A stretch of 64,000 bases of DNA from the NCBI GenBank assembly GCA_963704165.1, contig CAVPHD010000004.1, positions 64,001-128,000 on the forward strand, given 5' to 3'. The translations under genes and the position numbers were made by a program. Positions 1-64,000 of the stretch are shown here, piece by piece; the stretch's first letter is position 1; each line of letters starts with the position of its first letter. Source of the stretch: an uncultured delta proteobacterium. GTDB taxonomy: Bacteria; Myxococcota_A; UBA9160; SZUA-336. The notes under the pieces were generated by a model. It was not told the origin of the DNA. It saw only the letters and a list, made by a program, of their open reading frames with translations, and did not search any database.

Positions 1-700
1 GATCGCGGCGATTCTCGAAGAGGTCGCGACGCTGCACGCCCGCCTCGTGCTCGAAACTCCCGAACGCCTCGCCCGCGGCGACCGCTTCACGCTCGCCGAT
101 CAGGACGGCGTGCTGATCGCCCGCTCCTCGCGACTCCTGGCGCCGTTCGTACACGAGGCGATCGACCCGGTCGTGCCGAGAAGCGGCGCGTTGCGGCTGC
201 TCGAGGTCGGCGCCGGCTCGGGCACGTACATCCGCTACGTCGTCGAACGCAACCCCGACCTCCGTGCCCTCGGGCTCGAGCTCCAGCCCGAGGTGGCGGA
301 GCTCGCCAACTCCAACTTGCGCGAGTGGGGTGCGTCCTCACGCGCCTCGGTCGACAAGGGGGACGTGCGCGATCGCACGCCCGAACCGATCTACGACGTC
401 GTCACGTTCCACAACAACATCTACTACTTCCCGGTCGCGGAGCGCGTCGCACTTCTGTGTCATGCGATGCGCTTCCTCGCCCCGGGCGGGCGGATCCTGC
501 TGACGACCATGTGCGGCGGCGGCAGTGCCCCGTCCGTGATTCTCGACATCTGGAGCGCCGGAACCGAGGGATGCGGGCGACTACCGACGCCGGACGAGCT
601 GCTCGGGCAGCTCCGCGAGGCGGGATTCGCCGAAGCGACGAGCCGCTCGCTCCTGCCCGGCGACAGCTTCTACGCCTTCTACGGGCGCAGGCCGAGCTGA
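1..700 (+). CDS. Class I SAM-dependent methyltransferase (5' truncated by window edge)
   Basis: Motif I LLEVGAGSG and post-motif YDVVTFHNNIYY; the frame is open from base 2. Confidence 0.85.
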   Translation, partial: IAAILEEVATLHARLVLETPERLARGDRFTLADQDGVLIARSSRLLAPFVHEAIDPVVPRSGALRLLEVGAGSGTYIRYVVERNPDLRALGLELQPEVAELANSNLREWGASSRASVDKGDVRDRTPEPIYDVVTFHNNIYYFPVAERVALLCHAMRFLAPGGRILLTTMCGGGSAPSVILDIWSAGTEGCGRLPTPDELLGQLREAGFAEATSRSLLPGDSFYAFYGRRPS

Positions 701-707
701 CGAGCCG

Positions 708-1352
708 CTAGAGGTCGTTCGGATCCTCGAGAGGAATCTCGATCGTCGAGCTGCGCCTCCCGACCGTGACCTTCGAGCCCGTGTCGACGATGAAGTTCTC
801 GACGAAGAACTCGGCCGGTCCGGACAGGCTGAGGGTCGAGGAATCCAGACAGCCCCCGGCGTCTCCGAGCGGCTTGAACTTCGAGTTCGCGACACCGCGA
901 ATCTGCAATTCGAGGAGTTCGCAGTTGATCTCGAGTTCGGTGGTGGAGACCACGCTCGCGGAGCCGTTGTTGGACTCCGTCTCGAACGAGAAGTCCTCGT
1001 CGAAGTTGAGATCGCCGAGGACTTCGATCACCGAGACCGGATCGGTATCGGCCGCGACGATGCGGTTGTTGCTTGGATTCTCGCAGTCGATGCTCAGGAA
1101 GATCCCCTGCGTCCGGGTCGGGGCCTCGCCTGTGCAGATCTCGAAGACGTCCCGCTCGTTCAGATTGAGTTTGCCGATCTTGGGCTGATCGTTGTTCCCG
1201 GTGTCCTGGTAGAGCAGCTTGAGCTTCGCCTTCACCGGGTGCGTGGTGATCACCGTCTGAGCATCGGCTCCACGCGGCAGCGAGAGCGCGAGGACCGGCA
1301 CGATCAGGGCCATCCAGAGGATCCGGTGTGAAGCGGTCGAGATCGAATTCAC
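708..1352 (-). CDS. Secreted hypothetical protein
   Basis: GTG at 1352 preceded by AAAGGAG; signal peptide (ILWMALIVPVLALSLPRGADA-Q); acidic mature region with four Cys. The upstream part of the listed 413-aa ORF is antisense to the NYN gene. Confidence 0.65.
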   Translation of the reverse strand: MNSISTASHRILWMALIVPVLALSLPRGADAQTVITTHPVKAKLKLLYQDTGNNDQPKIGKLNLNERDVFEICTGEAPTRTQGIFLSIDCENPSNNRIVAADTDPVSVIEVLGDLNFDEDFSFETESNNGSASVVSTTELEINCELLELQIRGVANSKFKPLGDAGGCLDSSTLSLSGPAEFFVENFIVDTGSKVTVGRRSSTIEIPLEDPNDL

Positions 1353-1493
1353 GGCAGGGCAAGCTCCTTTCGAGGTGGAGCCGGAAGATAATCCCTTCCC
1401 GGAGGAATCAAGCCCTCGGGGAGGTCGGCCGCGCGGAATACCCGAGCATCGGGCGCGCGTGTAGACTCGCCCGATCGAAAGAGAGGGGAGCGA

Positions 1494-2279
1494 ATGGCCA
1501 GCTCGGGTGCCGAGACCAAGAACATCGCCGTCTACATCGATCTCGAGAACGTCGCGATCGGCTGTCGGGACGCGCGCTACAAGATCTTCGACGTCAATCT
1601 CGTCTTGAGACGGATGATCGAGAAGGGGAACGTCGTCACGCGCCGCGCGTACGCGGACTGGACGCGCTACCCCGATTATCGTCGGCCACTCCACGAGGCC
1701 GGCGTCGAGCTGATCGAGATGCCGGGCTCGCAAGCTCACCGGCAAGAACAGCGCCGACATCAAGATGGTCGTCGACGCGCTCGAGCTCTCGCACAACAAG
1801 CCGCACATCGACACGTTCACCGTCGTCTCGGGCGATTCGGACTTCTCGCCGCTGGTCGCGAAGCTGCGCGAGAACAACAAGCACACGATCGGCTGCGGCG
1901 TGAAGAACTCGACCTCGCCGATGTTCATCGACAACTGCGACGAGTTCATCTACTACGACGATCTGGTCCGCAAGACCGTCGAGCGCGAGAAGAAGTCGGT
2001 CCCGAAGGCCAGGATCTTCCGAAGAAGAAGCGCGAGGCGTTCGACCTGCTGATCGACGTCGGTCGACGCGCTGCTGCGCGAGAATCGCGAGGCGCACTGC
2101 TCGCTGGTCAAGGAGACGATGAAGCGCAAGCAGCCCGCAGCTTCAACGAGGAGTACCACGGCTATCGATCGTTCAACCGCTTGCTCGAGGACGCACAGAA
2201 GCAGAAGCTGATCGCGCTCCACAAGGACGCGCGCAGCGGCACCTACGTGATCGACGAGGTGCTCTACGAGGCCGGCTGA
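1494..2279 (+). CDS. NYN (LabA/DUF88) domain protein with C-terminal OST-HTH/LOTUS domain; about 4 frameshifts
   Basis: IAVYIDLENV, GKNSADI, VVSGDSDFSPLV and SFNEEYHGYRSFNRLLEDA alternate between two frames. Confidence 0.85.
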   Translation: MASSGAETKNIAVYIDLENVAIGCRDARYKIFDVNLVLRRMIEKGNVVTRRAYADWTRYPDYRRPLHEAGVELIEMPGSQAHRQEQRRHQDGRRRARALAQQAAHRHVHRRLGRFGLLAAGREAAREQQAHDRLRREELDLADVHRQLRRVHLLRRSGPQDRRAREEVGPEGQDLPKKKREAFDLLIDVGRRAAARESRGALLAGQGDDEAQAARSFNEEYHGYRSFNRLLEDAQKQKLIALHKDARSGTYVIDEVLYEAG

Positions 2280-3254
2280 GTGAAGGCCCTGAAGCGGATC
2301 GGTGTCGGGGTGCTCGCGGTCGCGCTGTCGATCGCACTCGGTCTGCCGCTCTTCTACGCCGTCGTTCCGTACGACGGGCCCGATCTCCCGCCCGCGGGTC
2401 GCCGCGTGTCCGTCGGAAACGACCGCTTCGTGAACGCGATCGATCATGGCGATGGGCCGGTGTTCGTCTTGGTTCACGGTCTGCCGGGCATGGCCGAGGA
2501 CTGGCGCCCGCTCGTCGAGGCGCTCGCCGCGAGGGGGAGTCGCGCGATCGCGTACGACCGGATCGGCTACGGTCGATCGGACGCGCGGCCCGGCGAGGTT
2601 CCCGGCGCGTTCACGGTCGAGGCGAACGCGCGCGAGCTCGTGGCGCTGATCGAGAACGAAGGTTTGGACGACGTCACCGTCGTCGGCTGGTCGTACGGCG
2701 GCCCGATCGGCATCGAGGCGGCGCTCCTCGATGCTCGCGCCGTGTCGCCGCGAATCGCGCGTCTGGTCCTCGTCGGCACGGGGGGGCCGGACGCCGACGA
2801 CGCGAAGCCGCCTCCCGTCCCGGGATTACTTGCGTCCGCGGTCCTGCGCTGGATCGGTCTGGTGCCACCGGTCGCCGCTGCGGTGCAGCGCGCCGTGAGT
2901 GAGCAGGCTTTCTCGGAGCAGGCGCAGCCCGATTGGTGGCTGCCGAACCTGCAGGCGAACTTCGCCGCGCCGAACACGCGCCTGACCTGGCGCGCCGAGG
3001 CCGCGGCGGTCGCATCGAGCGGTCGGTTCCGGGCGGATGAAGTCGCGTTGCCGACGCTTCTGGTCCACGGTGACGACGACCGGCTCGCCAATCTCGCGAT
3101 CGGCCGGTACGTGCACGGGAAGATCCCGGGCTCCCGGCTCGAGATCGTCGCCGGCGGGAGTCACATGCTGCCGGTCACGCACGCGGCGCAGCTCGCCGAC
3201 TGGATCGTCGCGCACGGACCCGGCGCGGGCGGTCAGCCCGGTTCGAGTCCCTGA
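2280..3254 (+). CDS. Alpha/beta hydrolase, N-terminally anchored
   Basis: VLVHGLPG oxyanion motif, GWSYGG nucleophile elbow, HGDDD, GSHML. Confidence 0.9.
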   Translation: MKALKRIGVGVLAVALSIALGLPLFYAVVPYDGPDLPPAGRRVSVGNDRFVNAIDHGDGPVFVLVHGLPGMAEDWRPLVEALAARGSRAIAYDRIGYGRSDARPGEVPGAFTVEANARELVALIENEGLDDVTVVGWSYGGPIGIEAALLDARAVSPRIARLVLVGTGGPDADDAKPPPVPGLLASAVLRWIGLVPPVAAAVQRAVSEQAFSEQAQPDWWLPNLQANFAAPNTRLTWRAEAAAVASSGRFRADEVALPTLLVHGDDDRLANLAIGRYVHGKIPGSRLEIVAGGSHMLPVTHAAQLADWIVAHGPGAGGQPGSSP

Positions 3255-3670
3255 CGCATTTCCGTGCCGACGACGACGAAGCCGTACTTCGCGTAGAAGG
3301 GGCGATTTCCCTCGGTTCTCTCGAGCAGGTACAGGCCCATCTCGGCGCAGCCACGATCTCGCGCGGCGCCCAGCGTCGCTTCGACGAGCAGACCGCCGAC
3401 GTTCCGTCCGCGCGCCGCCGGATCGACGATCAGCTCTTCGAGCTGGCCGTACTCGCCGCCGTAGCGGATCGCCAGGTTGTACGAGACGGTGGCGACGCCG
3501 AGGATCGTGCCCGCGTCCTCAGCGACGAAGACCGCGCCGCGTTCGCCCGTGACGAGTCTCGCGTAGGTCGCTCTCCACTCGGGAGTGGCCGCGCTGCCCG
3601 TGAGCGATTCGATCAACGAAAGGCAGCGCGCTTCGTCGCCCGCCGTCGCCGTTCGCAACGTGATCGTCAT
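3233..3670 (-). CDS. GNAT family N-acetyltransferase
   Basis: ATG at 3670 with AGGAG upstream; LIVDPAARGRNVGGLL acetyl-CoA motif and FYAKYGF. Confidence 0.85.
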   Translation of the reverse strand: MTITLRTATAGDEARCLSLIESLTGSAATPEWRATYARLVTGERGAVFVAEDAGTILGVATVSYNLAIRYGGEYGQLEELIVDPAARGRNVGGLLVEATLGAARDRGCAEMGLYLLERTEGNRPFYAKYGFVVVGTEMRQGLEPG

Positions 3671-3734
3671 CGGCCTCTCCTGAACGTCGATGTGAAGATC
3701 GTGAGCGCGCGAGCATCCCTGGGGGAAGCGGGTT

Positions 3735-4806
3735 CTAGAAGCCGAGCTCGGCGAGCTCGATCGGGCGTTTCTCTCTCGCGCTCTGTTCGCCCGCGGCTCC
3801 GACGGCGACGGCGAGCGCGCCGTCCTCGACCGTGACGAGCGGCTTCGCGCCGGCGCGAATCGCGTCGCGGAAGGCGAGCTGCTCGAGGAACGTCGAGCCG
3901 TGATGCGTGCCCGCATCGCGGGCCCGCGGATCGACGTGGAAACTCGATCGTCGCGGGCTCGTAGCGATCGCGACGGGTCAGCACGAGCCGGTGCGCGGGG
4001 ATGAAGGCCTCGGCCTTTCCGCGGTCGCCGGTCGCGGCGATCTCCATCTCGTGGGTCGAGTTCTCGGCGAACATGCACAGATCGAGCAGTCCGCGCGCGC
4101 CGGAGTCGAAGTCGACGGTGACGAATGCGTTGTCGAGGATGTCGGGCCGCTCGCCGCCGTAGAGCTCGTCGCGGTGATTCACGTCCATCGCCCCCGAGGC
4201 GTACACGCGCAGCGGCCGGGCGCGCGTCACCAGGTTCATCAGATCGAAGAAGTGACAGCACTTCTCGACCAGCGTTCCGCCGGTGTTGCGCGAGAAGCGA
4301 TTCCAGTCGCCGACCTTCCTCAGGAACGGAAAGCGGTGCTCGCGAATCGCGAGCATGTGCAGCCGGCCGATCGAGCCGCCGTGCACCTCCTCGACGAGTC
4401 GCGCGACCGGGCGCATGAACCGGTATTCCATTCCGACCCAGGTCACGGCCGGGTGCCGCGCCGCCTGCTCGACCACGCGCTTGCAGTCGTCGATCGTCGT
4501 GCAGAGCGGCTTCTCGACCAGCACGTGCTTCTCGGTGCGGAAGACGTCCTGGAGCACGTCGAAGTGCGTGTGGTTGGGCGACGCGATCACGATCGCGTCG
4601 ACCGCCGCCTTCGCGAGCAGCTCGCGGTGGTCGGCGTAGACCTCGACCTCGGAGCCGACCGCGAGCCGACCGAAGCCGCGGCTGCGCTCGTCGGGATCGG
4701 CGATCGCACACACCTCGACCCCGGGCACGAGCGCGAGGTTCCGGATGTGCTCGCAGCCCATCATGCCGGTGCCGATCACACCGAATCGGATCACGGAGGA
4801 ATTCAT
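3735..4806 (-). CDS. Gfo/Idh/MocA family oxidoreductase (one frameshift near 3941)
   Basis: FGVIGTGMMG, IASPNHTH, VEKPL; the C-terminus HHGSTFLEQLAF continues in another frame after an extra T in GAGTTTCCAC. Confidence 0.9.
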
Positions 4807-4819
4807 TCGCAGGGACCGC

Positions 4820-7800
4820 CTAGAGCACGCACCCTTGGGTGAGGGCGGGGCCGACGCCCGCGAGCGCGCGGCGAAGCACCGTGGCATCGGCGATGTCGCA
4901 GTTCGCAGCGACGTTGCCGTTCGCCCCGCTGACGTTGCACTTCGCCAGCGCCGCCGGCGTGTGGATGCCCGCGAGCCAGGCGCGCATGCTCGTGACGTCG
5001 GCGCTCGTATCGACGCCGTCCGCCGTGACGTCGCCGCACTGCGACGCGTCGCGAATGCCGTCGGGCTGCGAGCCGTCACCCACGGCGCCGCGGTCGATGC
5101 CGAGTCGCTCGCCGGATCCCGGCGGCACGCAGGTGTACGTCAGCTCCTGGCCGGCCGTTCCGGCGAGCAGACGCAGATTCGCGTCGCTGATCGTCGGGGC
5201 GCCGCCCACGTCCGGCGTGAAGACGGACGGCGAGCTCATCCACCAGCCGCGCGGCGCGCCGGCGATCCGTCCCTTGACGACCAGGTCGCACTCCTTGTTT
5301 CCGGGGCGATCCGGATCGGCGTAGTTCGTTCCCGCGCGAGTGACCAGGAGGTTCAAGCGCGTGATGACGGCGGCATCCCCTGCGTTCGCCGCGGTGAGCG
5401 TGACCTGCTGACCGACGACGGGCGCGATGTCGGAGTCGAACGCGAACATGAACTGCGAGACCTGGTTTCGCTGCGCGTCGCCACCGGGAACTGGAACACG
5501 CTCGTCGGGACGTTCGCGCCGAGAAACGTCATCACGGTGTCGATCGTGCCGTCGTGCAGGTAGCCGAAGCCGCGAATCTGCGGTGCGTTCGGATCGGCAG
5601 GCGTGGCGGCGTTCGCGAACCCGAACATGCCGACCTTCTGATACCCGTTGCGCAGGTGCGCGACCTTGAAGTGCTGCGTCTCGTTCTCGAAGGTCGAGAG
5701 TCCGGCGCTGCCGAAGAAACCGGCCGACGGGTCCAGCGTGTGGCAGCCGTTGCAATCCTTGAGCGTGTCGGAGATCGGTCCCGGCGCGGTGGGGGTGCCG
5801 AAGAACGTGGCGCCGGCGGACTGCTCGGCCGTCAGTGAGCGATCGAGCGCTCGGATCGGATTTGGCGGCAGCTGCACCTGCAGGATGAAGTTCGTGAACG
5901 CGAGCATGTCCTGCGTCGCGATCTGCGCCTGCCGACCCAGCAGGCCCTCGAACGCCGGATTGAAGGCCATGAAGGCGAGTGTCTCGTCGAGCGCGCCCGG
6001 CGAGCCGTCGTACCTGTACGGGTTCTGCGTGGTGCCGCCCGAACGATCGCCGCGCCAGTGCATCGGCCCGCCGTGATCCATGCCGCGAAGCGTCTGCGTC
6101 GTCATCGGGCCCTTGAGCGGGTGGAAGTCGAGATTTCCCTCGACGACGCTGCCGGGATTGAGGAAGTTCAGGGCCGGACCGGCGAGTCCGAAATTCTGGA
6201 GCGGCGAATTGAGCTTCACGAACGGGTTGAAGTTGTTCGCGCGCGCGCCGGCCGGATCGCCGAGGTCCCAGGCCAGGCTGTCGAAGTCACCGAAGATGTG
6301 GCAGCTCGCGCAGGACGCCTCGCCGTTCGAGGACGAGAAGCGCGCGTCGTAGAAGAAGCGCCGGCCCTCGGTGATGGTCGTGGTCTCGGGGCTGTGGATC
6401 GGCACGTGTGCGATCTCGGTGCGCAGGACCGTGTCGACGATCGAGATCGCGTTGTCGAAGCGCGTCAGTACGTAGAGCCGGCCGCGGGGCTCGTCGAGCG
6501 CGACCCCGCCCGGTCCGCCGGCCGAGAGCTCGACGTGGTCCGCGGCATTCGCCGCGAACGCACCCGGCGCGCCGGGCGCGAGCGCGAGCGCTGCGGTATC
6601 GACGATGCCGATCTTCTGCGACCCGAACGCCGCGACGTACAGCGTCGCGCCGTCGCTGGTGATCGCCATGTCGGTCGGAATCGCGAGGCTCGCGTCGTTC
6701 ACGCTCTGCGGCGGGTTCAGGTTCGAGTAGTCGATCTGCGTGTTCAGTCGCCGCTGCTGCGCGATGCCACCGCTGATCAGCGAGATCTGCGCGCGGTGCA
6801 GCTCGCCGCGCAGCGTCGTCGGTCCCGATCCCTCGAAGCGATCCATGTTGTTCGCCTCGGTGTTCGAGACGTAGATCGTTCCGTCGAGCGGGTGCACCAC
6901 CATGTTGAAGAGCACGGTTCCGACCGTGGTGACGCTGCTCGTGATCGCGGTCTGATCGAGCACCGACGCGTCGGCGTCGATCACGAAGACGTCCTGGTCG
7001 GGAAGGCTGAAGCGGACGACCCCGTTGTGATCCGCGCCGTTGACGTCGCGCCAGGTCGTCGGGCCGACCTGCTTCAGCATCACGCCGACCTGCGGAGCGG
7101 GCAGGCCGCTCACCGTCGGCAGCGGCGCCGGCGTGGGCAGCAAGCCCTCGGGCACCGCCGTCGTCTGGTTTCCCGAATGGTGGACCGCTGCGTACACCGA
7201 GAGGCCGTCGGGGCTCGTCGCCAGCGCGCGCGGCGTGTCGCCGAAGGCATTCAGGATCGCGATCTCGTCGCCGCCGAGGCTCGTGCCGGGGTTCGTCGCG
7301 TCGAAGACCCAGACGTCGGCACGGCCGACGCCCGGCGTCAGCAGCTGCGGGTCGCCCGGCCGGTTCTGCCCGCGGTGCGCGGCGGTGATGAAAGCGCGAT
7401 TCCGGCCTTCGCCCGCGAAGACGATGTCGCGCGGCTCGTCGCCGACGTGCAGCGTGCGCACGACGCGAAGTGACGCGACATCGACGATCGAGACGCTGTC
7501 GGAGAGGTGGTTCACGACCCAGACTTCGCCGGCCGTGCGCTCGGCGACCGCGACCGGATCGACACCGACCGGGACCGAGCCCGAATGGACCAGACCCGCG
7601 GCCGAGACGTCGAAGATCTCGAGGCGGCCGTCGGGGATGTTGCAGACGAAGAGCTGGGTGCCGTCCGCAGAGAGGGCGACGGGCCGGACCGGTCCGCTCT
7701 CGAAGAGCGTGTAGTTGCCCTGTGCAAACGCGGGCCCGGAAACAGCAATCAGCGTAAGCGCCAGCGCGGAAAACGCGCGTAGGAGGCCCAGTGGACTCAT
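4820..7800 (-). CDS. Secreted YVTN-type beta-propeller / diheme cytochrome c (peroxidase-like) protein with C-terminal dockerin-like module (frameshift near 5485)
   Basis: Signal peptide; propeller repeats (VPVGVDPVAVA, LHVGDEPRDIVF); CASCH and CNGCH; PMHWRGDR, FKVAHLRN, GYLHDG; C-terminal CGDVTADG motif. Confidence 0.85.
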
Positions 7801-7899
7801 TTCCCTTCCCCTTCCGAGGCCGTGGTGACCGATGGCCATCCTAACCCACGAGGTTCGATTAGGGGGGAAAGACCTCCGCAGCGAAATCCGCGTCGCCGC

Positions 7900-8301
7900 T
7901 CAGCTCTTGGGCTCTCGCTCGACCGGTCCGCCCGCTTCGACCCAACCTTTGAAGCCGGTCGCGATGTGCGAGACGCCTTCGAGCCCCATGTCCTGCACGG
8001 CTTTCGCCGCGAGCGCGGAACGCCAGCCGCTTGCGCAGTGCAGGACGAAGCGCTTGCCGCTGCCGAAGACGTCCTTGTAGTAGGGACTCTCGGGATCGAC
8101 CCAGAACTCGAGCATGCCGCGCGGCGCGTGGAATGCGCCGGGAATCGATCCGTCGCGCCCGCGCTCGCGCGGATCGCGCAGATCGACGATCAGGACGTCG
8201 GAGCGTTTCGAGAGCGCGATCGCGTCTGCCGCGCTGACGGATTCGACTTCGGCGTTGGCCTCGTCCACGAGCTGTCGAACGTTCTTTCGCAGCTTCTTCA
8301 C
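7900..8301 (-). CDS. Rhodanese-like domain protein
   Basis: IVDLRDPRE, GSIPGA, active-site HCASGWRS. Confidence 0.9.
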   Translation of the reverse strand: MKKLRKNVRQLVDEANAEVESVSAADAIALSKRSDVLIVDLRDPRERGRDGSIPGAFHAPRGMLEFWVDPESPYYKDVFGSGKRFVLHCASGWRSALAAKAVQDMGLEGVSHIATGFKGWVEAGGPVEREPKS

Positions 8302-8344
8302 GAGTCCACTATGCCAGAATGACCGTTCGCAGAGGAGAGCGGTC

Positions 8345-9892
8345 GTGAAGAACAACCTCGGACTCTTTCTCGCCAAGCGCGCGTATCTGAACCCGAGCCT
8401 CGAGGCGTTCGTCGACACGCATTCGGGACGGCGCTTCAGCTTCGCGGAGCTCGACGCGCGCGCGAATCGCACGGCGAACTTCCTCGCGAGCGAACTCGGC
8501 GTCCGCAAGGGCGACCGCGTCGCGCTCCTCTTGATGAACAGCCCCGAGTTCATGGAGAGCTTCTTCGCGATCGCCAAGCTCGGCGCGGTCTGCGTGCCGC
8601 TGAACTGGCGTCTGGTGCCGGCCGAGCTGCAGTTCATCCTGAAGGACGCCGGCGCGACCACCGCGATCTACGGCGGGGAATTCGCGCAGACGGTCGCCGA
8701 GCTCGAGAAGCTCGGGCCCGCCACCGACGTGAAGCACTGGGTGCAGGTCGGCGGCGCCGAGAAGCGCGCGCGCTTCGCGGTGGACTACGACGCAGTGCAG
8801 CGCGCCGCTTCCGCGGAGCAACCGGAGGTCACCGCCTGCGACGACGACCTGCTCTACATCATGTACACGTCCGGCACGACGGGCCTGCCCAAGGGCGCGA
8901 TGCACACGCACTCGACGGCGATGTGGGGCGTGCTGACGATTGCCGCGACCGCGGAGATGCGCTTCAAGGACCGCTATCTCGTCTCGCTTCCGCTCTTCCA
9001 CGTCGGCGCCCTGACGCCGATCACCGGCAACGTCTACCGGGGCGTGACCAGCGTCGTGATGCGCGCGTTCGATCCGACGAAGGCCTGGGAGCTGATCCAG
9101 TCCGAGAAAGTCACCGTCGCGCTCAAAGTGCCCGCGATGCTGAACTTCATGCTGCAGACCTACGACGCCAAGAAGTACGACATCTCGACGCTGCGCTGGA
9201 TCATGAGCGGCGCCGCGCCGGTGCCCGTCACGTTGATCGACGCCTACGCCAAGCTCAACATCGAGGTCCACCAGGTGTACGGGCTGACGGAGAGCTGTGG
9301 CCCGGCCTGCCTGATCGGGCCGGACGAGGCGATCGCCAAGGCCGGCTCGACCGGAAAGCCGTTCTTCCACACGGACGTGCAAGTCGTGAACGCAAACGGC
9401 AAGGAGATCTCGGCGGGCGAGCAGGGCGAGGTGATCATCCGCGGCGCGCACGTGATGACGGGTTACTGGAATCGGCCCGACGCCACCGCCGAGACGATCG
9501 TGAACGGCTGGCTGCACTCCGGTGACGTCGCCACCGTCGACAAAGAGGGCTTCATCTACATCCAGGATCGGATGAAGGACATGATCATCTCGGGCGGCGA
9601 GAACGTGTACCCCGCGGAGATCGAGAACGTGATCCTCGCGCACCCGAAGGTCGCCGAGGTGGCCGTGATCGGACAGCCGAGCGCGAAGTGGGGCGAATCC
9701 GCATTCGCCGTCGTCGTAAAGTCGGATCCGTCGCTGAGCGAGCGCGAGGTGATCGACTGGTGCGCCGGCAAGCTCGCGCGGTTCAAGCAGCCGCGCGCCG
9801 CGGGTTTCATCGAGACGATCCCGCGAAATCCCTCCGGAAAGGTGCTGAAGCGGCTGCTTCGCGATCAGTTCCCGGGTCCGGCGCCCGAGTAG
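8345..9892 (+). CDS. Long-chain fatty acid--CoA ligase (AMP-binding enzyme)
   Basis: YTSGTTGLPKG, YGLTE, GWLHSGD, DRMKDMIISGGENVYP, PRNPSGK; AGGAG upstream of the GTG. Confidence 0.95.
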   Translation: MKNNLGLFLAKRAYLNPSLEAFVDTHSGRRFSFAELDARANRTANFLASELGVRKGDRVALLLMNSPEFMESFFAIAKLGAVCVPLNWRLVPAELQFILKDAGATTAIYGGEFAQTVAELEKLGPATDVKHWVQVGGAEKRARFAVDYDAVQRAASAEQPEVTACDDDLLYIMYTSGTTGLPKGAMHTHSTAMWGVLTIAATAEMRFKDRYLVSLPLFHVGALTPITGNVYRGVTSVVMRAFDPTKAWELIQSEKVTVALKVPAMLNFMLQTYDAKKYDISTLRWIMSGAAPVPVTLIDAYAKLNIEVHQVYGLTESCGPACLIGPDEAIAKAGSTGKPFFHTDVQVVNANGKEISAGEQGEVIIRGAHVMTGYWNRPDATAETIVNGWLHSGDVATVDKEGFIYIQDRMKDMIISGGENVYPAEIENVILAHPKVAEVAVIGQPSAKWGESAFAVVVKSDPSLSEREVIDWCAGKLARFKQPRAAGFIETIPRNPSGKVLKRLLRDQFPGPAPE

Positions 9893-10905
9893 GGCGAAGC
9901 GACACCCGCGCGCGTCACCTGCCAGACGGCGACCGGCTTCGCACGCGCGCGGCCGAGCGGGAGCCAGCCGCCGACCCGGTACAGGGTGATGCGCAGATGC
10001 GGCTCGGTGCCGGTCTCGATCAGGTCGATGCGCGCAAAGCCGGTCGCGGCGAGCCGGAATCGTTCGCCTGTCACGCGGTGCTCGCTGCTCTCGGCTTCGG
10101 AGCCTCCACCCGAGACGATCTGAAGCGCCGGCGCCGTATTCCCCGGCACGCCGACGCGCAAGCTGTGAAGGTGCCCCGCCAGCAGAAGCTGTACCGGCAG
10201 GCCCGCAGCGGCGATCGCGTCGGAGATCGCCCGCGACGGCGCGTCGTCTTCGAGCGGGTGGTGCGTGACGAGAATCCGGAACGCCCCGCGCGACTCCCGA
10301 AGTGCGTCGATCAGCGGCGTCAGATCGTCGGTGCGCCGGAGACGCGTGGAGTCGTAGAGGACCAGGGTGACTCCGTGGGGGAGCTCGATCCGCTCGATCG
10401 GATCGGCCGCCACGCGCCAGTTCGATACGTAGCGGGGCACGACCCTTCGTTGCAGCGTCGCGCTCTCGGGCGAACCGTGGTCGTGGTTTCCCAGCACGGC
10501 CAGGAGTGGAACGTGTGGACCGGGCGACTTCTCGCCGGCGCACGCTTCCGCGACGCGCGCCGAGTCGGGACCCGAAAGCTCCGCAAAGTGACAGTACGGC
10601 CGAACGAGGTTCGTACGCACGCGCGCCTCGAGCTCGAAGGCCTGGAGGCCCCGCGGGTAGAAATTGTCGCCGAGAAAGAGCAGCGCGTCGGCGTGGTGCC
10701 GCTCGTCCTCGAACGCGAGCGCGTCGCCGACGTTCCGCTGTCCGCTTCGGAAGTCCGGCCATCCCGTCGGTTGCCCCGTGTCTCCGAGCGCCAGGAGCGA
10801 CAGGCGCGGTGGCGCGACGTTGCGGTCTTCGAGCACGAGTGGCGCGCAGGCGATGAACAGAATCGCCGTCGATGCGGCGATTCCGGCTGCGAGGCTGGAC
10901 CTCAT
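9865..10905 (-). CDS. Exported metallophosphoesterase (acid phosphatase-like)
   Basis: LGDTG, LGDNFY, LGNHD, THHP, AGHLH; lipoprotein-like N-terminus (FIAC). Confidence 0.85.
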   Translation of the reverse strand: MRSSLAAGIAASTAILFIACAPLVLEDRNVAPPRLSLLALGDTGQPTGWPDFRSGQRNVGDALAFEDERHHADALLFLGDNFYPRGLQAFELEARVRTNLVRPYCHFAELSGPDSARVAEACAGEKSPGPHVPLLAVLGNHDHGSPESATLQRRVVPRYVSNWRVAADPIERIELPHGVTLVLYDSTRLRRTDDLTPLIDALRESRGAFRILVTHHPLEDDAPSRAISDAIAAAGLPVQLLLAGHLHSLRVGVPGNTAPALQIVSGGGSEAESSEHRVTGERFRLAATGFARIDLIETGTEPHLRITLYRVGGWLPLGRARAKPVAVWQVTRAGVASPYSGAGPGN

Positions 10906-11015
10906 CGGGTGCCCACTGTGCCCGGCGCCGCGCGACATGAGGGGATCATGAGATCCTTTTCATCCGGCTCGAAGGGTCTTGGGTGGGCGATTCGCGTGGT
11001 CGATCTTCCCGCCAA

Positions 11016-12899
11016 ATGGAACGCCGCCTCTCACGCACGCTAGCGACCTACTTCACGCTCAGCTATGGCGCGGTGCTCGCGACCCTTCTGCCGTTTCTGC
11101 AGGCCGCCGCGCGCGGCGATGCGATCGCGGTCGCCTTCGCGCTCTCGGTCTACCTGACGTACGCGGTGCTCTACCTGGCGCCGATCATCGCCGCCACGTA
11201 CGCGCTGTACGCTGTGCTCGGGCTCATGCGCGTGAAGCGCGTGCAGACGCTGGTCACCGGCGGGATGGCCGTGTGCGGCACGGCCCTGCTGGAGGTCTGC
11301 CTGTACGCGGACGGGCGCTTGTATCAGCTCTACGGCTTTCACCTGAACGGCATGGTCTGGAATCTCCTGACCACCCGCGGCGGCGTGGAGTCGCTCGACA
11401 GCGGAGAGGCGACGCTCGCGAGTTTCGCCACGGTCGCGCTCGGCTTCTGGATCCTGCAAGCCGGGCTCTTGTTCTCGTCACACCATTGGTTCGGTGGGTT
11501 CGCATCAGCGCGCTTCCTCAGGTTCCGCCGGGTCCGCTTCGCACTCCTCGCGCTCGTAGTGCTGGTCGGATTCGAGCACTCGACCTACGCGTTCGCTTAC
11601 GCGACGCACGACGCTTCGGTTTTAGCGGCGGCCGAGAAGTTCCCGTACTACGTGCCGACACGCGCGCGAGAGATGAGTTCTCTTCTGGGCCTCGGGGTCG
11701 CCGAGGGCTCCGCCCCGACAGTCGAGCCCTCGACCGGCCGGATCCACTACCCGCTGCACGAGATCGAGCGCGAGCCCCACCGCGCGTACAACATCGTCTG
11801 GCTCGTCGCCGAATCCTTGCGTGCCGACGCGCTGGATGTCGGGATCATGCCCGAGACCTTCGCGTTCGCGAATCGGTCGCAGTGGTACCGGACCCACTAC
11901 AGCGGCGGAAATTGCACGCGGATGGGGGTCTTCTCGATGTTCTACGGGCTCCATGGCGCCTACTGGTTTCCGTTTCACGATCAGGAGCGAGGACCGGTCT
12001 TGATGGACGTGATGATCGACGATGCCTACCAGTTCGACCTGCGCACCAGCGCCAGGTTCAGCTATCCCGAATTCGACGAGACCGTTTTCGCTCGAGCGCC
12101 GCGCGAGCGGATGCACGAGGCGGCCGACAAGCCAGGTTGGCGATCGGATGAGGTGCACGTCGGTCGAATGCTCGACTTCATCTCGGCGCGAGACCCGAAG
12201 CGTCCGTTCATGACGTTTCTCTTTCTCGAGTCACCGCATGCGCGCTACCAGTTCCCGCCCGAGTCGGTGATCCGACGGCCGTACCTGGAACAGGTGAACT
12301 ACGCGACGATGGATCTGGCGCGTGACGTCGAGCTGATCAGGAATCGGTACCTCAACTCGGTCCACCATCTGGACGGGCAGCTCGGGCGGGTCTTCGCCTA
12401 TCTCGACGTGAATGGACTGCTCGACTCGACGATCGTCGTCGTGACCGGAGACCATGGCGAGGAGTTCATGGAGAAGGGCCGGTGGGGCCACGGTTCGGGT
12501 TTCAGCGAGGAGCAGACGCGCGTGCCGCTCGTTCTCCGGATCCCCGGGCGACCGCCCGCGCAGATCGATCGCATGACGAGCCATCTGGACATCGCCCCGA
12601 CTCTCTTGAGCCTGCTCGGCGTGGTGAACCCTTCGAGCGACTACTCACTCGGCCTCGACCTGCTCGACGGCCCCGAGCGTACCTCGACGGTCGTGAGCGG
12701 CTGGAACGAGCTTGTGATCATCGCCGACGATCACAAGATCGTCTTCCCGGTCGGCAGGTTCGATGGGTCGCTGCGCAGCCGTGTGACGACCCGTGAGGAC
12801 GCCGATGTCAGCCTCCCGGAGGTCGTGCTGTCCGGGAATCGACCTCGCGTCCTCGGGCTTCTGAGCGAGCTGCGTCGATTCGTCGGATCGAGAAGCTGA
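11016..12899 (+). CDS. Membrane-anchored sulfatase-like hydrolase (YejM/PbgA-like)
   Basis: About 5 N-terminal TM helices, YGFHLNGMVW, NIVWLVAESLR, ESPH, TGDHGEEF, SHLDIAPTLL. Confidence 0.85.
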   Translation: MERRLSRTLATYFTLSYGAVLATLLPFLQAAARGDAIAVAFALSVYLTYAVLYLAPIIAATYALYAVLGLMRVKRVQTLVTGGMAVCGTALLEVCLYADGRLYQLYGFHLNGMVWNLLTTRGGVESLDSGEATLASFATVALGFWILQAGLLFSSHHWFGGFASARFLRFRRVRFALLALVVLVGFEHSTYAFAYATHDASVLAAAEKFPYYVPTRAREMSSLLGLGVAEGSAPTVEPSTGRIHYPLHEIEREPHRAYNIVWLVAESLRADALDVGIMPETFAFANRSQWYRTHYSGGNCTRMGVFSMFYGLHGAYWFPFHDQERGPVLMDVMIDDAYQFDLRTSARFSYPEFDETVFARAPRERMHEAADKPGWRSDEVHVGRMLDFISARDPKRPFMTFLFLESPHARYQFPPESVIRRPYLEQVNYATMDLARDVELIRNRYLNSVHHLDGQLGRVFAYLDVNGLLDSTIVVVTGDHGEEFMEKGRWGHGSGFSEEQTRVPLVLRIPGRPPAQIDRMTSHLDIAPTLLSLLGVVNPSSDYSLGLDLLDGPERTSTVVSGWNELVIIADDHKIVFPVGRFDGSLRSRVTTREDADVSLPEVVLSGNRPRVLGLLSELRRFVGSRS

Positions 12900-12932
12900 A
12901 CGGGCGAGCGTCCATTCGGTTAGACTGAGCCG

Positions 12933-15320
12933 ATGCGACGATGGAATCCTCTCCCGCTGGTAGTTCTGTGCCTCTTTGCGGTCCCCGGCGCACATGCCGC
13001 TCAGCTGATCCTGAACGAGTTCAACGCCGTCTCGTCGTCGAACTACCTGAACGGCGGGACGCTCGGAGCCGACCTCGATGGCGGGCAGGCATCGGACCCG
13101 GCTTTCGGGCGCGTGCTCGGAAACGGCGGCGACTGGTTCGAGCTCGTCGTCGTCGCCGATCACCTCGACGCACGCGGTTGGAAGCTCGCGATCTGCGACA
13201 ACGGCGTCTGCGATGAAGAGCTCGTCTTCAGCCAGAACGCGCTCTGGTCGGATCTGCGAGCGGGAACGATCATCACCGTGGCCGAGGACGTCGCCACCGA
13301 CGTCAGCTACGACCCGGCGGGTGGTGACTGGACGATCAACGTCCAGGCCATCGACGCCGGTCCGGCCGACTACATCACGCCGAACAGCTTCCCCGTCTCG
13401 AACGACAACTGGCAGCTGACGATCCGCACCGCCGCGGACGGGCTCGTCTTCGGCCCGGCGGGCGAGGGGCTGGCACCGGACCCGGCGACCGGCTGCAACC
13501 CTCCACCGGTCGGTGTCAACAGCCGCGAGGTGTTCAAGCTCGAGACCGCGCCGAGCGCGCTCGTCGAGCGCTGCTCGCAATCGTACAACGACGGCACGAC
13601 CAGCAGCTTTGCGGCGGCGAACGCATGGAGCGGTGGAGCGCAGATCCAGGATCTCTCGGCGCTGCGGCTCGGCCTTCCGATTCCCGATCGCGACACCGAC
13701 GGCATTCCGGACGACGGCGATCGCTCCGGCATCGTCGGCGACGCTCCGTGCACGGGCGGCGCGACCGCGAGCTGCGACGACAACTGTCCCGGCGAGCCCA
13801 ATCCGGGCCAGGCCGACACCGGGGGTGTCGCACCGGAGGGATCGAACGGGATCGGTGACGCGTGCGAGTGTGGAGACGTCGACGACGACGGCGACGTCGA
13901 CCCGGCGGATCGCCAACAGCTGCGCGAGAAGCTCTCGGCGCAGATCGTCGACGTCACGGCCCCTGCCAAGTGCGGTGTGGTGAACGACGGTGCGTGCAAC
14001 GTCGCGGACGCATCCGTCATCCAGCGCGCCACGGACGGCCTCGCGCCCGGGATCGCGCCGGCCTGCGCCGCGGCCGCCCTGCCAGCCGATCCGGCCGCGC
14101 TCTGGTTCGATCCGGATCGCCTGCTCGAGATCGAAGTCACGATGCAGAAGGCGGACTGGGACGCGATGCGCGTGCAGGCGCGCGACCTCTACGCGGTCTT
14201 CGTCACGCCGACCTGCGGGGATGAGCCGTTCGCCAGTCCCTACACGTTCTTCCACGGTGACGTGGTCGTCGACGGACAGCCGCTGAGCGATGTCGGCGTC
14301 CGCAAGAAGGGTTTCTTCGGCTCGCTCTCCGATACGAAGCCATCGCTGAAGCTCGACTTCGGCGAGTTCGTGTCGGGCCAGCGCCTCGAGGGTCTCGATC
14401 GGATGACGCTGAACAACGCGCTCCAGGATCCGGCCTACGTGAAACAGTGTCTCGGCTACGCGATCCTGGCCGAGGCCGGAATTCCCGCGCCGCGATGCAA
14501 CTACGCGCGTGTGACCGTGCACACCATGGACGGCGCGGTGCAGGCGACGCCCATCGACGGTCTCCTCTACGTCAACGTCGAGTCGATCAAGGAGCCGTTC
14601 CTCGGCCGGGTCTTCGGAAACGGAACGGGCCGGCTCTACGAGGGCACGCTCTCCGACTTCTGGCTGAAGGGGACGCCCACGACGGGCGAGCCGTGGCGCA
14701 ACACGATCGAACCGAAATCGGACGCGGCTGCGGCAGATCAGAGCGAGGTCGATGCGCTGACCGCCGCGCTCGTCAACACCACCTACACCAACGCGGAGCG
14801 TCGCGCGGCGATCGAGGCGGTGATCGATCTCGACGCCTACCTGACGTTCTGGGCCGGTGAGGGGCTGATCGGTCACTGGGACGGCTACGCCGACGACCAG
14901 AACAACTTCTACTTCTACGTGCAGCCGCAGGACGGCAAGATCCACTTCATTCCCTGGGGTGCGGACGATACGTTCGGGCGCGGCAATCCGCTCGGAGGCC
15001 GCACGGGGGATCTGGTCCACTGCCAGGCGATCGTGCCTCGATCCGCGCTCGCGCGCCGACTCTACGCGATGCCCGAGACGCGCGCGTTGTATCTCGGCCG
15101 GCTGCAGCTCCTTCTCGACACGATCTGGAATCCGACGGCGCATCTCGCCGAGATCGACCGGATGCAGGCGCTGATCGAGCCGGTGACCGGCCCGCTCACG
15201 TCGCAGCTCGCGCCGATCCGCACCTGGATCGACGACCATCGCGCGCGCGTTCAGGCCGAGATCGACACACCGCCCGTGGGCTTCGCCGTACAACCGGACC
15301 ACTTCTGCTACTTCGACTGA
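12933..15320 (+). CDS. Secreted multidomain CotH kinase family protein (lamin-tail-like, TSP3-like Ca-binding, dockerin-like, CotH)
   Basis: Signal peptide; LILNEFNA...DWFELV; DTDGIPD/DNCP..NP.QAD; VGVRKKG, KPSLKLDF, HWDGY..NNFYFY, FIPWGADDTF. Confidence 0.85.
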   Translation: MRRWNPLPLVVLCLFAVPGAHAAQLILNEFNAVSSSNYLNGGTLGADLDGGQASDPAFGRVLGNGGDWFELVVVADHLDARGWKLAICDNGVCDEELVFSQNALWSDLRAGTIITVAEDVATDVSYDPAGGDWTINVQAIDAGPADYITPNSFPVSNDNWQLTIRTAADGLVFGPAGEGLAPDPATGCNPPPVGVNSREVFKLETAPSALVERCSQSYNDGTTSSFAAANAWSGGAQIQDLSALRLGLPIPDRDTDGIPDDGDRSGIVGDAPCTGGATASCDDNCPGEPNPGQADTGGVAPEGSNGIGDACECGDVDDDGDVDPADRQQLREKLSAQIVDVTAPAKCGVVNDGACNVADASVIQRATDGLAPGIAPACAAAALPADPAALWFDPDRLLEIEVTMQKADWDAMRVQARDLYAVFVTPTCGDEPFASPYTFFHGDVVVDGQPLSDVGVRKKGFFGSLSDTKPSLKLDFGEFVSGQRLEGLDRMTLNNALQDPAYVKQCLGYAILAEAGIPAPRCNYARVTVHTMDGAVQATPIDGLLYVNVESIKEPFLGRVFGNGTGRLYEGTLSDFWLKGTPTTGEPWRNTIEPKSDAAAADQSEVDALTAALVNTTYTNAERRAAIEAVIDLDAYLTFWAGEGLIGHWDGYADDQNNFYFYVQPQDGKIHFIPWGADDTFGRGNPLGGRTGDLVHCQAIVPRSALARRLYAMPETRALYLGRLQLLLDTIWNPTAHLAEIDRMQALIEPVTGPLTSQLAPIRTWIDDHRARVQAEIDTPPVGFAVQPDHFCYFD

Positions 15321-15339
15321 TCGGAGCTATGCTCGCGGC

Positions 15340-16557
15340 ATGACGTTGCGCGTGATCGACCCGGAGCTCTTTGCCGTCACCGCGGACAGCGTCACTCTCT
15401 CGTTCGTGGTCGCCGACGACGCGGGTCCAGTCGACGCCCGCGCCCGCGTGCTGCTGAACGGAGTGCCGAGCGCCGTCTCCGAAGGCCATGCCGGCACGCG
15501 GCTGGTCCGGATCGAGGGACTCGCACCGGGCACCGAGTACGCGCTCGCGATCGAAGCCGACGGCGGCGCGGCGTCCGAGCCGAGCCGCTACCTGCCCGAG
15601 AGAGTGCGCACGCTCGAAGCCCCACGTGGCAAGCTCGTCGCGCGCTTCGCGACGCTGAACGACCTGCACTTCGGCGAGCCGCATTTCGGCGGCGTGATGA
15701 CCGAAGACCACGAGTACGGTGACGCCGCGCCCGGCTCTCCGCTCGTGCGCGACACGGAATCCGACGTCCCGTACTGGCAGATGATGAACGACGACGCGGT
15801 CGCCGACATCAACGCGTCGGGCGTCGACGCGGTCGTGATCAAAGGCGACATCGCGGACCGCGGTCTGCGTTCGCAGTTCGAGCTCGCCGCGCGGACCTTC
15901 GGGGGATTCTCGGCTCCGTGGCACGCCTTCCTCGGCAATCACGACCACTACGGCGTGCACCACGGCGAAGAGGTCGATGGCTACGCACTTCTGGGTCAGC
16001 CTCGCGCTCCACGCGCGTTCGACCTCGCAGGCTGGCGGCTCGTCCTGCTCGACACGGTCCTGCCGGGCGACCACCACGGGATCTTCCCGGAGGAGCGCCT
16101 GCGCTGGCTCGAAGACGAGCTCGACGGCTCGCGCGAGCGCGTGCAGCCGACGCTCGTGTTGACGCACCACCAGCCCGTGCCGCCCACGCACGCGAAGAGC
16201 TACCCGAATTCGATCGGCATCATTCCCGAGCACTCGACGCGCATCTTCGATCTGCTCGGTCGCAATCCGCAGGTGCAGGGCGTCCTGATCGGGCACACGC
16301 ACCGGAACCGGGTGCGCCGTTATCCCGCCTCGGGCTCGATCCCGTTCGTCGAGGTGAACTGCGTGAAGGACTACCCCGGCGGCTTCGCCGTGTACGAGCT
16401 CTACGACGACGGCACGTTCCGGCAGGAAGTCCGCCGCACGTCGAGCGCTCGCGCTCTCGCACACTCCACTCGCTGCCGGGATTTCTTCAAGGGCGGCTAT
16501 CGCGACTTCGCGCTCGGCACGCTCGCCGACCGCTGCTGGGTGGCTGGGGGCCGCTGA
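15340..16557 (+). CDS. Metallophosphoesterase (CpdA/Icc-like) with N-terminal FN3-like domain
   Basis: NDLHFG, KGDIAD, LGNHD, THHQP, GHTHRN; GLAPGTEY FN3-like motif. Confidence 0.85.
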   Translation: MTLRVIDPELFAVTADSVTLSFVVADDAGPVDARARVLLNGVPSAVSEGHAGTRLVRIEGLAPGTEYALAIEADGGAASEPSRYLPERVRTLEAPRGKLVARFATLNDLHFGEPHFGGVMTEDHEYGDAAPGSPLVRDTESDVPYWQMMNDDAVADINASGVDAVVIKGDIADRGLRSQFELAARTFGGFSAPWHAFLGNHDHYGVHHGEEVDGYALLGQPRAPRAFDLAGWRLVLLDTVLPGDHHGIFPEERLRWLEDELDGSRERVQPTLVLTHHQPVPPTHAKSYPNSIGIIPEHSTRIFDLLGRNPQVQGVLIGHTHRNRVRRYPASGSIPFVEVNCVKDYPGGFAVYELYDDGTFRQEVRRTSSARALAHSTRCRDFFKGGYRDFALGTLADRCWVAGGR

Positions 16558-16617
16558 GCTCGAGCCCCGGCCGCCGCGCTTCCGTCGATCGTCGTCGTGG
16601 CGTCGGGCGAGCGGCCC

Positions 16618-17199
16618 TCAGTCCGACACGAGATCCGCGATCAGCGACGCGCGTGAGGCGCCCGTGAGCTCGGCCGACGCGCGGTAGTTCGGATGCTCGA
16701 CGCGCAGCCGCGCGGAGGTCGCGGGATCGCAGAAGCTGCACGCGAGCTCGGGGCCGAGCGGGAAGCGCACGTACTGCACGGCGGAGATGCGATCCGCCTC
16801 GAACTGCTTGGCGTCGAAGGTCGCGCGCACGCTCTTCCCCGCCACGTCGAGGAAGACGTGCTCGTCGATGCCGACGAGCCGCTGGAGCTCGGACTTGATC
16901 TGCTGCGTCTCGGGGATCTCGATCATCAGCGTCGCCGAGAGCTCGTTCGCTCCGGGCACGAGCTCGTTGTACACCGCGATCTCGTCGAGGATCTTCTCTT
17001 CCTTCACGGCGCGCTCGGCCCGGAGCATCTCCTGGATCTGGAACAGGACGGTGTCGCGGTTCTCGAAGATGAACGTGAGCCGGTCACCGACGGCGACGCG
17101 GCGCGGGCGCTTCAGCTCGATCGTCCGCGTCAGGAACGCCTCGCGGATGCGCTCGTAGCCGGTCAGGTCGAGAACCTCGTCGCGAAGAACGCCTCTCAT
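16618..17199 (-). CDS. DUF3501 family protein
   Basis: [32 protein letters not shown]; overlaps the upstream Fe-S oxidoreductase by 4 bp. Confidence 0.85.
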
Positions 17200-18455
17200 T
17201 TCAGATCTCCAATGCCGTAGGCCTCGTGCAGCAACACGATCGGGTGTACGGCCTCCTTGCCGGTGCGTTCGCGAATGCGCAGCGCGGAGAGCGGGCAATC
17301 GGTGGCCACGCGCTCGGCTTCGGCGCCTTCGATCTCGAGCACGAGCTTTCCGGCGACCCTCTGGCTCTGCTCCCACCAGCGCGCCTTCATGCCCCAGGTG
17401 CCGTCGACGCCGGAGCAGGCGTCGATCATGCGGACGTCGTCGGAGACCAGTCCGAGCAGCTGCATCGAGCGGAAGCCGATGTTCTGCGCCTTCAGGTGAC
17501 AGGGCAGGTGGTACGCGATTCGGCCGAGCCGCTTCGGGAACTCGCGCACGAGCTTCTTCTCGGCCGCGAGGTTGAACAGGAACTCGCCGAGATCCTGCGT
17601 CGCATTCGCGACCGCCCGCGCATCGTCGGTACCGAGCAGCTCGGGGTATTCGTTCTTCAGCTGGTAGGAGCAGGTCGGGCCCGGGACGACGATCGGCACG
17701 CCTTCGCGAACCCGCGCGATCAGGCCCGCGACGACCTTCGCGGCGTTCTTCTTCGCGCTCTCGAGGTCGCCGCCGTGAAGGAACGGAGCGCCGCAGCACG
17801 CCGCGTAACCGCCCTCGACCGCGATGCCGTTGTGCTCGAGCACCTCGAGCGTCGCACGCGCGGTCTTCGCTTCGCTGTACTCGACGAAGCAGGTGGTGAA
17901 GAGGATCGCCCGCCCGTTCTCGCCCGACACGGTCCGGTGTCCCTGCAGATCCTTCGAGAAAGGCCGGGACTCGTAGGTCGGCATGATCCAGCGCCGGTCG
18001 ATTCCCGTCCCCTTCTCCATCAGGAGTCGAACCGCGCGGTTCTTGAACGCGGCATTGGTCAGCGAAGCGGTGAGACACGACGCCTTGCCCATCAGATCCT
18101 GCTGCGAGCCGATGCGTTCGGCGAGCGGGATCCCCTCCTCGCGAGCCTGAACGATCTTCGCGCGCGACATCAGCTTCGGGAAGTCCACCGCCCACTCGTG
18201 GGGCGGGTGATAGGGGCAGTGGTTGTAACAGAGCTTGCACTGGAAACAGAGATCGATGACCTCGCGGATCTCGGTCTTGGACAGCCTCGAGGCCTCGAGC
18301 TCGTGGGAATCGATCGCGTCGAAGAGCGACGGGAACGACGGGCAGAGCGGCAGGCAGCGCCGGCAGTCGTGACACTTCTCGAAGACGCGGACGAGCTCGG
18401 CGTCGAGCGCGTCGCGTTGCAGATACTCGCTGTCGTGGAGGCTCGCGTTCTTCAT
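17196..18455 (-). CDS. Rubrerythrin-associated Fe-S oxidoreductase (GlpC/HdrD-like)
   Basis: [11 protein letters not shown] and [12 protein letters not shown] 4Fe-4S motifs; CCG domain; YHLPCH, CSG, TDCP. Confidence 0.9.
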
Positions 18456-18484
18456 GGCGCTCCCGCGTGGCCGGATGTGGGGCG

Positions 18485-18517
18485 GACGGGGTGGGCGCCC
18501 TCGCGCTCCACCCCGTC
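18485..18517. other. Intergenic GC-rich stem-loop between rbr and the Fe-S oxidoreductase gene
   Basis: GACGGGGTGG (18485-18494) pairs perfectly with CCACCCCGTC (18508-18517); no U-tract. Confidence 0.55.
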
Positions 18518-18532
18518 GTGCTCATTTCGAGA

Positions 18533-18958
<426 letters not shown>

Positions 18959-19417
18959 TCAGTTCTCCTTCGTGACCCGGTTACGGGAAGAGGCCGCCGC
19001 GTTCGAGCCGTGCAACTCGCACGCCTCGCAGAGGCCGTAGAAGTCGATGCGGATCCTGCGCGCCGTGCGGCCGCGCGCGCGGCGCAGCTTGCGCGCGAGC
19101 GCGGGCGGCGCCTGCAGGTGGAGATCGTCGATCGCACCGCAGGCGTCGCAGATGAAGTGGTGGTGGGGCCTGGGATTCCCGTCGTAGCGCAAGCCGCCAC
19201 CCGCGCACGGGACCTCGTCGATCTGCCCCTCCGAGACGAGCACCTCGAGGTTCCGGTAGACGGTGCCGAGCGAGAGGTTCGGCAGCTCGCGCACCAGCGC
19301 CTCGTGCGTCTGTGACGCGGTCGGATGTGACTCGTTCCCGCGCAGCCACTCGAGGATGCGGGCGCGCTGCTTCGTCTGGTGGCGGCGCTTCGCGTTCTCG
19401 GGGGGGCTCGAGGTCAC
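18959..19417 (-). CDS. Fur family transcriptional regulator, PerR-like
   Basis: [35 protein letters not shown]; heads the rbr operon. Confidence 0.9.
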
Positions 19418-19424
19418 GAACCGC

Positions 19425-19453
19425 AGGATACCCGCGGCTCCCTCGGGGTGCAA
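19425..19453 (-). promoter_or_regulatory. Putative sigma70 promoter of the perR-like/rbr operon
   Basis: Minus strand TTGCAC-17 nt-TATCCT, 7 nt before the GTG at 19417. Confidence 0.6.
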
Positions 19454-19459
19454 CTCGTT

Positions 19460-19476
19460 TCAGGAATAATTCCTGA
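19460..19476. promoter_or_regulatory. Perfect 8-1-8 AT-rich inverted repeat, putative Fur/PerR-family operator
   Basis: TCAGGAAT-A-ATTCCTGA in a GC-rich background, just upstream of the -35 element. Confidence 0.65.
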
Positions 19477-19972
19477 TTCTGATTTCGGCCGGATCAGACC
19501 CCGGCTCGAAGCGCCAACCCGATGTCGATCGTGCGAACGCGGAGCGCGGAGACGACGGCCGCGGGTAGCAGGTCGGGCGGCACGAGTGCGGCGAATGCCG
19601 CGCAGATCCCGAACCCGAGACCGACACCGCAGAGCGAGGCCGCCGACGAATCCGCTGGAGATCGGGTAGATCGCATCGACGAAGCCGAGCAGCTCCGTGA
19701 GATCGAAGCTGCGAAATACGCCGTCGTCGTCGGGATCGAAGCCACCGCGACGCGCGAGACTCGCGGTGAATGCGCGGATCGCAACGCCAGCTCGAACTCC
19801 CGGGAATCCCGACGAGGAGACGCCCTTCGCGCGTGCGATGTCCTGCTCGGCGCAGAGGGCAGTCAGAGTGCCGCGCGCAAGCGGCTCCTGGCGTCCGCGA
19901 GATCGGCCGAGCGAAACCCAAGCCTTGCAGTGGCAGCGCGCGCGCTGCACCGCCACCCGGTATGCTGCCGCC

Positions 19973-20815
19973 ATGTCGGCGGTTCGAAAGATCGCGCTTC
20001 GCGGGATGGAGATGGAGTTCGAGGACGCCGGCGCCGGCGAGCGCGCGTTCGTGCTCGTCCACGGCTTCACCGGCTCACGGGACGACTTCCGCGAGCACGT
20101 TCCGGAGCTGGCGCGTCTGGGCCGCACGATCGCGCTCGACCAGCGCGGGCACGGCGGCAGCTCGAACTCCGGTCGCGACGAGGACTACACGCTCGATGGC
20201 CTGGTCGCAGACCTCGCGGCCGCCTTCGACGCGCTCGGGCTCGAACGCGCGGACCTGCTCGGCCACTCGCTCGGCGGAATGGTCGCGCTGCGCTTCGCGC
20301 TCGCGCATCCCGCGCGCGTGGCTTCGCTCGTGCTCATGGACACCTCGCCGAATCCGCTGCGGATGCCCCTCCCCGAGAAGGCGCGGGCGGGGATCGCGGC
20401 GCTCGCGCGCGAGCGCGGGATGGGCGCCCTGTTCGACTCGATGCGCGAGCTGGCCGCGCGAAATCCCGCTCTGCCGCCGTCCGCGAAGCGAACCCAGGAG
20501 CGCATGGGCACCGACGTGTTCTGGGAGCGGATCCGCCGCAAGATCGAGGCGATGGATCCGGTCGCCTGGGATGCGCTGTCCCGCGCGCTCGGGGAGCAGG
20601 CCTCGGTCGCGGACCGCCTCGGCGAGATCCGCTGCCCGACGCTCGTGATGGTCGGCGCCGAGGATCTCCCGTTCCTCGTGCCCTCCGACCTGATGGAGCG
20701 CGGGATTCCCGGCGCGCGACGCGTCACGATTCCCGATGCCGCGCACAGTCCGCAGCTCGAGAATCCGCCGGCCTGGTCCGAGTCGATCCGCGCACATCTC
20801 GCTCGCTCGCGCTGA
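19973..20815 (+). CDS. Alpha/beta hydrolase (MenH-like fold)
   Basis: LVHGFTGS, DQRGHG, GHSLGG, GAED, AAHSP. Confidence 0.9.
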   Translation: MSAVRKIALRGMEMEFEDAGAGERAFVLVHGFTGSRDDFREHVPELARLGRTIALDQRGHGGSSNSGRDEDYTLDGLVADLAAAFDALGLERADLLGHSLGGMVALRFALAHPARVASLVLMDTSPNPLRMPLPEKARAGIAALARERGMGALFDSMRELAARNPALPPSAKRTQERMGTDVFWERIRRKIEAMDPVAWDALSRALGEQASVADRLGEIRCPTLVMVGAEDLPFLVPSDLMERGIPGARRVTIPDAAHSPQLENPPAWSESIRAHLARSR

Positions 20816-21083
20816 CTCGCGCTCCCTGCCTCGGTTGCATGCAGGAACTCGCGGCAATTGCCGAAGCTCGCGACAGCGGCGGGCTCGAGACCCGCGCCCC
20901 GCGCGCCGCGCGGTCGGCACGCCGGATGCAGTCCGTGACTGCGCTACGGCGACGACCGGTTCGAGCCTCGATCTGGACTCCCTCCCGTGCGATGACCGGA
21001 CCGGTCCGAGACACTCCCGACACGAGCGCCCCTCGGATCGCGAGATCCGAGGGGCCTTCCCGATGTCGGCGCGCGCGAGGGGA

Positions 21084-22178
21084 CTAGAAATCCCCCGTCC
21101 GCTCTCTGCCGCCGGGGCCGCTGTACGACGCGGTGTAGCCCGGCTCGCGCGCGAAACGGGGTAGCTGCACCGAGGCGAGCGCCTTGCGCCAGGCGGCGAC
21201 GAGCGCGTCCTCGGCCGCGTAGTCGAACGGATCCTGGAGAACCTTCTCCTCGGTGCCGCCGGCCGCGAGCGGGTGCGCGACCAGCCAGCGCGCGGTCCGC
21301 GCGAGCGCCTCGCGCGCCGGCACGACGTCGCGATAGCCGAGAAGTGAACGCAGCTTCGTCAGATCGAAGACGCGGTGCGTGGACTGGTTCTGCATCACGA
21401 GCGGCCGCGCACAGACGGCGAGCGCATACGGCATCGAGACGATCTCGAGCGGCCTTTCGAGCGCCGAGGCGATGATCTCGACGACCTGGCGCAGCGTCAG
21501 CACTTCCTCGTCGCCGCAGTTCAGGATCTGCCCGGCCGATGCCGCGGGCCGATCGACCGCGAGCAGGATCGCGTGGGCGAGGTTCTCCGCGTAGCCGTAG
21601 TGACAGAGCGTGAGACCGTCGTCGGGCAGAACGATGAAGGGCCGGCGATCGAGGATGCGCCGGACCACGCACCACTCGCGTGGCACGAGCTGGTACGGGC
21701 CGTACACGTACGGGTAGCGGAAGTGCGTCGCCCGCGGGTGGTGCTCGAACACGATCGCTTCGGTGCGCGCGATGCGGACGCCCTTCGTGTCCTCGGCTTC
21801 GGTCGCGACGAGCTTCGCGTTCTCGGGAGTCGGCACCGGCAGTCCCGAAGGCTGCCAGAGTCCCGGATTCATGTAGCCGAGATACGCCGGCCCACCGCCG
21901 ACGGACATGAACCGTTCGCAGCGTCCCACCATCACGCGCGCGGTGACGCGCAACCGCCCATAGGTCGCGACGCAGAGATCGAAGCTGCGATCGCCGAGCG
22001 CTTCGCGCAGTGCGCCCTCGCGGAACGGATCGGTGTGCAGGTGTTCGACGTCCGCGGGGATCTCGGGCACCTCGTGGCGGCCCGAGTGGAGCATGGCGAC
22101 CCGAAAGCCGCGCGCGCGCAGGCCGTTCACGATGAAATGACCGGTCGGCCCGGTCCCTCCGATCACCAGCGCGCGCAT
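21084..22178 (-). CDS. NAD-dependent epimerase/dehydratase family protein
   Basis: ALVIGGTGPTG Rossmann motif, FRYPYVYGP. Confidence 0.85.
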   Translation of the reverse strand: MRALVIGGTGPTGHFIVNGLRARGFRVAMLHSGRHEVPEIPADVEHLHTDPFREGALREALGDRSFDLCVATYGRLRVTARVMVGRCERFMSVGGGPAYLGYMNPGLWQPSGLPVPTPENAKLVATEAEDTKGVRIARTEAIVFEHHPRATHFRYPYVYGPYQLVPREWCVVRRILDRRPFIVLPDDGLTLCHYGYAENLAHAILLAVDRPAASAGQILNCGDEEVLTLRQVVEIIASALERPLEIVSMPYALAVCARPLVMQNQSTHRVFDLTKLRSLLGYRDVVPAREALARTARWLVAHPLAAGGTEEKVLQDPFDYAAEDALVAAWRKALASVQLPRFAREPGYTASYSGPGGRERTGDF

Positions 22179-22333
22179 CGAACCTCCGCAATCGCGACGA
22201 TGGATTCGAGTCCCACCGGCTTGGAGGATCTCACGGCGACTCGCGTGACTTCCACCGAGTCCGCTTGACCCTGGGTTTTCGCCGGTGTTCCATTGAATCG
22301 GGTGAGAATCGGGGACCCCGCGGGGAGCAGAAG

Positions 22334-23197
22334 ATGCCGATGGACCTGTCGCTGATCGGGCGCGAGATCGGGCCGAACGAGATCCGCTGGACGCCCGAGG
22401 ACTGCATGCTCTACGCGCTCGGCATCGGTGCGGGGACCACCGAGCTCCGGTTCACGACCGAGAACACCGACGGAGCGCCGCTTCGCGTGCTGCCGACCTT
22501 CGTCACCACGGTCGGGCGCGGTGGAGGCGCGGGGCAGGTCGACGTGCTCTCGTTCGGCAGCTACGGCCTGCACCAGGTCGTGCACGCGAGCCAGGGGGTC
22601 GAGCTGCTCCGCGCGCTCGCGCCGACCGGGCACGCCGTCTCGACGATGCGTGTGGTCGGCATCTGGGACAAACGCGTGGGCGCGCTCGTCGAGCTCGAGA
22701 CCACCGGGCGGGACCCGGCGACGAACGAGGTCATGTACCGGAACACGACCTCGATCTTCGTGTTCGACGAGGGGGGATTCGGAGGCCCGCGGGGTCCGGT
22801 GATCGGCGGTCCGCGGCGCCCCTCGCGCGAGCCGGACCACACGATCTCGGAGGTGACGCGAACCGACCAGGCGCTGCTGTACCGGCTTTCGGGCGACCGA
22901 AACCGGCTTCACAGCGATCCCGCCGTGGCCGCGCTCGCCGGGTTCGATCGCCCGATCCTGCACGGGCTGTGCACGTTCGGCTTCGCCGGCCGCGCGCTCC
23001 TCAACGTGCTCTGCGACGGAGATCCCGCGCGGTTCGGAGGCATGTCGGGCCGCTTCGCCAAGCCCGGCTTTCCCGGCGACACGCTGACGACCCGGATCTG
23101 GATCGATCGCGACACCGCGCTCTTCGAGACCCACAGCCAACGCGGCGAGGCGCTGTTCGAGCGCGGCACGTTCAGCTTCGCGAAGCCACAGGACTAG
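22334..23197 (+). CDS. MaoC/double-hotdog (R)-enoyl-CoA hydratase
   Basis: LYALGIGA, YRLSGDRNRLHSDP, PILHGLCTFG. Confidence 0.92.
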   Translation: MPMDLSLIGREIGPNEIRWTPEDCMLYALGIGAGTTELRFTTENTDGAPLRVLPTFVTTVGRGGGAGQVDVLSFGSYGLHQVVHASQGVELLRALAPTGHAVSTMRVVGIWDKRVGALVELETTGRDPATNEVMYRNTTSIFVFDEGGFGGPRGPVIGGPRRPSREPDHTISEVTRTDQALLYRLSGDRNRLHSDPAVAALAGFDRPILHGLCTFGFAGRALLNVLCDGDPARFGGMSGRFAKPGFPGDTLTTRIWIDRDTALFETHSQRGEALFERGTFSFAKPQD

Positions 23198-23201
23198 CCC
23201 G

Positions 23202-24074
23202 GTGCGGTTCTCGTACGCGGAGTCCATGTGCGATCCGAGTCAGTACCTGCCGCTCGCGATGGCGGCCGAGGCCGCCGGCTGGAACTCCTTCGTCGTCCCC
23301 GACAGCCTCTGCTACCCGGAAGTTTCGGACAGCACGTATCCGTACACGCCCGACGGTCGGCGCGAGTTCCTCGAGGACAAGCCGTTCATCGAGCCGTTCT
23401 CGCTGATTCCGGCGATGGGTGCGGTGACGCAGACGCTTCGCTTCACGACCTTCGTCGTGAAGCTGCCGATCCGGAATCCCGTCCTGGTCGCAAAGTCGGC
23501 CTGCTCGGTCGCGGTGCTGACCGGCAATCGCTTCGGCTTCGGCATCGGACTGAGTCCGTGGCCCGAGGATTTCGAAGTCACCGGCACGGACTGGGCGACG
23601 CGCGGCGCGCGGATGGACGAGATGATCGAGATCATTCGCGGGCTCTCGCGGGGCGGGTTCTTCTCCTTCCGCGGGGCTCACTACCGGATTCCGAGCATCA
23701 AGCAGTCGCCGGTTCCGTCGCGCCCGATTCCGTTCCTGATCGGCGGGCACGCCGAGCCCGCGCTGCGCCGCGCCGCGCTTCTCGGCGACGGGTGGATGCA
23801 CGCCGGCGGCGATTCCGAAACGCTCGCGCGCCTGCTCGCCCGGCTGCGCGAGCTTCGCCGCGAGCACGGCCGGGATCGCATGCCCTTCGAGGTGCACGCG
23901 ATCTCGCTCGATGCGTACACGCCCGACGGTGTTCGCCGCCTCGAGGATCTCGGCGTCACCGACGTGATCGTCGGGTTTCGCAACGTCTACGAAAGAGACA
24001 CGCAGACGCTGCAAGAGAAGATCGACGCTCTGCGCGGATACGCGGATCGCGTGATCGGGAAGCTCGCGCGCTAG
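23202..24074 (+). CDS. LLM class (probably F420-dependent) oxidoreductase
   Basis: AEAAGW..VPDS, RNPVLVAK, GIGLSPWPEDF, IGGHAEPALRRAA..GDGW. Confidence 0.88.
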   Translation: MRFSYAESMCDPSQYLPLAMAAEAAGWNSFVVPDSLCYPEVSDSTYPYTPDGRREFLEDKPFIEPFSLIPAMGAVTQTLRFTTFVVKLPIRNPVLVAKSACSVAVLTGNRFGFGIGLSPWPEDFEVTGTDWATRGARMDEMIEIIRGLSRGGFFSFRGAHYRIPSIKQSPVPSRPIPFLIGGHAEPALRRAALLGDGWMHAGGDSETLARLLARLRELRREHGRDRMPFEVHAISLDAYTPDGVRRLEDLGVTDVIVGFRNVYERDTQTLQEKIDALRGYADRVIGKLAR

Positions 24075-24085
24075 ACTGGGCGCCG

Positions 24086-24523
24086 ATGGCGAAGCGAAGC
24101 GAGACTGACGAGAGCGCGGAGGAGCAGCTTTCGCGCTGCGGGCTTCGAGCGACGCAACAGCGTGTCGCCGTGCTGCGCCTGCTCCGTGCGGATCGCGGGC
24201 ACCCGTCCGCGATCGACGTGCACGGCCGCCTCGTCTCGCGTCACCCGAATCTGAGTCAGAAGACCGTCTACGAGATCCTCGACACGCTCGTCGACGTCGA
24301 GTTGGCGCGTCGTGTCACACAGATCAGCGGGCCGGCGCGGTACGAGGTGCGGCTGGAACGCCACGATCACGCCTGGTGTCGGAGCTGCGGCCGGCTCTTC
24401 GACGTCGCCAGCAGCGCGAAGGACGCGATCCGCGCGCGCGCGGATCTGCCCGAGGGCTTCCGGCTCGAGGGCATCCAGGTCACCCTCGAAGGGCGCTGTG
24501 CCCGCTGTGCCCGCGTCCCTTGA
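24086..24523 (+). CDS. Fur family transcriptional regulator
   Basis: GLRATQQR, HPSA, SQKTVYEIL, HDHAWCRSCG, GRCARC. Confidence 0.9.
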   Translation: MAKRSETDESAEEQLSRCGLRATQQRVAVLRLLRADRGHPSAIDVHGRLVSRHPNLSQKTVYEILDTLVDVELARRVTQISGPARYEVRLERHDHAWCRSCGRLFDVASSAKDAIRARADLPEGFRLEGIQVTLEGRCARCARVP

Positions 24524-24537
24524 GACGATTTTTCTTA

Positions 24538-24552
24538 TTGACAATGATTGTC
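24538..24552 (+). promoter_or_regulatory. Fur-box-like palindrome overlapping a consensus -35 element
   Basis: TTGACA (24538-24543) overlaps GACAAT-G-ATTGTC (24540-24552) in an AT-rich patch directly after the Fur-family gene. Confidence 0.65.
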
Positions 24553-24569
24553 GTCTGAAATAGAGAGAG

Positions 24570-25673
24570 ATGGTGAGATCAAAGCTGTTCGCGTTCACGA
24601 TGTCACTCATCTTCGCATTCGTTGCGGTTGCCGCGGGCGTGGACATGCCGGTCCCCGAAGGCGTGATGGCTCCCGAAGTCCCTGCGGACAATCCCCTCAC
24701 CGCCGCGAAGGTGGAGCTCGGAAAGAAGCTCTACTTCGATCGCCGGCTCTCGAAGGACGACACGATCTCGTGTGCGACCTGTCACGATCCGCGCGCGGGC
24801 TTTGCCGAGCACAAGCGGGTCTCCGACGGAGTCGCCGGAGGAAAGGGCGTTCGCAACGCCCCGACGGCGCTGAACGCGGCGTTCTTCCGCGAGCAGTTCT
24901 GGGACGGACGCGCGCCGACGCTCGAAGCGCAGGCGGTGCTGCCGATCATCAATCCCGTCGAGATGGCGATGCCGGACCATCCCGCGGTCGAAGCGAAGCT
25001 CGCGGGCCTCGCGGACTACCCGCCGCTCTTCCAGAAGGCCTTCGGAGATCCGAAAGTGACGATCGTTCGCGTCGGCCAGGCGCTGGCGAGCTTCGAGCGC
25101 ACGCTGCTCTCGCTCGACGCGCCGATCGACCGGTTCCTCGCGGGGGACGCGAAGGCGATCTCGGAATCCGCGAAGCGCGGCTGGGCGCTCTACAACGGCA
25201 AGGCGCGCTGCGTGACGTGCCACGCCCACGCGTCGGTGTTTCCGCTCTTCACCGACGAGAAGTACCACAACCTCGGCGTGGCCTCGAAGCCGAAGCTCTT
25301 CGTCGAGCTCGCGCGAAGGGTCGAGGCTCGGCCGGACGAGCTCGAGACGCTCGCCGGGACGCCCGGCATCGAGGAGCTCGGGCGTTTCGCCGTCACCCGG
25401 CAGCGTCAGGATCTCGGCGCATTCAAGACGCCGCACCTGCGCAACATCGCGCTCACCGCGCCGTACATGCACGACGGCAGCGAAGCGACGCTCGAAGACG
25501 TGATCGTGTTCTACGACATCGGCGGCAATCCGAATCCCTGGCTCGACGGCGGCATGCGCCCCCTCGAGCTCACCGAGCAGGAGAAGGCCGATCTGGTCGC
25601 CCTGCTCGAGACGTTCACGAGCACCGATCTCTCGCGCTTCGACGACCTCGTGAAGCTCATGCCCCAACCGTAA
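24570..25673 (+). CDS. Diheme cytochrome c peroxidase superfamily protein, MauG-like
   Basis: Signal peptide; CATCH and CVTCH; QFWDGRA; FKTPHLRN, APYMHDG, VIVFYDIGG. Alternative start ATG at 24600. Confidence 0.92.
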   Translation: MVRSKLFAFTMSLIFAFVAVAAGVDMPVPEGVMAPEVPADNPLTAAKVELGKKLYFDRRLSKDDTISCATCHDPRAGFAEHKRVSDGVAGGKGVRNAPTALNAAFFREQFWDGRAPTLEAQAVLPIINPVEMAMPDHPAVEAKLAGLADYPPLFQKAFGDPKVTIVRVGQALASFERTLLSLDAPIDRFLAGDAKAISESAKRGWALYNGKARCVTCHAHASVFPLFTDEKYHNLGVASKPKLFVELARRVEARPDELETLAGTPGIEELGRFAVTRQRQDLGAFKTPHLRNIALTAPYMHDGSEATLEDVIVFYDIGGNPNPWLDGGMRPLELTEQEKADLVALLETFTSTDLSRFDDLVKLMPQP

Positions 25674-25684
25674 GGAGCCACGTC

Positions 25685-26816
25685 ATGCCGAAACACCTGA
25701 CTCCGAGAGAGCTCGAACGCGAGCTGCGCGAACGTTCACCCGAGTCCGAGCGGCTGATCCGCTCGCTCACCAACTGCGACCGGCGGCACTTCCTGAAGGT
25801 GTCGGCGAAGTTCGCCGCGATGGCCGCGGCGGCGAGCGTGATCCAGCCGCACGCGTTCCAGCTGGTGAACGTCGCGTACGCGGCCGACGTGCCTGGCACT
25901 TCGCCCGATGTCGCGTTCCGCTTCGCGTACATCTCCGATTCGCACCTGTTCTCGCGCGGCATGACGCACCGATTCGCGAAGGCGACCCTGAAGGCCGTTC
26001 AGGACGTGAACGCCCTCGATCCGCAGCCGGACTTCGTCCTCTACGGCGGAGACCTCGCCCAGCTCGGCCGCGCCGACGAGCTCGCGCTCGGTCAGCAGAT
26101 CCTGAAGGAGCTGAAGGCGCCGGTGAAGATGATGGTCGGCGAGCACGACTGGTACCTCGACATGGGCCAGAAGTGGAACGAGATGTTCGGCCCCGACCAC
26201 TACTCGTTCGACCACAAGGGCGTGCACTTCGTCGCGCTGAACAGCGTCATCGAGAAGGACTTCTGGACCGCGAAGGGGTACTCGCCCGAGGAGCGCATGA
26301 ACATCGTCGCCGGACTCGACGACGGCCGACAGAGCCGGTTCGAGGTCGGCGAAGCGCAGCGCGACTGGCTGAAGCAGGATCTGGCGAAGGTCGACAAGAA
26401 CACGCCGGTCGTCGTCTTCTCACACTCGCCGCTCTACAAGTACTACGAGCCCTGGAACTTCTGGACCGACGACGCCGAGCAGGTGCAGGCGCTGCTCTTC
26501 CCGTTCAAGAGCGTGACGGTGATCCACGGACACACGCATCAGCTGCTGACGAACCGGATCAGGAACATCAGCTTCCACGGCCTGCTCTCGACGGCTTGGC
26601 CGTGGCCGTACGCGCCGACGGGCCTGCCCGCGCTGACGCGTGCAGATGGATCGCCCGGACCCGTTCAACCAGTTCGACGGCTGCGGGGACGGCAGCATCG
26701 ACGTGCTGAAGAGCGGGCAGGCGAACCTCGACTACAACCTCTGGGATCGCAACCCGCGCAGCGTGACCCACGCCGAGATCGTCGCTGGCATCAAGGGCGG
26801 CGGTCCATCCTACTAG
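25685..26816 (+). CDS. Tat-exported metallophosphoesterase-fold protein (frameshift near 26638)
   Basis: DRRHFLK twin-arginine motif; ISDSH, GGDL, VGEHDW, FSHSP, HGHTH; C-terminus VQMDRPDPFNQFDGCG in a shifted frame ending at TAG 26816. Confidence 0.85.
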
Positions 26817-26830
26817 ACCGGAAGGAGTCG

Positions 26831-27520
26831 ATGATGAGATCTCTGCGAGCGTTGGGAGTGACTGCCGCCGCCGTCGTCGCCGCCGCGGGCCTCCATGCCG
26901 GGGTGCAGCGCGAGGCGTTGGCCGAGGAGTGGGCGTCGCGCACCGTGTACGCGTGCGACCAGCGCAAGGTGGTCATTGTCGAGGGCGTTCGCTCCGACGA
27001 GAGGCTCTCGCCCGAGAAGGCGCAGCAGGTCGCGGACCTGCTGACCGATCTGATGCGCTACTGCAACGCCGAGGTGACCGCGCGGATCGCGCGGAACGAG
27101 CTCATCACGCTCAGCATCAACGGGCTTCCCTTCCAGCACTACGTGCCGGGAAGCGAGCCGCCGATCGAGCTCGTTCGCGGGAAGTCGGACTACGGTGACC
27201 GCGACCGCGCGATCTGGAAGGCGGAGCTCGACAGGCTCGTGAAGGAGGGCGACCGGCTCTTCCACAGCGACGAGATCGGCACGAACGGCATCGCCTGCGC
27301 GATGTGCCACCCGCACGCTTCGAACACGCACCCGGAGACCTATCCGAAGTTCCAGATCGAGATGAAGCAGGTGGCGCTGCTTCGGGACATGGTCAACTGG
27401 TGCATCGAGAACCCGCTCGAGGGTCCGAAGCTCGCGGCCGACGACCCGAAGATGCGCGCGCTCGAGGCGTACATCCTCTCGCAGCGGAAGGGCGTCGCGA
27501 TGGACGCTGGCAAGCACTAG
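26831..27520 (+). CDS. Exported monoheme c-type cytochrome, SoxA/TsdA-like heme domain
   Basis: AAGGAG RBS, signal peptide, CAMCH, YPKF...LRDMVNWCIENPLEG...MRALEAYI. Confidence 0.8.
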   Translation: MMRSLRALGVTAAAVVAAAGLHAGVQREALAEEWASRTVYACDQRKVVIVEGVRSDERLSPEKAQQVADLLTDLMRYCNAEVTARIARNELITLSINGLPFQHYVPGSEPPIELVRGKSDYGDRDRAIWKAELDRLVKEGDRLFHSDEIGTNGIACAMCHPHASNTHPETYPKFQIEMKQVALLRDMVNWCIENPLEGPKLAADDPKMRALEAYILSQRKGVAMDAGKH

Positions 27521-27523
27521 CGG

Positions 27524-28669
27524 CTAGGGCGCGCGAAGGAGCTCGTCCAGCGTTCGGTGGAAGTGCTGCCCGCCGCCCTCGTTGCGGCCGAAGAGCACGT
27601 GACTCCGCGCGCCCGTTTGGAGCGCGCGCTGCTGGCGCAGGCCGGTCGCGTAGTCCTCTTCGCGAACGACGTAGCCGAGGAGCTCGAACATCTTCTCGGC
27701 GGCCGCGCGTTCGGCGTCGTCGGGCGGCTTCTCCATCACGAAGGACTGGATCGTCGTCGATTCGAGCGGCGTCTCGCCGGGAAAGAGCTGGGAGATCAGC
27801 ACCGCGCGCGCGCCGACGTCGAAGGTCGCGATCGAGACGTGCGGGAAGATCGTCCACACCCCGCCGATCAGCTCCGATGTCGGCCACGCCTCTTCGGGAC
27901 GGTCCTCGAGCGCGAGCAGCGCCGGATTCGGGAACGTCACGCGTTGGTGCGGGCCGAACGCGTCGTAGAGCGCGCGGTTCGGGAGCGATCCGCCGATCGT
28001 GTTCTTGTGCAGGACGGGCAGGTGATAGAAGTCGAGATACCCGTCGTAGGCGATCTTCCAGTTCGGTCCGGCGACGCTGCGCCGACTGACGAGGTGCCAG
28101 CTCTCGAATCCGAAGAGCCCGAGCAGCTCGCCGTACCCACACAGGAAAGCGTCGATGTCGAGCGTCGAGGCGGGGTCGAGCGCGACCCAGACCAGGCCCG
28201 CGCGCTCCGCGACCGGAAGCTGCACCAATCCGTGACAGGCGCGATCGACGTTCCCGAAGTCGCGCTCCGATGGGATCCCGACCAGCGCACCGTCCTCGTC
28301 GTAGGTCCAGGCGTGGTACGGACAGACGAATCGCCGCGCGCGACCCGGCCCGTCGGGCGCGATCTGGGCACCGCGATGAGAGCAGCTGTTGACGAACGCC
28401 CGCAATGCGCCGTCGGAGCCGCGCACGATCAGCACCGGAACGCCGACCGCGTCGAGTGCCTTGTACGAACCCGCACCTTCGAGCTCGCACGAGAGCGCGA
28501 GCACGAGGGGCACGCGCTTCCAGACACGGTCGATCTCGAGCCGGAAGCGCGCGGGATCGACGTAGTGCGCACCGGGGACTCGGAGCACGTCCGGCGCCTG
28601 GTCGATCGTGCCGGCCTTCACGTGGGCGATGTTCCGACACGCCATTCGCACGAGCTCGGACCGGCTCAC
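27524..28669 (-). CDS. Rieske ring-hydroxylating oxygenase alpha subunit
   Basis: CSHRG...CPYHAW Rieske motif; NWK...DFYHLPVLH; EEDY. Confidence 0.92.
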   Translation of the reverse strand: MSRSELVRMACRNIAHVKAGTIDQAPDVLRVPGAHYVDPARFRLEIDRVWKRVPLVLALSCELEGAGSYKALDAVGVPVLIVRGSDGALRAFVNSCSHRGAQIAPDGPGRARRFVCPYHAWTYDEDGALVGIPSERDFGNVDRACHGLVQLPVAERAGLVWVALDPASTLDIDAFLCGYGELLGLFGFESWHLVSRRSVAGPNWKIAYDGYLDFYHLPVLHKNTIGGSLPNRALYDAFGPHQRVTFPNPALLALEDRPEEAWPTSELIGGVWTIFPHVSIATFDVGARAVLISQLFPGETPLESTTIQSFVMEKPPDDAERAAAEKMFELLGYVVREEDYATGLRQQRALQTGARSHVLFGRNEGGGQHFHRTLDELLRAP

Positions 28670-28682
28670 GTCGTCTTCCTTC

Positions 28683-30067
28683 TCAGTCTTGGATCCACTT
28701 CTCGAGCAGCGTGTGGAAGTGGCGGATCTTCGACTCCTGGTAGTTGGCGAGCGTCACTCCGGGCTTCTGCATCGCCTTCAAGCCGCGCTGGACCTTCGGC
28801 AGGTTGAAGACGTCCTGGTTGAAGATGCGCGCGAGCGAGCCGAGCTCCGGCGCGTCGCACCAGTCGTCGTCGACGCCGAGCCAGTGGATCTTCGCGGCGG
28901 GCGGTTTCTCGCTGCCCTCGGGCCAGGGCGCGAGATACATGCACTCCATGATCGACATCTCGTGGTCGTCGCCGTACGGGCCGAAAGCGATAGACGATGC
29001 GATTGAACGCGCCCCAGGGATGGAAGTTCGGGAACACCGTGTAGTAGAAGCTGTCGACGAGTTCGGAGTCGCAGAGCCCGTCGGCGTACGTCTTGCCGCA
29101 CACGCCGCGCAGCATCGCGCGCGTTCCCTCGGCCGCGACCTGCGCGCGCGGTCATGCCGGGCGGGATCACGAGCGACGGCTCCTCGTCGAGCCGGCGATC
29201 GACCATCGCGTCGAGCATCTCCTGCTCGGTCGGCTGCCAGTCGAGATGCGGGCTCGGCGTGCCGTTCGGCGAGATCGCGCGCGAGAAATTCTCGTAGATG
29301 TCGTACTGCGAGTTCGCGTCGCCGATGCCGGGCAGGATCTGGGGATGCGTGCCGATCACGTGGTAGGCCTCGCTGAACGCCTCCTGCACGACCTTCCAGT
29401 TCGCCGCCAGGATCTTCGCCACGTGCGCCTGCTTGTAGCGCTTCTCGAGCGGCCAGCGCGCGAACTGACGGTCGAGTCCGACCAGATACCTCTCGAGCGG
29501 CTCGCACTCGGGATCCATGTTGATGAAGACGAATCCGCCCCAGGTGCCGACCTTGCACTCGGGCAGCGCGAACTTCGCCTTCTCGACGTGGGGGAAGTCC
29601 CAGTCGGCGGGAATCGTCTCGAGCTTTCCGTCGAGGCTCCAGGTGAAGCCGTGAAAGGGACAGCGGATCTGCCGGCAGTTGCCGTCGCGCTCGCGCAGGA
29701 TGCGCCCGCGGTGCAGGCAGACGTTGTGGTAGGCCTTGATCACCGTCGGCGCGCTTCGAATCACCAGGATCGACAGGTTCGCGATCTCGTACACGACGTG
29801 ATCGCCGACCTCGGGGATGTCTTCTTCGCGGCAGGCCATCTGCCAGACGCGCTTCCAGACCTTCTCGACTTCGATTTCGTGAAACGCGCGCGACGTGTAG
29901 CGCTCGATCGGGATGTCGTCCGAGCCGAGATCTCGCGGCGACGTTTCGCGAAGGATCTCGGGCACGGGTTTGGTGTCGGTGTCGAGAAGCTGTTGATACG
30001 AGAGTCCGCGCGATTTCGGCAGCGTCGGATCGGCCCGGCCGGGCAAGCGCGTTTCGGGCGATGCCAC
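28683..30067 (-). CDS. Rieske ring-hydroxylating oxygenase alpha subunit (frameshifts near 29145 and 28980)
   Basis: CLHRG...CPFHGF; NWK...EAYHVIGTH; YTVFPNFHPW and QDVFNLPKVQRG lie in successive frames. Confidence 0.88.
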
Positions 30068-30069
30068 GC

Positions 30070-30303
30070 TCAATCCCCCGTGCCCGGCGCGGCGCGGCCG
30101 GGGATCGGACGTCGTCCGTCGGGCAGCCGCGCGCCCGCGACCCAACCGATGACGTGCGGATCGGCTTCCTTCAGCTCGCCGTGGTGCCAGCTCGTGTCGG
30201 CGTTGAACCAGCCGGTCGTTCCATCCTTCGTCTCGACGCGGACGAGCCCGTCGGGCTCGAGATCGTAGATCGCACCCGTGACGGCGTGTCGTAGCTTCGG
30301 CAT
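30070..30303 (-). CDS. Small hypothetical protein (77 aa) leading the Rieske operon
   Basis: MPKLRHAVTGAIYDLEPDGLVRVE...; GAGGAG upstream; stop 2 nt before the Rieske GTG. Confidence 0.7.
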   Translation of the reverse strand: MPKLRHAVTGAIYDLEPDGLVRVETKDGTTGWFNADTSWHHGELKEADPHVIGWVAGARLPDGRRPIPGRAAPGTGD

Positions 30304-30364
30304 GCCTCGGAACTCCTCGTCGTTCGAGTCCGCAGCGGCTTCGATCGTACCAGACCGCTCGCGG

Positions 30365-31447
30365 TCATTGGCCGAGCGAGAGCACGTAGCCGTGGTCGGG
30401 CCGGGCTCGGCCGTCGAGTGTCTCGCGCCAGACGCGTTCGACGTCGGCTCGGCCACGACCTTCGCGGACCTCGAGCCAGGCTTGTGAATCGCTGACGAAG
30501 TCGCGGAACGCCTCGCCCATCCGATCTTGAAGCGCCCGGCCACCCCAGTCGCGCGTGCGCTTCTCGATTCGCGAGGGCGCGAAGAAGAAGGCGGGTCGCG
30601 GTCCCGGCAGATCGCGCGCCCGCGGCTCGCTCTCCCAGTGGGTCGCACCGACGACGCAGCTGTGCGCGAGCTGCGCGCCGAAGTGGCGGTGCACGGCGCC
30701 CACCACCTCGCCGTCGTTCGCCATGTCGACGAAGACGGTCCGATCCGCGGCGTCGAGCGAGGGAATCTGCGCGTACGGCACGACGCGGTCGTAAGAACCG
30801 AGCTTCTCGACGAAGGCCGCGTTGCGCTCCGAGGTCAGCCCGACCACCTCGCAGCCGCCCGCGCGCGAGAGTACGAACGCGAGGCTGATCGCGGTCTTGC
30901 TCGAGGCGCTCGCGATCACGACCCGGCGCGCGTCGAAGAAACGCTCGTCGGCGAGGAAGTCCGCGAGCAGGAATCCCGTCATGAATAGCGGCTGGAGCAG
31001 CGCCTGACGGTCCTCGCCCGCCGGTTCGTAGCCGGGATCCGCGAGCACGCGGCGATACTGGTTGTAGACCGCGGGCAGGGACTTGCGGTGGGAGGCTCCG
31101 TCCACGAATCCGCCCGGTGTGATCGCTGCGGGCTGCACCACGAGGTGGCTCGACATCGGGAAGTAGCCGTACAGGCGCTCGTTCGTCGGGAGGTCTGCGT
31201 CATTCGAATCGATCACGTCGGCGAAGCCCCAGACCGGCACGCGTCCCCAGCCGGACTCTGCCGGGAAGAAGCTCCAATAGGAGAGGGCGTCGCCGCTGAC
31301 CGCATAGGTGACGTTGTTCGCGGTCAGCGCGAAGCGGTCGACGCGGACGAGGGCTTCGCCGGGCGCGAGCTCGGACAGCGGCTCCTCGGCGAAGCGCGTC
31401 CGTCGCAGGTCGTCCCGGCGCACTTCGAAGTGCAGGGCGTTCGGCAT
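30365..31447 (-). CDS. DUF2855 family protein
   Basis: FALTANNVTYA, VPVWGFA, YGYFPM, SASSKTA, FFFAP. Confidence 0.85.
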   Translation of the reverse strand: MPNALHFEVRRDDLRRTRFAEEPLSELAPGEALVRVDRFALTANNVTYAVSGDALSYWSFFPAESGWGRVPVWGFADVIDSNDADLPTNERLYGYFPMSSHLVVQPAAITPGGFVDGASHRKSLPAVYNQYRRVLADPGYEPAGEDRQALLQPLFMTGFLLADFLADERFFDARRVVIASASSKTAISLAFVLSRAGGCEVVGLTSERNAAFVEKLGSYDRVVPYAQIPSLDAADRTVFVDMANDGEVVGAVHRHFGAQLAHSCVVGATHWESEPRARDLPGPRPAFFFAPSRIEKRTRDWGGRALQDRMGEAFRDFVSDSQAWLEVREGRGRADVERVWRETLDGRARPDHGYVLSLGQ

Positions 31448-31520
31448 CTCGGCTCCTTGGGGGATCCGGCGTTCCCGAGTATGCGCGAACCGGGTAGAGT
31501 GGGGGTATGAGGAAGGTGGG

Positions 31521-32741
31521 GTGATCCAGAGGGCGCTCGCTTTCGCGCTGGCCGCGATTCTCTTTCCCCAGGCCAGCGCGCGTGCCGACTTCGTGCCGGA
31601 AGTGGTTGGCCAGGTGACGACGCTGCCGGCGCCGGGTCCGCACTGGATCTTCGTGTCGGACATGCTGCTGCGTCGCGCGGCGCTGCTCGATGCCGACACC
31701 GGCACGTTCCTCGGCATGCTCTCGTCCAATCTCGGTCCGATCGCACCGCTGGTGACGCCGACCGGCGGCGCCATCTACCTTCCCGAGACCTATTACAGCC
31801 GCGGCAGCCGGGGCGAACGCACGGACGTGCTGACGATCTACGATCCGAAGACGCTCGCACCGACGGGCGAAGTCGTGATCCCGCCCAAGCGCGCCGACAT
31901 CGTGCACGGCGCCGGGCTCTCCGGACTGCTCGACGACGGGCGCTTCGCCGTCGTCTTCAACCTGACGCCGGCGACGTCCGTCTCCGTCATCGACACCACG
32001 GAGCGTCGCTTCGCGGGCGAGATCGAGGTGGCTGGGTGCAGCCTCGTGTACGCCGCCGGAGATCGGCGCCTGGCCATGCTGTGTGCGGACGGGACGCTCC
32101 TGCTGATCACGCTCGACGAGCGTGGCGCCGAAGCCCGGCGCACGCGCAGCGCGGTCTTCTTCGATCCCGAGAAGGATCCGGTGATCGAGAAGCCGGTGCG
32201 GCGCGGCGCGAGCCTGTTCTTCGTCTCGTTCCAGGGCTACGTGCACGAGGCGGATCTCTCCGGTGATTCACCGCGCTTCGTCGAGCCGTGGTCGCTCTTC
32301 AGCGCTTCGGAACGCAATACGGGCTGGCAATTCGGCGGCTCGCAGCCGCTCGCGCTGCACGAAGCGACGGGGCGGCTCTACGCGCTGGTTCACCAGGGCG
32401 GACCGGACGAACACAAGGTGGCCGGCACGGAGATCGCCGTCTACGACGCAAGCCGACACGAGCGCGTGCAGACGATCGAGATCGGGAATCTCGTCGGCGC
32501 GTTTCTCGCGTCGCGCATGGAGCTCGCCGAGGGTGGCTGGGGGGCGTGGTTGCTCGAGACGATCGTGCCGAACGCCGGCGCCGACCGGATCGCGGTCACG
32601 CAGGATCCGGCGCCGCGACTCATTCTGGTGTCGGCCGACAGCGGGACGGTGGGCGTGCACGATGCCCTGTCGGGAGCGTTCCTGCGCAACATCAACGACG
32701 TCGGGCTCTTCCCCGGCGTGATCTCGGCGCCGTGGCGCTGA
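31521..32741 (+). CDS. mauB: TTQ amine dehydrogenase large (beta-propeller) subunit
   Basis: Signal peptide; ETYYSRGSRGERTDV, VFNLTPATSVSVID, GCSLVY, LCADG. Confidence 0.9.
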   Translation: MIQRALAFALAAILFPQASARADFVPEVVGQVTTLPAPGPHWIFVSDMLLRRAALLDADTGTFLGMLSSNLGPIAPLVTPTGGAIYLPETYYSRGSRGERTDVLTIYDPKTLAPTGEVVIPPKRADIVHGAGLSGLLDDGRFAVVFNLTPATSVSVIDTTERRFAGEIEVAGCSLVYAAGDRRLAMLCADGTLLLITLDERGAEARRTRSAVFFDPEKDPVIEKPVRRGASLFFVSFQGYVHEADLSGDSPRFVEPWSLFSASERNTGWQFGGSQPLALHEATGRLYALVHQGGPDEHKVAGTEIAVYDASRHERVQTIEIGNLVGAFLASRMELAEGGWGAWLLETIVPNAGADRIAVTQDPAPRLILVSADSGTVGVHDALSGAFLRNINDVGLFPGVISAPWR

Positions 32742-33268
32742 CCGTCGATCCCGCGCTCGCGCTCGCCGCGCGCCTGGGTCTCGCGCTGCTCTTCGCGAGC
32801 GCCGCGTGGCACAAGCTCCGCGACCTCGAGGTCTTCCGCACGGCGCTCGAAGGCTATCGGCTCGTTCCACGGCCGGCGGAAGGGGTTGCGGTCTTCGCGC
32901 TGATCGCGTGCGAGCTCGCGATCGCGGGAGCACTCGTGCGGTCGTCTCTCGGTGGGCTTCCGGCCGCATTGCTTCTCACGCTCTACACCGCCGCGATCGC
33001 TCTGAGTCTCGCGCGCGGTCTGCGCGAGATCGATTGCGGCTGCTTCGGGCCGGCCGCACGCCAGCCGCTCTCGGCCGGCCTGGTCGTCCGCAACCTGGGG
33101 ATGATCGCCCTGGCCCTCGTCTGCACGCTGCCCGCCGGGCCGCGCACGCTGATCTGGCTCGACGTCGTCTCGATCGGCGCCGCCGTCGGGCTCGGCGCAA
33201 TCCTGTACGGCACCGCGAACACCTTGCTCGCGAACGCGCCGCGCCTGCGCGCGCTGCGGGGCGCTTGA
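32732..33268 (+). CDS. mauE: Amine dehydrogenase accessory membrane protein MauE
   Basis: AAWHKLRD, RGLREIDCGCFG, VRN; position between mauB and mauD. Confidence 0.9.
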   Translation: MALTVDPALALAARLGLALLFASAAWHKLRDLEVFRTALEGYRLVPRPAEGVAVFALIACELAIAGALVRSSLGGLPAALLLTLYTAAIALSLARGLREIDCGCFGPAARQPLSAGLVVRNLGMIALALVCTLPAGPRTLIWLDVVSIGAAVGLGAILYGTANTLLANAPRLRALRGA

Positions 33269-33873
33269 TGGAACAGGCGCTCTTGATCTCGAACGTGCTG
33301 CTCTGGATCGCGGTGCTCGCGCTCGCCGCGCTCGTCTTCGCGCTCGTCCGCCAGATCGGCATCCTGTACGAGCGCGTCGCACCGGCCGGTGCGCTGATGC
33401 TCGCAGGTGGCCCGAAGGTGGGCGAGGCGGCGCCGCATTTCCACCTCGACGACGTTCTCGGCCGCACGGTCTCGCTCGGCGGCGATGATCCCGAGCGACG
33501 CTCGACGCTGCTTTTCTTCGTCTCGCCGACCTGCCCGGTCTGCAAGACGCTCCTGCCCGTGGCGAAGTCGCTCGCTTCTCGCGAGTCGGATCACGTGCGG
33601 CTCGTGTTCGCCAGCGATGGGCACGCGGACGATCACGAAGCGTTCGTGCGCAAGCACGGGCTCGACGCCTGGCCCTACGTCGTCTCGACCGAGCTCGGGT
33701 TGGCGCACCAGGTCGGCAAGCTCCCGCACGCGGTTCTCTGGGACTCGCGCGGGATCGTGCGCGCGAAGGGCCTCGTGAACTCGCGCGAGCATCTGGAGAG
33801 CCTGTTCGAGGCGATGGATCGCGGTGTGGCCTCGATCCAGGAATACCTTTCGAGATCGGGAGGATCGCGATGA
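33268..33873 (+). CDS. mauD: Amine dehydrogenase accessory thioredoxin-like protein MauD
   Basis: LVRQIGILYERVAPAGAL, SPTCPVCK, KGLVNSREHLESL. Confidence 0.93.
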   Translation: MEQALLISNVLLWIAVLALAALVFALVRQIGILYERVAPAGALMLAGGPKVGEAAPHFHLDDVLGRTVSLGGDDPERRSTLLFFVSPTCPVCKTLLPVAKSLASRESDHVRLVFASDGHADDHEAFVRKHGLDAWPYVVSTELGLAHQVGKLPHAVLWDSRGIVRAKGLVNSREHLESLFEAMDRGVASIQEYLSRSGGSR

Positions 33874-34418
33874 GCTGGCTCGACTCGACACTCGAGCGTT
33901 CCGCGCGCAGGGCCGCACGCAGCATCTCGCGGCGGAGCTTCCTCGCGCGACTGGGCTCGGCGCTGGTCGGTGGAGCGGCGCTGCCGCTGCTTCCAGTCTC
34001 GCGGGCGCACGCGGACTCCGGCGAGTCTGCGCGCGTGCCCGCACCGACCGACGCGGGCATCACGGGAGCGCTCGGAGATCCGGCGAGCTGCGAGTACTGG
34101 CGGCACTGCGCGATCGACGGCTTTCTCTGCAGTTGCTGCGGCGGAAGCCAGACCTCGTGCCCGCCGGGTACGCAGATGTCGCCCGTGACCTGGATCGGCA
34201 CGTGTCGGAACCCGGCCGACGGCAAGGACTACGTGATCAGCTACAACGACTGTTGTGGGAAGGACTACTGCGGCCGCTGCATCTGCAACCGCAACGAGGG
34301 CGACAAGCCCGCCTACATCACGCCGCGATCGAACGACATCAATTGGTGTCTCGCGGCCGAGAGCACCGTCTACAACTGCTCGACCGCGATCGTGATCGGA
34401 ATGGCGACGGAGCGCTGA
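33870..34418 (+). CDS. mauA: TTQ amine dehydrogenase small subunit (AADH/MADH light chain)
   Basis: Tat motif SRRSFL; CEYWRHCAIDGFLCSCCGG; both TTQ Trp residues (TWIGTC, DINWC); DCCGK. Confidence 0.95.
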   Translation: MSWLDSTLERSARRAARSISRRSFLARLGSALVGGAALPLLPVSRAHADSGESARVPAPTDAGITGALGDPASCEYWRHCAIDGFLCSCCGGSQTSCPPGTQMSPVTWIGTCRNPADGKDYVISYNDCCGKDYCGRCICNRNEGDKPAYITPRSNDINWCLAAESTVYNCSTAIVIGMATER

Positions 34419-34425
34419 CGCCGAC

Positions 34426-35679
34426 TCACAGGTGGTAGCCTTCCTCGCCGTGGACGGCGATGTCGAGTCCCCGACGCTCGTCGGTTTCCCCGACACGCAG
34501 GCCGGTCAGCGCCATGACCACGCGCAGGATCACCCATGTGATCGCGACCGTGTAGACGACCGCGAAGCTGGCGACGCCGAGCTGAATGCCGAGCTGTCGG
34601 CCGATGGCGAGCCCGACCTGGTTCCCACCGAACACGTCCGAGGCGAAGATCGCGACCAGCACGGTGCCGAGGAAGCCACCGACGCCGTGCACGCCGAAGA
34701 CGTCGAGTGAGTCGTCGTAGCCGAAGCGCCGCTTGACCGCGGTCGACGCGTACCAGCAGACCGCGCCGGACGCCGAGCCGATCGCGAGTGCACCGACCGG
34801 ACCGACGAAGCCCGAGGCCGGAGTCACCGCCGCGAGCCCCGCGACCGCGCCCGTCGCGAGTCCGAGCACCGACGGGCGCCCGTAGCGCACCCACTCGATC
34901 GCCATCCAGACCAGTGCCGCCGCCGATGCGGAGACGTGCGTCGCGACGAGCGCCGTCGCCGCGGTGCCGTTCGCGGCGAGCGCGCTGCCGGCGTTGAATC
35001 CGAACCAGCCCACCCAGAGCATGCCCGTTCCCGTCAGGGTCATCGTCAAGTTGTGGGGAGGCATGGCGGTGCGCGGGTAGCCGTTGCGTGGGCCGATCAC
35101 GATGCACGCGACCAGCGCCGCGATTCCCGCGGTGATGTGCACGACGATACCGCCCGCGAAGTCGAAGACGCCGATGTCGGCGAAGAGCGCGCCCTGACCA
35201 CCCCAGACCATGTGACAGATCGGGAGGTACACGAGGATCAGCCAGGCACCGCTGAAGAGCAGGAGAGCCGCGAAGTTCATCCGTTCGGCGAACGCGCCGA
35301 CGATCAGCGCGGGTGTGATGATCGCGAAGGTGAGCTGATAGGCGAAGAAGAGCGGTTCCGGAATCGTGCCCCAGAGCGTTTCGGCGCCGATCCCGGCCAG
35401 GAACGCCTTCGACAGCCCTCCGACGAACGAGTGCAGGCCGATCGCGCCCTTCTCGTACCCGGTCGGCTCGAACGCGACGCTGTAGCCGAAGGCGAGCCAG
35501 AGGATCGTCACCAACGCGGTGATCGCGAAGCACTGCATCAGCACCGAGAGCACGTTCTGCGTGCGGACCAGCCCGCCGTAGAAGAGCGCGAGCCCCGGCA
35601 GGGTCATGAAGAGCACCAGGGCCGTGGACGTAAGGATCCACGCGGTGCTTCCGGTATCGAGCGCAGTCAGGCTTTCCAT
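34426..35679 (-). CDS. amtB: Ammonium transporter Amt
   Basis: PGLALFYGG, FAIITPALI, DFAGG.VVH, GWFGFNAGS, DDSLDVFGVHG. Confidence 0.97.
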   Translation of the reverse strand: MESLTALDTGSTAWILTSTALVLFMTLPGLALFYGGLVRTQNVLSVLMQCFAITALVTILWLAFGYSVAFEPTGYEKGAIGLHSFVGGLSKAFLAGIGAETLWGTIPEPLFFAYQLTFAIITPALIVGAFAERMNFAALLLFSGAWLILVYLPICHMVWGGQGALFADIGVFDFAGGIVVHITAGIAALVACIVIGPRNGYPRTAMPPHNLTMTLTGTGMLWVGWFGFNAGSALAANGTAATALVATHVSASAAALVWMAIEWVRYGRPSVLGLATGAVAGLAAVTPASGFVGPVGALAIGSASGAVCWYASTAVKRRFGYDDSLDVFGVHGVGGFLGTVLVAIFASDVFGGNQVGLAIGRQLGIQLGVASFAVVYTVAITWVILRVVMALTGLRVGETDERRGLDIAVHGEEGYHL

Positions 35680-35833
35680 GGATCGGACTCCCCTCCGGCC
35701 GCGCGCCTTTATACACTGCCGCGGAGCGGTCCGTCCCGAGAACTCGCGATCTGCCCATTCCGCCGGCTGGTTCTTCCGAGGTCGCGGTCGCGTGTCCTTG
35801 CCGCGCCCGTCGGGCGCGCGTAACGTCCGATCG

Positions 35834-36598
35834 ATGGCACGAGCGGAGAGGCGCGCGGCGATGCCGATCTCCGGAGCTCTACCCCCGGCGAGCGGCGTCC
35901 CGCCGATCGAGCCCGGGTCGCCGCGGAACGCGATCATCCTCGCCGCTCTGGTCGTGACCTGCGTCGCGGTCGTCTATCTCTCGCCGCTCCGCGAGTATGT
36001 GGACGAGATCGAGAGCGGTGTGCGCTCGGAGTGGCTTCACGAGCTTCGCACCCGTGCCGACGCCGCTGGAGTCGCGGCCGCGATCACCTTCATCAGCGGC
36101 GGATCGGTCGGAGTGGCGGTGGGAATCCCGCGCCTCGCGGTGGCCTTCGTCGCCGGGGCGGTCTTCGGGTGGATCGAAGGAACCGTCCTCGCGCAGATCG
36201 CCACGATCCTCGGCTGCTGGGCGACCTTTGCGATCGGCCGGGGGCTCGGTCACGGCTGGGTCGACGGGATCGTCGCGCGTCGGTTGCCGCGCGCGAAGGC
36301 GCTGCTCGACTTCATATCGCGCAACGAGTTCGTCGCGAATCTCGTCCTCCGACTCACCCCGGTCGGTAATTCGTTCGCGACCAATCTGCTCTTCTCCGTC
36401 AGCTCCGCATCACCGCGGACGTTCCTCGCGGCGACGTTTCTGGGCGCGTTCCCGGGAACCGCGGTTGCCGCCCTGCTCGGGAGTGCGGCAAAGGGAACCG
36501 AGCTCGCATCCCGGCTCGTCGGCGGCACTCTCTCCCTCGTCGCGATCAGCGTCGGCGCCGCCTGGTGGATCCGGCATCTTCGGGGCCGAGAGGGCTGA
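35834..36598 (+). CDS. VTT/DedA (TVP38/TMEM64) family membrane protein
   Basis: AGAVFGWIEG, LRLTP..., FLAATFLG.FP. Confidence 0.85.
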   Translation: MARAERRAAMPISGALPPASGVPPIEPGSPRNAIILAALVVTCVAVVYLSPLREYVDEIESGVRSEWLHELRTRADAAGVAAAITFISGGSVGVAVGIPRLAVAFVAGAVFGWIEGTVLAQIATILGCWATFAIGRGLGHGWVDGIVARRLPRAKALLDFISRNEFVANLVLRLTPVGNSFATNLLFSVSSASPRTFLAATFLGAFPGTAVAALLGSAAKGTELASRLVGGTLSLVAISVGAAWWIRHLRGREG

Positions 36599-38038
36599 TT
36601 GGAGACGACGCGATCGCGCGCGAATCGGGTGCTCGAAAAGAGTCGCTTCGTCCTCGCCTCGATCGCCTTGCTCACGCCCTGCTTCTGGCAGTCGCGGATT
36701 CAGGCGGGGGATCTTGCGAGTCACTCGTACAACGCCTGGCTGGCGGAGCGGATCGCGAGCGGCGGGGCGCCGGGCCTTCGCATCGTCGGCCAGACCACCA
36801 ACGTCCTCTTCGACCTGATCCTCGGTGTGCTCTCGCGCGGCGTTGGCTCCGGTGCGGCCGAGCGTGTCTCGGTTGCGCTCGCCGTGCTGACGTTCGCGTG
36901 GGGCGCGTTCGCCTTCGTCTCGACCGTTTCCGGGCGCCGCGCGTGGAACCTCTTTCCGTGCATCGCGATGCTGGCGTATGGCTGGGTCTTTCACATCGGG
37001 TTCTTCAACTTCTATCTCGGACTCGGGCTCTCCCTCTGGGCGCTCGCACTGAGCTGGAGCTTCGCGCCCGTTCGCGTGGCCGCCGCTCTGCCGATCCTGG
37101 CGCTCGCCTGGCTCGCGCACGCGCTGCCCGTCGTCTGGGCGATCGCGCTCTTCGCGTTCGCATTTCTCTGGCAGCGTCTTCCAGCGCGACTTCGTCCGTT
37201 CGCAGCCTGCGCGGCGATCGCGCTTCTCGTCTTCGCGAGCGCGCTGATCTCGCAGCGCTTCCCGTCGAGGTGGTCGCTCGGACAGGCCGCGCTGATGACG
37301 GGTGCGGATCAGCTTCGGGTCTTCGACCGCAAGTACGACCTGCTCGCGCTCGCGCTCTTCGCGGTCTGGAGCGTCGCGATCACGAGGTCGATCCGAACCG
37401 ACGGGCCTCGTCGGGTCTTCTCGGGCCTCGATCTCCAGCTCTTTCTCCTGTGCGCGGCGGCTGTCTTCGTCGTCCCCGGCAAGATCCAGCTTCCCGGCTA
37501 CGGACACGCGCTCGTCTTCATCGCAGAGCGCATGTCACTCACCGCGGCCGTTTTGGCCTGTGCGGTCGTGGCGCGGCTGGGTCGGGGAAGTTCGGGACTC
37601 CTGTTCACGGGCATCGCCGTGGTCTTCTTCGCGTTTCTCTACCGCGACGAGCGCATCCTGAATCAGTTCGAGGATCAGCTCGTCGCGATCGTCGAACGCA
37701 TCCCGGCCGGGCAGCGCGTCGTCCTCGGTGTCCGGGATCCGACTCTGCGCGTGAACGCGCTCGCACACACGATCGATCGGGCCTGCATCGGCCGTTGCTT
37801 CAGCTATGCGAACTACGAGGCGTCGACGTCGCAGTTCCGCATCCGCGCCGACGCGCCGAACCCGATCGTGATCTCCGACTACGCGGGTTCCTCTGCGCTG
37901 CAGAACGGCGGCTATCGGGTGCGCGAGCGCGACCTGCCGCTCTTCGAGATCGCGTTCGCGCCGGACGGCGGGTTCGAAGCGCGCAGGCTCGCAGCCGGCA
38001 CTCGGACGAGAGTGGCGCAAGTCGAGATTCTCCGATGA
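36599..38038 (+). CDS. Polytopic membrane protein, possibly GT-C-like
   Basis: More than 10 TM segments; GDLASH.YN in the first loop, HIGFFNFYLG; C-terminal soluble domain. Confidence 0.7.
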   Translation: METTRSRANRVLEKSRFVLASIALLTPCFWQSRIQAGDLASHSYNAWLAERIASGGAPGLRIVGQTTNVLFDLILGVLSRGVGSGAAERVSVALAVLTFAWGAFAFVSTVSGRRAWNLFPCIAMLAYGWVFHIGFFNFYLGLGLSLWALALSWSFAPVRVAAALPILALAWLAHALPVVWAIALFAFAFLWQRLPARLRPFAACAAIALLVFASALISQRFPSRWSLGQAALMTGADQLRVFDRKYDLLALALFAVWSVAITRSIRTDGPRRVFSGLDLQLFLLCAAAVFVVPGKIQLPGYGHALVFIAERMSLTAAVLACAVVARLGRGSSGLLFTGIAVVFFAFLYRDERILNQFEDQLVAIVERIPAGQRVVLGVRDPTLRVNALAHTIDRACIGRCFSYANYEASTSQFRIRADAPNPIVISDYAGSSALQNGGYRVRERDLPLFEIAFAPDGGFEARRLAAGTRTRVAQVEILR

Positions 38039-38112
38039 CTGGCGAGCGAGCGGCGCCGGCGCGCGGGTCGCTACGTTTGCCCCTGCTATAGTTCGAACGA
38101 GGGAGTCTCAGC

Positions 38113-38895
38113 ATGTCACGTGTGCGAAGGCTGCTCGTGCAAGCGCTTCGCGACGTCTCGTTCGTTCCGCGCGGAACGACTCGCGGCGTCTTCATCCTCG
38201 GCATGCACCGGAGCGGGACCTCCGCACTGACCGGCATGCTCGCCGATCACGGTCTGACTCTCGTGGACGGCGCGGAAAGCAATCCGCTCGACGTCTCGGC
38301 GGCGAATCCGCGTGGAAATCTCGAGGATCGACGCTTCCGCGACGTGAACGAGGGACTTCTGATCGCGAATGGCGGATCGTGGGATCGCCCGCAGCCGATT
38401 CGCCGCATCCCCTGGATCTTTCGGGTCCGGGCCCGACAGATCGAGAACCAGCTGACGCAGATGCCCGCTCGCTGGGGGATGAAGGATCCCCGCACGCTTC
38501 TGTGTTGGGAGCTCTGGCGGGACGCCGACGCCGACCGCGTCGGCACCATTCGCCATCCGGCCAACGTGATCGAATCGCTCCGCAAACGACATCCCGAACG
38601 CCATTCCACCGAGGTGTGGGAGCAGACGTGGTGCGTGTACAATCGGGCCCTCGTGGACCTCTATCGTGAGCGGCCGTTTCCGATCGTGGATTTCGACTGG
38701 CCCGTCGATCGCTATCGGCGCGTCGTCGACGAGCTTGCGCGTTCGCTCGATCTGCGCGGGAACGGTGGCGGATTCTTCGACACGGAGTTCCGACGCCACG
38801 TCGGTCGCGGCGAGGTGCGTGATCCGGCGGTTCGAAAGCTGCACGAGCAGCTGGTCGAGATCGCAGAGGTCGAGGCGGAGAAACTCACGCGGTGA
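38113..38895 (+). CDS. Sulfotransferase family protein
   Basis: FILGMHRSGTSAL 5'-PSB loop, NPRG, WGMKDPR, IRHP..V..SL. Confidence 0.85.
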   Translation: MSRVRRLLVQALRDVSFVPRGTTRGVFILGMHRSGTSALTGMLADHGLTLVDGAESNPLDVSAANPRGNLEDRRFRDVNEGLLIANGGSWDRPQPIRRIPWIFRVRARQIENQLTQMPARWGMKDPRTLLCWELWRDADADRVGTIRHPANVIESLRKRHPERHSTEVWEQTWCVYNRALVDLYRERPFPIVDFDWPVDRYRRVVDELARSLDLRGNGGGFFDTEFRRHVGRGEVRDPAVRKLHEQLVEIAEVEAEKLTR

Positions 38896-40043
38896 ATCAC
38901 GAGACCAAGAGTGATTGGCCGGAGCCAGGGCAGAAGGTTCGGCGGAAGCTGCGTGTGCTCTACGTCATGGCGCAGCTCCGGCCGTCTTCGAACATCGGTG
39001 GAATGGGGCGCGTGGCGTGGGGCGCGGCGCGCGCGCTGGTTCGCCGCGGGCACGACCTTCACTTCACGGGGCCGCCCGCCGGCATCGAGCTCGGTGAGCT
39101 TCGGCCGGAGCCCGGCATCGAGCTCCATCCGTGTCCGTCGGGCGGGCGTCTCGTCCACCTTGCCGCGCTGCTGCGCATCCAGCACCGGATCCGCGCCGAC
39201 GTCATCCACTTCCACTCGTCGCTGCCGCACGGCGAGCTTCTGGTTCCGCTTCGTCTTCTGCGCGCGTTCCTCGGGAATCCGCGACTCATCGTGACTCCCC
39301 ACACGGCCGCACGCTCGGACTATCCGAAGCTCCGGGCGAAGAGCGGGCTCCTCGGTGCGGATGGAGTCGTCACCGTGTCGCGTTGGAGCGCCGATGCTGC
39401 GATCCGCGCCGGCGCGCGCGCCGAGCGTTGCTTCGTCGTGCACGCGGGCATCGATCCCGTTCCCGGTCTTTCGACCAAGCGCCTGCCCGTCGTGGTCGCG
39501 CTCGGCCGACTGAAACGTGTCAAGGGATTCGACGTCTTGATCGAAGCCTTCGACCGCGCGGCCGCGGGGCGGCCCGAATGGAGGCTTCGCATCGGCGGTG
39601 AAGGCGAGGAACGCGAAAGACTCACGGCGCAGGCGCGCGCCGCTCGCGCGGCCGATCGGATCGAGATCCTCGGCGGGGTCTACGGCGAAGCGAAGCAGCG
39701 TCTGCTCGGTGAAGCGGCGATCGGTGTCGTGCCGTCGCGCGCGGAGAACTTCCCGGGGACGTTGCTCGAGTTCCAGGCGCACGGCCTCGCCTGCATCGGG
39801 AGCGAAGTCGGGGGCATTCCGGAGCTGGCGCGTGGCGGCGCCGCAGCGCTCGTTCCCGCGGGAAGTCCCGATCCGCTGGTCGAGAAGCTCTCGGAGCTGA
39901 TGGACGACGCGGACCTGCGCAGCGAGATGGGTCGAGCCGCCGAGCGTCTCGCCGCGGTGCTCGAATGGGACGCGATCGGAGCGCAGCTCGAGCGCGCGTA
40001 CTTCGCGATCCTCGACGCGGCGAAGGGAGTCCGACCCACGTGA
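38892..40043 (+). CDS. Glycosyltransferase family 4
   Basis: LGRLKRVKG.D.LI.A, PSRAENFPGTLLE, VGGIPE. Confidence 0.92.
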   Translation: MNHETKSDWPEPGQKVRRKLRVLYVMAQLRPSSNIGGMGRVAWGAARALVRRGHDLHFTGPPAGIELGELRPEPGIELHPCPSGGRLVHLAALLRIQHRIRADVIHFHSSLPHGELLVPLRLLRAFLGNPRLIVTPHTAARSDYPKLRAKSGLLGADGVVTVSRWSADAAIRAGARAERCFVVHAGIDPVPGLSTKRLPVVVALGRLKRVKGFDVLIEAFDRAAAGRPEWRLRIGGEGEERERLTAQARAARAADRIEILGGVYGEAKQRLLGEAAIGVVPSRAENFPGTLLEFQAHGLACIGSEVGGIPELARGGAAALVPAGSPDPLVEKLSELMDDADLRSEMGRAAERLAAVLEWDAIGAQLERAYFAILDAAKGVRPT

Positions 40044-40921
40044 GGAAGACCGTCGCCACGATCCTGTCGACCAATTTTGCGGGCTCGCACTTCCTGTCGC
40101 TCATGCTCGGCAGTCACTCGCGCGCCCTCCACGTGGGCGAGGTCCGGCGGCTGCGCAAGCAACCTCAAACCAAGCATCCTTGCTTCGTTTGCGAAGCCTC
40201 GGGCGAGTGCGAGCTCTTCCGCGACATTCCAGCCGACGGTCTCGGCGAGCTCTGGCCGACGATCTTCTCGCGAGTTCCGGACTCGATCGAGGTTCTCGTC
40301 GACAACTCCAAGAAGCCCGTCTGGGCCGAGCGGTTTCTGAAGGACGATCGCTACGCGAAGAAGTACGTGCACTTGATCCGCGATCCGCGCGCGCTGATGA
40401 GGCGCTGGGCGAGCGACTACGACGACTGGCCGCGGCGCTTCGAGCAGCGTCTGACCTGGGGGCGCCGTCGTCCCGATCTGTTTCCGTCGATGCTGCGCTC
40501 CGGTCACCGGCGGTTCTTCCTGTACAAGTGGCTCGCGAAGAATCAGGAGATCACGAAGTTCGTGCGCACGAATCGACTCGACTGCGCGATCGTCACGTAC
40601 CGTGACCTCGCGCTCTTCCCGGACGAGACGCTCGCGCGACTCGATCGGTTTCTGGGACTCGAACCGGAGGCCGGTCAGAAGGAATACTGGAACTTCGAGC
40701 ATCACGGCTCGCAGAAGCCCGCCTACGAATGGGTCAAGACCGAGCACAAGCAGTTCCTCGATCTGCGCTGGAAGGAGTTCCTCTCCGAGGAGGACCAGAG
40801 GTGGGTGCTCCAAGAGTCACGCGTACGCCGCTATCTCGCCGAGGTCGGCCTCGAGTTCGTCGAGGACGGACTCACGCTGAAGAAGGCGGGAGCGAGCTAC
40901 TCCCAGCCGATCACCTCGTAG
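40040..40921 (+). CDS. Sulfotransferase-like protein
   Basis: FAGSHFLSLMLGSH, VDNSKK, HLIRDPRA, VTYRDL. Confidence 0.75.
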   Translation: MRKTVATILSTNFAGSHFLSLMLGSHSRALHVGEVRRLRKQPQTKHPCFVCEASGECELFRDIPADGLGELWPTIFSRVPDSIEVLVDNSKKPVWAERFLKDDRYAKKYVHLIRDPRALMRRWASDYDDWPRRFEQRLTWGRRRPDLFPSMLRSGHRRFFLYKWLAKNQEITKFVRTNRLDCAIVTYRDLALFPDETLARLDRFLGLEPEAGQKEYWNFEHHGSQKPAYEWVKTEHKQFLDLRWKEFLSEEDQRWVLQESRVRRYLAEVGLEFVEDGLTLKKAGASYSQPITS

Positions 40922-41313
40922 CCCTTGTCGCCGAGACAGCGCTCGACGAAGCGGCGGTAGACCGGGTTGGGCTCGCGTCCGCGAAAGATCGAGCGAACGA
41001 TGCCACCGGCGGCGCCCGCGGCCGCGCCCGCTCCGGCACCGCGTCCGGCGCTGCCGAGCACCGCGCCCGCGGCCGCTCCGGTCGCACCGCCCACCACGGC
41101 ACCCTCGGCCGCATCGCCCGCGGCGCGCCGCGCGCGCGAGGGGTTCTCGGTGTACTCCTTGGCGGTGGCCTCGCAGTACGCGATGTCGCGATCGACCTCC
41201 TCCTGGTAGACCTGCTCGAGCTTGGAGTTGGGATAGAGGACCGGCGCGTAGGCGCGGCAGCCGATCGCGAGGCAGGCCAGAAGTGCCAGCGGGAGGGCGT
41301 TTCCGAGCCTCAT
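40897..41313 (-). CDS. Glycine-zipper lipoprotein
   Basis: Lipobox LAIGC; GAVVGGATGAAAGA repeats; FVERCLGDKGY. Confidence 0.85.
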   Translation of the reverse strand: MRLGNALPLALLACLAIGCRAYAPVLYPNSKLEQVYQEEVDRDIAYCEATAKEYTENPSRARRAAGDAAEGAVVGGATGAAAGAVLGSAGRGAGAGAAAGAAGGIVRSIFRGREPNPVYRRFVERCLGDKGYEVIGWE

Positions 41314-41882
41314 CGATCGATCCCCGACGGGAAGCGCGGAAGTCCGGCGTCGAGTTGCACACCGAAGCTGTTCAATGCCATCGACACCAGGTTGTACTGT
41401 CCCACGGTGAAGACGACGTCGATGAGTTGCTCGGTATTCAGAAAGCGCGCGAGCTCGCGCCACGTCGCATCGTCGATCATCGCGTCGTTCCAGAGGCCGT
41501 CGGTCGCGCGCAGCAGAGCGCGCTCGAGATCCGACCATCCCGGTGCTTCGGGGCCGACGCCGATCCGCGCGATCTCGTCGTCGGTGAGCCCCTCGCGCTT
41601 CCCGATCACGACGTGCTGCGCCCACTCGTACTCGGCGCGGCAGAGCCAGCCGATGCGCAGGATCAGGATCTCGCGCTCGCGCGGAGGCAGCGAATTCTTC
41701 GCCAGGACGTGGTTCGCGAAGACCATCCAGCGTTTGACGAGCTTGGGGTGGCTCGCGAGCGTCCGGAAGATGTTCAGCGCGGGCATCGAGCCGGGACGAC
41801 CGATCGGCGCGAGCGCCTCCTTGGCCTCGTCGCTCCAGGCCTCTGGTGCGAGCGCGGGTATTCTGGGAACTTGGAGGCGCAT
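41310..41882 (-). CDS. Carboxymuconolactone decarboxylase / AhpD-like protein
   Basis: NIFRTLASHP, REREILILR, YEWAQH, TVGQY. Confidence 0.88.
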   Translation of the reverse strand: MRLQVPRIPALAPEAWSDEAKEALAPIGRPGSMPALNIFRTLASHPKLVKRWMVFANHVLAKNSLPPREREILILRIGWLCRAEYEWAQHVVIGKREGLTDDEIARIGVGPEAPGWSDLERALLRATDGLWNDAMIDDATWRELARFLNTEQLIDVVFTVGQYNLVSMALNSFGVQLDAGLPRFPSGIDR

Positions 41883-41938
41883 CGAGAGTCTCCTCTGAAC
41901 GAAGGGCGACGATACACCCGAGCCGCGGGAGAGCGCGA

Positions 41939-43741
41939 GTGAGCTGGGATCTGACGCCGTTCTTCGCGAGCTTCGAGGGACCGGAGTACCGCACGTTCCG
42001 AGATCGGCTCGCAGCCGACCTCGCGGGGCTTCTCGCGGACGTCGGCGCGTTCGGCCCGCTCGCGCGCGAGCGCGTTCCGGGGTTCGCGGAGATCCTCGTC
42101 CGACTCGAGAACGTGACCGCGCGCAGCGCCCACCTCGCGAGCTATCTCGGCGCCCTGCACGCAGCGGATTCACGAGACGAGGCGATCGCGCGCGAGCTCG
42201 CGTCGGCCGGCGTGGCGCGCGCGGAGCAGGAGAAGGCGTACGTGTTCGCGCGCGAAGTTCTGCGTGCCGCCCCCGACGACCTCTTCGAGGAGCTCTCTGC
42301 CGATCCACGTCTCGACAGCGCGAGGTACTTCCTGACGCGCGTGCGCGAGCGCGCGCGCTGGAGCATGAGCGCGGCCGAAGAGGGCCTGGCCGCGGATCTC
42401 GACCCGACGGGTCTCTCGGCCTGGGGGCGTCTCTACAGCCGGCTCTCGGGAAAGCTCGAGTTCGCGCTCGGAGTCCCCGGACGGCCGAACCGACACCTTC
42501 CTGTGTCGATGACGCGCACTCTGCTCGAGGATCCGGACGCCGAGGTTCGGAGCGCGGCCTTCCGCGGCTCGAACGCGGCCTGGGCGAGCATCGCCGACAG
42601 CACCGCGGCATGCCTCAACGCGATCGCGGGAACGCGTCTCGCGCTCTACGCGCGCCGTGGAATCGGGGACTTCCTCGAGCCCGCGCTCTTCGACGCGTCG
42701 ATCTCTCGCGCGACGCTCGACTCGCTGCTCGACGCCGTCCGGGCGCGCGCCGAGATTCCGCGCAGCTACCTGCGCCGGAAGGCCAAGCTCCTCGGCCGCG
42801 AACGCCTCGGCTTCTCCGACCTGTTGGCGCCGCTCCCGGGCGGGTCGGACGAACGCGTGCCGTTCGAAGTCTCTCGTGCGCAGATCCAATCGGCCTTCGA
42901 CGCCTTTCATCCGCCGCTCGGCGCGCTCGCCCGCAGAGCCTTCGAGCGGCGCTGGATCGACTGGGAGTCCCGCGCCGGCAAGCAGCCCGGAGGCTTCTGC
43001 ACGAGCTCGTCGCTGATCGACGAGTCGCGGATCTTTCTCACCTTCAACGGCGCACCCGGCGACACGTCGACGCTCGCGCACGAGCTCGGTCACGCGTATC
43101 ACTCCGCGATGATGTCGGGCGTGCGCCCGTGGTCGCGACGATCGCCGATGACGCTGGCCGAGACCGCGTCGACCTTCGCCGAACACGTTCTGATCGATCA
43201 CGCGCTCGCACCCGCGCAGCCGCAGCCGAGGATCCGGCTCGAAATCCTCGACGGGCGGCTGCAGGACGCCTCGGTGTTCCTCTTGAACATCCCCGCGCGA
43301 TTCAGCTTCGAGACTGCCGTCTATCGGGAGCGCGCGCAGGTGGAGCTCTCCGTCTCGCGTCTGTGCGAGCTCATGCTCGCGGCGGAGCGCGAATGGTATG
43401 GCGATGCGCTCGACGCCGACGAGCTCGACCCATGGTTCTGGGCATCGAAGCTGCATTTCTACATCACCGGGACGAGCTTCTACAATTTCCCCTACACGTT
43501 CGGGTACTTGTTCAGCCTGGGGCTCTTCGCGCGTGCGCGGCAGGAGGGTCCGGGGTTCATGCCGCGTTTCGAGGCCCTGCTGCGCTCGACCGGAAGCGGA
43601 ACGGCCGAGGTCGTCGCGCGAGACGCCCTCGGCGTGGATCTCACCAAACCGGACTTCTGGCACGCATCGCTCGATCTCGTCGGCGCCGCGCTCGACGAGT
43701 TCCTCGACTGCACCAGGCCGGCGGCTGCAGCTCCTCAGTAG
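41939..43741 (+). CDS. M3B oligoendopeptidase F family
   Basis: SWDL start, GKQPGGFC, TLAHELGHAYH zinc motif, AETAS, YNFPYTFG. Confidence 0.93.
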   Translation: MSWDLTPFFASFEGPEYRTFRDRLAADLAGLLADVGAFGPLARERVPGFAEILVRLENVTARSAHLASYLGALHAADSRDEAIARELASAGVARAEQEKAYVFAREVLRAAPDDLFEELSADPRLDSARYFLTRVRERARWSMSAAEEGLAADLDPTGLSAWGRLYSRLSGKLEFALGVPGRPNRHLPVSMTRTLLEDPDAEVRSAAFRGSNAAWASIADSTAACLNAIAGTRLALYARRGIGDFLEPALFDASISRATLDSLLDAVRARAEIPRSYLRRKAKLLGRERLGFSDLLAPLPGGSDERVPFEVSRAQIQSAFDAFHPPLGALARRAFERRWIDWESRAGKQPGGFCTSSSLIDESRIFLTFNGAPGDTSTLAHELGHAYHSAMMSGVRPWSRRSPMTLAETASTFAEHVLIDHALAPAQPQPRIRLEILDGRLQDASVFLLNIPARFSFETAVYRERAQVELSVSRLCELMLAAEREWYGDALDADELDPWFWASKLHFYITGTSFYNFPYTFGYLFSLGLFARARQEGPGFMPRFEALLRSTGSGTAEVVARDALGVDLTKPDFWHASLDLVGAALDEFLDCTRPAAAAPQ

Positions 43742-44805
43742 GTCGCGTCGAAGTCGATCTCGACGGGCTCGTCGCCCTCGAGCCGTGACTGACAGGCGAG
43801 CACCCAGCGATTGGCGAGGTCCTTCGCGGAGAGTGCGTCGTGCGTGCGCATCTGCACCTTGCCCGAGCAGAGCCGCGCCATGCAGCAGCCGCAATAGCCT
43901 TCTTCGCAGGAGAACGAGGGATCGAGGCCGGCGCGGCGCGCGGCCGCGAGCAAGGTCTCTCCGGACTTCACGGGGACCTCGTGCCGTGTGCCTTCGAGCG
44001 TGCAGAAGAACGTGCTCGCCGCACGGACCGGTGCCGAGGGCTGCGCCGCGACGGTCGCCTGCACGCGATCGGGGTCGGTGGGTGAGACGAAGCGCTCGAT
44101 GAAGACGTGTCCGCGGCCGACTTGTCGCTCTTCGAGGGCGCTCTCGACCACGTCCATGAAGGGACCGGGGCCGCAGATGTAGAAGTCCGCGTCTTCGAGT
44201 CCGGTGAAGTGGTCCTTGGCGTTCGCGGCGTGCATGAACCCGCGCTCCGAATCGAGGTGGTGGACGATGTCGAAGCGGTCGGCGTGGCGCGCGCGCCAGG
44301 ATTCGAGCTCGTCACGGAAGATGATCGAGTCGCGGTCGCGATTCGCGTACACGAGCTTGATTCGCCGGCTCGTCTTCGAGAGCGCCGTCTTGATGATCGA
44401 GAGGACCGGCGTGATCCCGCTGCCACCGCCGAACATCACGAGCGGCCGCTCCCGCTCCGACGGGCGAAGCACGAAGAGTCCCTCGGGCGGCTTCACCGCG
44501 ATCCGGCTCCCCCTCACGATCTTCTCGTTGAACCAGTTCGAGACGCGCCCGTGATCGACTCGCTTCACCGTCACCTTCGGCCGGTCGTCGATCTCCGGCG
44601 CGCTCGAGAGCGAGTAACAGCGGTGCAGCCGAAAGCCGTCCCAGGGGATCTCGAAGGTCAGGAACTGCCCGGAGACGTACCGGAAGAGCGGCGCCAGCGC
44701 ATCGGGAACGTCGAAGACGAACGAGCGCGTGTCGGCCGTTTCCTGGATCACGTCTGCGGTCACGAGTTCGTGGAAGCGGTGCTTCGAGTCGCCGGTCTGG
44801 GTCAT
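43735..44805 (-). CDS. FAD/NAD-binding ferredoxin reductase with C-terminal 2Fe-2S (KshB/PaaE-like)
   Basis: RCYSLSS, GGSGITP, YICGPGPFM, SCEEGYCGCC...LACQ. Confidence 0.93.
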   Translation of the reverse strand: MTQTGDSKHRFHELVTADVIQETADTRSFVFDVPDALAPLFRYVSGQFLTFEIPWDGFRLHRCYSLSSAPEIDDRPKVTVKRVDHGRVSNWFNEKIVRGSRIAVKPPEGLFVLRPSERERPLVMFGGGSGITPVLSIIKTALSKTSRRIKLVYANRDRDSIIFRDELESWRARHADRFDIVHHLDSERGFMHAANAKDHFTGLEDADFYICGPGPFMDVVESALEERQVGRGHVFIERFVSPTDPDRVQATVAAQPSAPVRAASTFFCTLEGTRHEVPVKSGETLLAAARRAGLDPSFSCEEGYCGCCMARLCSGKVQMRTHDALSAKDLANRWVLACQSRLEGDEPVEIDFDATY

Positions 44806-44860
44806 CGAACGCGGAGCCTAACGCATGAAGGCGTGAATTCGGAGCTCGGGTCGGAGGAGC

Positions 44861-45454
44861 TCACGCGAGCCTCTCGGAGAGCTCTTCGAGTGAGTGCACC
44901 GAGACATCCGCGTGCTCCGCGAACGGAAAGTCGCCGCTCGCATCGACGTAGACCGTCGCGGTTCCGGCGGCCCGGCCCGCGAGCAGGTCGTAGCGATAGT
45001 CGCCGACCATCACGGCGTCGATCGGCGCGGCTCGCCAGGCGCGCAGAAGATGGTGGATTCCGTCGGGGTCGGGCTTGGGCGCGGCGGCCTCGCGGCCGAC
45101 GACGAGAGCGGCGTCGAAGAAGTGCGCGAGCCCGCACGCGCGCAGCGTCTCGAGGGCGTTCGCGTGGCTGTTGCGCGTGAGAATGCCGAGGCGCGTGCCG
45201 CGCGCGCGAAGGGTCTCGAGCAATGGGACGGCGCCGGCGGCCGCGCACGCGCGTTGCGCGAGGCCGAGCTCGAGCCGGTCGAGGCGCTCGAAGAGATCGC
45301 GCGCTTCGGGTTCGGGACGGAGCGCGAGCTCTTCGAGGATCGGTCGTCCCGCCGGGAGTCCGAGCTCGAGGCGGATCGCCTCGAAGTCGTGGATGGCGAC
45401 GGTCAACGTGCCATCCATGTCGAAGATCCAGTGCGCGCGTTTCGAGAGGTCCAA
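44861..45454 (-). CDS. HAD family hydrolase
   Basis: IFDMDGTL, ILTRN, KPDPDG, MVGD; start codon uncertain. Confidence 0.88.
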   Translation of the reverse strand: MDLSKRAHWIFDMDGTLTVAIHDFEAIRLELGLPAGRPILEELALRPEPEARDLFERLDRLELGLAQRACAAAGAVPLLETLRARGTRLGILTRNSHANALETLRACGLAHFFDAALVVGREAAAPKPDPDGIHHLLRAWRAAPIDAVMVGDYRYDLLAGRAAGTATVYVDASGDFPFAEHADVSVHSLEELSERLA

Positions 45455-45471
45455 GACCCGGCTCCGCGCGT

Positions 45472-46896
45472 TCAGTCTGCCATCGTCCGGTCGAGCCCGG
45501 CGATCGAAACGAGCTCGTCGTACGCGCGCTCGAGATCTTCTCGCAGGTCCTCGAGGTCGGGCATTCGCTCGGCATCGGCGTTCAGTCCCCAGAACAGCTT
45601 CCCGGCGTAGCTGAAGAGCGCGATGATCACGGCCTGGTGCTGGAAGAGCGGGCCGATCGGGTACGACTCGAGCAGCGGCGCACCGACGAGATACAGCGGA
45701 ACCTGCGGCCCGGGAACGTTGGTCACGACCAGGTTGTGCGGGCGGCCGATGTTCTGAAAGCTCGTGCCGAGCGAGAGCAGCGTCATTCCCGTCCACTCCG
45801 TGACGGCCGAGAGCAGATCGGCGCCGAGCGCCTGGTTCGACTCCTTGAGCTGACGTGTGGTCGCGCGGATGTGTTCCAGGCGGAGCAGTGGGTCCGCTTG
45901 CCCGATCGGCATCGGAATGATCCATGCGGACACGCGATTTCCGTTCGACGATCTCTCCGCGTTCGTGCGCACGCTCACCGGCGCGGAGACGCGGAAGTCG
46001 AGCGAGTCGACGTTCACCAGCCTGCGCGTGAGGAACCGGCGCATCCCGCCCGCGACCGTCGCGAGCACGATGTCGTTCAGCGTGCCGCCGAGCTTGTCCT
46101 TCAGCGCCTTCATGCGCGTGAGCCCGAGCGAGAAGTACTCGAAGCGCCTGTGTGGTCCGATCTCGGAGTTGAGAGGCGTGTCCGACGCAGGTACGAGACC
46201 ACTCGCGACCAGATCACCGACGGCGCGGACCGCCCGTCCGAGCTCGCTTCGCCGGTCGGCGCGCAGGAGTTCGGCGATCCGAAGCGCGCCGTGCACCGGT
46301 CCGGCGGCGAGGTCGAGCAGATCCTCGCCGACGAGCTCGCGGGTTCCCGGCACGGGCCGCGGCACGAACGGCGGGGGAACCTCGCTCGACTCGTCGGGCG
46401 AGAGGCTCATCAGAACCGTGACGAGCTCCGCGCCCGATACCCCGTCGACCATGCAGTGGTGCACCTTCGAGACCACCGCGAAGCGCTCGCCGCCCTCGAA
46501 TCCCTCGACGACCCAGAGCTCCCAGAGCGGTCGCCGTCGGTCGAGAGCCTGCGAGCTCAGCCGTCCGATCAAGCGCTTCAGCTGCGCGTCGTTCCCGGGG
46601 TGGGGAAGCGCCGTGTGCCGGACGTGGTACTCGATGCTGAAGTGATCGTCGTCGACCCAGATCGGGCGACCACGCAGAGGTGTGTAGGCCAGGCGCTGGC
46701 GGTAGCGAGGGATTCGGTGCAACCGCGCGGTGATGAAGCGGCGGATCTTCGCGATGTCGATGCCACCGTGCTCGGTGCGCAACGGGCCGGCCTCGGCAAT
46801 GAAGGCCGCGGCGATGTGCATCGGCGTGTTCGGACCCTCGGCATCGAGGAACGAAGCATCCTGAGGCGAGAGGGTCTCGAATTTGTAGCTCGCCAT
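45472..46896 (-). CDS. Wax ester synthase / diacylglycerol acyltransferase (WS/DGAT)
   Basis: LSPQDASFL, PLWE, HHCMVDG catalytic motif, TNVPGP. Confidence 0.95.
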   Translation of the reverse strand: MASYKFETLSPQDASFLDAEGPNTPMHIAAAFIAEAGPLRTEHGGIDIAKIRRFITARLHRIPRYRQRLAYTPLRGRPIWVDDDHFSIEYHVRHTALPHPGNDAQLKRLIGRLSSQALDRRRPLWELWVVEGFEGGERFAVVSKVHHCMVDGVSGAELVTVLMSLSPDESSEVPPPFVPRPVPGTRELVGEDLLDLAAGPVHGALRIAELLRADRRSELGRAVRAVGDLVASGLVPASDTPLNSEIGPHRRFEYFSLGLTRMKALKDKLGGTLNDIVLATVAGGMRRFLTRRLVNVDSLDFRVSAPVSVRTNAERSSNGNRVSAWIIPMPIGQADPLLRLEHIRATTRQLKESNQALGADLLSAVTEWTGMTLLSLGTSFQNIGRPHNLVVTNVPGPQVPLYLVGAPLLESYPIGPLFQHQAVIIALFSYAGKLFWGLNADAERMPDLEDLREDLERAYDELVSIAGLDRTMAD

Positions 46897-46945
46897 CTCG
46901 ACAGGATACACGGGTCCGGGGACCGACGGCCTCGCTGGTTCTCGT

Positions 46946-48490
46946 CTAGACCTTCGACCAGGACTCGAAGAGCCTGCGCTCGGCTTCGAGCGGCGAATCG
47001 ACGACGCGTGCATCCCGGCCGAAGAGCATCGTCGAGCGCAGAACAGGCTCGTAGCCCGGCCAATCCGGCAGGCCCTCGTGAGAGGGATTCCCTTCGCGTG
47101 CGAAGCTGCCCCAGGCGTGCTGCATGGTCAGCGAAAGGCGGCGTGCCGAGGTGGACAGCCCCGTCAGCGATCGAAAGAGCGGCGTCTGCGTCCAGCCGAA
47201 GACGAACGGGAGCTCGATCGCGTGGCACGCGCCGATCCATCCGCCGACGCCCGGCGGCCGCCACGTGAACAGGTAGGAGAACGCGCGCCCACCCGCGCGA
47301 ACCTGCGCCTCGGCGAGCTGCGAAGCCGGGTGGTGGAAGACGCGGGCGGATTGGAAGGCGTTCCAGACTTCGGCCGTGTCCGTCGAGCCGCCGTCCGCGG
47401 CGACGGCGTCGCGGAAGCACCGGGTCGCGACCTCGGAATCGGGAAGCGTGAGTTCACGCGGGTCGGAAAGCGCGCCGATTCGCGAGATCAGCGTCGCCTC
47501 GCGCATTCCGACGGCGCTGCCATCGACGAGAGAGAACAGCTTCCATTCCTCGCGGGTGGTTCCGATCAGGAGTTCCTTGTCCGCGAATGCGCCGCGCTGG
47601 ATCGCTTCGAGCGGCGTCTCCGGCACGAGAGCGCCGTCGACGACCGGCATGAACGACATCAATCGCAGCGGACTGAACGTGCGCCGGTACGCGCTGGCCT
47701 GCGCCTTCAGCAATCGCGCGGGATCGACGTCGCGAAGCTGGTGGGCCGTCTCCGCCTTCAAGCCGAACTCCGCGAGGAAGATCCGCGCGACGTTGGTTCC
47801 CGCGTCACGGTCGATCACGCTGCGCCCGGCGGGGCTCTGCAGGATCGCGCGTCGGAACGAGCGACGGGCCTGCGGAGATGCGCAGAGCGAGGCCGCGCTC
47901 ATCGCACCCGCAGATTGCCCGCAGATGGTGACGTCGTCGGGATCGCCGCCGAACTCCGCGATGTTGTCCCGCACCCACGCGAGTGCGGCGATCTGATCCT
48001 CGAGTCCCAGGTTGACGGCCTCGGGCAGCGTCGACCCCGGCACCAGACCCAGGTGGCCCCAGCCCAGCGCGCCGAGCCGGTAGTTCGTCGTGACCACGAC
48101 CAGGTCGCAGCGTCGCGCGAGCCTTCGGCTGTCGTAGAGCGCGGTCGAACCGGCCCCCATGAGAAACGCGCCGCCGTGAAGGAAGAGCAGGACCGGTTTC
48201 TTCGATCCGGAGAGTCCCGGTGTGTACACGTTCAGGTAGAGGCAGTCCTCGTCGACGCGACCGCCGACGTCGAGGCGCATGCGAGTCATCCACGCCGCGC
48301 CGACCTGGAGCGGCGCGGGCCCCGGACGCAAAGCCTCGCGTACGCCCCGCCAGCACGCGGGCGGCTGAGGTCTCGCGAAGCGCAGCGCGCCGACCGGTGG
48401 CCGCGCGAACGGCACTCCCCGAAAGACGTGGATGCCGGCGACTTCCTCGCCGGCGAGTTTCCCGTATGTGGTCTCGACGTTCTTGCTCAT
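46946..48490 (-). CDS. Type-B carboxylesterase/lipase
   Basis: EDCLYLNVYTP, HGGAF, GQSAG, GACHAIE. Confidence 0.95.
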   Translation of the reverse strand: MSKNVETTYGKLAGEEVAGIHVFRGVPFARPPVGALRFARPQPPACWRGVREALRPGPAPLQVGAAWMTRMRLDVGGRVDEDCLYLNVYTPGLSGSKKPVLLFLHGGAFLMGAGSTALYDSRRLARRCDLVVVTTNYRLGALGWGHLGLVPGSTLPEAVNLGLEDQIAALAWVRDNIAEFGGDPDDVTICGQSAGAMSAASLCASPQARRSFRRAILQSPAGRSVIDRDAGTNVARIFLAEFGLKAETAHQLRDVDPARLLKAQASAYRRTFSPLRLMSFMPVVDGALVPETPLEAIQRGAFADKELLIGTTREEWKLFSLVDGSAVGMREATLISRIGALSDPRELTLPDSEVATRCFRDAVAADGGSTDTAEVWNAFQSARVFHHPASQLAEAQVRAGGRAFSYLFTWRPPGVGGWIGACHAIELPFVFGWTQTPLFRSLTGLSTSARRLSLTMQHAWGSFAREGNPSHEGLPDWPGYEPVLRSTMLFGRDARVVDSPLEAERRLFESWSKV

Positions 48491-48520
48491 TCGACAGCAG
48501 CGGCGGCGGGGAACGGAACT

Positions 48521-49378
48521 CTAGCTTTTCGCGGTCAGATTTGCGGCCATGCGCATGGCGAGGTCGGTCAGCGCGCGCGGCGTGATCGCTCCGACGGCGA
48601 TCGTCGCCAACGCATCGAGGCCGACGACGTAGCGGCGGAGTGGGAAGCGACTCTCGACGGCCGAGACGATCGCGTGCGCGACGACGCTGGCCGGCGGCGC
48701 GAAGCGCTCGACCAGCGCGATCCAGCCGTCCATGCGCTCGTACGCCGACGCGTACCGGGAGTCGGAACGGGCTGCGCTCCGGGACGCGATGTCGCGCGAG
48801 CGACCGGTGATGCCGGTCTTGAAGAAGCCCGGTTCGACGATCGAGACGGAAACCCCGAAGGAAGCAACCTCGACGCGAAGCACGTCCGAGAGCGCTTCGA
48901 GCCCGAACTTCGACGCGTGATACCAGGCGTTCAACGGCAGCACGGATGCGCGTCCAGCGACGGACGAGACCATCACGATCCGTCCGCCCCCGAGTCGCCG
49001 CATGCCGGGCAACGCGCAGCTCGCGACGACCGCGGGCGCGACCAGGTTCACGTCGAGCTGAGCCCGAGCCTGCTCGGCCGAGACCTCTTCGACGGCGCCG
49101 GATTGCGAATAGCCCGCGTTGTTCACGACCGCGTAGAAGTCCGGCAGCCCCTTCCACCGCTCGACGACGCGCGCGTGATCGGAGACGTCGAGCACGACCG
49201 GATGCACGCGCCCGAGGCAGCCCGCTAGATCGGCGGCCTCTCGCAGCGCCTCGGCTTTCTCCTCGGAGCGGACCGTTCCCCACGTCTCCCAGCCGCGCGA
49301 CGCGAAGCGAAGCGCGCTCGCCAGTCCGATTCCGGAGTTCGCGCCCGTCACGATCACGGGTCCGCGTCGCGCGGCCAT
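48521..49378 (-). CDS. SDR family oxidoreductase
   Basis: TGANSGIG, NNAG, YHASK, VEPG. Confidence 0.93.
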   Translation of the reverse strand: MAARRGPVIVTGANSGIGLASALRFASRGWETWGTVRSEEKAEALREAADLAGCLGRVHPVVLDVSDHARVVERWKGLPDFYAVVNNAGYSQSGAVEEVSAEQARAQLDVNLVAPAVVASCALPGMRRLGGGRIVMVSSVAGRASVLPLNAWYHASKFGLEALSDVLRVEVASFGVSVSIVEPGFFKTGITGRSRDIASRSAARSDSRYASAYERMDGWIALVERFAPPASVVAHAIVSAVESRFPLRRYVVGLDALATIAVGAITPRALTDLAMRMAANLTAKS

Positions 49379-49411
49379 GGCTAGCCTCCGCGCGCCATCC
49401 TACCGAACTCG

Positions 49412-50671
49412 TCAGAAGGGAAGGGCGGCGACGGCGCGCGCCGGACCGTCCTCGCGCGCGAGCGCATCGGCGATCCGCGCGGCGTTCGCCCGGTACTCGC
49501 CGATCTCGACCAGCGCACGCAGTGCGACTTCGAGCGACTCGGGCGAGAGTTGCCGGCGCGAGAGCGGAGCGGGACCGGCGCCGAGTGCGTGAATGCGCTC
49601 CCCCCAGAAGCGCTGATCGGCGATGAACGGCAGGACCAGCGAGGGCACGCCCGCGCGGAGGGCGGCGGCCGTCGTACCCGCGCCGCCGTGATGGACGACG
49701 GCGGCGACGCGCGGGAAGAGCCAGTCGTGCGGTGCGGATTCGACCGCGATCACGTGGTCGGGCAGTTCCGTCCGCGCGAGTCCACCCCAACCGGTGAGCA
49801 GGATCCCGCGCTGGCGCGTGCGTGTGAGCGCGCGCGCGAAGAGCTCCGTCGTCCGCTCGGGGTCGGCGGAGGGCATGCTGCCGAAGCCGACACAGATCGG
49901 TTTTGGTCCCGAGGCGAGGAAGTCGGCGAGCTCGCGCGGCGGCGCCCACTCCGACGGGCGGTCGAGGAACCAGTAACCCGTGAGCGCGATCTCCGGTCCC
50001 CAGTCGGACGGTCGCTTCAGGACCGAGCTGCTGATGCCGTACAGGGCTGCCCAGCGGTCGCGGAGCATGACGGCGAAGGGATTCGCGCCGGACCGAAGAC
50101 CGAGGACGTTCCGGCGCGCAGCGTCGTTGGCGCCGCGGACGATCCGGTACAGCACCTGCCAGGTGACGTGATAGCTCGCGCGACGCAGGCGGCCGCGAAG
50201 CGGGAACCACGCCGGGATCTCCGGAAACAGCCAGCATCCGAACTCGCGGGTCGGATGATTGGGTTGCAGGAACGCGCTCGCGAACGGAACGCTGCGGCTC
50301 TCGTGCAGAGCCTGGGCGATTGGCAGCGCTCCAGGCGCGGCGAGCAGCGCGTCTGCCCCCTCGGTGATCTGGCACGCTTCGGTGTAGCCCTTCTCGAGAA
50401 CCGGTTCGAGAAGACGGCAAAGACCCTGGAGCAGCGCGAACGGATTGCGCGTCGATCGGAAGATCGCCTGTCCCTCGGGCGACCGCAGGAGTACCTGCGG
50501 ATCGCCGGTGTCGAAGCTCGCGAACTCGACGCCGTGGGACTCGACGAAGCTCCGGAACGCCGGCGCCGCGCACACCGCCGTGCGATGTCCGGCTCGTTCG
50601 AGACCTCGCGCCAGCGCCACGTACGGCTGCACGTCGCCTCGCGAGCCCACCGTGAGGATGCAGATGCGCAT
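49412..50671 (-). CDS. Glycosyltransferase family 1 (sterol glucosyltransferase-like)
   Basis: GSRGDVQPY, VGFGSM, HHGGAGTT, PF.ADQ.FW. Confidence 0.93.
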   Translation of the reverse strand: MRICILTVGSRGDVQPYVALARGLERAGHRTAVCAAPAFRSFVESHGVEFASFDTGDPQVLLRSPEGQAIFRSTRNPFALLQGLCRLLEPVLEKGYTEACQITEGADALLAAPGALPIAQALHESRSVPFASAFLQPNHPTREFGCWLFPEIPAWFPLRGRLRRASYHVTWQVLYRIVRGANDAARRNVLGLRSGANPFAVMLRDRWAALYGISSSVLKRPSDWGPEIALTGYWFLDRPSEWAPPRELADFLASGPKPICVGFGSMPSADPERTTELFARALTRTRQRGILLTGWGGLARTELPDHVIAVESAPHDWLFPRVAAVVHHGGAGTTAAALRAGVPSLVLPFIADQRFWGERIHALGAGPAPLSRRQLSPESLEVALRALVEIGEYRANAARIADALAREDGPARAVAALPF

Positions 50672-50818
50672 GACCCATGCGGATCGAGAACCCGCATTCG
50701 TGGCTTTAGCAGGGGCCCGAGAACGCCGTCCGGAAGGCGCCCGAGCCGGCTCCGAGCCGATCGAAAGGGTGGCCCGCTCGCTTCAGCGCCGCGCGGCTCG
50801 CGCCGAAACCGCGGAAGG

Positions 50819-52168
50819 GTGAAGACGAATCGCCGCGATTTCCTGCGCACGGCCGGATGGGCGAGCCTGGCCCTGCTCGGACTGCCTCGGATCGGCCGCG
50901 CGAGCGATTCGCTCGTGCCCGACCCGAACGGACTGCTCGCGATGGCGCCGGGCTTCTCGTACCGAGTGATCGCGCGAACCGGCGACGAGATGAGTGACGG
51001 GCTGCTCATGCCGGGCAGCCCCGATGGTACGGGCGCGTTTCCGGGGCCGGGCGGGCGGGTGATTCTCGTCCGCAATCACGAGCTGGTCACCGCGCAGCCG
51101 ACGCCGGGACCTTTCGGCGCGAGGCTCGAGCGCCTCGGTCGTGTCGATCCGAGCCGCTTGTACGACGTCGGGACCGACGGCGTTCCGCACGCCGGCGGCA
51201 CGACGACGCTTCTCTACGATCCCGCGAGCGGGAAGGTCGAGGCGAGCTGGCTCTCGCTCGGCGGCACGATCCGGAACTGCGCCGGCGGCGTGACGCCCTG
51301 GGGTTCGTGGCTCAGCTGCGAGGAGTTCACCGGACGCGCCGGCGGTCCGTTCGCGCGCGATCACGGCTTCGTCTTCGAGGTACCCGCCACGGCCGAGCCG
51401 GCGCTCACGCACGCTCGGCCGCTCGAAGCGATGGGTCGGATGAACCACGAAGCCGCGACGGTCGATCCCGCGAGCGGCATCGTCTACCTGACCGAGGACC
51501 GCGGCGAGTCGCTCTTCTATCGCTTCTTGCCCGAGGTTCCCGGCGCGCTCGATCGCGGCGGCGTGCTGCAGGCCCTGCGCTTGCGCGACGGTCGGACGGA
51601 TACGCGCAACCGCGAGGACGCTCCGGTCTTCGAGCGCTCGAGAGCCTTCGCAGTCGATTGGGTGACCCTCGATGGTGTCGATGCGCCCGACGACGACCTG
51701 CGCATTCGCGGTCACGCGGAGAAACGCGCGGCGCTCTTCGCGCGCGGCGAGGGGATCTGGGCCTCGCGCGCGGGCCTCTTCTTCACCTGCACCACCGGCG
51801 GGTCAGCCGGGCGCGGGCAGATCTTCCGGTACGTGCCGAGCGAGCGCGAAGGGGCGAACGGGGAATCCGCGCGGCCAGGCACGGTCGAGCTCTTTCTCGA
51901 ATCCGACGCGACGACGGAGCTGCGCAACCCCGACAACCTCACGGTCGCGCCCTGGGGAGATCTCTTCGTCTGCGAGGATGGCGGCGGCGACGATGGCCTC
52001 GTGCGAATCGACCCGCGCGGCAATCTCTCGACGATCGCTCGCAACATCTACACCCGGTCCGAACTCACCGGCGTCTGCTTCTCTCCCGACGGTCGGACGC
52101 TGTTCGTGAATCTTCAGCAGCCTGGAATCTCGCTCGCGATCACGGGTCCGTTCCGTCAGCACGCGTAG
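50819..52168 (+). CDS. phoX: Tat-exported alkaline phosphatase PhoX (DUF839)
   Basis: NRRDFL, RNHE, NCAGG.TPWG.WLSCEE, GRMNHEA, NPDN, CEDG, ELTG. Confidence 0.9.
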   Translation: MKTNRRDFLRTAGWASLALLGLPRIGRASDSLVPDPNGLLAMAPGFSYRVIARTGDEMSDGLLMPGSPDGTGAFPGPGGRVILVRNHELVTAQPTPGPFGARLERLGRVDPSRLYDVGTDGVPHAGGTTTLLYDPASGKVEASWLSLGGTIRNCAGGVTPWGSWLSCEEFTGRAGGPFARDHGFVFEVPATAEPALTHARPLEAMGRMNHEAATVDPASGIVYLTEDRGESLFYRFLPEVPGALDRGGVLQALRLRDGRTDTRNREDAPVFERSRAFAVDWVTLDGVDAPDDDLRIRGHAEKRAALFARGEGIWASRAGLFFTCTTGGSAGRGQIFRYVPSEREGANGESARPGTVELFLESDATTELRNPDNLTVAPWGDLFVCEDGGGDDGLVRIDPRGNLSTIARNIYTRSELTGVCFSPDGRTLFVNLQQPGISLAITGPFRQHA

Positions 52169-52191
52169 TTCCGATGTGACAGAATCGGGGC

Positions 52192-53220
52192 GTGCACGAA
52201 CTCGCCCCACGCATCGCCGCGTACGCGCAGCGTCGCCTGCCGCGGACCGCGGACCTCGAAGTGCTCGACGTCGAGCGGATTCACGGCGGCGCCTCGCGCG
52301 AGACCTATCGCCTGCGGCTTTCGTACCGCGACGGCGCCGAGACGATCGAGCGGCGGCTGATCCTCCGCCGCGATCCCCCGGGCAGCCTGATCGAGACCGA
52401 TCGCGAGATCGAGTTCGCCGCCTATCGCGCGTTCGCCGGCTCGGCCGTGCCGGTTCCCGAGGCGCTCTGGCTCGAGAACGATCCGTGCCATCTCGACTAC
52501 CCGTTCTTCGTGATGGAGGAGCTCTCGGGCTTCGACGCGTCGCCCTCCAACATCCTGATGCCACCCTACGCCGCGCACCACGAGAAGCTCGCGCAGCAGA
52601 AGTGGTCGATTCTCGGGACGATCGCGCAGGCCGATCCGGAGAAGCTCGGGCTCGTCGGCATCATGAAGCCGATCGCGCTCGAAGAGGCCTGGCGCCGTGA
52701 GCTCGACCACTGGGTCGGCGTGATCGACGAGGACGAGCTCGCGCCCCAGCCGATCATGCGCGCCGCGATCCGCCACCTGCGGCGCAACCCGCCGCCCGCG
52801 CCTTCGCGTCTTCACGTCGTCCACGGCGACTACCGCACCGGGAACTTCCTGTACGACAAGGAAGGGAACGTGCGCGGAATCCTCGACTGGGAAATGGCGC
52901 ACCTCGGTGATCCGCTCGAGGATCTGGCGTGGAGCCTGAATCGGGTCTGGTGTTGGGCGCGGGACTCCCGCGTCGGCGGGCTGACCTCGAAGGAGAACGC
53001 GATCCGGATCTGGGAGGCCGCGAGCGGACTTCGCGCGGATCCCGCGGCGTTGCGCTGGTGGGAGCTCTTCTCGAGCGTGAAGGGCCAGGCGATCTGGATT
53101 TCGAGCGGCCGCGAGTATCAGAACGGCAAGAACAAGGATCCGGTGCTCGCGCTCTCGGGATGGTGGCTCTCGAACGCCCAGGACCGCGCCGCGCTCGAGA
53201 CGCTGGGCAGGCTTCGATGA
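52192..53220 (+). CDS. APH/phosphotransferase family protein (ACAD10/11 kinase-like)
   Basis: GGASRET, LILRRDP, VHGDYRTGN, LDWEMAHLGDP.EDL. Confidence 0.9.
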   Translation: MHELAPRIAAYAQRRLPRTADLEVLDVERIHGGASRETYRLRLSYRDGAETIERRLILRRDPPGSLIETDREIEFAAYRAFAGSAVPVPEALWLENDPCHLDYPFFVMEELSGFDASPSNILMPPYAAHHEKLAQQKWSILGTIAQADPEKLGLVGIMKPIALEEAWRRELDHWVGVIDEDELAPQPIMRAAIRHLRRNPPPAPSRLHVVHGDYRTGNFLYDKEGNVRGILDWEMAHLGDPLEDLAWSLNRVWCWARDSRVGGLTSKENAIRIWEAASGLRADPAALRWWELFSSVKGQAIWISSGREYQNGKNKDPVLALSGWWLSNAQDRAALETLGRLR

Positions 53221-53663
53221 AACCCGACGTTCCCAACGTGCTCGAAGTCCTGACCGGGACGCTGATGTTCGACGTCGCGCCCAACGTCACGCCGTCCTAC
53301 CGGCAGTCTTCGATCGGCGTCACCGCGATCCTGCTCGGCATGATGCGCGAGGAGTGGGACCGCGCGGCCGCACGCCGGCTCGAGGAGAACGAGGCTCTGC
53401 GCGGGCTCTTCCGCGAGTCGCGACTTGCGGTGTCCGACACGGATCTGCGTCGGCGTCTGGATGAAGCGGCGGCGGCTCGGGATGCGAGCTTCCGGGTCTC
53501 GGATCTCGAGCGCGGGAACGAGGCGCTGCGAAAGCTCCTGATCGAGCTTCACGAGCACGTCGAGCTCGAGACGAGCGCCGAGGCCCGCCGGGTGGAGGAC
53601 GCGATCTGGCGCGAGCTCTCCGCATCGACGGAGCGCCGCAAGCTCGCCCTCGCGCCGTTCTAG
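53217..53663 (+). CDS. Hypothetical helical protein coupled to the phosphotransferase
   Basis: ATGA overlap with the upstream stop; 148 aa with coding-like codon usage. Confidence 0.75.
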   Translation: MKPDVPNVLEVLTGTLMFDVAPNVTPSYRQSSIGVTAILLGMMREEWDRAAARRLEENEALRGLFRESRLAVSDTDLRRRLDEAAAARDASFRVSDLERGNEALRKLLIELHEHVELETSAEARRVEDAIWRELSASTERRKLALAPF

Positions 53664-54196
53664 CGGCGCGCTTCGGATCCGAACGCCGAATCGACCCGAA
53701 CGTCCCGGAACGCGACGACGCGCCAACCTCCGTCGGCTTCGATCAGGTGCGCTTCGACCTCGTGCACCTCCGGAACCCCGAACGCCGAGAGACGACCGGC
53801 CGGATCGACGTTGACCGTCGCGTGGCCATGCAGTCGGATCGCCGATCGACCGTCTGGGTCGAGGCCGGCTTCCTGACGGAGATCGAGCGCGAAACCCCGG
53901 ACCCTTCCGATCGAGGAGGAGACGCCGTCCTCGAGCTTCGCCACGAGCGCCAGGTCCGCCTCGCTGCCCGGCAGGACGAGCGCGCCCGCCGCCTCGAGGT
54001 CGTTCTTCTGAAGCCTCCAGTAGAAGGACTCGAAGGTGTCGAGCCCGCGATGTTTCACGCGGCTCGCTTCGAGCCACGCGCGTCCCCACGCGCCACCCGC
54101 GAACATCGTCGTCACCGAAAGCACGAGCAAGAGCGTCTTCAACGCCGATCCTCCGCTTGCGAAGGCGACGGCCGACACCGTCGCCACTCCTCGCAT
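53660..54196 (-). CDS. Hypothetical membrane-anchored protein
   Basis: Hydrophobic stretch LKTLLLVLSVTTMFAGG; C-terminal ADGGWRVV; start uncertain. Confidence 0.6.
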   Translation of the reverse strand: MRGVATVSAVAFASGGSALKTLLLVLSVTTMFAGGAWGRAWLEASRVKHRGLDTFESFYWRLQKNDLEAAGALVLPGSEADLALVAKLEDGVSSSIGRVRGFALDLRQEAGLDPDGRSAIRLHGHATVNVDPAGRLSAFGVPEVHEVEAHLIEADGGWRVVAFRDVRVDSAFGSEARR

Positions 54197-54233
54197 CGGT
54201 CGGGTCGGCTTCGGGCTTTCCGTCTTTCTCGCT

Positions 54234-54623
54234 TCAGATGACGAGCGCGTAGAGCGCCAGGACACATTCGACCCCGATCACGATCCAGGTCAAGAGCGTC
54301 CCGAAGAACCGGCCCGGTGTTCTTCCGGTGGCCCTCGAGAGGCCGAACGCGTGCAGGAGCCGGGCGGCGAGGAACGAGCCGCCGAGAGCGTGAAGCACCG
54401 TCGTGGACGTGGAGTTCAGCTCGAGCACGAGCAACAGCAGGAGCGCGATCGGCGCGTACTCGACGAGGTTCGCGTGCACGCGAATCCGCTGCTGCAGGCC
54501 GACGTTTCCGTCGTCGCCGAAGATCACGTTCTCGGTTCCGCGCGCGGACGAAACTCGCGCGGCCAGTGCGATCGAGAGCAGACCGAGGACCGCGGCCCAG
54601 AGTGCGGTGACCGGTACCAGCAT
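54234..54623 (-). CDS. MAPEG family membrane protein
   Basis: GGAGG RBS; RIRVHANLVEY.P, ARLLHAFG. Confidence 0.9.
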   Translation of the reverse strand: MLVPVTALWAAVLGLLSIALAARVSSARGTENVIFGDDGNVGLQQRIRVHANLVEYAPIALLLLLVLELNSTSTTVLHALGGSFLAARLLHAFGLSRATGRTPGRFFGTLLTWIVIGVECVLALYALVI

Positions 54624-54822
54624 CGATTGCCTCCGGCGGCAACCTAGTCGGCGGCTCGCGCTCGCGTCAATCGATTCGTGCGCGAGCGGCGCCGCGATGG
54701 AGCGCGGTCGGGCAATGGCCGGGAAGTCGTCGGATGAAATCTCCATGGCCGCGGTTCAGAATGCGGCCGCGTTCCCGAGCGCGTCATATCGAGTGCAGAT
54801 GCGGGAAGGGGAGGGAGCTTTT

Positions 54823-55857
54823 GTGAACGAGTCGCCAGCGCCTGAAGCGACGCGTGCCGCGGAGAAGCTCGTCCCGCTTCCGGCGCAACCGTCCGACACG
54901 CCCTGGCCGACGCGTGATTGGCCGCGCGGCGAGCTGCCGAAAGGCTTCGTCGAGCCGCCGTTCCCGGATGCGGGCGAGACCCACGCGCTCGTGGTGATCT
55001 GGCGCGGACGACTCGTGCTCGAGCGCTACGGCGCCGAGCACGGTCCCGAGAGCGCGCTCATCTCCTGGTCCGTCGCGAAGAGCATCCTGCACTCGCTGGT
55101 CGGCCTGCTCGTACGCGACGGCAAGCTCTCGCCTCGTTCGCGCGCGGACCTGCCGGCCTGGCGCGGGCCCGACGATCCGCGTGCGGCGATCACGCTGGAC
55201 GTCCTCTTGCGCATGTCGAGCGGTCTCGCCTGGCGCGAGGACTACGTCGATTCCCAGAAGTCCGACGTGATCGAGATGCTCTTCGGCAGTGGCAAGGACG
55301 ACGTCGCCGCGTACGCCGCGAACGCCGCGCTCGAACACGCGCCCGACACCGTCTGGTGCTACTCGAGCGGCACGAGCAATCTGGTCTCCTCGATCGCCGG
55401 GCGCGCTCTCGGCGGGGGTCGGGACGCGATGGCGGGCTATCTGCATCGCGAGCTCTTCGACCGGATCGGAATGCGCAGCGCTACCGAGCGATTCGACGCG
55501 TCCGGAACGTGGATCGGCTCGTCGTTCGTGTTCGCGACCGCGCGCGACTTCGCGCGCTTCGGTCTGCTCCAGCTTCGCGACGGGATCTGGGAGGGCGAAC
55601 GCGTGCTCCCGGAAGGCTGGGTCGACTACGCGCGCACGCCGGCGCCCGCCTCGAACACCGAGTACGGCGCGCACTGGTGGCTCCCGATCGAGGGGGACGG
55701 GATGTTCTCGGCGAACGGCTACCGCGGGCAGTACATCTACGTCGCGCCCGCGCAGGACGTGGTCGCCGTGCGCCTCGGCGCGACGCCCGCCGAAGAGCAG
55801 CCGCTCGTGAAGGTCTGGCTCGCGGAGCTGGTGCGCCGGTTTCCGCGCCTTCGTTGA
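54823..55857 (+). CDS. Serine hydrolase, beta-lactamase class C-like
   Basis: SVAK (SxxK), LLRMSSGL, YSS, DFARFG, NGYRGQ. Confidence 0.9.
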   Translation: MNESPAPEATRAAEKLVPLPAQPSDTPWPTRDWPRGELPKGFVEPPFPDAGETHALVVIWRGRLVLERYGAEHGPESALISWSVAKSILHSLVGLLVRDGKLSPRSRADLPAWRGPDDPRAAITLDVLLRMSSGLAWREDYVDSQKSDVIEMLFGSGKDDVAAYAANAALEHAPDTVWCYSSGTSNLVSSIAGRALGGGRDAMAGYLHRELFDRIGMRSATERFDASGTWIGSSFVFATARDFARFGLLQLRDGIWEGERVLPEGWVDYARTPAPASNTEYGAHWWLPIEGDGMFSANGYRGQYIYVAPAQDVVAVRLGATPAEEQPLVKVWLAELVRRFPRLR

Positions 55858-55869
55858 GCTTCGCGCACC

Positions 55870-56928
55870 TCAGGATGCGGGCGTCGCGGATCCCTGTCCC
55901 TTCGCCGCGAGCTCCCGGTCGATCCACTTCGAGAAGTCGTCCAACGGGCGCGCACCCGAAATCAGGATCCCGTTGATGAAGAACGCCGGTGTTCCGGTGA
56001 TTCCGAGCGCGCGCGCCGCGTCCGTATCCGCCTGCACCCGCTGCGCGGCCTCCGGGCTCTGCAGACAGGTCTTGAAGACCGCCGCGTCGAGACCGGCCGT
56101 GCTGGCGTACTTCGCGAGCTCCTCGTTGCCGAGCGCCTGCTGGTTCTCGAAGAGCAGCGCGTGGTACTCCCAGAACTTGCCCTGGCTCTCCGCGCAGACC
56201 GCCGCGATCGCCGCCGGCCGGGCCTGCGGGTGCAGCGCGTCGAGAGGCAGATGGCGGAAGACCAGGCGAACCTGCGTCGGGTACTTCGCGAGGACGGCGT
56301 CGATCGTCGGCTCGGCGCGCTTGCAGAACGGGCACTCGTAGTCGCTGAACGAAACGATCACGACCGGTGCGTTCTCGGGTCCGCGCGCGGGGCCGACCGC
56401 GTCGACGATCGCCCGCGGCGGCTGGAGCGAGACGGAGACCGTCGCCTTCGAGCGGAGATCCTCCGCCACCTTCTGCGGCCGCTGCGCCTCGAGGTGCGCC
56501 TTGATGCGAGGCGCCAGGTCCGCGAGCGTCGAGCCCGGCGGGAGCCGCGACTGGTTCGCGTCGTAGAACTCCTTCACCTCGGCGTCGGTCACGGCGCCGA
56601 GCGCGAGCGCCGCAGCCTCGAGGTACTCCTGCGAGGTCTGCCCGGCCTGCTTCGCGGCATCCGCCACGAGCCGCTCGTTCACCATCGCGTCGATCGCCTG
56701 CGCCTGCTCCTCGTAGACCTCACCCGCGGGCTTGTTCTCCATCTCGCGCTTGTAGAGGTTGTCCTTCATCCAGTCTTCGAGCTCGGCGGCGTCGATGCTG
56801 CGGCCGTTCAGCTCGGCGACGACATCTGACGGTGCTTTGGCGGCGGGCGCGGAGTTGCCGGCATCCTGCTGCTGGCACGAGACCGAGCCGAGTAGAAGGG
56901 CGATCGGGATGAGCGAGCGAACGCGCAT
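55870..56928 (-). CDS. DsbA/thioredoxin-domain lipoprotein
   Basis: Lipobox-like VSC; FSDYECPFC, GTPAFFING. Confidence 0.9.
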   Translation of the reverse strand: MRVRSLIPIALLLGSVSCQQQDAGNSAPAAKAPSDVVAELNGRSIDAAELEDWMKDNLYKREMENKPAGEVYEEQAQAIDAMVNERLVADAAKQAGQTSQEYLEAAALALGAVTDAEVKEFYDANQSRLPPGSTLADLAPRIKAHLEAQRPQKVAEDLRSKATVSVSLQPPRAIVDAVGPARGPENAPVVIVSFSDYECPFCKRAEPTIDAVLAKYPTQVRLVFRHLPLDALHPQARPAAIAAVCAESQGKFWEYHALLFENQQALGNEELAKYASTAGLDAAVFKTCLQSPEAAQRVQADTDAARALGITGTPAFFINGILISGARPLDDFSKWIDRELAAKGQGSATPAS

Positions 56929-57002
56929 TTTCGGAGTCCTCCGTGAAACGGTCGGCGAGTCTAGCCTTGTATCTATCGGGCTGCCCAGAGAGAATCGCCG
57001 CC

Positions 57003-58810
57003 GTGCAACCCGCCGTGGTCGAGCCAACGAACGCTGAACCTGCGGCTCCGCGCGGTTCGAGCCCCGCCGAGCGATTGCCGCTCGGAATCATGCTCGCCTA
57101 CGGCGCTCCGAACTTCGCGGGCGCGGCGATGGCGATTCCGATCGCGATCCATCTGTCGATCTTCTATTCCGACGTCATCCTCGTTCCGCTCGGCGTGATC
57201 GCGCTCGCGAAGGCGCTCGGCCGCGCGTGGGATGCTCTCACCGATCCGATCATGGGGTGGGTGAGCGATCGCACACGCGGCCCGTGGGGACGCCGTCGGC
57301 CGTGGATGGCGATCGGCGCTCCGGGCGCGGCGATCGCGTTCGTCGCCATGTTCTCACCGCCGGAGAGCCTCGACGCGGCCGGAGCCGGGCTCTGGCTCTG
57401 CGCGACCTACATCATCTACTACCTGTTCCAGACCGTGTACGCGATCCCGCACTACGGACTCGGTCCCGAACTGACGACGGACTACCGGGAGCGCTCGACC
57501 CTGTTCGGCTGGGAGCAGGGCTTCTCGGTGGCGGGCACGATGATCGCGGCCGCGATCCCGGGCCTGCTCGCGGCACGGATGGGCGCGCGCGCGGGCTACT
57601 TCTGGTTCGCGGTGATCTTCGGCTCGCTGCTCGCGTTCCTGTTCTGGAACCTGGTCTGGCGCGTGCGCGAGCGAGCGACTTCGCGAATCGCGCACCGAAC
57701 CCGCTCGTTCCCGGCGTGCGCCGTGTGCTGCGAAATCGCGTCTTCCGCCTGCTGCTCAGCGTCTATCTGATCGGCTCGATCACCGGTGCGATCCCCGGCA
57801 CGCTGATGCCCTACTTCGTCACCTACGTGCTGAAGCCCGAGAACCCGTCGCTGTGGATCTCGATCTTCCTTCTCATCTACTTCGGCTTCGGCTTCCTGTT
57901 CCTGCCCGGATGGGTGTGGCTCGCGCGCCGCGCGGGCAAGAAGCTCGCCTGGTTGCTCTCGTTCGTCTCCGCGTTCACCGGATCGCTCGCGCTCTTCTTC
58001 GTGCAAGAGGGGCAGCTTCTCGAGTTCGGCGTGATCCTGGCCTGGGCCGGCTCGTCGTTCGCGGCGCGGCTCTTCCTCGGCCCCGCGATCCAGGCCGACG
58101 TGATCGACTACGACGAGCTCTACACCGGAAAGCGTCGAGAGGCGCAGTACGGCTCGCTCTGGTCGGTGATGACCAAGTTCATGGTGATTCCGTCACTGAC
58201 GATCCCGCTCGCGGTGCTCGCGACGCTCGGCTACCAGCCCAACGTCGAGCAGACGCCGCAGGTCCAGTTCGCGATCCGCGCGATCTTCTCGCTCGCGCCC
58301 GCGACGACGGCGCTGATCGCCTTCGGCGTCGCATGCTTCTTCCCGATCAACGAGGCGATCCACCGCGCGATCTGGGCCGGCATCGAGGCGCACAAGCGCG
58401 GCGAGAGCGCGACCGACCCGCTGACGGGCGTCGTGCTGCCGCCGCCGAGCAACCGCGGCGTCGACGAGGAGACCGGCTGGTTCCTCGACCACTTCACGGC
58501 GGGCGAGCTGCGTCGGGTGCTCTCCGACGGCGCGTCGGTGCTGGTCCGCGACACCATCGGCTGGTGCCTGATCTCGCTCGGGCTCTGCGGCGTGGGTGTG
58601 ATGTACACGCTCGAAGCCGTTCGCGATCTCTCGGAAGAGCCGGGGCTCCTGGCGGTGGTCGCGATCGTGGTGGCGGGCATCGCTTTCAGCACGGCGGTCT
58701 TCCACGCGGTTCGAGTGCGCGCCGCGCTGCTTCACCGACGGCGTCCGATCGACTCCGCGATCCTGCGCGCGCACATTCGAGCGAACGCGAAGCCGGGCGG
58801 CGTCGCTTAG
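57003..58810 (+). CDS. MFS transporter, GPH/MelB family (frameshift near 57675)
   Basis: WDALTDP.MG..SDRTRGPWGRRRPW, ELTTDYRER, ADVIDYDEL.TGKRRE; start uncertain. Confidence 0.88.
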
Positions 58811-59790
58811 GCGCGCTTCAGGCCGCCGAGGAACTCGAGCAGCGCCTTGTTCGTCGCGTCGGGTGCTTCCTGTTGATTCCAATGCCCCGCGCCTTCGATC
58901 AGCACCTTTCCGCGCAGATCGGTGCAGAACGTCGGCAGCATCTGCACCATCGGTCCCTCGCCCTCGTTGTCGGGCCCGGTGACGACGGCGTCCCGCAGTC
59001 CGCCGATGAAGAACGACGGCACGACGACCTTCGCGTCCGCCCACGGTGCGAGCAACTCCCAGTTCCGGTCGAAGTTGCGATACCAGTTCAACCCGCCGCG
59101 AAAGCCGCGCCGCGTGAACTCGCCGGCGTAGAAGTCGAGATCGGCCTCGGTGAGCCAGCTCGGAAGCTCGTCGGGGTCCGTCATGGCGTCGAGGAACTTC
59201 GCCGTCTTGGGCAGGTTCACGTTCCACTTCTTGTCGCGCGGCACCGAGCCCGAGGCGCTGTACAGCATCATGCGCATCATCCTGCGGGGATCGGCTTCGA
59301 ACTCGCGCTCCGCCTTTCCCGGCTCCTGGAAATACAGGATGTACATGAAGCGATCGCCGGCCAGCGTCTTGAACATCTGTATCGGCGGCATCGGGCCGCG
59401 AGGGAAGAAGGGAACGCTCATGCCGCAGACGGCCTTGAAGCGATCGGGACGAAGCAGTGCCGAGTTCCACGCGACGATCGAGCCCCAGTCGTGGCCGACG
59501 ATCGTGCACTCGCGCGCGCCGAGCGCGTCGAGCAGTCCGACCATGTCACCGACCAGATGGAACACGGTGTAGCGTTCGATCTCTTCGGGCGCGTCGCTGC
59601 GCCCGTAGCCGCGCATGTCCGGCGCGACCGCGTGATAGCCCGCGGCCGCGAGCGCCGGAAGCTGGTGCCGCCACGAGTACCACGACTCGGGCCAGCCGTG
59701 GCAGAGCAGCACGAGCGGTCCCTCGCCCGCCTCGGCGATGTGCAGTTGGATGCCGTTGGTCTGGATCGTGCGCCGTCGGATCTCCGTCAT
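58807..59790 (-). CDS. Epoxide hydrolase (alpha/beta hydrolase)
   Basis: HGWPESWYSWRHQ, GHDWG, LNWYRN, AGHWNQQE. Confidence 0.93.
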   Translation of the reverse strand: MTEIRRRTIQTNGIQLHIAEAGEGPLVLLCHGWPESWYSWRHQLPALAAAGYHAVAPDMRGYGRSDAPEEIERYTVFHLVGDMVGLLDALGARECTIVGHDWGSIVAWNSALLRPDRFKAVCGMSVPFFPRGPMPPIQMFKTLAGDRFMYILYFQEPGKAEREFEADPRRMMRMMLYSASGSVPRDKKWNVNLPKTAKFLDAMTDPDELPSWLTEADLDFYAGEFTRRGFRGGLNWYRNFDRNWELLAPWADAKVVVPSFFIGGLRDAVVTGPDNEGEGPMVQMLPTFCTDLRGKVLIEGAGHWNQQEAPDATNKALLEFLGGLKRA

Positions 59791-59832
59791 CGAGTTGCAG
59801 ACTACCATGCGGGCGCTTCAGACTTCCGCGGC

Positions 59833-60237
59833 ATGCCGATCATCCACACCGAGAAGCTGCGCGTGAACTGGATCGACACCGACGCGAGCGGGCGCATCCA
59901 CTACACCGCCGCGCTGCGCTACTTCGAGGTCGCCGAACACGGTCTGATGCGCACGCTCTCCCCGACCGGCGGAGTCCCCGGCGATCGCGCCTTCTCGCTC
60001 CCGCGCGTTCACGTCGAAGCGGACTACAAGCTCGCGCTCCGTTACCCCGACGAGTTCACGTGCAGCGCGCGCGTCGAGAAGGTCGGCAACACCTCCGTGA
60101 CCTATGGCTTCGAGATCCGGAACCTCGAGGGCGAGGTCGCGATCTCCGGTCGGATCACCGCCGTCGCGCTGGATCTCTCGGGCAAGAAGCTGCCGCTTCC
60201 CGAGGCGTTCCGCGCCGCGCTCGAACGAGGGCGCTAG
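59833..60237 (+). CDS. Acyl-CoA thioesterase (4HBT/YbgC hotdog)
   Basis: DTDASGRIHY...YFE, VGNTS. Confidence 0.88.
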   Translation: MPIIHTEKLRVNWIDTDASGRIHYTAALRYFEVAEHGLMRTLSPTGGVPGDRAFSLPRVHVEADYKLALRYPDEFTCSARVEKVGNTSVTYGFEIRNLEGEVAISGRITAVALDLSGKKLPLPEAFRAALERGR

Positions 60238-60242
60238 CGCGG

Positions 60243-61644
60243 TCAGAGATCCAGCGGGATCAGGAACATCGCGATCGCCGAGACCGCGAAGCAGGCCGCG
60301 GCGACCAGGAACGTGTAGCCGACGACGTCGCCGAAGCGCATGCGCGCGATCGACAGGATCGGGATCGCGAAGAAGGGCTGGATCAGGTTCGTGGTCGAGT
60401 CGCCGTACGAGTAGGCGAGCAGGGTGGTGACCGGCGAGACACCGAGCGACGCCGCGGCGGGAAGCAGGAACGGCGCTTCGATCAGCCACTTCGATCCGCC
60501 CGACGGCACGAACAGGTTCATCAGCGCGGAATAGGTGTAGACGACGAACGGAAACGTCGCCGCGCTCGCGGCGCTCGCGAACGAGCTCGCCGAGCCAGCG
60601 GCCGAGGCTGCGCGTCCTGCATCAGCCCGAAGATCCCCGCGTAGAACGGGAACTGCAGGATGATGCCCCAGGCGGCATCGACGCCGTCCCGGCAGGCGCG
60701 CAGGAAGGGCAGGGGGCGGCCGTGCAGCAGAAGCGCGGCCAGCAGGAAGACGGTGTTGTAGGCGTTGATCGTCCAGGTCGTGCCGAAGCCGCGCGTCACC
60801 AAGGAGTGTAGGAGTCCGTAGCCGAGCAGCAGCGTCGCGAGCCAGACCCAGACGCGCTGCCGGTCGATCGCGCCCGCGGGTGTCGCCGGCGTCGCTTCGC
60901 TCTTCGGGGGGCTTCGGCAGGATCGCGTCGATCTGCTCCGCCGAGAGCGTCACGACGCCGCGAGACGGGTGCAACGCGATGATGCAGAGCAGCGCGACAG
61001 CCCCGACGACCGCGATGTAGATCAGATTGAACGGGCTGAAGAGCGTTTCCGTCACCGGGTAGAGCCGCGTGACCAGCTGCGCGCCACTCGCGGGTGCGAG
61101 CAGGGGGTTTCCCGGAGTGGCCAGGATCAGGGGGGCCGACCCGGAGAGCCCGCCGTGCCAGACGGTCCCGATCCCGAGGTACGACGCGGCGATCAGCACG
61201 CGCACGTCGGCGCGCGGGTTCCGGCGCACGATGAACGGCAGGAAGAGCGCGCACGCGACCAGGCAGATCGCCCAGTTCAAGTAGGCCGTCGCCATCGAGA
61301 ACAGCCCCGCAAGCAGCGACCGCCTGGAGCGGTTTCGCGGGGTTCGGCAGCCCGGCCAGCCGGTCGAGCGCCCGGTACACGGGCTGCGAGACCACGCAGG
61401 CGTGCGCGGCGACCATCGCGACCGTGAATTGCATCGCGAGCGTCAGCAGGCTCCACACGCCGTCGCCCCAGGCGAGCAGCGCCTGGTGCGGGCTCGCGCC
61501 GGCGCCCGCGATGGAAAGCGCGAGCGCGATCGCGGTCAGGGCCATGCAGATCACCCAGGCATCGGGAACCCAGCGCTCGGAGATCCGCGATACACCCGCA
61601 CCGAGGTCACGAAGCCGGTCGAGTCCGCGGCCGCGATCTGGCAT
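60243..61644 (-). CDS. atoE: Short-chain fatty acid transporter (3-4 frameshifts)
   Basis: [48 protein letters not shown] spread over three frames. Confidence 0.85.
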
Positions 61645-61845
61645 GCTCCCCCCGCCTCCGCCCATTATAGGCAGGCCGCCGGAAGCCACCCGGCAGGTCG
61701 GGAGGCGCACTTCACCGCGCGGTGGGGTGCGAATTACACTCTCGCATCTCGAGTCGGACGCCGGACGCGTGGAGCGGGCTCCGCGCGGCGGTACGGGTCT
61801 TGCGAGCTGGGCGACCCCGGGCGGGGTCGGAGAAGGAGTCGCGGG

Positions 61846-63636
61846 GTGACGGCGAATCAGGGCCTGAAGGCATGGGTCGAGCAGATGGCAGCGCTCTGTG
61901 AGCCGGAGCGAATTCACTGGTGCGACGGCTCGCAGGAAGAGCTCGACATGATGTTCCGGCTCATGATCGCGAGCGGAACCGCCGAACGCCTCGATCCGAA
62001 GAAGCGCCCGAACAGCTACCTCGTGCGCTCCGATCCCGCGGACGTCGCGCGCGTCGAAGACCGGACCTTCATCTGCTCCGTCAAGAGCGAGGACGCCGGA
62101 CCGAACAACAACTGGCGTGATCCCGACGAGATGCGCGGAACGCTGAAGGACCTGTTCACCGGCTGCATGCGCGGACGCACGATGTACGTCGTGCCGTTCT
62201 CGATGGGACCGCTCGGATCGCACATCTCCCACATCGGCGTCGAGATCACGGACTCACCCTACGTGGTCGCGGCGATGCGGACGATGACGCGGATGGGCCG
62301 GGCCGCGCTCGAGGTTCTCGGCGACGGGCCTTTCGTGCGCTGCATGCACTCGGTCGGCGCGCCGCTCGAGAAGGGGCAGCGCGACGTTCCGTGGCCGTGC
62401 AACGCGGACAACAAGTACATCGTCCACTTCCCGGAGACGCGCGAGATCTTCTCGTTCGGCTCGGGCTACGGGGGAAACGCTCTGCTCGGGAAGAAGTGCT
62501 TCGCGCTTCGCATTGCATCGGTCATGGCGCGCGACGAGGGCTGGCTCGCCGAGCACATGCTGATCCTGAAGCTGACGTCACCCGCGAAACGGGTCCACTA
62601 CCTCGCCGCCGCCTTCCCGAGCGCCTGCGGCAAGACGAACCTGGCGATGCTGCGGCCGAGCATTCCCGGCTGGAAGGTCGAGTGCATCGGTGACGACATC
62701 GCCTGGATGAAATTCGGCACGGACGGCCGGCTCTACGCGATCAACCCCGAGGCGGGTTTCTTCGGCGTGGCTCCGTTCACGAACATGAAGTCCAATCCGA
62801 ACGCCATGCTCACGCTGACACACGATTGTGTCTTCACGAACTGCGCGAAGACCGGCGACGGCGACGTCTGGTGGGAGGACATGACGGACGAGCCGCCCGA
62901 GAACATCACCGACTGGCGCGGCCAGCCCTGGACGCCCGCGAGCAAGACGCCGGCCGCGCATCCCAACGCGCGCTTCACGGTGCCCGCGAGTCAGTGCCCG
63001 GTGATCGCGCCGGAGTGGCAGGACCCGGCGGGTGTGCCGATCAGCGCGATCCTCTTCGGCGGCCGACGCGCGACGGTCGTGCCGCTCGTGAACGAGGCGC
63101 GCGACTGGCAGCAGGGGACGTTCTTCGGCTCGATCATCGGCAGCGAGAAGACCGCCGCGGCCGCGGGAACGATCGGCGAATTGCGCCGCGATCCGATGGC
63201 CATGCTGCCGTTCTGCGGATACAACATGGCCGATTACTGGGCGCACTGGCTCGCGATCGGCCGACGCGCCGGAGCGAAGCTGCCGCGGATCTTCTGGGTC
63301 AACTGGTTCCGCAAGGGCCCGAACGGCGAGTTCCTCTGGCCCGGATACGGAGAGAACAGCCGGGTGCTCAAGTGGATCTTCGAGCGGCTCGACGGCGAGG
63401 CGAAGGGCGTCGAGACCCCGATCGGCATCCTGCCGACCGAGGCGGAGCTCGACGCGAGCGGTCTGGACATCGATGCCGAGGACCTCGCGGTCCTGCTCGG
63501 CGCCGACGTCGAGAGCTGGCTCGCCGAGGTTCCCCTGATCCGCGAGTACTACGCGCAGTACGGTGGGAAGCTGCCCGCAGAACTCGCCCAGGAGCTCTCC
63601 GCGCTCGAGCAGAGGCTGCTCGCCGCGAAGCGCTGA
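61846..63636 (+). CDS. pckG: Phosphoenolpyruvate carboxykinase (GTP)
   Basis: [53 protein letters not shown]. Confidence 0.98.
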
Positions 63637-63646
63637 CGACGCATCG

Positions 63647-64000
63647 ATGCTTCCGCCGGTCGCCGTCCAGCTCTACAGCCTGCGCGAGGCCGCTTCGCGG
63701 GATTTCCCCGCGGTGATCGAGCGACTCGGGCGGATCGGATACGCGGGCGTCGAGCTCGCGGGTCTGCACGGCATGCCGCCCGCCGAGCTTCGCAGCCGGC
63801 TCTCGGACGCGGGTCTCGAGATCGCCTCCGTCCACGTGCAGGCTCCGATCGGCGACGCGCGTGAGCGTGTTCTCGACGAGCAGGAGGCTCTCGGCGCGAA
63901 GACGCTGGTGGTTCCGTTCGTTCCGCCCGACCGCTTCAAGAGCATCGAGTCGATTCGCGAGGTGGCAGCGGAGATCGACGAGGCGAATCGCAACGCGCGC
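63647..64000 (+). CDS. Sugar phosphate isomerase/epimerase (TIM barrel), 3' truncated
   Basis: MLPPVAVQLYSLRE...IGYAGVELAG; open to the window end and absent from the ORF track. Confidence 0.85.
   Translation, partial: MLPPVAVQLYSLREAASRDFPAVIERLGRIGYAGVELAGLHGMPPAELRSRLSDAGLEIASVHVQAPIGDARERVLDEQEALGAKTLVVPFVPPDRFKSIESIREVAAEIDEANRNAR

Follow-up and report, generated by a model that had tools for sequence, protein, structure and literature searches.

The window, that is, the whole 64,000-nucleotide stretch of DNA analysed here, contains four adjacent genes for a Fur-family regulator, a MauG-type dihaem enzyme, a Tat-exported protein of metallophosphoesterase (MPE) fold and a monohaem c-type cytochrome, and the last three form a trio that is maintained as one operon in many bacteria, with the MPE and the cytochrome as its fixed core. 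The reading preferred here, to which a probability of roughly one half is assigned, is that the operon encodes a periplasmic chain in which the MPE would oxidise a small reductant and electrons would pass via the cytochrome to H2O2 at the dihaem enzyme. The first-pass annotation had proposed a metal- or peroxide-regulated periplasmic system of three components, and synteny, the operator and complex prediction support a redox system of this kind that is conserved, uncharacterised and served by its own Fur/PerR-type repressor. The annotation also knew of no characterised pathway with this gene set, and a literature search, covering mostly non-subscription papers, found no study of the trio.

Organization and conservation of the operon

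24086-24523, + strand: fur, Fur-family regulator, PerR-like by sequence (PF01475); a fur orthologue lies immediately 5' in the closest relatives
24538-24554, + strand: likely operator TTGACAAT-N-ATTGTCNN, 17 bp, overlapping a sigma70-like -10 element; core palindrome at 24540-24552
24570-25673, + strand: ccp, MauG-type dihaem enzyme (PF03150, CCP_MauG)
25685-26816, + strand: mpe, Tat-exported MPE-fold dimetal protein, frameshifted (PF00149, Metallophos)
26638-26640, + strand: extra base breaking the mpe frame, located by gapped alignment to loci L111, L112, L042 and L174
26831-27520, + strand: cyt, c-type cytochrome with one haem and a SoxA/TsdA fold, variable in its N-terminal domain (PF21342, SoxA-TsdA_cyt-c)

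These coordinates bear out the annotated layout of four genes on one strand, the intergenic gaps being 46 nt (fur-ccp), 11 nt (ccp-mpe) and 14 nt (mpe-cyt). Export signals had been annotated on the last three products and, as judged from motifs and residues, they are present as hydrophobic N-termini on the dihaem enzyme and the cytochrome and as the twin-arginine motif DRRHFLK on the MPE, in which R33 is found in 83/84 and R34 in 82/84 homologues. The gene-neighbourhood comparison proposed at the same time finds the three families syntenic: ccp lies 5' of mpe at 80/80 genome loci and cyt lies 3' of mpe at 78/80, both exceptions falling at contig ends, and mpe lies 5' of cyt at all 55 metagenome loci with room for it. 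A profile search across 301 genomes scored seven candidates in each, so that a miss there does not amount to an absence. Cultured, non-pathogenic carriers include Corallococcus, Myxococcus, Cystobacter and Methylocystis, together with rhizobia, which have an oxidase form of the locus. This form, seen in Phyllobacterium, Rhizobium, S. fredii and genome G627, consists of a cupredoxin-like gene, the MPE, the cytochrome and cbb3-type I and II genes, and the dedicated cbb3-type oxidase of the rhizobial form comes with assembly genes. G627, a single 7.15-Mb contig, has no PF03150 match genome-wide, and its MPE, with W257, W305 and W307, and its cytochrome are present.

The mpe reading frame

The MPE family and the Tat signal given in the first-pass annotation are real, but the gene is not an intact open reading frame here, the frameshift near position 26639 having been overlooked. 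Because of the extra base the last 58 mpe codons are out of frame, and the open reading frame from 25685 therefore runs into cyt, giving a 611-aa chimera. Homologues are unbroken at this point at 80/80 genome loci, the dN/dS of mpe is 0.15 on the 5' side of the break and 0.20 on the 3' side, and the background rate of broken frames in the assembly is 13 of 128 orthologous genes; the frameshift is probably a sequencing or assembly error. A true MPE-cytochrome fusion was rejected as a product of the frameshift only, and the 120 best longer cytochrome homologues are all 190-247 aa in length.

Regulator and operator

The Fur protein carries H39, E87, H93, H95 and D106 and CxxC motifs at 98-101 and 138-141, and its best NCBIfam matches are PerR models, every one of them under its cut-off. 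The hallmark residues of PerR are D85, D104 and N61 (PMC12754779); D106 is kept in the window protein, but E87 and E63 depart from the canonical set, and the protein is, by its residues, PerR-like and non-canonical. The palindrome that had been annotated between the regulator and the first gene, GACAAT-G-ATTGTC at 24540-24552, matches once in the window against 0.04 expected. The operator is the sole site in the genome within three mismatches of the consensus, and with a matrix from six relatives only it has the top genome score, 24.4 against 16.8 for the next; this matrix scores 9.9 to 28.8 at seven further loci with a Fur orthologue and -3 to -6 at three loci without one. A promoter scan places a promoter-like match at 24520-24548, the -10 element of which is overlapped by the operator. 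The Fur protein is likely a local repressor of the operon, and to this extent its inclusion in the system stands, but an orthologue is present at 16/80 loci, which makes it an accessory outside the core.

The operon would be induced by peroxide, since its neighbours are of the PerR, OxyR, KatG and Dps types. Peroxide-defence genes, identified as KatG, Dps, OxyR-like, peroxiredoxin and rubrerythrin, occur at 19/80 loci and sulfur genes at 0/80, a comparison that is biased because the peroxide queries came from the same loci, with self-hits counting, and the sulfur queries from one rhizobial locus. The other 61 loci have no nearby peroxide gene, and 14 carry an ECF sigma factor instead. The dihaem genes in RNA-seq of M. 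xanthus under H2O2 stress are, by the table labels, apparently not those of the trio operon; that study also has the gene pairs oxyR-ccp and pexR-ccp.

The MPE and its predicted contact with the cytochrome

The MPE has the calcineurin-like fold and the motifs DxH, GD, H and GHxH, with motif residues D85, H87, D123, E153, H247, H283 and H285. Motif III reads GEHD in 84/84 homologues, with Glu in 33/36 distant rows, and not GNHD, the form carried by GpdQ and Rv0805; this Asn-to-Glu exchange leads to the prediction of a 4-His/3-carboxylate metal site. Of its seven metal ligands six are canonical, as is the catalytic His; the residue that follows the motif-III position, a His that usually serves as general acid, is retained. 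Among the aromatic residues, W257 is kept in 35/36 distant rows and W305-P-W307 (WxW) is invariant, as are R96 and R204. For a structure modelled from the intact homologue L003 (pLDDT 92.8), the nearest folds are GpdQ (Z 26.6, rmsd 2.6 Å over 235) and Rv0805 (Z 25.0, rmsd 3.1 Å over 243), and SoxB is a distant match at Z 14.3, ranked 24th; the ESM Atlas gives generic Metallophos clusters only. Among distant MPEs, P0087 carries a fused Rieske domain, P0074 and P0111 carry fused cupredoxin/CuA domains, and others adjoin cupredoxins.

The three-chain prediction for the L003 trio scores 0.64 (runs of 0.70, 0.64 and 0.45), compared with 0.33 for the best control and 0.00 for the others; the score mark is reached by 116/157 solved and 2/215 mismatched pairs and is a rough guide here, with own alignments and three chains. 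The runs share at least 71% of contacts, the partner pLDDT is at least 90, and all contacts listed are between the MPE and the cytochrome, the CxxCH loop and Cys191 of the latter lying on W257, W305 and W307 of the former. The cytochrome is predicted to dock at the mouth of the MPE active site. The complex prediction suggested with the annotation thus yields this contact, but no confident dihaem-MPE contact is named in the three-chain run, which counts neither way; replacing the dihaem enzyme lowers the score from 0.64 to 0.33 and leaves the MPE-cytochrome contacts unchanged.

The dihaem enzyme and a possible role in protein maturation

The dihaem enzyme has the residue set of MauG-type (Tyr/His) enzymes, namely two CxxCH motifs (68-72 and 214-218), a distal Tyr (Tyr315), the pocket residues Q121, P125 and E131, and the inter-haem W111. 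Tyr315 aligns with MauG position 294 and is present in 80/81 rows, W111 in 74/81; the Met/His high-potential haem of canonical bacterial cytochrome c peroxidases is lacking, Tyr being found there. The enzyme scores 248.9 bits against a cut-off of 443.85 for TIGR03791 (MauG) and 233.7 bits against 362.85 for TIGR04039 (MbnH), and its neighbour is the MPE. MbnH is among its best PDB matches (E 1.5e-48) and BthA (6nx0) is a weak, distant one (E 1.6e-14); the spacing of W111, Q121 and E131 (+10/+20) equals that of Ser257, Gln267 and Glu277 in the accessible part of the BthA report.

Such a residue set would suit a maturase, the bis-Fe(IV) state of which, formed with H2O2, would convert tryptophans of the MPE, either W305-P-W307 or W257, by oxidation to a cofactor derived from the protein itself, with the cytochrome accepting electrons in the manner of amicyanin with methylamine dehydrogenase; the invariant WxW of the MPE resembles the MbnP WxW that becomes kynurenine. 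In G263, a genome of the same genus, fur, mpe and cyt are lost and the orthologous ccp (79% identity to that of the window; sister branch, SH-aLRT 100 in a quick tree) has outlived them. It lies ~64 nt 5' of mauB-E-D-A, a TTQ amine-dehydrogenase operon, and is under purifying selection (dN/dS 0.22; neighbours 0.12-0.23). This retention at the head of a mau operon suggests, from a single case, that enzymes of this type can act on a TTQ precursor. In the window, mauBEDA is separate, ~6 kb 3' of ccp, and a trio-mauBEDA link as a rule was rejected, mauA occurring in 11/18 carriers against 69/103, with no enrichment. Against maturation of the MPE, G627 retains all three Trp residues without any PF03150 gene, and W257 persists in the distant rows, cupredoxin- and Rieske-fused forms included. 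The position of MauG Trp199, presumably the surface relay Trp two residues before the haem-2 CxxCH, is Ala in 48 and Gly in 32 of 81 rows and not Trp as in true MauG, yet MbnH also has no Trp there. Maturation of the MPE by the dihaem enzyme is regarded as fairly unlikely.

The cytochrome and a possible role in sulfur oxidation

The haem motif of the cytochrome is C156xxC159H160, and Cys191, its predicted distal ligand, is present in 79/80 rows and aligns with the distal Cys of TsdA and SoxA. The fold matches are TsdBA (Z 10.0), the N-terminal domain of SoxA (Z 9.7) and TsdA (Z 9.6); the best match of the N-terminal domain of the cytochrome, at Z 5.7, is not meaningful. Many database records carry the automatic label 'thiosulfate dehydrogenase' for this cytochrome.

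The SoxA/TsdA fold would be compatible with the minimal Sox-like module that had been put forward. In such a module a sulfur oxyanion would be joined oxidatively to the haem-ligating Cys191, a SoxB-like MPE would hydrolyse sulfate off, and electrons would pass to the dihaem enzyme or the oxidase. Cys191 lies within the predicted MPE interface, the invariant K173 and R185 of the cytochrome and R96 and R204 of the MPE could bind anions, and the oxidase-linked rhizobial form has soxYZ and a sulfide dehydrogenase of the flavocytochrome c type next to it. However, four residues before the Cys, Met187 stands in 79/80 rows where TsdA has Arg119, a residue described as invariant across TsdA and SoxA in the accessible part of the TsdA report (PMC4423706), and TsdA Arg109 and Ser127 are replaced by Gln/Glu and Pro. 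This pattern resembles that of the N-terminal haem domain of SoxA (EQMINAC), which is non-catalytic. SoxZ was found in 3/34 carriers and in 0/16 from the phylum of the window (at least 90% complete); neither soxZ nor soxB matched in the genome of the window itself (84% complete), in agreement with the annotated lack of soxYZ. The rhizobial 'TauE/SafE' label was rejected as sulfur evidence, the gene being PF13386 (DsbD_2). With SoxB also a distant fold match, the proposal is weakened and seems quite improbable.

Proposed direction of electron flow

In the preferred chain, the MPE would act as an oxidising enzyme on a small reductant without phosphate ester cleavage, the Cys-ligated cytochrome would accept electrons at the active-site mouth, and the MauG-type dihaem enzyme would spend them on reducing H2O2 to water. 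This direction is suggested by the rhizobial loci, where the core is coupled to a cbb3-type oxidase that reduces O2, and by an operon without a membrane electron source. The proposal builds on features that are observed, namely the operon, its conservation, the residue types, the operator and the swappable partners. Within it, the weight given to possible substrates is 35% for reduced sulfur species, 30% for superoxide or Fe(II), 10% for a phosphite-like oxyanion and 25% for other compounds. Several observations argue against the chain: among solved structures the MPE is closest to hydrolases and it retains the usual general-acid His, most loci lack a peroxide gene and the count of 19 against 0 is biased, soxYZ and sulfide dehydrogenase stand beside the oxidase-linked form, and dihaems with a Tyr ligand are known for oxidising proteins, not for reducing peroxide with electrons from a cytochrome. 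This last objection is tempered by BthA, for which H2O2 turnover is reported when an artificial donor is supplied (PMC6405878). In addition, His/Cys haems are described as low-potential in the part of the source consulted (PMC9562282), which restricts the possible donors and would suit flow in the reverse direction.

In reverse flow the MPE would be a di-iron terminal reductase of O2, NO or H2O2 that receives its electrons from the low-potential cytochrome. A hydrolase fold is put to such use in flavodiiron proteins, the predicted 4-His/3-carboxylate site and the peroxide-defence neighbours would fit, and locus L016 adjoins an alternative-complex-III-like cytochrome gene; nevertheless, the operon would have two sinks and no source, in the dihaem and oxidase forms alike, and we regard this scheme as very improbable. 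Least probable is an ordinary periplasmic phosphoesterase, its active site controlled by a haem-thiolate sensor of redox conditions or gases, the state of which the dihaem enzyme sets, for although the fold is closest to GpdQ and Rv0805, the site is largely canonical and the cytochrome is predicted to cap it, the dedicated cbb3-type oxidase with its assembly genes and the cupredoxin and Rieske fusions are left unexplained, and phosphate or nucleotide genes are not recurrent in the trio neighbourhoods.

A broader proposal, advanced tentatively and at somewhat less than even odds, extends the chain to the whole GEHD clade, which would be the first redox-active branch of metallophosphoesterases. 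Its members would be carboxylate-enriched di-iron/di-manganese oxidases that take one-electron steps from an inorganic substrate (e.g., superoxide, Fe(II) or reduced sulfur) and pass electrons via the Trp patch to an interchangeable His/Cys cytochrome, cupredoxin or Rieske protein, the sink being H2O2, with the dihaem enzyme as a true peroxidase, or O2, with the dedicated cbb3 oxidase; as suggested by G263, the dihaem enzyme could also be re-recruited for TTQ maturation. If this is correct, a fold annotated everywhere as 'metallophosphoesterase', together with a 'thiosulfate dehydrogenase' cytochrome, would be a new periplasmic oxidoreductase, MauG-type dihaems would have a physiological electron donor, an open question in BthA-like enzymes, and peroxide defence or microaerobic respiration in soil and water bacteria would gain a new branch. 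Residues worth probing are indicated by the predicted interface and by the exchanges R213L and G327P/G328N of the G263 dihaem enzyme.

Comparison with known systems

BthA/PhosA of Burkholderia resembles the trio in placing a Tyr/His CCP_MauG dihaem enzyme beside an exported putative phosphatase. In the accessible part of the report (PMC6405878), however, BthA, of Burkholderia cluster IIIb, carries Ser at the inter-haem position that is Trp111 in the trio enzyme, PhosA is of the purple-acid-phosphatase type and on the outer membrane, unlike the MPE, and no His/Cys cytochrome is described. The MauG/preMADH/amicyanin system shares the haem-pocket residues, the distal Tyr and the layout of dihaem enzyme, Trp-rich partner and small carrier, but the trio enzyme scores under TIGR03791 and its partner is a dimetal protein that also occurs without a dihaem enzyme, as in G627. 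MbnH/MbnP offers a good PDB match in MbnH and a WxW shared between MbnP and the MPE, whereas the trio scores under TIGR04039, has the MPE as partner and is without a copper-uptake context.

SoxAX/SoxB/SoxYZ and TsdA, as described in the part of the source consulted (PMC4423706), share with the trio the His/Cys cytochrome fold and a Tat-exported dimetal protein of the SoxB superfamily; in the trio the catalytic Arg is absent, the cytochrome has a single haem, SoxX and TsdB are lacking, SoxZ is mostly not found, and the MPE is GpdQ-like where the SoxB side is 5'-nucleotidase-like. A one-line note on the contexts of ECF206s2, ECF207 and ECF127 gives a calcineurin-like phosphoesterase as neighbour of genes for cytochrome c, cupredoxin or Rieske proteins and, in the accessible part of the source, mentions neither function nor a dihaem enzyme (PMC7826278). 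The class III phosphodiesterases GpdQ and Rv0805 provide the nearest solved folds to the MPE, which differs from them in the change from GNHD to GEHD, in extra aromatic loops and in its constant redox-protein neighbours.

The locus and its gene calls

The first-pass annotation described four co-oriented genes and a palindrome behind the first of them, and all were recovered at the positions listed here, with intergenic gaps of 46, 11 and 14 nt.

24086–24523 (+): fur, regulator (FUR match)
24538–24554: 17-bp palindrome, candidate operator, overlapping a promoter-like element
24570–25673 (+): ccp, MauG-type dihaem protein (CCP_MauG match)
25685–26816 (+): mpe, Tat-exported metallophosphoesterase-fold protein, MPE (Metallophos match)
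26831–27520 (+): cyt, cytochrome (SoxA-TsdA_cyt-c match)

The families named in that annotation are those matched, and none of the four products reaches an NCBIfam equivalog cut-off. In mpe an extra base near 26639 places the last 58 codons out of frame, and the reading frame continues into cyt. The gene is uninterrupted at this position in 80/80 genome homologues, the piece 3′ of the break is still under purifying selection (dN/dS against the relative L111 of 0.15 before the break and 0.20 after it), and the assembly is indel-prone, with frame breaks in 13 of 128 genes having an orthologue in ∼240 kb of the same-genus genome G263. The frameshift is very probably an assembly error; if real, it would cost the MPE its final strands, together with some of the predicted interface. 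Downstream, a second Rieske gene (27524–28669) is convergent with cyt, 3 nt separating the stops, and a Rieske oxygenase alpha gene (28666–30145, −) is split across two frames, likely by another assembly indel.

Conservation and distribution

The MPE search gave at least 396 confirmed relatives among at least 599 pattern matches, of which the best 80 were kept, a set biased to close relatives. Among these best 80 of at least 396, ccp lies upstream of mpe in 80/80 loci and cyt downstream in 78/80, both exceptions being contig ends; an ECF sigma gene occurs in 14/80. In metagenomes, with the cytochrome as anchor, MPE precedes it in 55/55 loci with >700 nt upstream and ccp is present in 32/33 with >2000 nt upstream, the remaining loci being too short. 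The proposed grouping of ccp, mpe and cyt thus holds in other genomes, whereas a dedicated regulator, also proposed, is present at the window locus but a Fur-family gene is found in only 16 of the same 80 loci.

Record titles place the trio in Myxococcota, Binatota, Acidobacteriota and Pseudomonadota, and its distribution is patchy. It occurs in 18/121 genomes of the window's class; in the phylum, 17/301 genomes match at E <1e-60 (profile search, 7 candidates scored per genome), and the 10 of these inspected all carry the trio, in partial overlap with the 80 loci. The phylum of genome G301 gave 3 clear matches among 401 genomes. One Methylocystis plasmid encodes a 55% MPE homologue without an adjoining cytochrome. 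In genome G585 (L203:1789–8658) the trio stands back-to-back with a second dihaem gene, adjoining particulate methane/ammonia monooxygenase genes.

Regulation and neighbourhood

Judged by its residues, the regulator is probably PerR-like rather than canonical, with its own predicted operator, because it keeps D104 but has Glu in place of both D85 and N61 (PerR reference residues from an excerpt of PMC12754779). The palindrome is unique in the window's genome, and its site is the top genome match for a matrix made from six relatives only; this matrix finds the site in seven further loci carrying the Fur orthologue and not in three without it. The intact homologue locus L003 has a perfect site, yet no Fur gene nearby. 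The second-best site (16.8; G000:C8:16318, in the window's genome) has a third Fur paralogue at a distance of ∼2 kb (C8:13887–14327). Five kb upstream of the trio, a second PerR-like gene lies with rubrerythrin and Fe-S/CCG oxidoreductase genes (17196–19453, −), where no copy of the trio's operator was found.

In other lineages the trio is accompanied by PerR/Irr-like genes of other kinds or by an OxyR-like gene, or has KatG, Dps, peroxiredoxin or rubrerythrin neighbours. Peroxide-type genes lie near the trio in 19/80 loci and soxY, soxZ or sulfide dehydrogenase in 0/80, a comparison biased by peroxide queries drawn from the same loci (self-hits count) and sulfur queries drawn from one rhizobial locus. 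In 1/80 loci the gene after the trio encodes a QrcA/ActA-type multihaem cytochrome (L016:6727–7383), which might connect the system to the quinone pool.

MPE, cytochrome and their predicted complex

The model of the intact L003 MPE homologue (pLDDT 92.8) has GpdQ and Rv0805 as closest folds. At motif III, Glu takes the place of the metal-binding Asn in 84/84 close homologues and 33/36 distant rows, and on this basis a 4-His/3-carboxylate site is predicted, the ligand count of flavodiiron proteins, which build it in another hydrolase fold. A sulfur-carrier role for MPE is ruled out because its cysteine varies among homologues. Distant members include fusions with Rieske or cupredoxin domains, and distant genes adjoin cupredoxins in Ralstonia, Mycobacteroides and genome G218. 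A Burkholderia vietnamiensis plasmid (L256) encodes a distant MPE whose neighbours are genes for chromate resistance, a rhodanese, cytochrome c assembly and an ABC transporter.

The cytochrome has a SoxA/TsdA fold with an invariant Cys. Relative to TsdA (residues from part of PMC4423706), anion-binding Arg119 is replaced by Met, Arg109 by Gln/Glu and Ser127 by Pro, resembling the N-terminal haem domain of SoxA. Its own N-terminal domain (26921–27200), with a nearly invariant Cys42 and, in the window's subclade, Cys78, is absent from ∼135-aa forms (L097–L099) and gave no meaningful match in a fold search.

The L003 trio complex prediction scored 0.64 against 0.33 for the best control; the benchmark mark, a rough guide here, is reached by 116/157 solved and 2/215 mismatched pairs. 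All listed contacts join MPE and cytochrome, at least 71% of contacts agree between runs, and partner pLDDT is at least 90. In the model the cytochrome CxxCH loop and distal Cys face MPE W257, W305, W307 (numbered as in the window's protein) and the metal-site loops. The model supports, without showing, MPE–cytochrome binding; no solved complex of this kind was noticed among the PDB hits.

The dihaem protein and the proposed mechanism

The ccp product is MauG-type: Tyr315 aligns with MauG 294. The surface Trp of MauG is lacking. W111, Q121, P125 and E131 have the spacing given for BthA in part of PMC6405878. Elsewhere in the window, an 828-aa exported beta-propeller protein (5353–7839, −) matches CCP_MauG weakly and contains two copies of the CxxCH motif. 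A separate SCO-like/dihaem fusion family (L223–L226; the SCO label is our reading of the N-terminal sequence) is common in the window's class.

In Phyllobacterium, Rhizobium, S. fredii and genome G627, a cupredoxin-like gene and the mpe–cyt core are followed by cbb3-type oxidase subunits I and II and assembly genes, with soxYZ and a sulfide dehydrogenase facing the core; on one S. meliloti plasmid the core is kept and the oxidase genes are displaced or broken. G627, a single contig, has no PF03150 match in its genome, and the dihaem protein is therefore replaceable by another electron sink. The most likely mechanism, with a probability of about one half, is a chain in which a small-molecule substrate would donate electrons to MPE, MPE would reduce the cytochrome, and the cytochrome would pass electrons through the dihaem protein to H2O2 as final acceptor. 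For the form with the dihaem protein, the tests favour peroxide over sulfur.

That the dihaem protein oxidatively matures MPE is unlikely, the G627 MPE retaining its key tryptophans although that genome lacks a PF03150 match; sink and maturase roles are not mutually exclusive. In favour of maturation is the syntenic locus of G263, which has lost fur, operator, mpe and cyt and kept a ccp orthologue ∼64 nt before mauB:

L219:5611–9598: G263 ccp orthologue directly upstream of mauBEDA

A quick tree places this ccp within the clade of trio genes, where it pairs with the window's copy but has the longer branch; its dN/dS is 0.22. Exactly three of 67 near-invariant residues are changed (R213, G327, G328); among trio homologues none of the 67 is changed in 63/81 and three in 2/81. 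These three residues, near haem 2, may form the cytochrome docking site. The retention of ccp hints that this dihaem protein can mature TTQ, and possibly its recruitment as TTQ maturase is caught in the act. The window's own TTQ amine-dehydrogenase cluster, mauB-mauE-mauD-mauA (∼31750–34418, +; ammonium transporter at 34426–35640, −), contains no mauG; mauA occurs in 80/121 genomes of the class, and the MauG cut-off is reached in none of the 121.

Returning to the electron-transfer chain, its other competitors fare worse. Sox-like conjugation and hydrolysis is improbable, and the minimal Sox-like module first suggested is weakened by the three TsdA replacements and failed Sox membership tests. 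Reverse flow through the chain is slightly more doubtful, and MPE as a gated phosphoesterase is the least credible.

Comparison with known systems

The literature search found no study of the trio; the PMC7826278 supplement notes phosphoesterase–cytochrome c and phosphoesterase–cupredoxin contexts. Set against known systems as described in parts of PMC6405878, PMC4423706, PMC11951088 and PMC7567364, the trio does not qualify as a Sox, Mau, MbnHP or BthA system in the membership tests, in agreement with the initial view that no characterised pathway is known to have this gene set. The trio is a real, widespread, uncharacterised system.
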